Of a DNA stretch of 32,000 nt, positions 1 through 32,000 are shown piece by piece. Below the pieces are notes generated by a model that searched no databases, was not told the DNA's origin, and saw only the letters and a program-made list of their open reading frames with translations. Where the stretch lies: assembly GCF_000009965.1 (NCBI RefSeq), contig NC_006624.1, positions 1,440,001 through 1,472,000 on the forward strand, given 5' to 3'. How positions within the stretch are numbered: position 1 is the stretch's first letter; every line of letters begins with the position of its first letter. Source of the stretch: Thermococcus kodakarensis KOD1 (GTDB taxonomy: Archaea; Methanobacteriota_B; Thermococci; Thermococcales; Thermococcaceae). A program made the position numbers and the translations under genes.

Positions 1-587
1 AGGATTGCGAGCTTTATGGCATCGTCTTTTCCGATGTCGTCCCTGTAGTGCTCCTCGAAAATGGCCATGGCGGTGTTCCTGCCGCTTCCTATGGCAACTG
101 CTTTCCACTCGAAGTAGGCGCCGCTCGGATCGGTCTCAAAAAGCTCGGGCTTCTCGTTTACGCCCGCCATAAGCAGGGCGGCGCCGAAGGGCCTCACACC
201 GCCGTACTGGGTGTGGGCCTGCTTAAGGTCGCATATCTTCTTCACCAGAACGGTGAGCGGGACGGGTTCGCCGTAGGTGAGGCGGTAAATCTGGGCCTCA
301 AGCCTGGCCCTGTCAACCAAAACCCTGGCATCGGCAATAATGCCGCTCGGAGCGGCCGCTATGTGGTCGTCAATGAGGAATATCTTCTCGTAACTGCTCG
401 GTTCGATGAGCTTGCTGGTGATCCTCTTCTCAACGGCGAGGACAACACCGTCCTTCCACTTAACACCGACAGCGGTTGCTCCCCTCTTCACTGCCTCCCT
501 GGCATAGTTGACCTGGAAGAGCCTTCCGTCAGGGCTGAATACCGTAATCGCCCGGTCGTAACCGGCCTGCGGTGGTACAAACGCCAT
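1..587 (-). CDS. psmA: Proteasome (20S) subunit alpha, N-terminal ~195 codons; gene runs off the left edge
   Basis: Absent from the ORF track because no stop lies in the window. Reverse complement from ATG 587-585 reads [55 protein letters not shown]..., the canonical archaeal alpha-subunit N-terminus. GAGGTGA sits 5 nt upstream of the ATG. The 48..620 + ORF is its antisense shadow. Confidence 0.95.
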
Positions 588-650
588 TTCACATCACCTC
601 TATTCCCTTTACTCCTTTAGCTTACTCTACGGGCCATCTATTAAGCTTTT

Positions 651-872
651 CTATTCTCCCCTAAAAGCGATGACCGCCATCCTCCTGGCGGTTCTCCTCG
701 CAAGCTCCAGCGGGATGAAAGACACTGCAAAGATGACCGCTCCCAGTATCAGGGATGCGGTCCATCCCAGGGGCTTAAAGATAATGAGCCCAAACCCTAC
801 CAGAAGCAACAGCAGGCCCGCGAGGAGAAGCTTTCGGTAAGCAATTTCGAGTTTTTTAAGTTCTTCACTCAT
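651..872 (-). CDS. Small membrane protein (73 aa), function unknown
   Basis: ORF track. Two hydrophobic helices (LLLAGLLLLLVGFGLIIF, SLILGAVIFAVSFIPL). GGTGGGAGC lies directly upstream of the ATG. Confidence 0.55.
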   Translation of the reverse strand: MSEELKKLEIAYRKLLLAGLLLLLVGFGLIIFKPLGWTASLILGAVIFAVSFIPLELARRTARRMAVIAFRGE

Positions 873-925
873 GCTCCCACCGGGGGACTTTTTAAGATGG
901 GTGGTTTTAAGTCTTTGGTGGTTCT

Positions 926-1393
926 ATGAAGTGTCCGTTCTGCAGTCCAAAAAGGGAAAACCTGCTGTACGAAGATGAGCTGATAAGGGTAATCCTCGAT
1001 GAATACCCAGCGAACAGGGGGCATGTGCTCGTCGTCCCAAGGAGACACATCGAAGCGTGGGAAGAGCTGGACGAGAAAGAAAAAATCGCCCTAATGCAGG
1101 GCGTTGACCTCTCCATGAAGGCCCTGAAACAGACCCTAAATCCCGACGGCTTCAACGTCGGCATCAACCTCGGAGAAGCAGCCGGCCAGACAGTTTCCCA
1201 CATCCATATCCACGTCATTCCGAGATGGAAGGGAGACTGCAACAGGCCGAGAGGCGGAGTGAGAAAGGCAGTACTGGATATCGAGGACGAAAACTTGACT
1301 ATGAAAGAGCGCTGGGAGAAAAACAGGCTAGGGAGAGAAGAAGTAGAATCCTTAAGGAAAGCCTTTCTCAGTCTCCTGGGAGAGGGTACTTAG
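926..1393 (+). CDS. HIT (histidine triad) family nucleotide hydrolase
   Basis: Histidine-triad motif HIHIHVIPR plus an N-terminal CPFC zinc-type motif; 155 aa. Confidence 0.9.
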   Translation: MKCPFCSPKRENLLYEDELIRVILDEYPANRGHVLVVPRRHIEAWEELDEKEKIALMQGVDLSMKALKQTLNPDGFNVGINLGEAAGQTVSHIHIHVIPRWKGDCNRPRGGVRKAVLDIEDENLTMKERWEKNRLGREEVESLRKAFLSLLGEGT

Positions 1394-1688
1394 CCTCGTT
1401 CTTTCTGATTTTCCTGCCAACGGCCTCATCCAGGTCTATTCCAAGCTCATGCGCCAGGAGTACGAGGTAAATTATGACGTCCGCTATCTCATCCGCGACC
1501 TCCTCCTTTTTCTGAGGATTCTTTACAGCTTCGAGGATTTCCTCATCGCTGAGCCACTGAAAGTGCTCGAAAAGCTCTCCCAGCTCAACCACAGCGGAGA
1601 TGGCCAGATTCTTTGGTGTGTGGTACTTTTTCCAGCTTCTAGCGTCCCTGAATTCAACGACTATTCTTTCAAGCTCACGGAAGTCCAT
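1368..1688 (-). CDS. MazG-like nucleoside triphosphate pyrophosphohydrolase
   Basis: MDFRELERIVVEFRDARSWKKYHTPKNLAISAVVELGELFEHFQW...EEVADEIADVIIYLVLLA carries the EXXE/EXXD MazG-type metal-binding helices. The track ORF extends to 1787. I prefer ATG 1688 (GGTGA 6 nt upstream) or ATG 1694, because both lie just after the stop (1699-1701) of the upstream ORF. Confidence 0.8.
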   Translation of the reverse strand: MDFRELERIVVEFRDARSWKKYHTPKNLAISAVVELGELFEHFQWLSDEEILEAVKNPQKKEEVADEIADVIIYLVLLAHELGIDLDEAVGRKIRKNEAKYPLPGD

Positions 1689-1698
1689 ACCCATCACC

Positions 1699-1995
1699 TC
1701 AGTAGAAGTGAGCCTCGCTATTCCTGAGGAGCTCAAGAAGTTTGAGGAACCTCTCCAGCTCCTCCCTTGAGAAGTGCTCTTCGGCATCCGTCTCGGGATC
1801 GAGGGATAGAAGAAATTCCCTGGCCTTTAAGAGGTCGTCCAGATCCTCCTGAAGCTCAATGGCCCGCTGGGTGAACTCCAGGCTCGTGTAGGGTGTCTCC
1901 ATAGCCCTCTGCTGGTTGGCAACTATGGCGATCTTGAGACTCGCTATGGCCTCGTCAAGGATTTCCACCAATTCTTTTATTTTCATAGACCTCAC
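1699..1995 (-). CDS. Hypothetical acidic all-helical protein (98 aa), likely co-transcribed with the MazG-like gene
   Basis: ORF track. Its stop lies a few nt upstream of the MazG-like start. I recognise no motif. Confidence 0.6.
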   Translation of the reverse strand: MRSMKIKELVEILDEAIASLKIAIVANQQRAMETPYTSLEFTQRAIELQEDLDDLLKAREFLLSLDPETDAEEHFSREELERFLKLLELLRNSEAHFY

Positions 1996-2078
1996 AAAGG
2001 AATTCGTGCTCTAGGTATTTAAAGCCTGCGAGAATACTTTATAAGGTTCAACGCAGATACAATAACAGGTGTCCACGA

Positions 2079-2336
2079 ATGGACTTCGCGCTTTTCATGG
2101 AAAGGTATGGGTACAAGATTCTCCTCGTGATCATGCTCTCCATCGTGTTTGGGATCATCGGAATATTCGTTGGTGCGGTGTTTGTGACCTTGAAGTCATA
2201 CGGTCTATACGTTGGGGGAATGATACTTATAGTCACAGCGATTTACGCATTCACAGTTAGAAGGAAATACTTGCAGTCTTACGGTGACGCAATGGGCAAG
2301 TACTTCTACGACCCGAAGCAGGGAAAGAGACCTTAA
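2079..2336 (+). CDS. Small membrane protein (85 aa)
   Basis: ORF track. Two clear TM helices (ILLVIMLSIVFGIIGIFVGAVFV, LYVGGMILIVTAIYAF). TATA-like TTTATAAGG lies about 40 nt upstream. Confidence 0.55.
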   Translation: MDFALFMERYGYKILLVIMLSIVFGIIGIFVGAVFVTLKSYGLYVGGMILIVTAIYAFTVRRKYLQSYGDAMGKYFYDPKQGKRP

Positions 2337-2412
2337 TAAGTCGAATATTTTTCGGCTTTTTTGGGTGTTTTCCTGAGCATAGAGTTTTAACCTTATTCAC
2401 GGAAAGCCTACG

Positions 2413-4335
2413 GTGGTCATCGTGGAGGCTCTAAAGAACGCTCCTTCTAACGCTTCACTTGGAGTATCGGCTAAAAAAGAGAGAAAGCTCCTCATGGGAA
2501 ACGAGGCGATTGCCTACGGCGCACTTGAAAGCGGTGTTGTCTTTGCTACCGGTTATCCAGGAACCCCCTCAACCGAAGTCATCGAGACAATAGCGAGGCT
2601 GAAGCCGGAGGTCTTTGCCGAGTGGGCGCCGAACGAGAAGGTAGCCTTAGAAGAGGCCGCTGGAGTGGCTTATACTGGGCTAAGGGCCCTCGTTACAATG
2701 AAGTGCGTCGGCCTAAACGTTGCCGCCGACCCGCTCATGAGCCTCGCCTACTCCGGCGTTGAGGGTGGACTTGTAATACTTGTCGCGGACGACCCCGGGC
2801 CGCATACGAGCCAGACCGAGCAGGACGACAGGTACTACGGCAAGATTTCTCTCCTTCCCGTTCTTGAGCCGGCTGATCCTCAAGAGGCCCACGACCTCAT
2901 AAAGTACGCTTACGAGCTGAGCGAGAGATACAAAGTCCCGATAATCTTCAGGACAACGACGAGGGTGAACCACACAACGGCCGACGTCGAGGTCGGCGAG
3001 TTCGTCGAGCTTAACAGGAAACCCGTCTTCAAGAAGGACATTGAGAGATACGTGAGGGCCAGCATGGAAGGCAACAGAAAGAGGCACAAGTGGCTCAACG
3101 AGACGCTGAGGAAGATCGAAGAGGAGTTCAACGAGATGCCCTTCAACTGGGTCGAAGGGAAAGAAGACGCCAAGCTGGGAATAATCGTTGAGGGTGCACC
3201 CTACAACTACGTGAAGGAGGTTCTCCCGAAAATAAACGCCGAATTCAAGGTTCTCAAGCTCTCAACTCCCCATCCGCTCCCGAAGAAGCTCGTTGTGGAG
3301 TTCCTGAAGACCGTTGAAGAGGCTATAGTAATTGAGGACGGCGCCCCGTTCCTTGAGGAGGAGGTCAAGATAGCCGCCTACGAGGCTGGCCTGAACGTTC
3401 CAATCTACGGCAAGAGGACGGGACATCTTCCGCTTGAGGGCGAGCTTACGCCTTCGCTCGTTAGAAACGCCCTGCTGAAGGTCATCGGCGAAGAAAGTGA
3501 GGAATACGTAAAGCCCGAAGAGGTTGCCTACGCCGAGAACTTAGCTCCGAAGAGGCCGCCAGTAATGTGTCCCGGCTGTCCTCACCGCGGCTCATACAGG
3601 GCAGTACTCGATGCCCTCAGAGACCTCAAGCTCGGCCGCTACAAGGTTCCAATACACGGCGACATAGGCTGCTACGCCCTATCCCTCCTCCCGCCGCTTG
3701 AGGCCATCTGGACCGAATACGTAATGGGTGCTAGCATAAGCCTCGCCAACGGTCAAAGCGTTGTTATGGACAAGAAGATCATAGCCACCATTGGCGACTC
3801 AACGTTCTTCCACAACGGAATCCAGCCGCTCATAGATGCCGTCTACAAGAACCTAAATGTTCTCGTGATGATACTCGACAACAGAACCACTGCTATGACA
3901 GGCCACCAGCCGCACCCGGGAACCGGCGGAAGCGAGACAGGAAGGAAGTTCAACGAGATAGACATAGAGGCCCTTGTGAAGGCTCTGGGAGTCAAGTACG
4001 TCAAGACCGTTGACCCCTACGACCTCAAGGCGACGAGGGAGGCTATAAAAGAGGCGATGCAGATCGAGGGGCCTGCGGTTATAATAGCGAAGCGCGAGTG
4101 CGTCATTCCTGTGATAAGGCGCGGCGAGATCGGAGAACTCCCAGTGGTCATCGAGGACAAATGTACCGGCTGTAAGGCCTGCATACTCCTTACGGGCTGT
4201 CCAGCGCTCGTCTACGACCCTGAAACAAAGAAGGTCAGGATAGACGAGCTCCTCTGTACTGGCTGTGGAGTCTGCAACCAGACGTGCCCGTTCGACGCCA
4301 TCAAGTTCCCGAGCGAGCTGAAGAAGGGGGCCTAG
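2413..4335 (+). CDS. iorA: Indolepyruvate:ferredoxin oxidoreductase alpha subunit (TPP-dependent 2-oxoacid:ferredoxin oxidoreductase family)
   Basis: LMGNEAIAYGALESGV..GYPGTPS N-terminus, TPP-binding GDSTFFHNG...LDN motif, and two C-terminal [4Fe-4S] motifs (CTGCKACILLTGCP and CTGCGVCNQTCP). The ~640 aa size is typical of IorA. Start is uncertain: GTG 2413, GTG 2422 (after GGTGG) or ATG 2494. Confidence 0.9.
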   Translation: MVIVEALKNAPSNASLGVSAKKERKLLMGNEAIAYGALESGVVFATGYPGTPSTEVIETIARLKPEVFAEWAPNEKVALEEAAGVAYTGLRALVTMKCVGLNVAADPLMSLAYSGVEGGLVILVADDPGPHTSQTEQDDRYYGKISLLPVLEPADPQEAHDLIKYAYELSERYKVPIIFRTTTRVNHTTADVEVGEFVELNRKPVFKKDIERYVRASMEGNRKRHKWLNETLRKIEEEFNEMPFNWVEGKEDAKLGIIVEGAPYNYVKEVLPKINAEFKVLKLSTPHPLPKKLVVEFLKTVEEAIVIEDGAPFLEEEVKIAAYEAGLNVPIYGKRTGHLPLEGELTPSLVRNALLKVIGEESEEYVKPEEVAYAENLAPKRPPVMCPGCPHRGSYRAVLDALRDLKLGRYKVPIHGDIGCYALSLLPPLEAIWTEYVMGASISLANGQSVVMDKKIIATIGDSTFFHNGIQPLIDAVYKNLNVLVMILDNRTTAMTGHQPHPGTGGSETGRKFNEIDIEALVKALGVKYVKTVDPYDLKATREAIKEAMQIEGPAVIIAKRECVIPVIRRGEIGELPVVIEDKCTGCKACILLTGCPALVYDPETKKVRIDELLCTGCGVCNQTCPFDAIKFPSELKKGA

Positions 4336-4340
4336 CCCCT
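4306..4340. repeat. Copy 1 of a direct repeat: the authentic iorA 3' end (FPSELKKGA-stop) plus GC-rich near-palindrome
   Basis: ttcccgagcgagctgaagaagggggcctag + cccct, compared by hand with 5065-5100 (see findings). Confidence 0.8.
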
Positions 4341-4778
4341 TACAATTTTTAAGAAGGGAACGTTGTCAAAGTCGCTGTCAAAGGTTGCTATTTTCGTTAT
4401 TCCGTGCTTAACGCACGTTGCAACGATTATAGCGTCGTTTGGAAGAAGTCCGTACTCCCTGGAGATATCTTTTAAAATCTCAAAATCGTCTTCCTCTTCC
4501 ACAACTGTTATTCCAGAAAGCTGCACAAGTTCCATAACCGTGGAGTAAGCCTGCTCAAGCAGATACTGCCCTTCTTTTAGCTTCGCGAACTTCTTTGCTT
4601 CATAAACGTTCGTTATCCCCTTATCGCGGGCCAGTCTTCTGAAGACAACGTACACAGCCTCGTTTATTGCGACTTTGGACGTTACCTTCTCAGGCAGTTC
4701 AAGAATTCTCTCAGCGTTCTCGCTTATGGGCGTCTCAAAGAGGTACGAATAGAGCACGTTGGTGTCAATATAGATCAC
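4332..4778 (-). CDS. vapC: PIN-domain ribonuclease toxin (VapC family)
   Basis: 148 aa with the PIN acidic signature: IYIDTNV (Asp5), INEAVY, LLPNDAIIVA, ATFDSDF. GTG start overlaps the upstream antitoxin ORF by 14 nt. Its stop shares the CTAG with the iorA stop. Confidence 0.85.
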   Translation of the reverse strand: MIYIDTNVLYSYLFETPISENAERILELPEKVTSKVAINEAVYVVFRRLARDKGITNVYEAKKFAKLKEGQYLLEQAYSTVMELVQLSGITVVEEEDDFEILKDISREYGLLPNDAIIVATCVKHGITKIATFDSDFDNVPFLKIVRG

Positions 4779-4986
4779 CGAACTCAGCCTCCAGCTCGTA
4801 GGCTTTGAGTTCTTCCATTTCGGCCTTACCCAGGATACCCCTCAATTTTCTGAAATCCTCAGAGGTCTTTCTCTCTAGATTTTTTCTCATGAGCTGGAGT
4901 TTGACGACCTCGAGCTCAACGAGTCTCCTAATTTCCTCGGGATCAACGTCAGCAGGAACGGTTATCTTAACCGTTACGGTAGGCAC
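4765..4986 (-). CDS. vapB: VapB-type antitoxin (73 aa), cognate to the PIN toxin
   Basis: Small charged ORF immediately upstream of and overlapping the PIN gene, the classic type II TA layout. GTG start is preceded by GGTGAGGGAGT. TATA-like TTATTTTAGAGG lies further upstream on the minus strand (~5040-5050). Confidence 0.6.
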   Translation of the reverse strand: MPTVTVKITVPADVDPEEIRRLVELEVVKLQLMRKNLERKTSEDFRKLRGILGKAEMEELKAYELEAEFGDLY

Positions 4987-5052
4987 ACTCCCTCACCTAG
5001 GAACATTAACTCGGGGAGACCTTTAAGTTTTGTCCTCTAAAATAAGCACTGC

Positions 5053-5100
5053 AGACCACCAATTTTTCCCCGCGAGCTGAAGAAGGGGGCTTAAGCCCCT
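5053..5100. repeat. Copy 2 of the direct repeat: non-coding relic of an iorA-like 3' end (..FPRELKKGA-stop) plus a perfect 16-nt palindrome AGGGGCTTAAGCCCCT
   Basis: 5065-5094 tttccccgcgagctgaagaagggggcttaa matches 4306-4335 at 25/30 positions by hand alignment. Weaker similarity extends back to ~5053. Confidence 0.7.
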
Positions 5101-5782
5101 ATTCTTTCCACACCTCAAGCACCATGTATCTTCTCACAAGCGGATTGGGATAGAGTTCCCAGTTTATTCCGTCAGTATTGGTCTCAATTTTTCCGAAGAG
5201 TCCGCCCTCTCTCGGGTCGAGGCTCTCTCCGTATATCTCCCCGGGTTTTATATCGACTCTCATGTACCTAGGCAGCCCGACTAAGACCTTTCCGTTCTTC
5301 CTGGCGTATTCTATTGCCCACTTGGCAGTGTATATTCCGGAGTATATCTCCGCTATCCTGACGGGAACGCTCCACTTTCCTATGGCAATTATCTCAATGC
5401 CAGTTTCTTCCCAAAGCTTCTTTGCCAGCGGCTGGAGGTCTCTGGAGAGGTCTTTCCAGACTTCCTTACCTCTATCGGTTATGCCAAGCGCCTCTATCGT
5501 TGGTTCATCGAGCTTCCTGACTTCTATTCCCCCAATTGTAGAGTCAAGGTGCACGACGTCGGGCTTAACTTCCCTGGCAAGTTCAACGGCCAGATAGGCC
5601 TCGTCCCTGATGGCCTGCCTGCCGCTCATGTCGTAGTTGAAGGGGTCAGCGTACTTGACCCTGCTCAGCGAAGCCGTCCTGTAGGGCTTTTCAACGAGCA
5701 CGGCGACGGTCGCTATCAGCCCTAGGGGGTTATATGCATCATCAAGAAGTGCACCACCCGTGTCAGCAGCGACTATCCTCAT
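5099..5782 (-). CDS. Conserved hypothetical protein (227 aa from MRIVAADTGG...)
   Basis: The track ORF starts at 5818. ATG 5782 is preceded by GGTGGTTACC and gives the N-terminus MRIVAADTGGALLDD. I cannot confidently name a family; an RNase H-like/nuclease fold is only a guess from the MRIVAxDxGG and VVHLDSTIGG strands. Confidence 0.7.
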   Translation of the reverse strand: MRIVAADTGGALLDDAYNPLGLIATVAVLVEKPYRTASLSRVKYADPFNYDMSGRQAIRDEAYLAVELAREVKPDVVHLDSTIGGIEVRKLDEPTIEALGITDRGKEVWKDLSRDLQPLAKKLWEETGIEIIAIGKWSVPVRIAEIYSGIYTAKWAIEYARKNGKVLVGLPRYMRVDIKPGEIYGESLDPREGGLFGKIETNTDGINWELYPNPLVRRYMVLEVWKE

Positions 5783-5838
5783 GGTAACCACCGAATACCA
5801 ATATACTTTCACATCCAAAACTAATATGGGGTATCAAT

Positions 5839-6225
5839 ATGGGAGACGCCACGATTTATGAAGTTTTGGGAAGGTACGTTGATGGCCTCGCAAAAGCTAC
5901 TCCAGTCTGCATCGCGTACGGGAGAGCGCTTCTGAATGGGGAGCTGATAACACCCGCGGAAAAACCTGTCAAATTTACAGTTTTCATGTACTCCCAAACC
6001 TTAGAGGTCGATGCCATATGGAGTGAAGACCACCTTGGAGGGCTTTCGATCAGAGGTACTCCCGCACTTCCTCAGAAGGGGTCAGTGGTCACTCTGCAGT
6101 TCCCTATACGAGAAGGAGAAGTCCTGGTAGAGCTGATGGGTGGAAGAGAAATAGGGAGAGCCCTACGGAGAGTGTCATCGTTTTGTATCGAGGGAATTGG
6201 AACAGTGATGTGGGTCAGAGGTTAG
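5839..6225 (+). CDS. Hypothetical protein (128 aa)
   Basis: ORF track only; no motif recognised. Confidence 0.5.
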   Translation: MGDATIYEVLGRYVDGLAKATPVCIAYGRALLNGELITPAEKPVKFTVFMYSQTLEVDAIWSEDHLGGLSIRGTPALPQKGSVVTLQFPIREGEVLVELMGGREIGRALRRVSSFCIEGIGTVMWVRG

Positions 6226-6231
6226 TCCTCG

Positions 6232-6546
6232 TCACCGCTCGGAACTCGGCAAACTCATCATTCCCCGAAGCCTCTCGAGCTCTTCCCTTAAAGACCTTAC
6301 CTTTTCTTCGCCAAGAGCACTCCCCGAGTACCTCCGTATCGCATCCTCAAGCTCTGGGAACCCGCCAAGAAATCCTGGAAGCCGCTCGGGTGGAACCAGC
6401 ATGCCAGTGCTCCGATACACCACAATCGCTGCCAGGGAGTAAAGGGCGTTTAGATACGACTCGTAGGCACCGCTGTAGTCTCCGCGGGAGAACATCCTAT
6501 CGCCTTCAGCAATTAGCTTTTCAAACTTCGAGAGCAGCTCTTTCAT
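6232..6546 (-). CDS. Hypothetical helical protein (~104 aa)
   Basis: ORF track. ATG 6546 is preceded by GGTG and by TATAAAAACC about 24 nt upstream. It is preferred over the antisense 6183..6581 + ORF, whose product is low-complexity and Arg/Ser/Pro-rich. Confidence 0.55.
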   Translation of the reverse strand: MKELLSKFEKLIAEGDRMFSRGDYSGAYESYLNALYSLAAIVVYRSTGMLVPPERLPGFLGGFPELEDAIRRYSGSALGEEKVRSLREELERLRGMMSLPSSER

Positions 6547-6600
6547 CCCAACCACCGGGAGGTTTTTATAATCCTGACTAAATAAATCCTCCGGGAAAAC

Positions 6601-7638
6601 ATGAGGGCTGAAACTGCAGTTTGGGCGGCTGTCATTGCAGTTATCTTGTACGTATCATGGAGGGTTATTCTTCCCTTTCTTGAGCCGCTTTTCTTCGGGC
6701 TTATTCTAGCCTACGCTTTCTATCCTATCCACCGAAGGTTGAGAAAATTCGTTGGAAACCGTGAGTCAGCGGCCTTCATCAGCTTTACCTTCCTCGTTCT
6801 CGGAGGAACCTTAACGTTTGAACTGGCAATGATGTCCCTGAAGTTGGCATCATCGTTTGCTGGGAGCATAAGGGATGTCATTAACTGGATTCTAACTCTC
6901 CCCCTTCCAGAAGACGCTAGGACTTTCATCCTCAACATCAAGGCTGAAGCAACAACAAGAATAGCTGAGTACGTCTCAAGCAGGGCGTTTTCGATACCGC
7001 TGTACGTAATTCAACTCACCGTGTTCTTTCTTGCCTTTTATTACGGGCTCGCATATTCAGAGCAGATAGCACGAACTATCAGAGAACTTCTGCCGGAAGA
7101 AAACCGGGAATTGGGTGAGGAAATACTCACCAGCGTCCACAAAACTCTCTCTGCCCTCGTGAGGGCATGGCTCCTCCTGAACGTTGCGAAGGGCATCCTG
7201 ATGACACTTGGATACATAGTCTTTGGCGTTTCTGACGTTTACACCGCAGTCATAGCTGGTTTCCTGACTTTCGCGTTCTCCTTCGTGCCGCTCTTCGAAG
7301 GCTGGATGATATGGCTGGCGGCGGCCATATACTTCGCCCTCAACGGGATGTACCTCCACGCCATCGGCATCTCAGTCTATGGCGCCTTTCTGGTCTCGCC
7401 GATGCCGGATTACACCATAAGGCCCATGCTCGTCGCCAGAGACACAGAACTGGACGAGACCCTGGTCTTCATTGGAATGGTAGGCGGAACATGGGCCATG
7501 GGGCTTAAGGGCATAATAATCGGCCCAATCGTGCTGAACGTATTGTTAGTCCTCATAAAAGAGTGGAAAAAGCTCACAGAATCTTCACACCAGCTCTCTT
7601 CATCTCCTCAAGGGCCTTCTTCTCGTCCTCGGGGTTGA
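6601..7638 (+). CDS. AI-2E family transporter / UPF0118 (PerM-like) membrane protein
   Basis: 345 aa polytopic membrane protein with the family's typical layout: N-terminal paired TMs, a central soluble segment, and a C-terminal TM bundle ending ..GGTWAMGLKGIIIGPIV. The last ~21 codons overlap the convergent pncA 3' end. Confidence 0.8.
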   Translation: MRAETAVWAAVIAVILYVSWRVILPFLEPLFFGLILAYAFYPIHRRLRKFVGNRESAAFISFTFLVLGGTLTFELAMMSLKLASSFAGSIRDVINWILTLPLPEDARTFILNIKAEATTRIAEYVSSRAFSIPLYVIQLTVFFLAFYYGLAYSEQIARTIRELLPEENRELGEEILTSVHKTLSALVRAWLLLNVAKGILMTLGYIVFGVSDVYTAVIAGFLTFAFSFVPLFEGWMIWLAAAIYFALNGMYLHAIGISVYGAFLVSPMPDYTIRPMLVARDTELDETLVFIGMVGGTWAMGLKGIIIGPIVLNVLLVLIKEWKKLTESSHQLSSSPQGPSSRPRG

Positions 7639-8110
7639 TGCCCTTAACTGCATCGCTCAGGAGGTAGGTCTCAAAGCCGTGCCTGACCGCGTCGAGGGCT
7701 GTCGCCTTCACACAGTACTCAGTGGCAACACCGCAGATGTAAACCTTCTCAACGCCGTTCTCCCTGAGAATCTCCGCGAGGTTCGTACCTTCAAAGCCCG
7801 AGTAGGCCTCCTTATCAGGTTCGGTCGCCTTTGAGATTATTATGGCGTCCTCTGGCAGGTCCACAACGAACTCCGCTCCAGGAGTGTTCTGAACGCAGTG
7901 TGGCGGCCACGGCCCGCCCCTCTCCTTAAAGCTGATGTGGTTCGGGGGATGCCAGTCCCTCGTGGCCACTATGAGAGCACCCTTCTCCTTGAACTTTTTG
8001 ATGTACTCGTTGCATTTGGGAATGATGGTGTCGCCCTCCGGTACTGGGAGCGCCCCCCCGGGCATGAAGTCGCGCTGCATATCAACAACTATGAGGGCCT
8101 CCTTCGGCAT
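7574..8110 (-). CDS. pncA: Nicotinamidase / pyrazinamidase (isochorismatase superfamily)
   Basis: ALIVVDMQRDF (catalytic Asp), DWHPPNHISF (metal-binding D/H/H), catalytic Cys in VYICGVATEYCV. The size (178 aa) and sequence resemble the Pyrococcus PncA I remember. Confidence 0.9.
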   Translation of the reverse strand: MPKEALIVVDMQRDFMPGGALPVPEGDTIIPKCNEYIKKFKEKGALIVATRDWHPPNHISFKERGGPWPPHCVQNTPGAEFVVDLPEDAIIISKATEPDKEAYSGFEGTNLAEILRENGVEKVYICGVATEYCVKATALDAVRHGFETYLLSDAVKGINPEDEKKALEEMKRAGVKIL

Positions 8111-8164
8111 AGAACCTCACCCGATTATATATGGAAGTTGAGACTTAAAAGGCTTAAACGGAAC

Positions 8165-8572
8165 TCAGAACTCTGGAAGCCTGTCCCTGAACTTCGACAT
8201 ATCCACTCCTTTCTCCATGCCGAACAGGTACGCTAAGATGGCCTCGTCGAGGTCTCCGTAGCGTTCGCGCATCTTCTTAACGCCTTCCAGAACCTCAAGT
8301 TCGCCCCATCCAAGGGAGCGGGCAATATAAGAGACCATCTCACCGAGCAGGGAACCAGCCTCTTTCTCTTCTTCCAACTTTTCAATAACGACAAGGAGTT
8401 TCCCTTCACTCTCCTCCAGAAGACCTTCTTCGATCCATTCCTCGATGGCCTTTTTGGCCTCAGTGGGCGACATCCTTCTGAGCCTGAAGCTGAGAATACC
8501 AACTAACTCGCTCCTCGTGAACTCAGGGGAGCCTTTAATCTCGATGGCCTCCTCAAGCGGGTGCATATCCAT
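8165..8572 (-). CDS. Conserved archaeal hypothetical protein (135 aa from MDMHPLEE...)
   Basis: The N-terminal 42 codons of the track ORF overlap the divergent thioesterase gene and look non-coding, so I prefer ATG 8572. The product is helical and acidic; family not confidently named. Confidence 0.6.
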   Translation of the reverse strand: MDMHPLEEAIEIKGSPEFTRSELVGILSFRLRRMSPTEAKKAIEEWIEEGLLEESEGKLLVVIEKLEEEKEAGSLLGEMVSYIARSLGWGELEVLEGVKKMRERYGDLDEAILAYLFGMEKGVDMSKFRDRLPEF

Positions 8573-8615
8573 CAAACTTATTACCTCCCCAGATTTAATA
8601 AACCTGGTGGTTGGA

Positions 8616-9038
8616 ATGGAGATAAGGACGCATAAGCTCGCCTCGGAGAGGCTTCTTGGAAAGCCCGTGAAAGTTGGACCGCCCGAAGCTGAAGTCATTC
8701 TGGAAACTACTGAGGAGATGGCCGTTGACGAATACGGACTCGTTCACGGCGGCTTCACGTTCGGGCTGGCCGACTACGCAGCGATGCTGGCCGTGAACGA
8801 GCCGACGGTCGTTCTCGGAAAAGCAGAAGTGAGGTTCCTCAAGCCTGTGAAAGTCGGGGAGAGGCTTCTGGCGAGGACAAGAATTTTAGAGAACTCAGGA
8901 GGGGGTGTGGGGGACGGAACGTCCCCCCAAAGGAAGAAAGTGGTGAAGGGTGAAGTCTTCAACGAAAAAGGAGAAAAAGTGTTCGAGGGGACGTTCCACT
9001 GCTACGTCCTGGAGAAGCACGTGCTGGAGAAGGGTTAA
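8616..9038 (+). CDS. Hotdog-fold acyl-CoA thioesterase (PaaI/YbgC-like)
   Basis: From ATG 8616 (GGTGG upstream): ...EYGLVHGGFTFGLADYAAMLAVN...GKAEVRFLKPVKVGERL is the typical PaaI-type motif. The track's 57-codon N-terminal extension is antisense to the neighbouring gene. Confidence 0.8.
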   Translation: MEIRTHKLASERLLGKPVKVGPPEAEVILETTEEMAVDEYGLVHGGFTFGLADYAAMLAVNEPTVVLGKAEVRFLKPVKVGERLLARTRILENSGGGVGDGTSPQRKKVVKGEVFNEKGEKVFEGTFHCYVLEKHVLEKG

Positions 9039-9520
9039 GAAAGCAAAACAACCGCTCCAAACAAAGCCGCCTGGAGAACGCAGAGAGCAGTAAGAGTCCA
9101 GACTAAGGGGTTGAACTTCTCACTTTTACGGAATTCTTCTTTTCTGGCCAGTAATATCGACAGAACATCGAAGGTCAAAAAGGACAGAAAGCCTACTGCA
9201 TCCATGCGAAACGCCATTAGCAATGAGAGAGTCAGACTCAGAACGCCGACCGCAGTTAGAAAGGGAGCGATGGCCCCTAGATGCTTGATCTTCTCGGGAT
9301 AAAGCAGGCCAGCGAGCAGGAAAAACGACAGAGGTACTGGAAGGTAGAGGAAGAATATAACGATCATCAGACCAAAGGACACATACCTACCCTCGTTCTC
9401 AGCTGGAAGTTGGGGGAGTGAAAATCTAGCGTGGAGAACCATCAGTATCTCGGCCACCAGCATCAGAACTCCGATGGTTGCGAAAAGTACGGGGAGTGCT
9501 CTGAACCTCTTGCCCTTCAT
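9035..9520 (-). CDS. Polytopic membrane protein (161 aa), unknown function
   Basis: ORF track; 4-5 hydrophobic helices. Divergent from the PadR gene. Confidence 0.65.
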   Translation of the reverse strand: MKGKRFRALPVLFATIGVLMLVAEILMVLHARFSLPQLPAENEGRYVSFGLMIVIFFLYLPVPLSFFLLAGLLYPEKIKHLGAIAPFLTAVGVLSLTLSLLMAFRMDAVGFLSFLTFDVLSILLARKEEFRKSEKFNPLVWTLTALCVLQAALFGAVVLLS

Positions 9521-9558
9521 CAGTGGTAATTAGACAGAAACTCTTTTATACATTTCTA

Positions 9559-9582
9559 TCGAAATCCGATATCGGTGTTCGA
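9559..9582. promoter_or_regulatory. Imperfect 24-bp palindrome (core CCGATATCGG, 9566-9575) between a TATA-like box (TTTTATA, 9544-9550) and the PadR start: candidate operator
   Basis: tcgaaatCCGATATCGGtgttcga read directly. The 10-bp core is perfect and the outer arms match 5/7. Confidence 0.45.
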
Positions 9583-9883
9583 TATGATAAAGAGGGTTCT
9601 CCTCGGCTTCATGGGCATCCATATACTCCACCACGCGAGCAAAGGAGAGGTGACGGGCTCGTTCATGATGGAAGAGCTGAAGAGACACGGGTACAGCGTG
9701 AGCCCTGGCACGATCTATCCGCTCCTTCACAGGATGGAGGAGTTGGGCCTGCTGGAGAGCCAGTGGGGAGTCAAAAACGGAAAGCGCGTCCGACTTTACA
9801 GGACGACACCCGAGGGGGAGGAGCTTCTCAAACGGGCAAAGGAAAAAGTCCGTGAGCTATGCTCAGAACTCTTGGAGGAGTGA
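9575..9883 (+). CDS. PadR-family winged-helix transcriptional regulator
   Basis: GFMGIHILHHASKGEVTGSFMMEELKRHGYSVSPGTIYPLLHRMEELGLLES...RVRLYRTTPEGEE is a typical PadR wHTH. The true start may be ATG 9584 rather than GTG 9575. Its stop lies 3 nt before the MFS gene. Confidence 0.85.
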   Translation: MFDMIKRVLLGFMGIHILHHASKGEVTGSFMMEELKRHGYSVSPGTIYPLLHRMEELGLLESQWGVKNGKRVRLYRTTPEGEELLKRAKEKVRELCSELLEE

Positions 9884-9886
9884 GCC

Positions 9887-11083
9887 ATGGGAAACGGAGA
9901 AAAGGGTACAAATGAGCGAAAAATCTTTGGAATAAGCTGGAACGTCTTCCTGCTCGGAATAGTCAGCTTCCTGAACGATATGAGCAGCGAGATGATAAGC
10001 CCAATAGTGCCGAGCTACCTTACCGACGTTCTCGGGGAAGGCAAGCTTATCAGCGGTTCGATTATGGGTGCCATAGAGAGCATGAGCTCCCTCTTCAAGG
10101 TGGCGTTCGGCTACGTAAGCGACCGCTTTAAGAAAAGGAAGGCTTTCGTATTCATCGGCTACGCACTCTCAACCCTCGCCAAGGGGGCCCTGGCTTTCAC
10201 CCGCTCTTGGTGGGACTTTCTGACGCTGAGGGCACTTGACAGGATAGGTAAGGGAATAAGGACGGCGCCGAGGGACGCTCTAATAGCCGAGTCAAGCGAG
10301 AAAGGTAAGAGCGGCAAGTCCTTCGGCTTTCACAGGATGATGGACACGCTAGGAGCAGTAGCTGGCCCGCTCGTCGCCATAGGCATCCTCAAGCTCCTCG
10401 AAGGCCTGCCGGTTGAAAAGGCCTACCGCTACGTCTTCCTGCTGTCAGCAGTTCCGGGGCTGATCTCACTCTTAGTTATTCTGCTCTTCGTTAAGGACAG
10501 AGGGGCTGAGGTCAAAAAGAAGATAACCGGAATCTCAACGCTCAGGGACAGAAACCTGCAGCTCTTCCTCGCGGTCGTTGCCCTTGGAGCTCTCGGAAGG
10601 TACAGCTACGCCTTTACCCTCTGGAAGGCGGAGGAGCTCGGCTACACGGTCGTTCAAGGAATGGCATTCTACGCCCTCTTCAACACAATCTACGCGCTCT
10701 CGGCATACCCAATAGGCATCTACTCTGACAGGCTCGGGAAGAAGAGGATGATAACGGCTGGCTTTGCCGTTGCAGCCTTGGCTTCCCTAGCCTTTGCCTA
10801 CGCCAGAGACCTGGCAACTCTGGTTGGTGCGTTCGCCCTCTACGGCCTCTACATAGCGATTGAGGACACCGTTCCGAGGGCTTACATGGCAGATCTAGCC
10901 AAGGACTACGAAAAGGGTACTATAATAGGTGCCTACCATACAGTTTTCGGTCTCTTCGTGCTTCCGGCTTCGGTGATAGCTGGCTACCTGTGGAAGACGT
11001 ATTCCCTGACATACAGCTTCCTTTTTTCCGCGGCGATGAACCTGCTGGCACTCGTCCTTATGTTGCTCGTCCCCGAACGCTGA
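9887..11083 (+). CDS. MFS transporter (12-TM class)
   Basis: 398 aa polytopic protein. MFS loop-2/3 type motif DRFKKRK and a second-half repeat DRLGKKR. Forms an operon with PadR. Confidence 0.85.
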   Translation: MGNGEKGTNERKIFGISWNVFLLGIVSFLNDMSSEMISPIVPSYLTDVLGEGKLISGSIMGAIESMSSLFKVAFGYVSDRFKKRKAFVFIGYALSTLAKGALAFTRSWWDFLTLRALDRIGKGIRTAPRDALIAESSEKGKSGKSFGFHRMMDTLGAVAGPLVAIGILKLLEGLPVEKAYRYVFLLSAVPGLISLLVILLFVKDRGAEVKKKITGISTLRDRNLQLFLAVVALGALGRYSYAFTLWKAEELGYTVVQGMAFYALFNTIYALSAYPIGIYSDRLGKKRMITAGFAVAALASLAFAYARDLATLVGAFALYGLYIAIEDTVPRAYMADLAKDYEKGTIIGAYHTVFGLFVLPASVIAGYLWKTYSLTYSFLFSAAMNLLALVLMLLVPER

Positions 11084-11088
11084 TGTCA

Positions 11089-11132
11089 TTTTGACAAACT
11101 TTTTTCCAACATTCCCATATTTTTTGTCAAAA
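11089..11132. repeat. 10-bp inverted repeat TTTTGACAAA (11089-11098) / TTTGTCAAAA (11123-11132), 24-nt spacer, in the MFS-asparaginase intergenic region
   Basis: Read directly. The right arm overlaps a T/A-rich TATA-like stretch ~45 nt upstream of the asparaginase ATG. Confidence 0.5.
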
Positions 11133-11172
11133 AGACTAAAAAGGGAAGGACGTAGAAGATGCGGGTGGGGAC

Positions 11173-12159
11173 ATGAAACTTCTGGTTCTCGGCACGGGGG
11201 GCACCATAGCGAGTGCAAAGACGGAGATGGGATACAAGGCAGCGCTCAGTGCAGATGATATCCTTCAGCTGGCGGGCATTAGGCGAGAAGACGGTGCCAA
11301 GATAGAAACCCGGGACATCCTGAACCTTGACAGCACTCTCATACAGCCAGAGGATTGGGTGACTATCGGACGGGCGGTTTTTGAGGCTTTTGATGAATAC
11401 GACGGTATAGTAATAACACACGGAACAGACACACTCGCCTACACTTCTTCCGCCCTTAGCTTCATGATAAGGAATCCGCCGATACCCGTTGTTCTGACCG
11501 GTTCAATGCTCCCGATAACCGAGCCAAACAGCGACGCACCCAGAAACCTTAGAACGGCACTCACCTTTGCAAGGAAAGGATTTCCCGGGATATACGTGGC
11601 TTTCATGGACAAGATAATGCTCGGGACGCGCGTTTCTAAGGTTCACTCCCTCGGCCTCAACGCCTTTCAGAGTATCAATTACCCAGACATAGCCTACGTG
11701 AAGGGTGACGAAGTCCTCGTTAGACATAAGCCCAGAATTGGGAATGGTGAACCATTGTTTGATCCAGAGCTTGACCCTAACGTTGTCCATATCAGACTTA
11801 CTCCAGGGCTTTCACCGGAGGTTCTTAGGGCAGTCGCCAGGGCCACAGATGGAATCGTCCTCGAGGGTTACGGAGCAGGTGGTATCCCATACAGGGGCAG
11901 AAATCTCCTGGAGGTAGTCTCTGAGACAGCGAGAGAAAAACCGGTTGTCATGACGACGCAGGCTCTCTACGGGGGAGTTGATCTGACGCGCTATGAAGTT
12001 GGGAGAAGGGCCCTTGAAGCCGGCGTGATCCCAGCGGGCGACATGACAAAGGAAGCGACTTTGACAAAGCTCATGTGGGCGCTGGGACACACCAGAGATC
12101 TTGAAGAAATCAGAAAAATTATGGAACGAAACATCGCGGGCGAAATCACTGGGAGTTAA
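11173..12159 (+). CDS. ansA: L-asparaginase, type I (cytosolic) family
   Basis: LGTGGTIAS (nucleophile Thr motif), ITHGTDTLAYT (second Thr), 328 aa. The sequence matches my memory of the characterised T. kodakarensis asparaginase. GGGTGGGGAC RBS. Confidence 0.95.
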   Translation: MKLLVLGTGGTIASAKTEMGYKAALSADDILQLAGIRREDGAKIETRDILNLDSTLIQPEDWVTIGRAVFEAFDEYDGIVITHGTDTLAYTSSALSFMIRNPPIPVVLTGSMLPITEPNSDAPRNLRTALTFARKGFPGIYVAFMDKIMLGTRVSKVHSLGLNAFQSINYPDIAYVKGDEVLVRHKPRIGNGEPLFDPELDPNVVHIRLTPGLSPEVLRAVARATDGIVLEGYGAGGIPYRGRNLLEVVSETAREKPVVMTTQALYGGVDLTRYEVGRRALEAGVIPAGDMTKEATLTKLMWALGHTRDLEEIRKIMERNIAGEITGS

Positions 12160-12377
12160 GCAAGCTTTTTCAGCTCATCATCTCCCACGATAAGGGGTCT
12201 CTTTGACTCAATGACATAGCTGAGCTCCCAGGTTACCTCGCCTTTGTTCATCAGCTCGGCGTAGCGTCTGGCCTTCTCTTCTGCCTCTTCAAGGCTCTCA
12301 GCCTCAATGATCCTCCTCACATACCACTTCCTGTCTCCAAAGCGGAGCTTGAACTCTGCCATGAACATGGGCACCAC
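12156..12377 (-). CDS. Hypothetical small protein (73 aa or shorter)
   Basis: ORF track only. Start ambiguous (several Met near the N-terminus). Confidence 0.5.
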   Translation of the reverse strand: MVPMFMAEFKLRFGDRKWYVRRIIEAESLEEAEEKARRYAELMNKGEVTWELSYVIESKRPLIVGDDELKKLA

Positions 12378-12426
12378 CGGAAAACCTAACGTTCACGTGC
12401 TTAAAAAGTTTGAGAGGCTACATAAC

Positions 12427-12681
12427 TCAAAGCTCGGCGGCCATGTAAACGCCGTCCCGCTCAAAGGCCTCGTAGGTTTTCGTGCCTTCCTTTGTGTGCA
12501 GCTCAACGACCACTTTTTTGGGCCTCTTCTCAACTTCGACTTCAACCTTTCTGTCGCTGAGAACCTGAATGTAGGCATCTCCGCGGCGCTCGAACTCAAA
12601 GACCAGGGTATCTCCGTCCCAGCGGTGTCCCCTAAAATCGACACCGCCCATCCGAAACGTAACTTCCAGGGTAACCTTCAT
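12427..12681 (-). CDS. Hypothetical small beta-rich protein (84 aa)
   Basis: ORF track. The antisense ORFs in the same interval have low-complexity products. Confidence 0.55.
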   Translation of the reverse strand: MKVTLEVTFRMGGVDFRGHRWDGDTLVFEFERRGDAYIQVLSDRKVEVEVEKRPKKVVVELHTKEGTKTYEAFERDGVYMAAEL

Positions 12682-12731
12682 GTTTGTACCTCCAGTACTG
12701 ATAGAGGGCGGGAGTTATAAACGTTGACATT

Positions 12732-13382
12732 CTAAAGTCCAAACGCGCCCTTTATGCCGTTGATTATCATCTGAACTGCCATTGATGTCAGTATCAGACC
12801 CATCATCCTCGTCATCACCTTGATCCCGACCCGCCCAAGCCGGGCCTTTATCCTGTTGGCGGAGCAGAGAACGAACCAGACGGTAATCCCAATCAGGATT
12901 ATCGTCAGAATTACCGCGAACCTCTGAAGGTTGGTCGTGCTTTTGGCCATGTAGAGCATAACCGTCGTTATCGCACCCGGGCCGGAGATAAGTGGTATCG
13001 CCAGCGGAATTATTGCAACTTCCTCAAGAGTTACAACTTCCTCGCTGAACTCCTCGGTTTCTTCGTTGCTGATCTTTACCGATGACAGCTTTCCGGAGAG
13101 CATATCGAGGGCCATCCTGAATAACAGTATCCCACCTGCTATGGCAAACGCATCTGTGCTCGACCCGAAGAACTTGAATATCCACTGCCCGAGCAGGGCG
13201 AAGACCACAAGGGTTGCAACTACCGATATGGCTGTCTTAGATGCGATCTCCCTCCGCTCCCTCCAGGACAGGTCGTGGGTAACGCTCAAAAAGACGGGGA
13301 CTGCACCCACGGGGTTCGTTATCGCAAACAAGCCTCCGTAGAGAAGTATCAGATACTTGAGAAACTCCACCACTTCTAACAT
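12732..13382 (-). CDS. MarC family (UPF0056) integral membrane protein
   Basis: 216 aa, 6 TM. The N-terminal LFAITNPVGAVPVFL motif is typical of MarC/UPF0056. Confidence 0.85.
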   Translation of the reverse strand: MLEVVEFLKYLILLYGGLFAITNPVGAVPVFLSVTHDLSWRERREIASKTAISVVATLVVFALLGQWIFKFFGSSTDAFAIAGGILLFRMALDMLSGKLSSVKISNEETEEFSEEVVTLEEVAIIPLAIPLISGPGAITTVMLYMAKSTTNLQRFAVILTIILIGITVWFVLCSANRIKARLGRVGIKVMTRMMGLILTSMAVQMIINGIKGAFGL

Positions 13383-13489
13383 GCCACCACCAACACCGAT
13401 ATGTTAAAGCGGTTAAAAATGTCCCGCCCAATTGAGCAGTTACAACAAAAACTTTTTTAAGGGCAAAAGTTACTTTTTATTGATGTATT

Positions 13490-13765
13490 ATGGGACACAC
13501 GATTTATTATAATACTTCGATACAAAAATGGTGCGGATTCAAGAAATTCATGAGGAGAGTATGTTCTGGCGTTGGTTATCAGTTAAAAGAAGAGAAAGGA
13601 ACTCTCATAATATTTCCCCAGAAGAGGGGCGTCGAACCCCTCAGAATCAAAAAAGAGGGGGATGGCTTCGCTAAGACCAACCTAATCGAGCCAGAGCACT
13701 CGATATACCTGCTGATACTTCACTCGGTTTCGTCCTTTGGCTCGGTCTCCGTTTGGGAGGATTGA
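13490..13765 (+). CDS. Questionable hypothetical ORF (91 aa)
   Basis: ORF track only. AT-rich, no RBS noticed, and its 3' end overlaps the last operon gene by 46 nt (convergent). Confidence 0.3.
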   Translation: MGHTIYYNTSIQKWCGFKKFMRRVCSGVGYQLKEEKGTLIIFPQKRGVEPLRIKKEGDGFAKTNLIEPEHSIYLLILHSVSSFGSVSVWED

Positions 13766-14472
13766 GTGTCAAGGTAAACTTCAAGTATCCTAATGGGTCT
13801 GGAGCTCCTGAACACCCGCTCTTCCACGAGTAGCTTAACAACAACCCCAGGCTCGGCATCAGGAACCGCGGGCACCCAGTAATAGCCGGGTTTAACGTTG
13901 GCTGCCATGTCGTCGTGGACAAAGACCTTAACCAGGTCGTTCTTGACTTCCTCGACGACGCCGTAGGTGTAGTCCCTGCCGTAGCGAGACTTAAAGTAGT
14001 GACGGAAAAGGATAACTACAAGTCCAATAACGCCAAGGTATGCGTAGTACCAGTAGGCATCCAGAGATAGCCTCCTCAAAAGTACGTATCCCACATACGA
14101 AACAAAAGCTATGGTGCTAACCACAAGATAGAACACCCGATAAGCCTCAAAATCCAAAATGTAATCAGAGTACCGCACGAGAATAAATCTCAAAACTAGG
14201 AAATAGAAAGCGCTGAGAATTATTAGGGCTAGAAAGTAACCGAGATAAGCTACAACCACGCCGGTTACTAGGTATCCTAAGAATATCAACTGGAGCAGCA
14301 AACTAGTGACCTCATGGGGAGTCATCCACTGTTTTTGTATTGGCCACGACTTGGGTGGACGAGCTGAGGGGATTGGCTTGAGCATCATTTTCATGACTCC
14401 AGCAGTTCTTTTAGCAACTTTCTCTACTCTCTCCCCAATACTATAAAGGATATCTCCCACGTCCAATTTCAT
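13720..14472 (-). CDS. Operon gene 10: 4-TM membrane protein with a C-terminal soluble beta-rich domain and acidic tail
   Basis: ATG 14472 abuts the stop of the upstream gene (TGAATG). Four TM helices between residues ~55-160, then YGVVEEVKNDLVKVFVHDD...VVVKLLVEERV. Confidence 0.75.
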   Translation of the reverse strand: MKLDVGDILYSIGERVEKVAKRTAGVMKMMLKPIPSARPPKSWPIQKQWMTPHEVTSLLLQLIFLGYLVTGVVVAYLGYFLALIILSAFYFLVLRFILVRYSDYILDFEAYRVFYLVVSTIAFVSYVGYVLLRRLSLDAYWYYAYLGVIGLVVILFRHYFKSRYGRDYTYGVVEEVKNDLVKVFVHDDMAANVKPGYYWVPAVPDAEPGVVVKLLVEERVFRSSRPIRILEVYLDTQSSQTETEPKDETE

Positions 14473-15591
14473 TCACCCGGATGCATTATCAAATAGGGCC
14501 TTTTTAGTATAATTATCGAGTTGGAACCGTCGCTGTTCAGGACTAACAGGCGTTCCGGTAACATTACAGCTATACGGGGGAACTACGCATTTGAGGAAGT
14601 AGTAGTCAACACTGTCATAGTTATCTGGGATTGAGCCCCCAATGCTCTGAATAGCACCTAGAAGCGCTTTATCAATAGTTCGGTTAGGAACAATAAACGT
14701 TGTAAGGCCCACAGGAGTGGGCTTCATCCCAAGGGCATTTTGAAAAGTCTCAGCAAGATGAAGATAATAGCTGTGGTGGCCATTTGGATTCGTGTTCACA
14801 GTTCCTTCAAATCTCTCAAGCACAGTCGGATAGTATACTCCTGCAGAGGCATTGTCATAGAGTCCTACATAGCACCAGTTCAGGACAAGTTCGTTTATAT
14901 CCTCAGATTTGTTGACATTATAGTAACCATATTCTTCTCCAGGATACGGAATTCTACATGGTTCTATTATTCTTGTGTATAGACCGTTCAGCATTCTAAC
15001 AATGAACGGATCTTCAAAACCCTCAACACTTACTATCGAGTACACGTAACCGTTGGCGGGAAAATCGCCCGAGTACCGTACTCTACCTGAGCTATCAGTT
15101 ATTGTTATATTCCTTAACTTCACTCTAACAGCAACGTGGAACGAGTCAACAGGCCCGATAAGCATCTCCATGTGAGAATTAAAAAGTTCCTCCGGGGTAG
15201 ATGGCTCAATACTCATCCCCATTGAGGAGAGATAATTAACAAAATTAGAATACCAGGACTCCAGAGTGACACCCCCCATAGTAGGACTGATATTCCCACC
15301 TATTGTTCCATACTTCATAAGCTCTTCTAGGGCTTCAGATGCATTTGAGACAAAGCTGTGGTTGATAACGTACTCAGTGAGGGCGATGTATGCCCTCTTG
15401 AAGCTCAAATCAACGGCATTCTGAAGGTCGTCCCTTAGGGTGACAGTGCTGAAATACTGCCTCTCCATCAGACCCCTCTCAGCTTGATTCACAACGACGG
15501 CGCTGGAAATGCTCTCGTAAGTTGCGGCAAGGAGAAGGAGTGGTATCAGGAGGAGCAGCACGGTCATGTTTATTAGGTACCCCCTGCGCAT
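14473..15591 (-). CDS. Operon gene 9: secreted/anchored protein (372 aa) with a degenerate class III-like N-terminus MRRGYLINMTVLLLLIPLLLLAA
   Basis: I prefer ATG 15591, which shares one base with the upstream TGA (TGATG) and is preceded by GGAGGGGAGGC. Many N-x-S/T sequons. Confidence 0.75.
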   Translation of the reverse strand: MRRGYLINMTVLLLLIPLLLLAATYESISSAVVVNQAERGLMERQYFSTVTLRDDLQNAVDLSFKRAYIALTEYVINHSFVSNASEALEELMKYGTIGGNISPTMGGVTLESWYSNFVNYLSSMGMSIEPSTPEELFNSHMEMLIGPVDSFHVAVRVKLRNITITDSSGRVRYSGDFPANGYVYSIVSVEGFEDPFIVRMLNGLYTRIIEPCRIPYPGEEYGYYNVNKSEDINELVLNWCYVGLYDNASAGVYYPTVLERFEGTVNTNPNGHHSYYLHLAETFQNALGMKPTPVGLTTFIVPNRTIDKALLGAIQSIGGSIPDNYDSVDYYFLKCVVPPYSCNVTGTPVSPEQRRFQLDNYTKKALFDNASG

Positions 15592-18182
15592 CAGCCTCCC
15601 CTCCATATCCTCAGGGTAACTGTAATGGGCTCAATGGACGTTGGAACGTTCCTGATGCCAATGGCCTTCCCCTCAATCCCAACCAGCCGGATCCTTATGG
15701 GGTTCTTACTTCCACCCGGAATGTATCTACTGTCCCCGAGATGCTCCTTCCACAGCCTCTCGTCCGCCCCCAGCTGCAGGAAGAGGCGCACAATTGCATC
15801 GTCCAAGGCATATTTTGAGGGATCCAAATCCTCAACAGATTTTTTGAGGGGGGTATCCGAGGGCTTGCAGTTCCCGACTATGACGCTGTCTCTAGTGCCA
15901 TCACCGTTTCCAGTTAGGTCGTACCAGTATGTTAAGTTATACCCACAGGCATTGTCTTGGGCGTAGTAGGTGAAAACTTTTCCATAGGGGGCGTAGCCGT
16001 TGAGGAAATAGTGGACGATTGCGCGACTTACCGCGGGCCTGAAAGTATAATAGTCGTCTGTACTCTCGATTTTAAACTTATTAATTGAACCATTAACCAT
16101 TATATCCTTTGAGATTTTCGTGTATGCAACGCGGATCAGGTATACATCTAGGGGAAAACTGAGAAACTCCGTTTGATCTGGTCCTTCGCTTAGGGTTATA
16201 TTATTAGATGTGTCAATCAAACCAGGAGTATAGATTATTCCTGTCCATACATCAACGTACCAGGGGATGGCCTTTCCGGGGAGGTAGTAGCTGAAGTGCA
16301 TCTCGGTGTCATCTAAGGATTCCAAGTCGTGAGTCTCCTCAATTGGAATGTAAAATCTGCTCCCAGTAACCGTGGGATTGTATGATATTCTTATCCACGA
16401 GTAGGGGTACCCATAGAGTATCCTTTTGTTGTTCCATTCACGATGATAATCTTGCCCTGCATATAAAACTGAATCAAGGCCGTATTCGGCATCGAGCATG
16501 ATAACGAGGTTGAAATTCTTTCTGGAGAGGCTTTCCAGGGTAGTGTACCTTAGCAGTCCCCTCATTATGGTTGAATTGCTAATATAAAGGTTGTTTCCTA
16601 TGATGCTCGTGTTTTCATAGATTAAATTAAGGACAGTGCCGTTGGAGTAGTAAACCCTAACTTCATGTACCCCACTAAAGGTAAGGTTCATCTCAATCCC
16701 CGTTACATTACCCGGGACGAAGATGGAGTTAAGATAGTAGATACCAGTACCTTTGCTAGTTACATCGTAGAGTTTTATTAACCCAGGGTCATCGGCGTGC
16801 GGCGTTGAGGTTACGTAACCCAGATCAACCCAGCTACCGCTTCCCAGGCCAACTTCACGAGAGTCGTCATAACGCGAGACTTTCAAATACACTGTATTAG
16901 TTTCTGGCCATATTGAGGATAGGGGTATCGTAAGGTTACCTTCGGAGTTCTTCCAAGTCTTGTTGTTGAATTTGATTACATCAAAAACGTTCCCGTCTTG
17001 TCTAGTGTACACGCTGAGTACTCCATACCTTGGCCTAGTATCGGAGGGAAGGTCTATATCAAATTTAATATCAATGTTATTGTTATTGTAATAATCCTCA
17101 TCTCTACAGGAGTAGCCTGGTATAATTTCAGCATAAACACCCCTTATGATTCTCGCTGTTCTGGTATATGCCTTAGAAGACGAGATAACCCAGTGCCCCC
17201 CTAACCAACTCCGCTTCCATTTCCGAGTTATTTCCACATAGACTCCCGAGTTAAGAACGATACCCAGCTGGTCCCCACTGGGGTATTCAAACAAAATCTT
17301 AGTCACTTTATATTTCCTCGTATTGCCAACACTACTCAAGTATGAAAGATATAGCTTTAAACTATACCCATCTTTAGATAGAGTAACACCCCCTTTGTAT
17401 GATACACTCCACCCACCTAAATCGACGTTTAAGTCCACAGTACCACCACTGTACCTTCCCATAACCCGGAATCTTCCAGAAGAAACTTGAGTTGGTTTGC
17501 CTGAAGGCGTCTGGTACTGAATGGATAAAGAATTAACGGATAGGGTATAAAAATTGTAATCATGTCCACCCGGCCGGGGATTGGTGCAATACCCTCCTCC
17601 AGCAAGAACCCTCTGGATTCCGACGAGCTTTCTCTGCTCTGTCAGGACCTTCGTCAGATAAGCCTTCGCAACATAACCCCTAGGGCTCTGGTTGAAGAGA
17701 TAACCACTGACCATCATCGTAGCCGTTCCGACGTCACTGGCATTCTCATAGGAGTTGTCAAACGTGAGGAAGGGATCCGTGTAGTTGTTGATTATGAGCT
17801 GATATTTGTAGCCCCCAGCTAGATCCCTCAATATTTCACCGAGTATTAAACTTGCGTATCCTTTAAACTCAGGATGCTTGACTGAAAGTGCCCAATATGT
17901 GGCCGCTATCTGGAGGGGAGGCATCTTTGGATCAACGTACGTTAGATTTAGGGTTCCATTGGAAATCCACGTATTGATAAGCGAGGGAGAGACGAGCTGG
18001 TCTAGGGGAACAGTCCTCAATGTTTGGAGGATTCCTTCTGCAAGCTGTTTGTTTTCGGCACGCAACTGAGTAGCGTAAATACTAGAAGAGTTCTCCGTTA
18101 CTGCAACTACGCTAACCAAAACGAGAGAAACCAGTACAAGGGAAAGAATAGCGTCAAGAGTGAACACAAAACCCCTTCTCAT
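15591..18182 (-). CDS. Operon gene 8: giant pilin-like protein (863 aa) with class III signal peptide MRRG|FVFTLDAILSLVLVSLVLVSVVAV
   Basis: ATG 18182 lies 1 nt after the upstream TGA and is preceded by GGGGTGAG. At least 16 N-x-S/T sequons counted by eye. N-terminal module is paralogous to gene 7. Confidence 0.85.
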   Translation of the reverse strand: MRRGFVFTLDAILSLVLVSLVLVSVVAVTENSSSIYATQLRAENKQLAEGILQTLRTVPLDQLVSPSLINTWISNGTLNLTYVDPKMPPLQIAATYWALSVKHPEFKGYASLILGEILRDLAGGYKYQLIINNYTDPFLTFDNSYENASDVGTATMMVSGYLFNQSPRGYVAKAYLTKVLTEQRKLVGIQRVLAGGGYCTNPRPGGHDYNFYTLSVNSLSIQYQTPSGKPTQVSSGRFRVMGRYSGGTVDLNVDLGGWSVSYKGGVTLSKDGYSLKLYLSYLSSVGNTRKYKVTKILFEYPSGDQLGIVLNSGVYVEITRKWKRSWLGGHWVISSSKAYTRTARIIRGVYAEIIPGYSCRDEDYYNNNNIDIKFDIDLPSDTRPRYGVLSVYTRQDGNVFDVIKFNNKTWKNSEGNLTIPLSSIWPETNTVYLKVSRYDDSREVGLGSGSWVDLGYVTSTPHADDPGLIKLYDVTSKGTGIYYLNSIFVPGNVTGIEMNLTFSGVHEVRVYYSNGTVLNLIYENTSIIGNNLYISNSTIMRGLLRYTTLESLSRKNFNLVIMLDAEYGLDSVLYAGQDYHREWNNKRILYGYPYSWIRISYNPTVTGSRFYIPIEETHDLESLDDTEMHFSYYLPGKAIPWYVDVWTGIIYTPGLIDTSNNITLSEGPDQTEFLSFPLDVYLIRVAYTKISKDIMVNGSINKFKIESTDDYYTFRPAVSRAIVHYFLNGYAPYGKVFTYYAQDNACGYNLTYWYDLTGNGDGTRDSVIVGNCKPSDTPLKKSVEDLDPSKYALDDAIVRLFLQLGADERLWKEHLGDSRYIPGGSKNPIRIRLVGIEGKAIGIRNVPTSIEPITVTLRIWRGG

Positions 18183-18183
18183 A

Positions 18184-20673
18184 TCACTCACCCCATACCC
18201 AGAGTTTTAAAATGGCCACACGATAAATCGGCTGCATAACGGCACCAATATTACCAACGTCCTCAATCTTGACCTGTGGGAACGTGTTATGATACACCCA
18301 CAGTGAGAACGTTATACCCTCACCCATCTTAGATGAGGATGGTACAAAGCACTTCATGGGAACGATAAGGCTATTTCCTGTCCTCTGCACTACACAGTCT
18401 TGAGGGGCTTCAGTATAGTTGAACTTCGGGATAAGGGTCAAGAGTCCATAGTACAATTTAGAGTTATTTCTAACAACGACCATCACAGTATACCCAACGT
18501 ATTCCCCGGTACTGAACGAGGAGATAAGGGTGAAATTACCGTCGGAATCCGGAACAGTCACATTGAGTGCCCCGAGAGGCATCCATGAAAACATTCCCTC
18601 ATAAAGCAAAACTTTTTTATTGCCCGCAACGGTATAGCTCTGGTTGTACGTCCTATATGACACCCGAACAGTCCTCTCCGAATGCTGGATCCACGTTGAG
18701 TTTTCCATAGATTGTTCAATTAAGTTTTCATTGCTCACAAAAAATCCGCCCACCATAGAGATATTAACCCAAGCAGATTTTTCTGGAGAAAACTCATAAG
18801 TTACGTTAACGCTAGTAACGTTAATACTAACGGAGCTACCCTCCCCAGAGGCTCTACATTCGGGATACTGGAATTCCGGAGCGGGGGGCATAAGCAGGGA
18901 GGGGAGATCGAAGTCAAATGCCTCGTCCTTATCAGGGGGAAGAGATAACGAGCCTGTGCCGTTAATCTGGATGTCAAAGTTCCAGTTAACGGACATCATT
19001 TCAAATTCTATTTGATAAAACCATCCTTCCCAAAAATCATCCCAGTAATAATACCCAAGGAGAATCTCGTTGTTATAAATCAATACGTCTCTGTGCTTCC
19101 ATCTTCCTGTCATTAAGTTGTACCTGTATCCATCAAAAGAATAGCTACTCTGGCTTGTCCCAGTCCCATTCATTGCGTACCATGTGTCGCCTTTGGCATA
19201 GAGCCATCCATTTACGTAAAAGGGATTCCCAGACTCAAGCCCGATAGGAGGCTGAGTATCGTAGTACTCGTAAACATTTCCCTTAACTATCAAAGTCCCC
19301 CTTACAGTGAGTTTGCCCGAAACATATAGGTTGCCATAAACGATAAGTTTACTGTTCCAATCTATGGTAAGATCTCCATCAACATATAAGTTACCATAAA
19401 CAACCAATCTTCTGCCCGAATCAATTGTCAAGTCGCCATTAACGTGAAGATCTCTGTGGAATATATTAGTTCCCGCTACCTTCATATCCCCATTGATAAA
19501 CGCGTCCCCGTATACATCAACAGTAGTACTAGGATTCTGGGAAAAGTCCCCATTAACGTAGAGCTCGTCTTCAACCTTTAAGTTCCCAGATGGCAAACTC
19601 AATGAGCCATTGACAAAGGCCGTTCCTCCCACGTAGACTCTAAGACTTGACTGTCCATTAAAGTTTCCATTTACAAAAAGGTTTCCCCCAACCCACAGCT
19701 TCCCACTGTTTCCAACAGTGGCATCGCCACCGACATAGAGGTCATTAGAAACGTTGACGTTGCCGTTGCTCTGAACATCCAGACTACCGAGAGAGTAAAG
19801 ACTCTCATTAACCGTTAAGTATCCGCTTGATCGAACAGTCGTATCACCATACACATAAAGGTTTTTACCAAAAGTTGCATGTCCATTTGATCTAATATCA
19901 AGAGCTCCGCCAATATAGGAGTCATCTTTTATATTGGTAGCATAACCACTGCTTCCTATATGGGCATCTCCCGTAACGTAGATAGCAGAAGTCGATAGCC
20001 ATCCAGCCGAACCAACATCGAGACTGCCATTAACAGCCAAATATTGGCTTATATTAACCTTAAAGTTGTCCCCAATCTTAGTATTTCCATATACACACAC
20101 GTAATATGGATTGTAATAACTACCAAACGAAACTCCCCTATGAGTAAAATCAAACTCCCCTTGTGAACACTGGGAAGCGTTTATCAGGACAGGTGTGTCC
20201 GAGTGGTTTCCAAGCTCACCCACGCTACATGCCGTCAGTAGTTCAGCACCTGAAACAGGGGATATTGTATAGTTATAAACTAGTTGGACAGATTGATTTG
20301 GCATGGATACCATCAACTTAAAATTATATCCGTTGGAGAGATCCCACAGAGCGCTCTGAAGAGAGGGATTTCCAGCTTTCACCCCCTCAACAAGGGCCAT
20401 TACTTTTGAGTAATCCAAATTGTTACCCCTAAGCGACCTTAAACCAGGAACAATTACCGAAGCTATGTTCTTCTCCCAGTCTTCAGGTTCCCCAGGACTT
20501 CTCGTTAAAACATCCAGCATGTTCTCGGCTATGTTCGCCCTCTCGTACCAGCCAACGAGGGAAGTTATCTCGTTCTTAAGGTTCTCAGAGGTCGCTGAAA
20601 CAGTCCCAACCACCATTATTATTATGACGAGTGACAGCATCGCATCCAGGGAAAAAATCTGTCCCCTCCTCAC
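18184..20673 (-). CDS. Operon gene 7: giant pilin-like protein (829 aa) with class III signal peptide MRRG|QIFSLDAMLSLVIIIMVVGTV and a central beta-solenoid
   Basis: GTG 20673 overlaps the upstream stop as GTGA and is preceded by GGGGGGAG. About 20 N-x-S/T sequons by eye. Confidence 0.85.
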   Translation of the reverse strand: MRRGQIFSLDAMLSLVIIIMVVGTVSATSENLKNEITSLVGWYERANIAENMLDVLTRSPGEPEDWEKNIASVIVPGLRSLRGNNLDYSKVMALVEGVKAGNPSLQSALWDLSNGYNFKLMVSMPNQSVQLVYNYTISPVSGAELLTACSVGELGNHSDTPVLINASQCSQGEFDFTHRGVSFGSYYNPYYVCVYGNTKIGDNFKVNISQYLAVNGSLDVGSAGWLSTSAIYVTGDAHIGSSGYATNIKDDSYIGGALDIRSNGHATFGKNLYVYGDTTVRSSGYLTVNESLYSLGSLDVQSNGNVNVSNDLYVGGDATVGNSGKLWVGGNLFVNGNFNGQSSLRVYVGGTAFVNGSLSLPSGNLKVEDELYVNGDFSQNPSTTVDVYGDAFINGDMKVAGTNIFHRDLHVNGDLTIDSGRRLVVYGNLYVDGDLTIDWNSKLIVYGNLYVSGKLTVRGTLIVKGNVYEYYDTQPPIGLESGNPFYVNGWLYAKGDTWYAMNGTGTSQSSYSFDGYRYNLMTGRWKHRDVLIYNNEILLGYYYWDDFWEGWFYQIEFEMMSVNWNFDIQINGTGSLSLPPDKDEAFDFDLPSLLMPPAPEFQYPECRASGEGSSVSINVTSVNVTYEFSPEKSAWVNISMVGGFFVSNENLIEQSMENSTWIQHSERTVRVSYRTYNQSYTVAGNKKVLLYEGMFSWMPLGALNVTVPDSDGNFTLISSFSTGEYVGYTVMVVVRNNSKLYYGLLTLIPKFNYTEAPQDCVVQRTGNSLIVPMKCFVPSSSKMGEGITFSLWVYHNTFPQVKIEDVGNIGAVMQPIYRVAILKLWVWGE
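19270..20100 (-). repeat. Coding tandem repeats of ~20 residues (consensus h-Y-V-x-G-D-h-x-h-x-x-x-G-x-L-x-V), ~13 units, predicted beta-helix/solenoid
   Basis: Residues ~197-473 of gene 7, e.g. NGDLTIDSGRRLVVYGNLYV / DGDLTIDWNSKLIVYGNLYV. The two 60-nt units 19321-19380 and 19381-19440 match 42/60 at DNA level by hand alignment. Confidence 0.8.
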
Positions 20674-21173
20674 GGGAACTCCCCCCACTCGTCGTTCACG
20701 CTCACGTTCAGCACAACTTCAATACCGCCGTAGTACAGCTTACCGTCCCTCTCGCCGAAGCCCCTGATTTCCTTCAGGGACTCAACCATGGCCTCGCCGA
20801 CGGCGCCCACGAGTTCTTTATCTACCGTTGAGTTACTCTCGCCGAGGGTTTTAAACTTAACCAAGACTGTCATACTGTCTTCCGTTTCATTCTGGACTTT
20901 CAGACCCTCGAACACAAACCTTCCAGATAGGTAATCATAGTAGGCGGTGATATTATCATTAAGGCAGTCAAACTCAGTCCTGTTCTCGGCTATCACTCCA
21001 ACGCTGACGTACGATGCGACGTCCGAGGCGACCGACCTAATTCCCGCCAGGACAGAAACTTCGGAGTTGTTCTGCATATAGGAAGGGAGAATAACGACTA
21101 CCCCCATGAAGATAACGGCCATTATGAACAGCATTTCAAGGGCCGTCTGGCCCCTACTTCTTAACGCGGACAT
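20670..21173 (-). CDS. Operon gene 6: small pilin-like protein (167 aa), class III signal peptide MSALRSRG|QTALEMLFIMAVIFMGVVVIL
   Basis: ATG 21173 is preceded by GGGTG (6-nt spacer). Overlaps the upstream gene by 20 nt. Confidence 0.8.
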   Translation of the reverse strand: MSALRSRGQTALEMLFIMAVIFMGVVVILPSYMQNNSEVSVLAGIRSVASDVASYVSVGVIAENRTEFDCLNDNITAYYDYLSGRFVFEGLKVQNETEDSMTVLVKFKTLGESNSTVDKELVGAVGEAMVESLKEIRGFGERDGKLYYGGIEVVLNVSVNDEWGEFP

Positions 21174-21597
21174 CAATGGCACCCGCCGTTTGGTTGTAGG
21201 TGGCGTAAACCCAGAGATCTGGGGACGTCGAGTTCAGCGTAACATTGGTAGTCGCCACGAGGGGAACGGGGAGGTTCTGATAGACCCTGTAGTGTTCACC
21301 CCCTATTACCGCCGAGACATCTAGGCGTCCAGATGTGGAGTTGAGCACGACGGTTATTTTATCGCCAGCCCTAAGGTTCATCGGCACAGTTTTTTTAACG
21401 GAAAAGCCAGGCCCGGAAGAGTAAACTTTAGTCACTGTGTCCCTGAGATCAATCGCAAAGACCTTGAGCTTTGACGTCTTGTCCGTGAGCTCCGCACTCT
21501 CGACCTGGCGGGACGCAAGGGAAACTAGGCTGAGCACGGTGAGGGTAATCAGGGTGAAGGCAAAGATGACGTCAATGCTCAGCTGTCCGCGTCCCAT
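21154..21597 (-). CDS. Operon gene 5: small pilin-like protein (147 aa), class III signal peptide MGRG|QLSIDVIFAFTLITLTVLSLVSL
   Basis: ATG 21597 shares one base with the upstream TGA and has GGTGA 6 nt upstream. GTG 21600 is an alternative start. Confidence 0.8.
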   Translation of the reverse strand: MGRGQLSIDVIFAFTLITLTVLSLVSLASRQVESAELTDKTSKLKVFAIDLRDTVTKVYSSGPGFSVKKTVPMNLRAGDKITVVLNSTSGRLDVSAVIGGEHYRVYQNLPVPLVATTNVTLNSTSPDLWVYATYNQTAGAIDVRVKK

Positions 21598-22262
21598 CAC
21601 GACTCACCTGGGTTGATGTAGATGTGTATCTCCCCAGCGGTCTCGTTATAGGTCCACATCTCGTCTTGATGCGGATTCCACCCCGGAGTCCACTCCACAA
21701 CTATCTTCAGGTAGGAAGGCAACGTCTCGGGGGGAATTACAAGACCATAGACAGTTGTGGAGGTGCTCGACCCATCAAGCTTAATTTGAGTGCTGTTCCC
21801 AAAGGTGGAGTTCCAAACGGTAGAGTTCCCGAGGAGGTTGACGGCGTATAAGGATCTGCTCCAGAATACGCTCTTATTGTCGCCACTCAGAGCAGCGTTT
21901 GTTGTTCCCGTTCTGTTTATGATCGTAATATAAACCCCATAGTCACTTCCATAGGGCCCATAGGTGATGAATATTCCAGGATCAGTAACGCTCCACGCTC
22001 TCTCAAGATAGGAGGGGTTCCTAAGATAAACCAGCTTGACGTAGGATGTAGCCTTGGATCCCGGGCCCTGGGCATAGACCTGGCTGATCGTGTTCGAGAT
22101 CGTATTTGCAAGGTTTTTCTCCTCAAGGGCCGTCTGGATTTTGAGAGTTTCGACCGATGGAGTACCCTCGCTAAACGACGTGTTCCGTATGGAGTACAGG
22201 AGTAGTATCGTAAACAGCCCGAAGATTATTATGAACTCAAGCGATATCTGACCCCTTCTCAC
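21597..22262 (-). CDS. Operon gene 4: pilin-like protein (221 aa), class III signal peptide MRRG|QISLEFIIIFGLFTILLLYSI
   Basis: The track ORF starts at TTG 22289. GTG 22262 is preceded by GGAGGGG with a 7-nt spacer and gives the same MRRGQ leader as its neighbours. Confidence 0.8.
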   Translation of the reverse strand: MRRGQISLEFIIIFGLFTILLLYSIRNTSFSEGTPSVETLKIQTALEEKNLANTISNTISQVYAQGPGSKATSYVKLVYLRNPSYLERAWSVTDPGIFITYGPYGSDYGVYITIINRTGTTNAALSGDNKSVFWSRSLYAVNLLGNSTVWNSTFGNSTQIKLDGSSTSTTVYGLVIPPETLPSYLKIVVEWTPGWNPHQDEMWTYNETAGEIHIYINPGES

Positions 22263-22304
22263 AGATGTTCCCCTCCGTTCACTACCCAATACGGCACCCT
22301 CTAT

Positions 22305-22919
22305 TTAATCATTGCCCTCCACTTCTACAACAAAAGTACCAGAGCGCTGGTTAAACGTTTTGACGCCAAAATAATCGTTTCCAAAGAGCTTAAAGCGATA
22401 GTTCTCAGGCCTTAGCCCATGCCTTCTCACGAGTTCGGCCATCTCATCTATGAAGAGCTGAGTCAGTTCGTAGTAGCTGAGATCCATTCTATCCCTAATC
22501 CACCATCTAAGGAAAAGAACCAGCGGAGCAATTGACAGAACTGGGAGTATGACGAGAGACCCGGATAACACCAAAAGGCCTGTTGAGACCGCAATGACAG
22601 CACCATATAGGGCATAGGCAGTTTTTTCGGCCTTCTTCAAAGTCTTTACCTTCTTCACTTTAGCCTCCCAGATGTCAAGAAGGGCAGGATTGTAGAAGTC
22701 AAAGGCCGTGTGTCTCTTCCCTTTCGCTATTCTCTGCCTGATTAGATCATCCCAGTCATCCGTGTAGTATATGACTTCCCCACGAAGCCTGGCCCGCTCG
22801 GCATCTATGGAGGAGATTATCCTGATGATATCCTCCGCACTCTCGTGGGCTATGTGGGAATAGACGGACTTCTCATCGAGGTCGAGGGCAGCTTCAACAG
22901 AGTCCTTTACTATGCTCAT
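22305..22919 (-). CDS. Operon gene 3: membrane protein (204 aa) with a cytoplasmic N-domain, a central TM hairpin and a C-domain
   Basis: ATGA overlap (22916-22919) with the tubulin-like gene. Hydrophobic hairpin AYALYGAVIAVSTGLLVLSGSLVILPVLSIAPLVLFL. No family recognised. Confidence 0.75.
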   Translation of the reverse strand: MSIVKDSVEAALDLDEKSVYSHIAHESAEDIIRIISSIDAERARLRGEVIYYTDDWDDLIRQRIAKGKRHTAFDFYNPALLDIWEAKVKKVKTLKKAEKTAYALYGAVIAVSTGLLVLSGSLVILPVLSIAPLVLFLRWWIRDRMDLSYYELTQLFIDEMAELVRRHGLRPENYRFKLFGNDYFGVKTFNQRSGTFVVEVEGND

Positions 22920-24094
22920 CGGGATACCTCCCGATACTCTGCAAATCCCTCAGGATCGTCTGAGCCTGTTGCCTCCAAACTTGGGTATACATCATCAAAG
23001 TCGGGAAGGCCAGTGAGCAGTTCCTTCTTCTTTGTTTCGGCCTCGCTCTTTGCCTGCATGAAAGACCTTGCGTATTCCTTAGCCGTCCTGACGATGTTCT
23101 CAATGCTCTTGCTCTCGTATATTCCACTCAAGAGCGTGACGACCTCGACGTCCCTTTCCCGAGGATCCGGGTAGAACCCCCTGAATATCTGCTTGCCCCT
23201 TATTTTCGATGTGAGATAATCCAGTGCCTCAAAGATATCGCTGGCCTTCAAAACCTCTGGCGGTCCGTGGATGGCGACAAGACCGTAGAGGGCAGATTCA
23301 ATGTTCGCATCCAGGTAGAGCCCCTCGCTTTCAAAGGACTTGATGATGAGCCTGGAGAGGTTCTTTACCTTGGAAGCGTCTGCTTTGGCATAACCTACGG
23401 TTGCAAAGCTACCAAATGCCTTCAGAACGAACTTCAGGTCGCTCGCGTCGAGGGTCTGCTCACCGGGCACGTCCACGAGAGCAAGCAGGGAGGCTATTCT
23501 CTCGACAATGGTGTAGTTTATCTTCTCGTAGGCACTGCTTATATCGTCCCCGCTCTCCTTGAGCTTGTTGTTGTCAATGGCTATGATTGAGTCCGCTACC
23601 TTGGAGAGCTTGTCTATCGTTATAGCCGCGTTTATTGTTGGCCTTATCCCTTCCTCCTTTAGTGGGAGCGCCCCGATGGCAACGACGAGAGAGTCCGGGT
23701 ATTCCTCCTTGAGGGCCTCTGCCAAAACCGGAGTTCCCCCTGCACCAGTCCCGCCGCCGAAGCCGAAGGTAAGGAAAAAGATGTCCACGTCTTCGTAGCC
23801 AACGATGGAACCTATCTTCCTCATCACCAGCGGCAGGTCGCGCTTCATGGCCTCTCTTCCAAGCAGAGGGTTGGCATTAACTCCCTTGCCCCCAGTTATG
23901 CTCTCCCCTATGAGTATCCTCCTGTCGTGGGGAATGTGCTTGAGGTATTCCAGGTCTCCCCTGGATGTGTTCAGCGCGATTGTATCAAAGTCAACCAGCG
24001 CAAACAGATCAGCTATCTTCGTCCCGCACTGTCCAACTCCTATTATCAAGGCCCTCAAGACGTTATCACCCCTCGAAAAGTATTTTGACTTCAT
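22916..24094 (-). CDS. Operon gene 2: tubulin/FtsZ-superfamily GTPase (392 aa), divergent third paralog type (FtsZ3 / non-canonical CetZ-like)
   Basis: Nucleotide-binding loops IIGVGQCGTKIAD (nt ~24023-24034) and FGFGGGTGAGGTP (tubulin signature, nt ~23738-23758), then IAIDNNKL and an acidic C-terminal tail. Start uncertain: ATG 24094, or TTG 13 codons downstream preceded by GGTGA. Confidence 0.9.
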   Translation of the reverse strand: MKSKYFSRGDNVLRALIIGVGQCGTKIADLFALVDFDTIALNTSRGDLEYLKHIPHDRRILIGESITGGKGVNANPLLGREAMKRDLPLVMRKIGSIVGYEDVDIFFLTFGFGGGTGAGGTPVLAEALKEEYPDSLVVAIGALPLKEEGIRPTINAAITIDKLSKVADSIIAIDNNKLKESGDDISSAYEKINYTIVERIASLLALVDVPGEQTLDASDLKFVLKAFGSFATVGYAKADASKVKNLSRLIIKSFESEGLYLDANIESALYGLVAIHGPPEVLKASDIFEALDYLTSKIRGKQIFRGFYPDPRERDVEVVTLLSGIYESKSIENIVRTAKEYARSFMQAKSEAETKKKELLTGLPDFDDVYPSLEATGSDDPEGFAEYREVSR

Positions 24095-26303
24095 CAGGAG
24101 TTATTGCGCCGTCTCCATTGAGATCCTTAACGCTGAACACCACGTAGGCACCGTGCAGATACTTGATCATCGTTGGGTTAACGATCAGGTCAATTGCCGG
24201 GAGAACTTCCTTCTCGGCCAAGAGCACTAGAACATAACCGTCCTGGGTTCTTCCAGGGATTATGGCTACTAGATTCTCCTTTGAGTACTTTTGACCATTT
24301 ATCTCGACGTAGTTGCCCGCAACAGAGATATTGACATAGGGGTTGTAGACGCTTGTGTCAAAGCTACCGAATGGACCAACAAAGATGTGATTGCCCGTGA
24401 GTTCTCTGCCCATGTCGCCCTCTTTGAGGAGCGGTACGCCGCCAAAGGACTCAATTATTCCGCTGAGTTTCTCCGCCGCGGAGGCATAATCCGGGCTGTA
24501 ATGAATGTACCAAGTTCCGCTGCCCAGCTTGCTAACCACGGACGAGATAAGGACAGGCGGCAGGAAGCCCGACTCCATGGCAAACTTGAATGCCAAAGCC
24601 TTTTCTACTATCCTGTTGCTGTTCTTTATCCCCTGGAGCAACGTACTCGCCATATCAAAGTAGTTCAGGTCATATCCATGCTCTATGAGCAGTTCGAGCG
24701 CTCTAACAGTGTACTCAATCGACGGAGAAGCCGTTGAAACCTGGCCGAGGATGTTTACGCTCTTCTTATAGTGACCCCAAAAGCCATCCTCAAGCCTCTG
24801 AGCGAGGAGCCAGTCGAGGTGGGGCTTAAGTTTGGCCTCGTCCACCGTGTCTGAAAGAGCCTCAAGGACTAGCAGGGTAGTCGGTACGTCAGGGGTACTC
24901 ATGATGGTGAACGGAGTGAACGGATAGTTTATGAGCAGTCCCCAGCCGCCGTCAGTAAGGGAGAGCAGCCAGCTAGCGGGAGCATTAACCCCAGTAATGT
25001 TGAATGCCTTGAGTAAGTTTATTCCCATCGCCGTCTGGAGGGGCTGTGGTATTGAGAAGAACCCCCTCCAAGCGAACTCTGAGTACCTGTATTCGTTTAT
25101 GAAATCAATGACGGATTGCCTCTCCTCGGGAGGCATATCGGAATACCTGGCGAGGATTAAGGCAGTATAGTAAAAGTCCTGGGTGAGCATACCCTCTGTC
25201 TCAACCTCTTCCATAGCGGACTTCAGATGATTTTCTGCCCATGCCGTTGCCTTGTCAATTGCAACCTGAGGCTTGGGAGTGCAAAGGCTCAAAAATTCGA
25301 GGGCATAATAGGTTGGCTTGGCCCGGGAATCTTCTCCGGGGGTGTAACCCCAGCCACCATCAGGGTTTTGTAGCGAGAGAATTTCATCACACATCTGGGA
25401 AACTGTCGGATATTCCTCACTGGAGATGACGTCTGAGAGAGAAGCAAAGGCCATGACCGCAAAGGAGGTAGGAGTGACGGAATCCAGCTCAGGGAGAGGC
25501 CAAATTGGCTCGGTGAGGACGAAGGTCTCGTTATGGGAGCCGAGGCTCTCCAGTATCACCAGAGAACGTGGAAGTTCTGAGGTCATGTTTTCAGTATACA
25601 GCGTGAGAGCGTACGTGAGCATGGCCCTTTCAGTGGGTTTTAGCTCTCCTGAAAGCATGGCGTAGGCAGTTTCAATAAGAGCAGAAACGTTGGCGTAGCC
25701 GATATAGTGGTACGCAATAAGCTTAAGAGCGACCATCTTGGGGGATGTCTCATTAATGGACTCCAGATAAGAGACGGCCTTGGATACAGTCGAATCCTCA
25801 ATGGTGTATCCGTTTGCACCCAACCCCCATAGCGCGACAACCGTTAAGTAAGGCTCCGCAGGGGTTTTCGAACCGTATCCCCATCCCTGACCATTGAAGG
25901 AGTCTAAAAGGTATCTGACACCAGATTTAATTTCACCGGAAACGTCAATGGTCTTAAGGGGGAGATCTTTCACAGCCCCCAGGGCCGCCAGTGCGTATCC
26001 CGTGTCGAGGGGGTTACTGATTTCATTCGGGTAATAACCCCACCCACCATCGGAGTTTTGAGCGTTTTTAAGGTAATCAACAAGCTCCAGAATAGAGCTT
26101 TCAACCGTGGACTGATTCTCAACTTTTCCATAGAGCGAAGCCATGGCCATCAAGAGCAGAGACGAGTCCCTAACGTTATTGACGTAACCCTGGGCACTAG
26201 AAAGGTAGAGCACCGACTCGTCCAACATTGAGGCGCTTGCAACGGGGGCAGTAATAATCATCACAGTAAGGATTACAAGCAGCACCCTCGAATTTGCACA
26301 CAT
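24066..26303 (-). CDS. Operon gene 1: Sec-secreted alpha/alpha-toroid protein with prenyltransferase/terpenoid-cyclase-like repeats and a C-terminal DxNxDG calcium-loop motif
   Basis: ATG 26303 is preceded by GGTGGTGAAGG and gives MCANSRVLLVILTVMIITAPVASA|S (Sec-type, AxA site). Repeats: SDGGWGYYPNE, GQGWGYGSK, PDGGWGYTPGE, TDGGWGLL, EDGFWGHY. C-terminus KDLNGDGAITPDEV (nt 24090-24125). Confidence 0.85.
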   Translation of the reverse strand: MCANSRVLLVILTVMIITAPVASASMLDESVLYLSSAQGYVNNVRDSSLLLMAMASLYGKVENQSTVESSILELVDYLKNAQNSDGGWGYYPNEISNPLDTGYALAALGAVKDLPLKTIDVSGEIKSGVRYLLDSFNGQGWGYGSKTPAEPYLTVVALWGLGANGYTIEDSTVSKAVSYLESINETSPKMVALKLIAYHYIGYANVSALIETAYAMLSGELKPTERAMLTYALTLYTENMTSELPRSLVILESLGSHNETFVLTEPIWPLPELDSVTPTSFAVMAFASLSDVISSEEYPTVSQMCDEILSLQNPDGGWGYTPGEDSRAKPTYYALEFLSLCTPKPQVAIDKATAWAENHLKSAMEEVETEGMLTQDFYYTALILARYSDMPPEERQSVIDFINEYRYSEFAWRGFFSIPQPLQTAMGINLLKAFNITGVNAPASWLLSLTDGGWGLLINYPFTPFTIMSTPDVPTTLLVLEALSDTVDEAKLKPHLDWLLAQRLEDGFWGHYKKSVNILGQVSTASPSIEYTVRALELLIEHGYDLNYFDMASTLLQGIKNSNRIVEKALAFKFAMESGFLPPVLISSVVSKLGSGTWYIHYSPDYASAAEKLSGIIESFGGVPLLKEGDMGRELTGNHIFVGPFGSFDTSVYNPYVNISVAGNYVEINGQKYSKENLVAIIPGRTQDGYVLVLLAEKEVLPAIDLIVNPTMIKYLHGAYVVFSVKDLNGDGAITPDEVKILFEG

Positions 26304-26336
26304 ACCTTCACCACCTAAGGGAAACGTTGTCATGAG

Positions 26337-26347
26337 AATAAATAAAA
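26337..26347 (-). promoter_or_regulatory. TATA-like box TTTTATTTATT (minus strand): candidate promoter of the ten-gene operon
   Basis: Centred ~39 nt upstream of ATG 26303. The usual archaeal TATA-to-TSS spacing puts the TSS near 26317, downstream of the track's ATG 26333, which supports the shorter start. Confidence 0.5.
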
Positions 26348-26409
26348 GTTTCCCATAGAATTCCAGATTAACAATGGGAAATCAAAAGGAGAAATCAAAA
26401 CTCAATCAC

Positions 26410-27411
26410 TCAATCTTTAATGAACCTTCCGTTCAGACCTCGTCCCTGCGGATCAACGTCGTCCCTCATTATGAGGACGACCCTGCTCGGCTCGTACTCG
26501 TCCTCAATGTGGTAGCCAGGGAGGTGCTTTACCAGCTCCTCGGCGAAGGCCCTTATCTCCTCGTGCCTCGGCATGTTGTTTATCGTGAGCCTGTTCCTTG
26601 AGAAGCCCACGAACATGTAGGCCTTGGCCTCGACGAACATCGGGTTGGCGAGCCTTATGAGCTTGGCGTAGCCTTCTGGATTGTGCATGTTCTCCCCCTT
26701 GACGAGGGTCAGCCTTATCACAGTCCTCGTCTGGGCGTCGCTCATAAGCCTGAGGAACTCCTTTATCCTCTCCCAGCCGTCGGGGATCATGGGGACGTTG
26801 ACGCGGTTGTAGGTCTCAAGGTCTGGGGCGGTAAGCGAGACGTAGAGCTGGGTCGGGAGCTTATCTTCTCTCTTCATTTCCTCAAGCCTCTCGGGGAGGG
26901 TTCCGTTGGTGACTATGAATGTTGTGAAGCCCCTCTTGTGGAACTCCTCGACGAGATCACCCATATAGGGGTAAAGCATCGGCTCGCCAGAGAGGCTTAT
27001 GGCCGCGTGCTTCGGATTCCAGGCCTCCTCGAACTTCTCCTTTGGGACGTTAGGGTTGCCCTTGTAACCCACGAGGAGCTTCCTCTGAGCCTTTATGCTC
27101 TCCTCAACTATGAAAGCCGGATCATCCCAGGGCTGGGGAAGCTCGGTTCCCAGGAAGCCTTCCATCGGGCGCCAGCAAAAGATGCAGTTGTGGGTGCACC
27201 AGGCCAAAACGGGCGTCATCTGGAGGCAGCGGTGGCTCGCTATACCGTAGAACTTCTGCTTGTAGCAGAAGCGGCCCTTTGTAAGGCTCTCCTTGAGCCA
27301 GTGGCAGAGCTTGACGCCGCTGTGGTGGCCCACTATCGCGTAGTGCTGTTTTTTGAACAGCTCGGCTATCTCCTCGGGCATGTTGGGGGTTGATACGAAA
27401 GTTATCGCCAT
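26410..27411 (-). CDS. taw1: tRNA 4-demethylwyosine synthase (radical SAM, TYW1/Taw1)
   Basis: Radical-SAM cluster CTHNCIFCWRP plus upstream Cys residues (LCHW, CYKQ, HRCLQ). GEPMLYPY and FIVTNGT motifs. 333 aa from ATG 27411 (GGTGAGG upstream); the track starts at GTG 27420. Confidence 0.92.
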   Translation of the reverse strand: MAITFVSTPNMPEEIAELFKKQHYAIVGHHSGVKLCHWLKESLTKGRFCYKQKFYGIASHRCLQMTPVLAWCTHNCIFCWRPMEGFLGTELPQPWDDPAFIVEESIKAQRKLLVGYKGNPNVPKEKFEEAWNPKHAAISLSGEPMLYPYMGDLVEEFHKRGFTTFIVTNGTLPERLEEMKREDKLPTQLYVSLTAPDLETYNRVNVPMIPDGWERIKEFLRLMSDAQTRTVIRLTLVKGENMHNPEGYAKLIRLANPMFVEAKAYMFVGFSRNRLTINNMPRHEEIRAFAEELVKHLPGYHIEDEYEPSRVVLIMRDDVDPQGRGLNGRFIKD

Positions 27412-27454
27412 TAGCCTCACCTAATTCCTCTCTCTAGGTTCAACTCAGGGGAGG

Positions 27455-27464
27455 TTTTTAAAAA
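27455..27464 (-). promoter_or_regulatory. Palindromic TATA-like box TTTTTAAAAA upstream of taw1
   Basis: Read directly; ~49 nt upstream of ATG 27411. Confidence 0.4.
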
Positions 27465-27701
27465 TGTGATGGGTCAGAGGTGGCCAATTGAGAGATTAAT
27501 TTTTGCCCAATATTTTATCGTCGAAAAATACTTCGTCAATTTGCGAAAGGTTTAAAAGCAGTCCCTTCCTTCTTCCCCCATGTTCGAGAGAATAAAGCCA
27601 ACTGGAGAGCTGAAAGCAAGGGAGATTAAAATTGAGTTTTTCGAGGACGATGCCAGCGACGCCGAAAGGCCGAAGGTAAAACTCCTTCACGAGATAAAGC
27701 G

Positions 27702-28286
27702 CTACTCCTTGGCATAAGCGTTTATCAGCACGATGTCCTCAAAGAAGATGTGCCTCTTAGCAACAACCTCAGCGGTTAGTCCCGCTTTTTCCAGCCTTTT
27801 AAGAGTCTCTTCCACCCCCGTTATTGAACTCTGGACTATCTGAACCACTCCACCCGGCTTTAGGTAACAGGGAACCTCATCTATGAACCTGTCGAGGACT
27901 TCTCTGCCAGTTTCTCCACCAACCAGGGCAAGGTCTATCGGTTCTTCAGGTTCGCCGGGCAGATAGGGGGCGTTGAACGTTATAACGTCGAACTCACCCG
28001 AAACGTTCTCAAATAGGTCGCTGAGTCGGAATTCAACGTTGATTATACCGTTTATCCTCGCGTTTTCTCTGGCCAGTTCAACAGCTAGGGGATTAATATC
28101 AACCCCAAGGACCCAGCGGGCTTTCCTCGCCAGGAGGAGGGCGATTATTCCCGTTCCCGTGCCCATATCAAGGGCTATGTCCCCTACTTTGACGGCGAGG
28201 TTTTCAGCGAGCAGGAAGGTGTCCTCAGCGGGCTCGTACACCTGGGGATGAAGCTTTATCCTGAGGCCTTGATATTCTAGGAACAT
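27702..28286 (-). CDS. HemK-related class I SAM-dependent methyltransferase (archaeal Mtq2/PrmC-like)
   Basis: From ATG 28286: VYEPAEDTFLL, SAM motif I LDMGTGTGIIAL, motif IV FNAPYLPG (NAPY variant of NPPY). The track's 73-codon N-terminal extension overlaps the flavin reductase gene and is Ser/Thr/Arg-rich junk. Confidence 0.85.
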   Translation of the reverse strand: MFLEYQGLRIKLHPQVYEPAEDTFLLAENLAVKVGDIALDMGTGTGIIALLLARKARWVLGVDINPLAVELARENARINGIINVEFRLSDLFENVSGEFDVITFNAPYLPGEPEEPIDLALVGGETGREVLDRFIDEVPCYLKPGGVVQIVQSSITGVEETLKRLEKAGLTAEVVAKRHIFFEDIVLINAYAKE

Positions 28287-28308
28287 AGTGAAAAAAAGAA
28301 GGGAGAAG

Positions 28309-28845
<537 letters not shown>

Positions 28846-29075
28846 TTAGTTCATATCTGTTATACTCCTGCCTCAAACTTAAAACTTAATCTCACACATG
28901 CAGTCAAAATTATTCGGAAGTAATTTGAAATTATGAACAATTTTTGCCAAAGTTCAGGTCAGAATAATGAATTTTCTGGATTGATATTGACAATAGTCCC
29001 AAAAGAAAAACAAAAAGCTTATTAGATGTTCTTAAATGTATTTTGTTGCACACTTTAGAACGGAGGTGTCTATAG

Positions 29076-30344
<1,269 letters not shown>

Positions 30345-30354
30345 TTTAAAACAC

Positions 30355-30367
30355 TTTTTACCCTTTT
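30355..30367 (+). terminator. Oligo-T tracts (TTTTT 30355-30359, TTTT 30364-30367) after the subtilisin stop
   Basis: Archaeal terminators are oligo-T runs. The complementary strand of 30380-30419 is likewise T-rich downstream of the convergent NAPRTase gene. Confidence 0.5.
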
Positions 30368-30419
30368 CTCCATTTACTTTCCTTCCAAAAAGAGATAAAG
30401 AAAACAAGAAAGAAGACGC

Positions 30420-31592
30420 TCAATCAATGCTCAAGTTGAGCTTCTTCGCCTGCTCCAGCACGTACTCTCTTATCTCCTTCGCCTTTGGAAGCTCCGCCAC
30501 TATCTTGCCGTTCTCTATGAGCGGCTTGAGGAGCGGCTCGACCTTTGCACCGCAGACGGGACATTTCTCAAGCTTCTTCTCCACGGGAACGCGGTGGTAG
30601 TGGCCGTTCTCGCAGCGGTAGATCTGCTTCCTGCCGCTGAGCTTGCCGCGCTTCGTTATCGGCTTTCCTTCGACTTCCACGATATCAAGGGAGAAGTCAA
30701 CCGGCTTAGCGCTCGCTATTGCACTGCCCACACCAAAGGCATCGGCCACATCCGCCAGCTCCTTCAGGCTTTCCTCGTTCAGTCCTCCGCTGAGGAATAT
30801 TTTGACGTGGTTGTACCCCCTTAAATCTAGCTCCCAGCGAACCTCCTCGACGATCTTTCTGAAGTTGCCGCGTCTAGAGCTGGGTGTGTCAAGTCTTACT
30901 GCGTTGAGCCTATCTCCAAGGGCCTCTGCCGCCATTAAGGCCTCAAACTTCTCGTCGCATAGGGTATCCACAAGTGCCGTCCTCGGGACTTCGGGGGGCA
31001 TAACCTCGTCGTAGTACTTCCAGGCCTTCACCTGGTCGCCGATTGTTAAGATCAGCGCATGGGGCATCGTGCCAACGGGCTTTTCGCCTATCATCTCAGC
31101 TCCTAGGACACCTGAGACGCCATCACAGCCACCAATGAATGCGGAGCGGTCTATCATTGGAGCTATCGCCGGGTGCATGTGCCTTATCCCGAAGGAGTAG
31201 ACGGGCTTAAACTTGGCAGCTATCTTGATCCTGAGGGCGGCGGTGGCTATGCCGCTCGCTTGACTGAGCATGCCGAGCAAAGCCGTCTCGTAGATGCCAA
31301 ACTCGTCGTAGTAGCCCTCTATCTGCAGAACCGGTTCGTAGGGGTGGAATATCGTTCCTTCAGGCATCGCATAGACGTTCACAGGGAGCCCCTCGAGGAG
31401 CTTCGCAACCTCTTCTATCCCCGCTAAAACACCCCACTTCCAGCCGTGAGGAAGGCTTGTGGTGCCCACGTCTGCGAAGACCCTCTTCTTTATCCCTTTC
31501 TCACGGAGGATTTTTTGGGTGCGGATGAAGTAGACGTCGGTCGTTTTGCCCGCCTTTATATCATCCTCATGGGCAATGTAGAAGTCGCGCAT
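30420..31592 (-). CDS. pncB: Nicotinate phosphoribosyltransferase (archaeal type, with C-terminal zinc-knuckle extension)
   Basis: DVYFIRT N-terminus, GTMPHALIL and RLDTPSSRRG phosphoribosyltransferase motifs, C-terminal CENGH...CPVCG. ATG 31592 is preceded by AAGGTGA; the track starts at GTG 31601. Confidence 0.9.
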   Translation of the reverse strand: MRDFYIAHEDDIKAGKTTDVYFIRTQKILREKGIKKRVFADVGTTSLPHGWKWGVLAGIEEVAKLLEGLPVNVYAMPEGTIFHPYEPVLQIEGYYDEFGIYETALLGMLSQASGIATAALRIKIAAKFKPVYSFGIRHMHPAIAPMIDRSAFIGGCDGVSGVLGAEMIGEKPVGTMPHALILTIGDQVKAWKYYDEVMPPEVPRTALVDTLCDEKFEALMAAEALGDRLNAVRLDTPSSRRGNFRKIVEEVRWELDLRGYNHVKIFLSGGLNEESLKELADVADAFGVGSAIASAKPVDFSLDIVEVEGKPITKRGKLSGRKQIYRCENGHYHRVPVEKKLEKCPVCGAKVEPLLKPLIENGKIVAELPKAKEIREYVLEQAKKLNLSID

Positions 31593-31692
31593 GGTTCTCA
31601 CCTTGGAAAATAGTTAAGCCCCTCAATATAAGGGTTTTTGGTCTCCACAGACCTTATGAGGGACGAGTTCGTAATAACCCGTGGGGATTCCT

Positions 31693-32000
31693 ATGAGAGA
31701 TCCTATCTCCAAACTCGTATCCCTCACTGGAAAGAGGGCCCTTATCACGGGAGCGGCCTCTGGGATAGGGAAGGCAACAGCACTCCGCTTCGCCGAGGCA
31801 GGGGCTGCACTTGAGCTGGTTGACATAGACGAGCTGGGCCTCAAAGGCGTCAAGAAGGAGGCCGAAGAGTTCGGCGTCGAGGTGAATACCCACCGCGTTG
31901 ACATCTCGCGTAAGGTCGAGATCGATGCCCTCTGGAAGGCCCTTGAGGGGAGAGAACCCAACATCCTCGTCAACAACGCGGGCGTCTACTGGTTCAAGGA
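31693..32000 (+). CDS. Short-chain dehydrogenase/reductase (SDR), 5' part; runs off the right edge
   Basis: Absent from the track because no stop lies in the window. My translation from ATG 31693: [46 protein letters not shown]...[12 protein letters not shown], with TGxxxGIG Rossmann and NNAG motifs. Confidence 0.85.

Follow-up and report, generated by a model that had tools for sequence, protein, structure and literature searches.

The ten-gene operon TK1661-TK1670 of Thermococcus kodakarensis KOD1 is likely to be the Thermococcales accessory operon, encoding minor pilins and adhesins, of a clade-1 or 'system 1' Epd-type type IV pilus, with three Thermococcales-specific genes at its 5' end. 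The operon occupies positions 13720-26347 on the minus strand of the window, which is the whole 32-kb stretch of DNA that was analyzed. All components of the locus were previously assigned to clade 1 in the literature, and the putative homology between the window proteins and the Epd proteins is taken here entirely from published arCOG/COG assignments. Judging from sequence, the most plausible role of two of the leading gene products, the tubulin-superfamily GTPase TK1669 (CetZ) and the two-transmembrane (2-TM) protein TK1668, is that they scaffold or position this Epd-like pilus, which is possibly a competence pilus. CetZ as a scaffold for the pilus has been proposed in print before.

The linkage of CetZ and pilin genes in Thermococcales is already known and adds no new kind of system. 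The preliminary description of this DNA was unsure whether it had been published; the linkage between CetZ, a "squalene cyclase" and pilins in Thermococci is indeed found in Makarova 2016 and Brown & Duggin 2023, and Makarova 2016 credits Szabo 2007 for it. What can be made more precise is that the CetZ module consists of three genes which only this order has added to an Epd-type operon, and that it is still attached to pilus genes after rearrangement. CetZ has a conserved tail at its C-terminus and a putative membrane partner of its own (TK1668). The locus is already catalogued in comparative genomics, and the host of all its components is a hyperthermophile that is naturally competent and open to genetic work. 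If CetZ and TK1668 do physically organize the pilus, no earlier case would be known in which a cytoskeleton of the tubulin superfamily is coupled directly and structurally to a type IV filament.

Organization and conservation of the operon

An ORF check of the window found the ten minus-strand ORFs at the coordinates given for them earlier. The ten-gene order is kept in 27 Thermococcus loci, in Palaeococcus pacificus and in one Pyrococcus abyssi-type scaffold, so that the synteny to be checked in these three genera was found. This supports the view that the tubulin-superfamily GTPase and the pilin-like genes form a tightly coupled unit, whose linkage is conserved throughout Thermococcales.

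The junctions between the genes were checked base by base. The CetZ stop and the TK1668 start overlap as ATGA (22916-22919), a 42-nt gap separates the TAA of TK1668 (22305) from the GTG of TK1667 (22262), and TK1667 and TK1666 meet in a TGATG at 21597. TK1666 and TK1665 overlap by 20 nt (21154-21173), TK1665 and TK1664 share a GTGA (20670-20673), TK1664 and TK1663 are divided by a 1-nt spacer (position 18183), and the last two junctions are a TGATG at 15591 (TK1663/TK1662) and a TGAATG at 14472/14473 (TK1662/TK1661). These are exactly as first listed. The one entry that has to be replaced is a 29-nt overlap at 24066-24094 between TK1670 and the CetZ gene, which requires that CetZ starts at ATG 24094. 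Since the KOD1 annotation gives a protein of 380 amino acids and all aligned orthologues begin with MRALIIG, the start is placed at TTG 24058, leaving a 7-nt spacer. A Shine-Dalgarno motif of the GGTG/GGAGG type precedes all ten starts.

Upstream of the operon the sole strong TATA-like match is the element TTTTATTTATT on the minus strand (26337-26347), as read from the sequence, which is preceded by a purine-rich BRE-like stretch; transcription is expected to start near 26316. Because of the position of this box, ATG 26303 is favoured over ATG 26333 as the start of TK1670. At the other end, an oligo-T run (T6, minus strand, 13649-13654) lies 66 nt past the TK1661 stop as a candidate archaeal terminator, which is suggestive only, as runs of T5-T6 are also found inside the operon. 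The dRNA-seq read density per gene is uneven: it is highest for TK1664, at about 10 times that of TK1669 and TK1670, and for TK1667 it is about 4 times. Given this unevenness, co-transcription of the CetZ and pilin genes is putative.

CetZ and its putative membrane partner

The tubulin paralogue TK1669 (380 amino acids, minus strand, 22916-24058, with the alternative start at ATG 24094) is by its sequence a CetZ. It matches Tubulin (PF00091) with an E-value of 8.9e-30 (104.8 bits, cut-off 33) and CetZ_C (PF21011) with 9e-17 (61.5 bits, cut-off 21.6), and its best PDB matches are CetZ1 (4B46, 1.8e-40), CetZ2 (4B45) and CetZ (3ZID), ahead of every FtsZ, the top FtsZ match being at 7.9e-28. Its score against the NCBIfam ftsZ equivalog is 123 bits, under the cut-off of 295. 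The assignment to the tubulin/FtsZ superfamily was thus correct and can be narrowed to the CetZ family. The GTPase signature sought, GGGTG(S/A)G, is represented by GGGTGAGG at residue 113, and GQCG is found at residue 19. The protein is 82-92% identical across Thermococcus, and it ends in a charged linker followed by a conserved C-terminal peptide, GLPDFDD[VIL]Y. In the literature TK1669 is described as the only CetZ in Thermococcales.

The next gene encodes TK1668 (204 amino acids, arCOG05790, minus strand, 22305-22919), a transmembrane-hairpin protein with a single 43-residue hydrophobic stretch (100-142). Its N- and C-terminal domains are near-invariant and both are predicted to be cytoplasmic, whilst the transmembrane segment is variable. 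Searches of Pfam and PDB gave no match. The family is a restricted one: among 1.84 billion representatives it has only 7 clusters, and these share 50% identity or more. The ATGA coupling, the near-invariant cytoplasmic domains, the restricted family and the conserved CetZ tail together point to a partnership between the two proteins, and we suggest TK1668 as a candidate membrane tether of CetZ. The arrangement resembles FtsZ and its anchors SepF, FtsA and ZipA, which bind the conserved C-terminal peptide of FtsZ: TK1669 likewise has a charged linker with a short C-terminal peptide, and a small membrane protein is coupled to it. The two cases differ in that no similarity in sequence between TK1668 and SepF, FtsA or ZipA could be detected, and in that the interaction of TK1668 with CetZ is putative.

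One possible option is that CetZ is a neighbour only, meaning that TK1669 carries out general work in cell shape or polar organization, as CetZ1 does in Haloferax, and is transcribed from the promoter of the pilus genes with no physical contact with the pilus machine. In its favour, TK1669 is the sole CetZ of the order, and the dRNA-seq density of the operon is not the same at its CetZ end as at its pilin end. Yet, we regard this option as rather unlikely, since Thermococcus, Pyrococcus and Palaeococcus have all kept the linkage and it is re-created in L036. The L036/L025 lineage has lost the downstream pilin genes and keeps the toroid-CetZ-2TM module. In L036 the module lies 2-5 kb from EppA and a Flp-like pilin, and this second arrangement supports the link between CetZ and the pilus independently.

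A further, independent association is the CetZ2-pilB2/pilC2 cluster of Haloferax volcanii (subclade 4F), where, as in Thermococcales, a CetZ-family gene lies beside a type IV filament cluster. The halobacterial cluster brings along an ATPase and platform genes and has the look of a mobile element that inserted beside cetZ2, whereas the Thermococcales cetZ is inside the operon, translationally coupled and the only CetZ in the genome. It was also shown experimentally that CetZ1 of H. volcanii influences the polar assembly of the archaellum machinery.

The pilin-like proteins and TK1661

All six proteins TK1662-TK1667 have a short basic N-terminus, a [KR]-[GA] cleavage motif and then about 20 hydrophobic residues, and these features are conserved across ~25 loci, which bears out the earlier reading of the N-termini as class III signal peptides. 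Each protein has one hydrophobic segment and 18-35 N-X-S/T sequons per 1000 amino acids. The criterion for an EppA-type substrate was Gln at +1, usually with an acidic residue at +5; EppA cleavage requires the +1 Gln. TK1664-TK1667 have Gln at +1 and Glu or Asp at +5 or +6, and TK1662 and TK1663 have Tyr and Phe at +1. A search with Class_IIIsignal (PF04021) gave no match in four of the six (TK1662, TK1663, TK1664 and TK1666). In the motifs below an arrow precedes position +1.

Three of the proteins are small, and all six genes are on the minus strand. TK1667 (221 amino acids, 21597-22262) has an EppA-type class III signal peptide, RRG↓QISLEF, with a PF04021 match of 8.9e-8 (32.3 bits, gathering cut-off 23.7); the motif [KR][GA]↓Q[IV]SLEF is kept in 24 loci, and the protein has 30 sequons per 1000 amino acids. 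TK1666 (147 amino acids, 21154-21597; GRG↓QLSID) has a conserved ↓Q.S[LI]D followed by a hydrophobic segment. TK1665 (167 amino acids, 20670-21173; SRG↓QTALE, conserved as ↓QT[AS].E) has a weak Class_IIIsignal match (15.1 bits, cut-off 23.7) and N-terminal matches of the ComGC/ComGE kind, all sub-threshold.

TK1664 (829 amino acids, 18184-20673) and TK1663 (863 amino acids, 15591-18182) are large pilin-like surface proteins. The N-terminal motif of TK1664 (RRG↓QIFSLD) is conserved, a bactofilin-type repeat is matched at 8e-8, and a β-helix insertion of ~480 amino acids (residues ~140-620) is specific to the KOD1 lineage, the orthologues having 465-610 amino acids. TK1663 (RRG↓FVFTLDA, with Phe at +1, conserved as G↓F[IV][FL]TLDA) has 16 sequons and an insertion of ~240 amino acids relative to its Palaeococcus and Pyrococcus orthologues. 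TK1662 (372 amino acids, 14473-15591; RRG↓YLIN, with Tyr at +1, conserved as [GA]↓[FY]) is a short form of a protein of ~800-1200 amino acids, which in P. furiosus, P. pacificus and the P. abyssi-type scaffold has a DUF2341 domain. In KOD1 the ~415-amino-acid middle part that holds the DUF2341 segment is deleted, and a Pfam search of the KOD1 operon proteins gave no DUF2341 match. The exposed domains of the pilin-like proteins are swapped between species.

TK1661 (arCOG05786, minus strand, 13720-14472), which closes the operon in every locus compared, is a DUF2101 membrane protein (Pfam, 7.9e-97) with four transmembrane helices and a C-terminal β-barrel that is predicted to be cytoplasmic. Its AlphaFold2 model has a pLDDT of 91.6, and its matches in the PDB are limited to weak ones with OB folds (best E-value 6e-3).

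The operon resembles the Epd system of Methanococcus maripaludis, a likeness drawn here from genes and literature. Both encode a number of proteins whose class III signal peptides have Gln at +1, and in both the order runs from small pilins through larger proteins and a DUF2341 protein to one or more membrane proteins. Unlike the epd operon, the Thermococcales operon has no eppA inside, has three extra leading genes (toroid, CetZ and 2-TM) and ends with DUF2101; KOD1 has, in addition, lost the DUF2341 domain and gained insertions in TK1663 and TK1664. In Epd the gene of the small major pilin is not part of the operon. M. maripaludis cannot be naturally transformed without its Epd pili, which lends indirect support to the speculative link to DNA uptake in the preliminary description.

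Another hypothesis is that there is no filament at all, and that the pilin-like N-termini only anchor and export large glycosylated surface proteins, together with the toroid protein, into a bindosome-like envelope or S-layer complex, with CetZ organizing the envelope from inside. It would fit the very large size of two to three of the pilin-like proteins and their swappable exposed domains (the β-helix insertion, and DUF2341 being gained or lost), the absence of +1 Gln in TK1662 and TK1663 and the presence of a Sec-secreted toroid in the unit; the literature also lists related large proteins as predicted S-layer proteins with the branch-1 pili system. This hypothesis is nevertheless distinctly improbable, because the operon layout parallels that of epd, where every operon gene tested is needed for pili or transformation, and because EppA is found together with a Flp-like major pilin in Thermococcales.

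Location of the pilus machinery

One question that is raised by the operon is where the assembly machinery is encoded. The 32-kb window contains neither a T2SSE-type ATPase nor a platform protein nor an A24 peptidase, and a scan that reached 10 kb from the CetZ gene in 27 related Thermococcus loci found none of the three either. The preliminary description took this to mean that the machinery is missing and that a GTPase stands in its place; the absence holds for the window, and for the genome this reading is not supported. KOD1 has KlbA (TK1853, at 1,662,060-1,665,656 of the chromosome), ~196 kb from the CetZ operon, a clade-1 type II/IV secretion ATPase of the CpaF/TadA type with a 523-amino-acid intein. 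The literature lists a clade-1 ATPase for KOD1, to which TK1853 corresponds, and its family assignment is taken from there and not from sequence; the family, arCOG01819, has the intein as a trait and is also that of the Epd ATPase. Directly downstream, tightly packed on the same strand, are TK1852 (351 amino acids) and TK1851 (305 amino acids), which by size and position are candidate TadC-like platform proteins.

It had also been assumed that Epd-type loci normally carry an ATPase and a platform gene, and this premise does not stand. In Epd the ATPase and two platform genes are ~200 kb away from the pilins: the epd pilin operon of M. maripaludis JJ spans 754-762 kb, and epdJKL follow ~205 kb further on, at 967-970 kb. 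With TK1853 at ~196 kb and the Epd genes likewise split, the apparently absent motor is normal for an Epd-type system. Of the FlaI- and EppA-like genes that were to be located, the ATPase was found; neither EppA nor the Flp-like pilin was found for KOD1, which is absent from the 120 EppA-like clusters listed. EppA-like peptidases form more than 100 Thermococcales clusters, at loci apart from the CetZ operon, and in P. pacificus, Thermococcus AM4 and L036 the EppA gene is adjacent to a gene for a Flp-like pilin of ~55 amino acids, with the Thermococcales motif RRA↓QTALEYLF.

A fibre or pseudopilus that has no PilB/FlaI ATPase, platform or peptidase, and for which the force of assembly, positioning or retraction comes from the tubulin-like GTPase together with the 2-TM protein, would account for the absence of the three components from the window and from the surroundings of CetZ in the 27 loci, and for the promoter-proximal, translationally coupled position of the CetZ and 2-TM genes, but it is extremely improbable given TK1853 and its two neighbours of platform-protein size, the similarly distant Epd motor genes, the match of the +1 Gln signal peptides to the specificity of EppA, whose homologues are widespread in Thermococcales, and the lack of precedent, as we know of no tubulin-family protein that extracts pilins from a membrane.

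The bacterial Tad/Flp pilus is similar in having a CpaF-family ATPase, two platform paralogues, several minor pilins and, like Thermococcales, a very short Flp-like pilin with a motif of the G/A↓xxxxEY type. The Thermococcales system differs from it in the archaeal envelope, the long EppA-type A24 peptidase, the very large pilin-like adhesins and the CetZ module. To our knowledge, Tad loci have no CetZ counterpart. Tad machines are positioned by the ParA/MinD-like TadZ. Epd differs from the Thermococcales operon also in its MinD/ParA-like ATPase, which is encoded separately and on which transformation depends.

Proposed mechanism

For the Epd-type pilus that we favour, the following mechanism can be proposed. 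The pilin-like proteins would be cleaved by EppA and would then make up the complex that primes a thin pilus or forms its tip. The pilus shaft would be built from the ~55-amino-acid Flp-like major pilin. Assembly would be driven by TK1853 with two TadC-like platform proteins. TK1668 would hold CetZ filaments at the membrane by binding the conserved CetZ C-terminal peptide, and these filaments would scaffold or position the assembly site and would not power it. The toroid protein would act outside the membrane. A literature search found no report of an Epd-type pilus in T. kodakarensis. A bolder, speculative version, which we think has a limited chance of being right, is that CetZ and TK1668 form a membrane-tethered scaffold organizing a pilus machine that is the DNA-uptake organelle of T. 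kodakarensis natural competence, and that this scaffold may also be part of the polar cytoplasmic cone that cryo-ET has shown in this species.

The toroid protein TK1670

The first gene of the operon encodes TK1670, a Sec-secreted alpha/alpha-toroid protein of 745 amino acids (arCOG03396, BAD85859, minus strand, 24066-26303) that is annotated as 'squalene cyclase'. Its Pfam matches to SQHop_cyclase_C (7.6e-13) and Prenyltrans (8.1e-10) are both past the cut-offs, and it has a hydrophobic signal segment at the N-terminus and four DGGWG repeats. The DxDD catalytic motif of class II cyclases was looked for in the sequence and is absent, and against the NCBIfam cyclase equivalogs all scores are far under the cut-offs. 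With these results, and with the protein being Sec-secreted, a squalene-hopene cyclase or prenyltransferase enzyme was rejected, as the fold alone is shared. TK1670, whose orthologues are ~30% identical and present in all loci compared, is probably a binding scaffold and not an enzyme.

Locus organization and expression

The ten minus-strand genes from TK1670 to TK1661 (window 13720-26347) join a CetZ gene to six pilin-like genes, and the locus as it was first described proved to be real and conserved. Adding 1,440,000 to a window position gives the KOD1 genome position. All ten reported open reading frames are present, each start is preceded by a ribosome-binding motif of the GGTG/GGAGG type, and the TATA-like element claimed upstream was found at 26347-26337. 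Exact-sequence look-up identified the toroid protein as TK1670 (BAD85859), CetZ as TK1669 (BAD85858; "Tubulin-like protein CetZ" in UniProt), the 829- and 863-aa pilin-like proteins as TK1664 (BAD85853) and TK1663 (BAD85852), and the DUF2101 protein as TK1661 (BAD85850). The gene junctions listed in the preliminary description are correct to the base, with the exception of a 29-nt overlap between TK1670 and TK1669, which presupposes that CetZ starts at ATG 24094. We replace it by a 7-nt spacer with TTG 24058 as the start codon, since the KOD1 annotation gives a 380 aa protein and all aligned orthologues start with MRALIIG. The RefSeq model of TK1670 (755 aa) begins at ATG 26333, just 4 nt downstream of the TATA-like box, and this codon therefore probably precedes the transcription start. 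This makes ATG 26303, the original start of a 745-aa protein, the plausible one; it has the ribosome-binding site GGTGGTGAAGG.

A scan for promoters and terminators, based on TATA-like motifs and T-runs, revealed no strong TATA inside the operon; a weak TTTTAAAA lies 30 nt ahead of TK1663, and TK1661, the last gene, has a T6 run behind it. A single ten-gene operon would be compatible with the sequence. Per-gene read counts from published T. kodakarensis dRNA-seq show low-level expression of all ten genes in every library. In the exponential phase the read density is uneven, TK1664 reaching ~10 times and TK1667 ~4 times that of TK1669 and TK1670, which may point to promoters within the operon, to processing or to differences in stability.

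The operon is flanked by housekeeping genes, with MarC and asparaginase on one side and TYW1, a methyltransferase, a flavin reductase and a subtilisin on the other. Convergent to it lies TK1660 (13490-13765, plus strand), a 91-aa open reading frame whose overlap with TK1661 covers the final 46 nt of that gene. A Pfam search with TK1660 gave no match; 11 further Thermococcales loci, Palaeococcus (L035) and a Pyrococcus-type scaffold (L040) among them, have a full-length homologue (33-64% identity) in the same place and convergent orientation. TK1660 is an eleventh conserved neighbour of the operon.

Proteins encoded by the operon

TK1669, described at first as a GTPase of the tubulin/FtsZ superfamily, matches Pfam Tubulin and CetZ_C, and its sequence identifies it as a CetZ. 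Its best solved relatives are CetZ1 and CetZ2 of H. volcanii and a Methanosaeta CetZ, with every FtsZ ranking lower. At the C-terminus of the Thermococcales CetZ a charged helical linker leads to a conserved peptide, GLPDFDD[VIL]Y (within the last ~35 residues of TK1669, 22916-23020), similar to the C-terminal peptide with which FtsZ binds its partners; a distant CetZ (P0242) lacks the conserved peptide. The two-transmembrane protein TK1668 has two near-invariant cytoplasmic domains that flank a variable transmembrane hairpin, and neither a Pfam match nor a PDB profile match was found for it. Among 1.84 billion representatives, searched exhaustively, the TK1668 family has just seven clusters, all at least 50% identical, and a single-sequence AlphaFold2 model (pLDDT 56) was too poor for a fold search.

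TK1667 to TK1662 each have one N-terminal hydrophobic segment behind a basic-Gly/Ala motif. N-glycosylation sequons number 18-35 per 1000 residues in these six proteins, versus 0-8 in CetZ, TK1668 and TK1661. Four of the signal peptides, those of TK1664 to TK1667, are of the EppA type. The known specificity determinant of EppA, the second euryarchaeal prepilin peptidase, is a Gln at +1, and over about 25 orthologous loci the conserved motifs (slash, cleavage point) are [KR][GA]/Q[IV]SLEF in TK1667, /Q.S[LI]D in TK1666, /QT[AS].E in TK1665, /Q[ILV][FL]S.DA in TK1664, G/F[IV][FL]TLDA in TK1663 and [GA]/[FY] in TK1662. Comparison with the Palaeococcus and Pyrococcus orthologues indicates that the exposed parts of the large pilin-like proteins are modular and were remodelled in the KOD1 lineage, where TK1664 (18184-20673) gained a ~480-aa beta-helix insertion, TK1663 (15591-18182) gained ~240 aa, and TK1662 (14473-15591) lost a ~415-aa DUF2341-containing middle that its orthologues have. 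Comparison locus L026 also displays this remodelling.

The AlphaFold2 model of TK1661 (pLDDT 91.6) has four transmembrane helices and a C-terminal five-stranded barrel, for which the basic residues after the fourth helix suggest a cytoplasmic location. Foldseek comparison of the model with the PDB gave weak OB-fold matches only, with resemblance to IF1, CusF and S1, and a word-indexed search for DUF2101 returned only Thermococcales matches. A membrane-associated OB-fold protein is among the transformation genes of M. maripaludis. TK1670 combines a Sec signal peptide with alpha/alpha-toroid repeats. A terpene cyclase was considered and rejected, because the protein has no DxDD motif, is secreted and falls well short of the cyclase equivalog cut-offs; it has the fold in common with the cyclases, and not the function.

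Conservation and rearrangement of the locus

Our scan of genome contigs for CetZ reached relatives at least 82% identical, and the Pyrococcus and Palaeococcus contexts came from exact-protein look-ups. The scan gave 27 Thermococcus loci; all those that extend far enough to tell preserve the order from TK1670 to TK1661. The same ten-gene order, for which a synteny check had been proposed, is present in Palaeococcus pacificus, with TYW1, the methyltransferase and the flavin reductase upstream as in KOD1, and in a Pyrococcus abyssi-type scaffold. Identity to KOD1 over the Thermococcus loci differs strongly from component to component, being 82-92% for CetZ, 53-66% for TK1668, 28-57% for the pilin-like proteins and about 30% for the toroid protein.

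In P. furiosus COM1 (CP003685, 1,014,495-1,035,202) the locus examined holds only the distal four operon genes, homologues of TK1664, TK1663, TK1662 (with DUF2341) and the DUF2101 gene; just upstream of them lie unrelated genes, which points to a rearrangement specific to this strain. A separate lineage of Thermococci (L036/L025) has unrelated genes behind the toroid, CetZ and two-transmembrane genes, namely acidic non-pilin genes and an ABC transporter. Upstream of this CetZ module in L036 (4244-12528), 2-5 kb away on the same strand, a 57-aa Flp-like pilin (RRA/QGALEYLF) and a 376-aa EppA-type peptidase are encoded. Despite the rearrangement, then, the CetZ module has remained with pilus genes, an argument in favour of a functional link.

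Assembly machinery and possible function

One of the questions raised by this locus regards the machinery that assembles its pilin-like proteins, which had been claimed to be missing. Locally the claim holds, as the 32-kb window contains neither a secretion ATPase nor a platform protein nor an A24 peptidase, and the scan of 27 Thermococcus loci showed no ATPase, platform protein or peptidase less than 10 kb away from CetZ. Genome-wide it fails, as KOD1 carries the clade-1 ATPase TK1853. The dispersal of the ATPase and platform genes and the function of Epd pili are taken here from the literature. A clade-1 secretion ATPase was assigned to KOD1, and arCOG03821, 03822 and 05786-05790 were listed as clade-1 components (Makarova, 2016); a 2026 preprint places Thermococcales under system 1/Epd. 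The arCOG01819 ATPase family is known for a shared intein, and in the KOD1 intein table TK1853 appears under the name KlbA, as an ATPase of type II/IV secretion systems whose intein is 523 aa long. TK1853 (1,662,060-1,665,656) is separated from the operon by about 196 kb, and two closely spaced genes follow it on the same strand, the first of 351 and the second of 305 aa; by their sizes they would be candidates for the two TadC-like platform proteins of this system. The characterised Epd system of M. maripaludis is dispersed likewise: its epd pilin operon occupies 754-762 kb and its epdJ/K/L genes 967-970 kb.

EppA-like long A24 peptidases form more than 100 Thermococcales protein clusters; no T. 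kodakarensis member was found among the 120 EppA-like clusters listed, nor in look-ups of the nearest relatives' clusters (n = 2). Several EppA homologues are wrongly labelled "transposase" in public records. A gene for a Flp-like pilin of 54-57 aa (RRA/Q.A.EYLFMLAAALIL) immediately precedes EppA in P. pacificus and Thermococcus AM4 (comparison loci L038, from P. pacificus, 9818-11131, and L039, 9821-11221), with two ASCH-domain genes upstream; the P. pacificus pair is far from the CetZ operon.

The preliminary interpretation is partly right. The link between CetZ and the pilins is genuine, and the reading that a locus with no motor must be a tubulin-driven machine is wrong, since TK1853 is present. 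Whether this linkage had been published was left undecided by the preliminary description; pili association was in fact reported for all analysed Thermococcales cetZ regions, with the proposal that CetZ may scaffold type IV systems (Brown and Duggin, 2023). The association being already known, its interest is modest and rests on the function of the locus, and no experimental work on TK1661-TK1670 was found in the literature. A possible mechanism is that the six pilin-like proteins form a priming or tip complex of a thin Flp-like pilus, which TK1853 would assemble, while CetZ filaments may scaffold or position the assembly site and TK1668 may tether them through the CetZ C-terminal peptide. Two precedents support this mechanism: H. 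volcanii CetZ1 affects polar assembly of the archaellum machinery, and pilus-dependent transformation in M. maripaludis requires a MinD/ParA-like protein.

T. kodakarensis is naturally competent, and Epd pili are essential for natural transformation of M. maripaludis; by analogy, a role of TK1661-TK1670 in competence is plausible.

Follow-up and report, generated by a model that had tools for sequence, protein, structure and literature searches.

In the literature that we searched, no CetZ protein has a described membrane receptor or direct partner, and archaeal cell biology has yet to explain how CetZ filaments are fixed to the envelope and coupled to machines of the cell surface. A 10-gene operon of Thermococcus kodakarensis raises this question in a concrete form. 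The operon lies on the minus strand (26333 to 13720) of the 32-kb stretch of DNA that was analysed as a whole (the window). Its second gene, cetZ, encodes the sole CetZ of the organism, and the next gene encodes a 204-aa membrane protein. Could this small protein be what holds CetZ at the membrane? The hypothesis concerns two genes in a genetically tractable archaeon, in an operon that points to a cellular process. The features discussed below are collected in Table 1.

Table 1. Features of the cetZ operon, with coordinates in the window and residue numbers counted from the TTG start of cetZ or from the start of the 204-aa protein
Feature	Coordinates	Strand	Remarks
Operon gene 1, secreted 755-aa protein with prenyltransferase/squalene-cyclase-type alpha/alpha-toroid repeats	24066..26333	(-)	Pfam SQHop_cyclase_C, Prenyltrans, SQHop_cyclase_N
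cetZ, CetZ-family tubulin-superfamily GTPase	22916..24058	(-)	380 aa from TTG start; mechanical ORF reaches ATG 24094
T1 nucleotide-binding loop GVGQCGTK, residues 7-14	24017..24040	(-)	kept in ~75 of 78 homologues
T4 signature GGGTGAG, residues 101-107	23738..23758	(-)	unchanged even in homologues of 26-35% identity
Start of helix H7, IAIDNNKL, residues 159-166	23561..23584	(-)	N163 invariant; DN in CetZ, PN in FtsZ
T7 (synergy) loop TLDASDL, residues 202-208, catalytic acidic pair	23435..23455	(-)	D204 invariant, D207 nearly so
Conserved tail motif LLTGLPDFDDVYP, residues 347-359	22982..23020	(-)	followed by a variable acidic tail down to 22919
ATGA, overlap of cetZ stop and 204-aa start	22916..22919	(-)	cetZ end and a start codon overlap in 27 of 28 metagenome-assembled loci, and also in 2 others
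204-aa two-helix membrane hairpin protein, candidate CetZ membrane adaptor	22305..22919	(-)	BAD85857.1
Predicted N-terminal cytoplasmic helical domain, residues 1-95	22635..22919	(-)	most conserved part; 78% mean identity, many invariant residues
Invariant loop GKRHTAFDFYNP, residues 67-78	22686..22721	(-)	invariant in 75 sequences; pLDDT <50 for residues 68-75
Predicted transmembrane hairpin, residues ~100-142, SGS turn	22494..22622	(-)	from hydropathy; basic residues on both flanks
Predicted C-terminal cytoplasmic domain, residues 143-204, helix then small beta hairpin	22308..22493	(-)	59% identity
Seven downstream operon genes	13720..22289	(-)	class III signal peptide matches; R-G-Q/R-G-[FY] N-termini

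The mechanical open reading frame of the GTPase comprises 392 aa (22916-24094, minus strand). Since each of the 78 Thermococcales homologues starts at the counterpart of its L13 (MRALIIG...), and the L13 codon is a TTG at 24058 with GAGGGGTGA 7 nt 5′ of it, cetZ most likely starts at this TTG, and not at the ATG at 24094, and thus occupies 22916-24058. With this start, cetZ does not overlap the upstream gene for the 755-aa protein, which stops at 24066.

The GTPase is a Thermococcales CetZ, and is neither an FtsZ nor a tubulin. Pfam assigns it a Tubulin/FtsZ GTPase domain (PF00091, 8.9e-30), in which the T1-T7 loops are intact, and a CetZ_C domain (PF21011, 9e-17), the latter with 61.5 bits against a cut-off of 21.6 over profile positions 99-180 only. 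PF21011 is carried by all Thermococcales homologues, and no Pfam match to FtsZ_C was found. The protein is not an FtsZ equivalog, as its score against the FtsZ model TIGR00065 (123 bits) is below the cut-off of 295.2, and its loops read GQCGTK and DN instead of GGGGxN and PN. The best PDB sequence matches are CetZ1, CetZ2 and the Methanosaeta CetZ, CetZ reaching an E-value of 1e-40 where FtsZ gives 1e-24 to 1e-28 and tubulin 1e-9. Similarly, the four leading Foldseek matches of the AF2 model (pLDDT 88.9) are CetZ structures, led by 4b46, 4b45 and 3zid (E 1e-28 to 1e-33) and followed by FtsZ structures, and there is no tubulin in the top 50. By both measures the GTPase is closer overall to FtsZ than to tubulin, and we rejected a eukaryote-type tubulin or artubulin on the same grounds. 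In a neighbour-joining tree of 13 sequences and 310 columns, in which named archaeal FtsZ1/FtsZ2 and tubulins are not represented, the protein falls outside FtsZ and groups with CetZ, each of the two clades having 100% bootstrap. A published 550-sequence tree agrees with this placement, and in that work the Thermococcales protein was classified as the deepest-branching CetZ (PMC9856176). Earlier papers already identify the T. kodakarensis CetZ and connect it with a type IV pilus-like gene cluster (Makarova 2016; Brown & Duggin 2023). In the literature searched, we found neither an experimental paper on this CetZ nor any paper mentioning TK1667-TK1670.

The preliminary description of this DNA had emphasized loops that are tubulin-like rather than FtsZ-like. 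The peptides on which it relied (GVGQCGTKIAD, GGGTGAG and IAIDNNKL) are all present and invariant, or nearly so, across homologues, and FtsZ does have other residues in T1 and where H7 begins: in the alignment, the T1 loop is of the CetZ type G.GQ[AC]G[GT]K, against GVGG.G.N in FtsZ. The description was nonetheless somewhat overstated, because the same loops are found in CetZ1, CetZ2 and CetZ-like proteins; judging by the alignment, GQCG and DN are traits of the whole CetZ family and not new. GQCG in T1 and DN in H7 probably resemble the corresponding residues of tubulin. No residue critical for GTPase activity is lost on alignment. G7, G9, G12, G101-G105, G107, E136, N163 and D204 are invariant even against distant relatives, and the T7 loop, in which the acidic pair is intact, aligns with N.DFADV of FtsZ and VDSSE of CetZ1.

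The C-terminal tail was considered as a partner-binding element. It is acidic, as had been noted (9 D/E against 2 R in the last 34 residues), but since helix H11 extends to residue 348 of 380, only ~30 residues are non-globular, not ~45. AF2 confidence falls from ~73 to ~45 over the last 30 residues, in which a short helix is modelled at 354-357, with low confidence beyond it. The motif LL(S/T)GLPDFDDxYP, which the preliminary description did not single out, is invariant or nearly so in the 78 Thermococcales homologues, only the most divergent of which carries substitutions. It aligns with INDLEEIY of the Methanosaeta CetZ and, being common to both, predates the putative 204-aa partner. The organism of the Methanosaeta protein is not among the hosts in which we found the 204-aa family, so the tail is not evidence for this partner specifically, and the case for it as a partner-binding peptide is weakened. 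In the literature, the CetZ1 tail is thought to contact, or dock on, the adjacent subunit.

The operon itself is the Thermococcales version of a 'clade 1' (Epd-like) type IV pilus-like locus. The 755-aa product of the first gene has an N-terminal hydrophobic segment (9-38) and corresponds to arCOG03396 in Makarova 2016. Downstream of the 204-aa gene are genes for three pilin-like proteins (230, 148 and 170 aa) and three larger proteins with pilin-like N-termini (834, 866 and 377 aa), and the last gene encodes a DUF2101 membrane protein (7.9e-97). Apart from CetZ and the 204-aa protein, all products are polytopic or begin with a segment of the signal or class III type, which leaves CetZ as the one soluble cytoplasmic protein that the operon encodes. 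No gene for an assembly ATPase or a platform protein was found in the operon or elsewhere in the window. Gene order is the same in 28 related loci wherever the contig reaches far enough.

The 204-aa protein matches T. kodakarensis BAD85857.1 exactly, and is conserved and uncharacterised. It is probably arCOG05790, an equation that we draw from the properties listed for that cluster without gene identifiers (two transmembrane segments, no class III signal, 16 genomes, clade 1 pilus loci). The ORF is conserved, with many invariant residues, in more than 150 sequences; a profile search of 1.84 billion representatives found no member outside Thermococcales-like archaea. Neither Pfam nor NCBIfam gave a match, even at E 10, a profile of the family matched no PDB sequence at E 10, and the best Foldseek match in the PDB has an E-value of 0.8. 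Homology to ZipA, FtsA, SepF or EzrA was rejected, there being no sequence or fold match, and a type IV pilin or class III signal protein was rejected as well, since the N-terminus is a soluble helical domain of 95 residues and the hydrophobic segment is internal (100-142).

The architecture previously read from the sequence, with soluble N- and C-terminal domains around one hydrophobic hairpin, holds. There is one hydrophobic stretch, of 41-43 residues, and AF2 (pTM 0.73) models two helices (78-119 and 124-167) with a turn of 3-4 residues between them. Stretches rich in Lys/Arg lie on both predicted cytoplasmic flanks of the hairpin. On this model, the protein would cross the membrane and return as a pair of helices, and its two conserved domains, carried on a long helical stalk, would both lie in the cytoplasm. 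The conserved residues of the C-terminal domain include D146, Y149, Q154, F156, E159, Y174, F176, Y183 and F184. In the N-terminal domain, the loop GKRHTAFDFYNP combines invariance with low model confidence, a pattern typical of a binding element that becomes ordered only on its partner.

The start/stop overlap reported earlier between cetZ and the 204-aa gene is present (22919-22916), and an SD-like GGAGGT lies 6 nt 5′ of the 204-aa ATG. The 204-aa gene is directly 3′ of cetZ in all 30 related loci, overlapping it in 29, which puts the pairing beyond chance; no named Pyrococcus sequence is among those compared. In the most divergent lineage, whose CetZ is 73% identical, the cyclase-like gene is absent, and the cetZ/204-aa pair and the pilin genes are kept. 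However, nearly every junction of the 10-gene operon overlaps or abuts, so the overlap is not specific to this pair, and because synteny extends over all of the operon, adjacency does not distinguish a partner of CetZ from any other operon member. Outside this operon, a canonical CetZ gene from another archaeon (P0081) is monocistronic and has no 204-aa-like neighbour, and a further CetZ gene (P0084) adjoins a terminase gene and is probably viral.

We also compared sequence conservation within the operon. CetZ (86% mean identity) and the N-terminal domain of the 204-aa protein (78%) are by far the most conserved, against 33-50% for the exported proteins. Within the 204-aa protein, identity is 59% in the C-terminal domain and falls to 28% in the membrane helices. 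CetZ distances track those of the 204-aa N-terminal domain when the neighbouring housekeeping gene Taw1 is used as control (partial Mantel r=0.58, p=0.0006), a weak signal from 17 related genomes and one control gene. By the same method, CetZ distances do not significantly track the 204-aa C-terminal domain, the cyclase-like protein or the first pilin. The correlation between the 204-aa protein and the secreted cyclase-like protein (partial r=0.69) is, on the other hand, at least as strong as that with CetZ.

A single remote relative of the 204-aa protein was found (hhalign probability 95.6%, E 1e-8). It forms the C-terminal membrane part of a MinD/ParA ATPase from a Hydrothermarchaeota metagenome-assembled genome, and it keeps the FDFY of the invariant loop. 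Because the relative is fused to such an ATPase, a module of the 204-aa type can anchor a cytoplasmic NTPase that forms polymers or serves in positioning. The fusion is one sequence, with gene neighbours that are not pilus or pilin genes, and a search for further relatives of its C-terminal module found none.

Our tentative proposal, to which we give somewhat less than even confidence, is that the 204-aa protein is a dedicated membrane receptor or adaptor of CetZ. CetZ, to judge from its family, would assemble in the presence of GTP into filaments or sheets beneath the membrane, and the N-terminal cytoplasmic domain of the 204-aa protein would bind CetZ and hold the polymer there, at the site where the surface structure of the operon is built. 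We counted in favour of this proposal the invariant adjacency, the predicted cytoplasmic topology, the conservation of the N-terminal domain, the co-variation with CetZ and the MinD fusion. Counting against it is a report that Haloferax CetZ1 binds liposomes without any adaptor. The preliminary description had gone further, and suggested a tether from the filament to the exported pilin-like proteins. This part we abandoned: with almost no extracellular part, a direct link of the 204-aa protein to exported pilins is unlikely, as only the turn of the hairpin is outside the membrane, the membrane helices are poorly conserved and the assembled fibre is out of reach. Any coupling to the pilin-like proteins would instead be indirect, through the membrane or through an assembly ATPase and platform encoded outside the window.

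It is also quite conceivable, if doubtful, that the 204-aa protein is a part of the pilus-assembly machine, as a scaffold comparable to ArlX or GspL/PilN and in contact with the assembly ATPase, the TadC-like platform, the prepilin peptidase or prepilins embedded in the membrane, and that it lies beside cetZ through operon membership only. The conservation of the whole 10-gene order would be explained in this way, as would the co-variation of the protein with the cyclase-like and pilin-like proteins as well as with CetZ. A general machine part would, however, be at odds with the restriction of the family to Thermococcales-like archaea in the profile search, given that clade 1 systems are present in Methanococci and Methanobacteria. 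Moreover, the membrane helices, which are the only part able to touch prepilins, are the least conserved, and the ATPase and platform genes that such a scaffold would serve are absent from the operon and from the rest of the window.

Alternatively, though this is unlikely, the 204-aa protein could bind CetZ as a regulator, for example as a membrane-bound inhibitor, capper or bundling factor (cf. EzrA and MinC on FtsZ). AFDFYNP in the invariant loop looks like PDFDDVYP in the invariant tail of CetZ, and if the CetZ1 tail docks on the adjacent subunit as proposed, then FDFYNP might mimic the tail and be its competitor for one groove. The cytoplasmic stalk, being helical, is also loosely like helical FtsZ regulators. 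However, the likeness of the motifs extends over six residues only and could be chance, and the protein has no fold match to any known regulator. Finally, although some sources name the GTPase 'cell division protein FtsZ', it is scarcely credible that it is an ordinary division FtsZ paralogue followed by a spurious or unrelated ORF, a reading refuted by the CetZ_C match, the TIGR00065 score, the fold matches, the tree and the conservation of the 204-aa ORF.

If the 204-aa protein does bind CetZ, it would be the first CetZ adaptor, and would help to explain why a type IV pilus-like system includes a tubulin-like protein; should it not bind, it would stay an uncharacterised component of the pilus system, and the finding would be an ordinary one. 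A broader and rather improbable extension of the adaptor proposal is that CetZ and the hairpin protein form a membrane-anchored, tubulin-based platform that positions or scaffolds the Thermococcales pilus-like structure. This platform might further contribute to the polar cone or cap that cryo-tomography has revealed in the cytoplasm of T. kodakarensis and P. furiosus.

Compared with the solved CetZ structures (Haloferax volcanii CetZ1 and CetZ2, 4B46 and 4B45; Methanosaeta thermophila, 3ZID), the Thermococcus protein has the same fold (TM 0.79-0.91, rmsd 2.1-3.1 Å), and shares with them the CetZ_C domain, the Q-containing T1 loop, the DN at H7 and an acidic tail at the C-terminus that bears a short conserved motif. 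Its published association with a type IV pilus-like locus is one that haloarchaeal cetZ2 has as well. On the other hand, it is only 28-33% identical to the solved proteins, belongs to the deepest-branching CetZ group, has Cys (GQCG) where they have Ala in the T1 loop, and according to the literature has a short M-loop. It is also encoded by a single copy in the genome, always directly 5′ of a membrane-hairpin gene that other CetZ genes lack.

FtsZ is held at the membrane by ZipA, FtsA or SepF. The arrangement proposed here follows the same logic as FtsZ and its anchors (ZipA, FtsA, SepF, EzrA), with a polymer that has a flexible acidic tail and a small membrane protein that faces the cytoplasm. 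The 204-aa protein nevertheless has no sequence or fold similarity to these anchors, which are single-pass or attached by an amphipathic helix, whereas it would be a hairpin with two cytoplasmic domains, and its context is a surface-filament operon rather than cell division. Several minor pilin-like class III genes, giant adhesin-like proteins and DUF2101 are features that the operon has in common with the clade 1 (Epd-like) archaeal type IV pilus system that Makarova et al. 2016 describe for Methanococcus maripaludis and Thermococci. In that study, the FtsZ-family GTPase and a 'squalene cyclase' were already noted, in Thermococci loci only; the 204-aa family was likewise found in Thermococcales-like archaea only, and the ATPase and TadC-like platform of clade 1 systems are absent from this operon and window. 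A further analogy is with bacterial PilM-PilN, in which an actin-like ATPase has a bitopic membrane partner, and with crenarchaeal ArlX. Compared with these, there is no homology and no periplasmic domain, and the cytoplasmic partner is tubulin-like instead of actin-like. What they would share is a type IV filament system in which a small membrane protein is coupled to a scaffold or cytoskeleton-type protein at the cytoplasmic side of the membrane. CetZ and the 204-aa protein, if they act as such a platform, would be an archaeal, tubulin-type counterpart of PilM-PilN.

The GTPase encoded in the window is a CetZ. It matches the Pfam models Tubulin (8.9e-30) and CetZ_C (61.5 bits, cut-off 21.6), and the FtsZ equivalog model scores it at 123 bits, below its cut-off of 295. 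Its top matches among PDB sequences are H. volcanii CetZ1 (1.8e-40), CetZ2 (7.7e-34) and Methanosaeta CetZ (1.3e-31), with FtsZ (1e-28 and below in strength) weaker. A structure search with its AF2 model (pLDDT 88.9) ranked the same three CetZ proteins first (TM 0.79-0.91) and FtsZ next, with tubulin absent from the top 50 matches. In a neighbour-joining tree of 13 sequences, 100% bootstrap supports a group made up of the Thermococcales clade, Methanosaeta CetZ, CetZ1, CetZ2 and one CetZ-like protein, apart from the clade of E. coli FtsZ, FtsZ 9v7v and the sequence P0082 (also 100%).

The preliminary description had noted the motifs GVGQCGTKIAD, GGGTGAG and IAIDNNKL and an acidic C-terminal end, all of which are present, and had called the loops tubulin-like rather than FtsZ-like. 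In alignments they do differ from FtsZ: the T1 loop reads G.GQ[AC]G[GT]K in CetZ versus GVGG.G.N in FtsZ, and CetZ has DN where FtsZ carries PN. Tubulin is matched in the PDB at only ~1e-9. These loops are traits of the CetZ family. T4, T5, N163 and the T7 aspartates, the GTPase residues, are conserved. Three distant tubulin-superfamily proteins (P0083-P0085, 26-29% identity) likewise have GQCG in the T1 loop; they are probably viral tubulins, since one of them has as neighbours an AAA ATPase and a terminase that contains an intein.

Coordinates of the features discussed (window positions unless a locus is named)
Feature	Coordinates	Strand	Description
GTPase long ORF	22916-24094	minus	392 aa, ORF listing
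cetZ, most likely extent	22916-24058	minus	380 aa, TTG start
204-aa ORF	22305-22919	minus	ORF listing, operon gene 3
ATGA	22919-22916	minus	common to GTPase ORF end and 204-aa ORF start
Operon gene 1	24066-26333	minus	secreted 755-aa protein, prenyltransferase/squalene-cyclase-type repeats
Operon genes 4-6		minus	three pilin-like proteins, directly after the 204-aa gene
Operon genes 7-9		minus	three larger proteins, N-termini pilin-like
Operon gene 10		minus	DUF2101 membrane protein
834-aa protein	18184-20688		pilin-like N-terminus
CetZ tail motif	22982-23020		PDFDDVYP
204-aa invariant loop	22686-22721		AFDFYNP
Distal operon half	13000-21000		large pilin-/adhesin-like genes
L031	1-1238		divergent locus
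Viral-like tubulin, L034	844-2034		one of P0083-P0085
P0212, L030	10001-11668		555-aa 'MinD'

We place the cetZ start at the TTG codon at 24058, the L13 codon of the long ORF, because 78 of 78 close homologues begin at the equivalent residue (MRALIIG...); an SD-like GAGGGGTGA lies upstream. The longest-ORF start, the ATG at 24094 assumed previously, is thus probably wrong. If translation begins at the TTG, cetZ no longer shares 29 nt with the gene upstream of it (stop 24066), as the long ORF seemed to do. The 204-aa ORF has an SD-like GGAGGT 6 nt 5′ of its ATG. Both genes belong to a tightly packed ten-gene row (26333 to 13720), cetZ being the second, in which the majority of junctions overlap or abut. 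No pilus ATPase or platform gene was found within the 32-kb window.

The 755-aa protein, an alpha/alpha-toroid (squalene-cyclase-like) protein, has a C-terminal EF-hand/dockerin-like loop, DLNGDGAITPDEV, and is 30-39% identical among relatives, far below its two downstream neighbours. Among the Thermococcales-like lineages L031 diverges most, its CetZ being 73% identical; there cetZ directly follows the Taw1 gene, a housekeeping neighbour. In the 834-aa protein, RRGQ and the hydrophobic helix after it are combined with beta-helix repeats of the bactofilin type (PF04519, 8e-08); it probably forms an adhesin-like fibre outside the cell. One large operon gene of Palaeococcus encodes DUF2341. G+C is 0.42-0.49 in the distal operon half versus 0.50-0.55 elsewhere. 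Between relatives, its large genes can be aligned only in part, suggesting that they evolve fast or are exchanged.

The 204-aa protein is an exact match to T. kodakarensis KOD1 BAD85857.1, which identifies the window as DNA of this species, and counting from the accession number suggests the locus tag TK1668. It has no relative in Pfam, NCBIfam or the PDB. We found 156 homologues, the named ones all from Thermococcus (53-92% identical to the window protein), and separately a Palaeococcus copy (locus L032); against 1.84 billion representatives, its profile retrieved only one cluster of full length, besides several fragments and a single remote match. The family, probably arCOG05790, has been catalogued before but is uncharacterised. 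As already described, soluble N- and C-terminal domains surround one hydrophobic hairpin: the AF2 model (pLDDT 79, pTM 0.73) begins with N-terminal helices, after which a long helix enters the membrane, turns within 3-4 residues and is followed by another long helix that leaves it again; a small beta hairpin comes last. Basic residues flank the hydrophobic hairpin on both ends, and the two domains are therefore expected in the cytoplasm. Conservation is 78% in the N-domain, 59% in the C-domain and 28% in the membrane helices; model confidence is low for an invariant loop, GKRHTAFDFYNP.

The best-supported reading, which we advance tentatively, is that the 204-aa protein may serve as a CetZ-specific membrane adaptor inside the Thermococcales pilus-like system. 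Its gene directly follows cetZ in 28/28 genome loci, in L031, where the cyclase-like gene is missing, and in Palaeococcus; in 29 of these 30 loci, the end of cetZ and the start codon of the 204-aa gene overlap. CetZ is the only soluble cytoplasmic operon product, and CetZ and the 204-aa N-domain are the two slow-evolving operon elements. With Taw1 as control, their distances co-vary (r=0.58, p=0.0006), whereas CetZ shows no significant co-variation with the cyclase-like protein, the first pilin or the C-domain. However, the 204-aa protein co-varies equally strongly with the secreted cyclase-like protein, synteny spans the entire operon, start/stop overlaps are general within it, and CetZ1 alone binds liposomes, all of which count against a tether. 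The main rival, that the protein is a pilus-machine component without CetZ contact, is a doubtful but serious possibility. A regulatory instead of an anchoring role would be a variant of the adaptor reading. The direct link to exported pilin-like proteins proposed in the preliminary description is unlikely on the predicted topology, because almost none of the protein lies outside the membrane.

The acidic flexible CetZ tail is shorter than the ~45 disordered residues first proposed: helix H11 ends at residue 348 in the AF2 model, leaving only ~30. Within it, LL(S/T)GLPDFDDxYP is kept across 78 Thermococcales homologues and the remainder is variable. This motif aligns with INDLEEIY at the C-terminal end of Methanosaeta CetZ and therefore predates the 204-aa family; since, in addition, the CetZ1 tail has been proposed to touch the adjacent subunit, we left the tail out of the evidence for a 204-aa partner. 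The tail motif resembles the invariant 204-aa loop, a likeness that could be tail mimicry or chance. About half of Thermococcales CetZ proteins (P0001-P0078) have a second C-terminal element after the motif (...D[IV]....K.LRR..D), absent from T. kodakarensis CetZ and many short-tailed homologues.

A remote relative, P0212 from a Candidatus Hydrothermarchaeota MAG, joins a ParA/MinD ATPase (residues 1-227) to a C-terminal module (374-551) that is a homologue of the 204-aa protein by hhalign (95.6%); the module has the FDFY motif, a pair of TM helices and a C-domain like that of the 204-aa protein. This relative counts in favour of a tether, and in Haloferax CetZ1 is sent to the poles by MinD proteins; the fusion, however, is a singleton flanked by genes other than pilin genes, outside any pilus locus, which again counts against a tether. 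The GTPase identity and its pilus-locus link are already known: Thermococcales proteins are the deepest-branching CetZ, every Thermococcales cetZ adjoins type IV pilus-like genes (Brown & Duggin 2023, PMC9856176), and an FtsZ-family GTPase with a squalene cyclase was recorded in Thermococci clade 1 pilus loci (Makarova 2016, attributing the observation to Szabo 2007). To these systems, the candidate CetZ adaptor adds a new, testable hypothesis.
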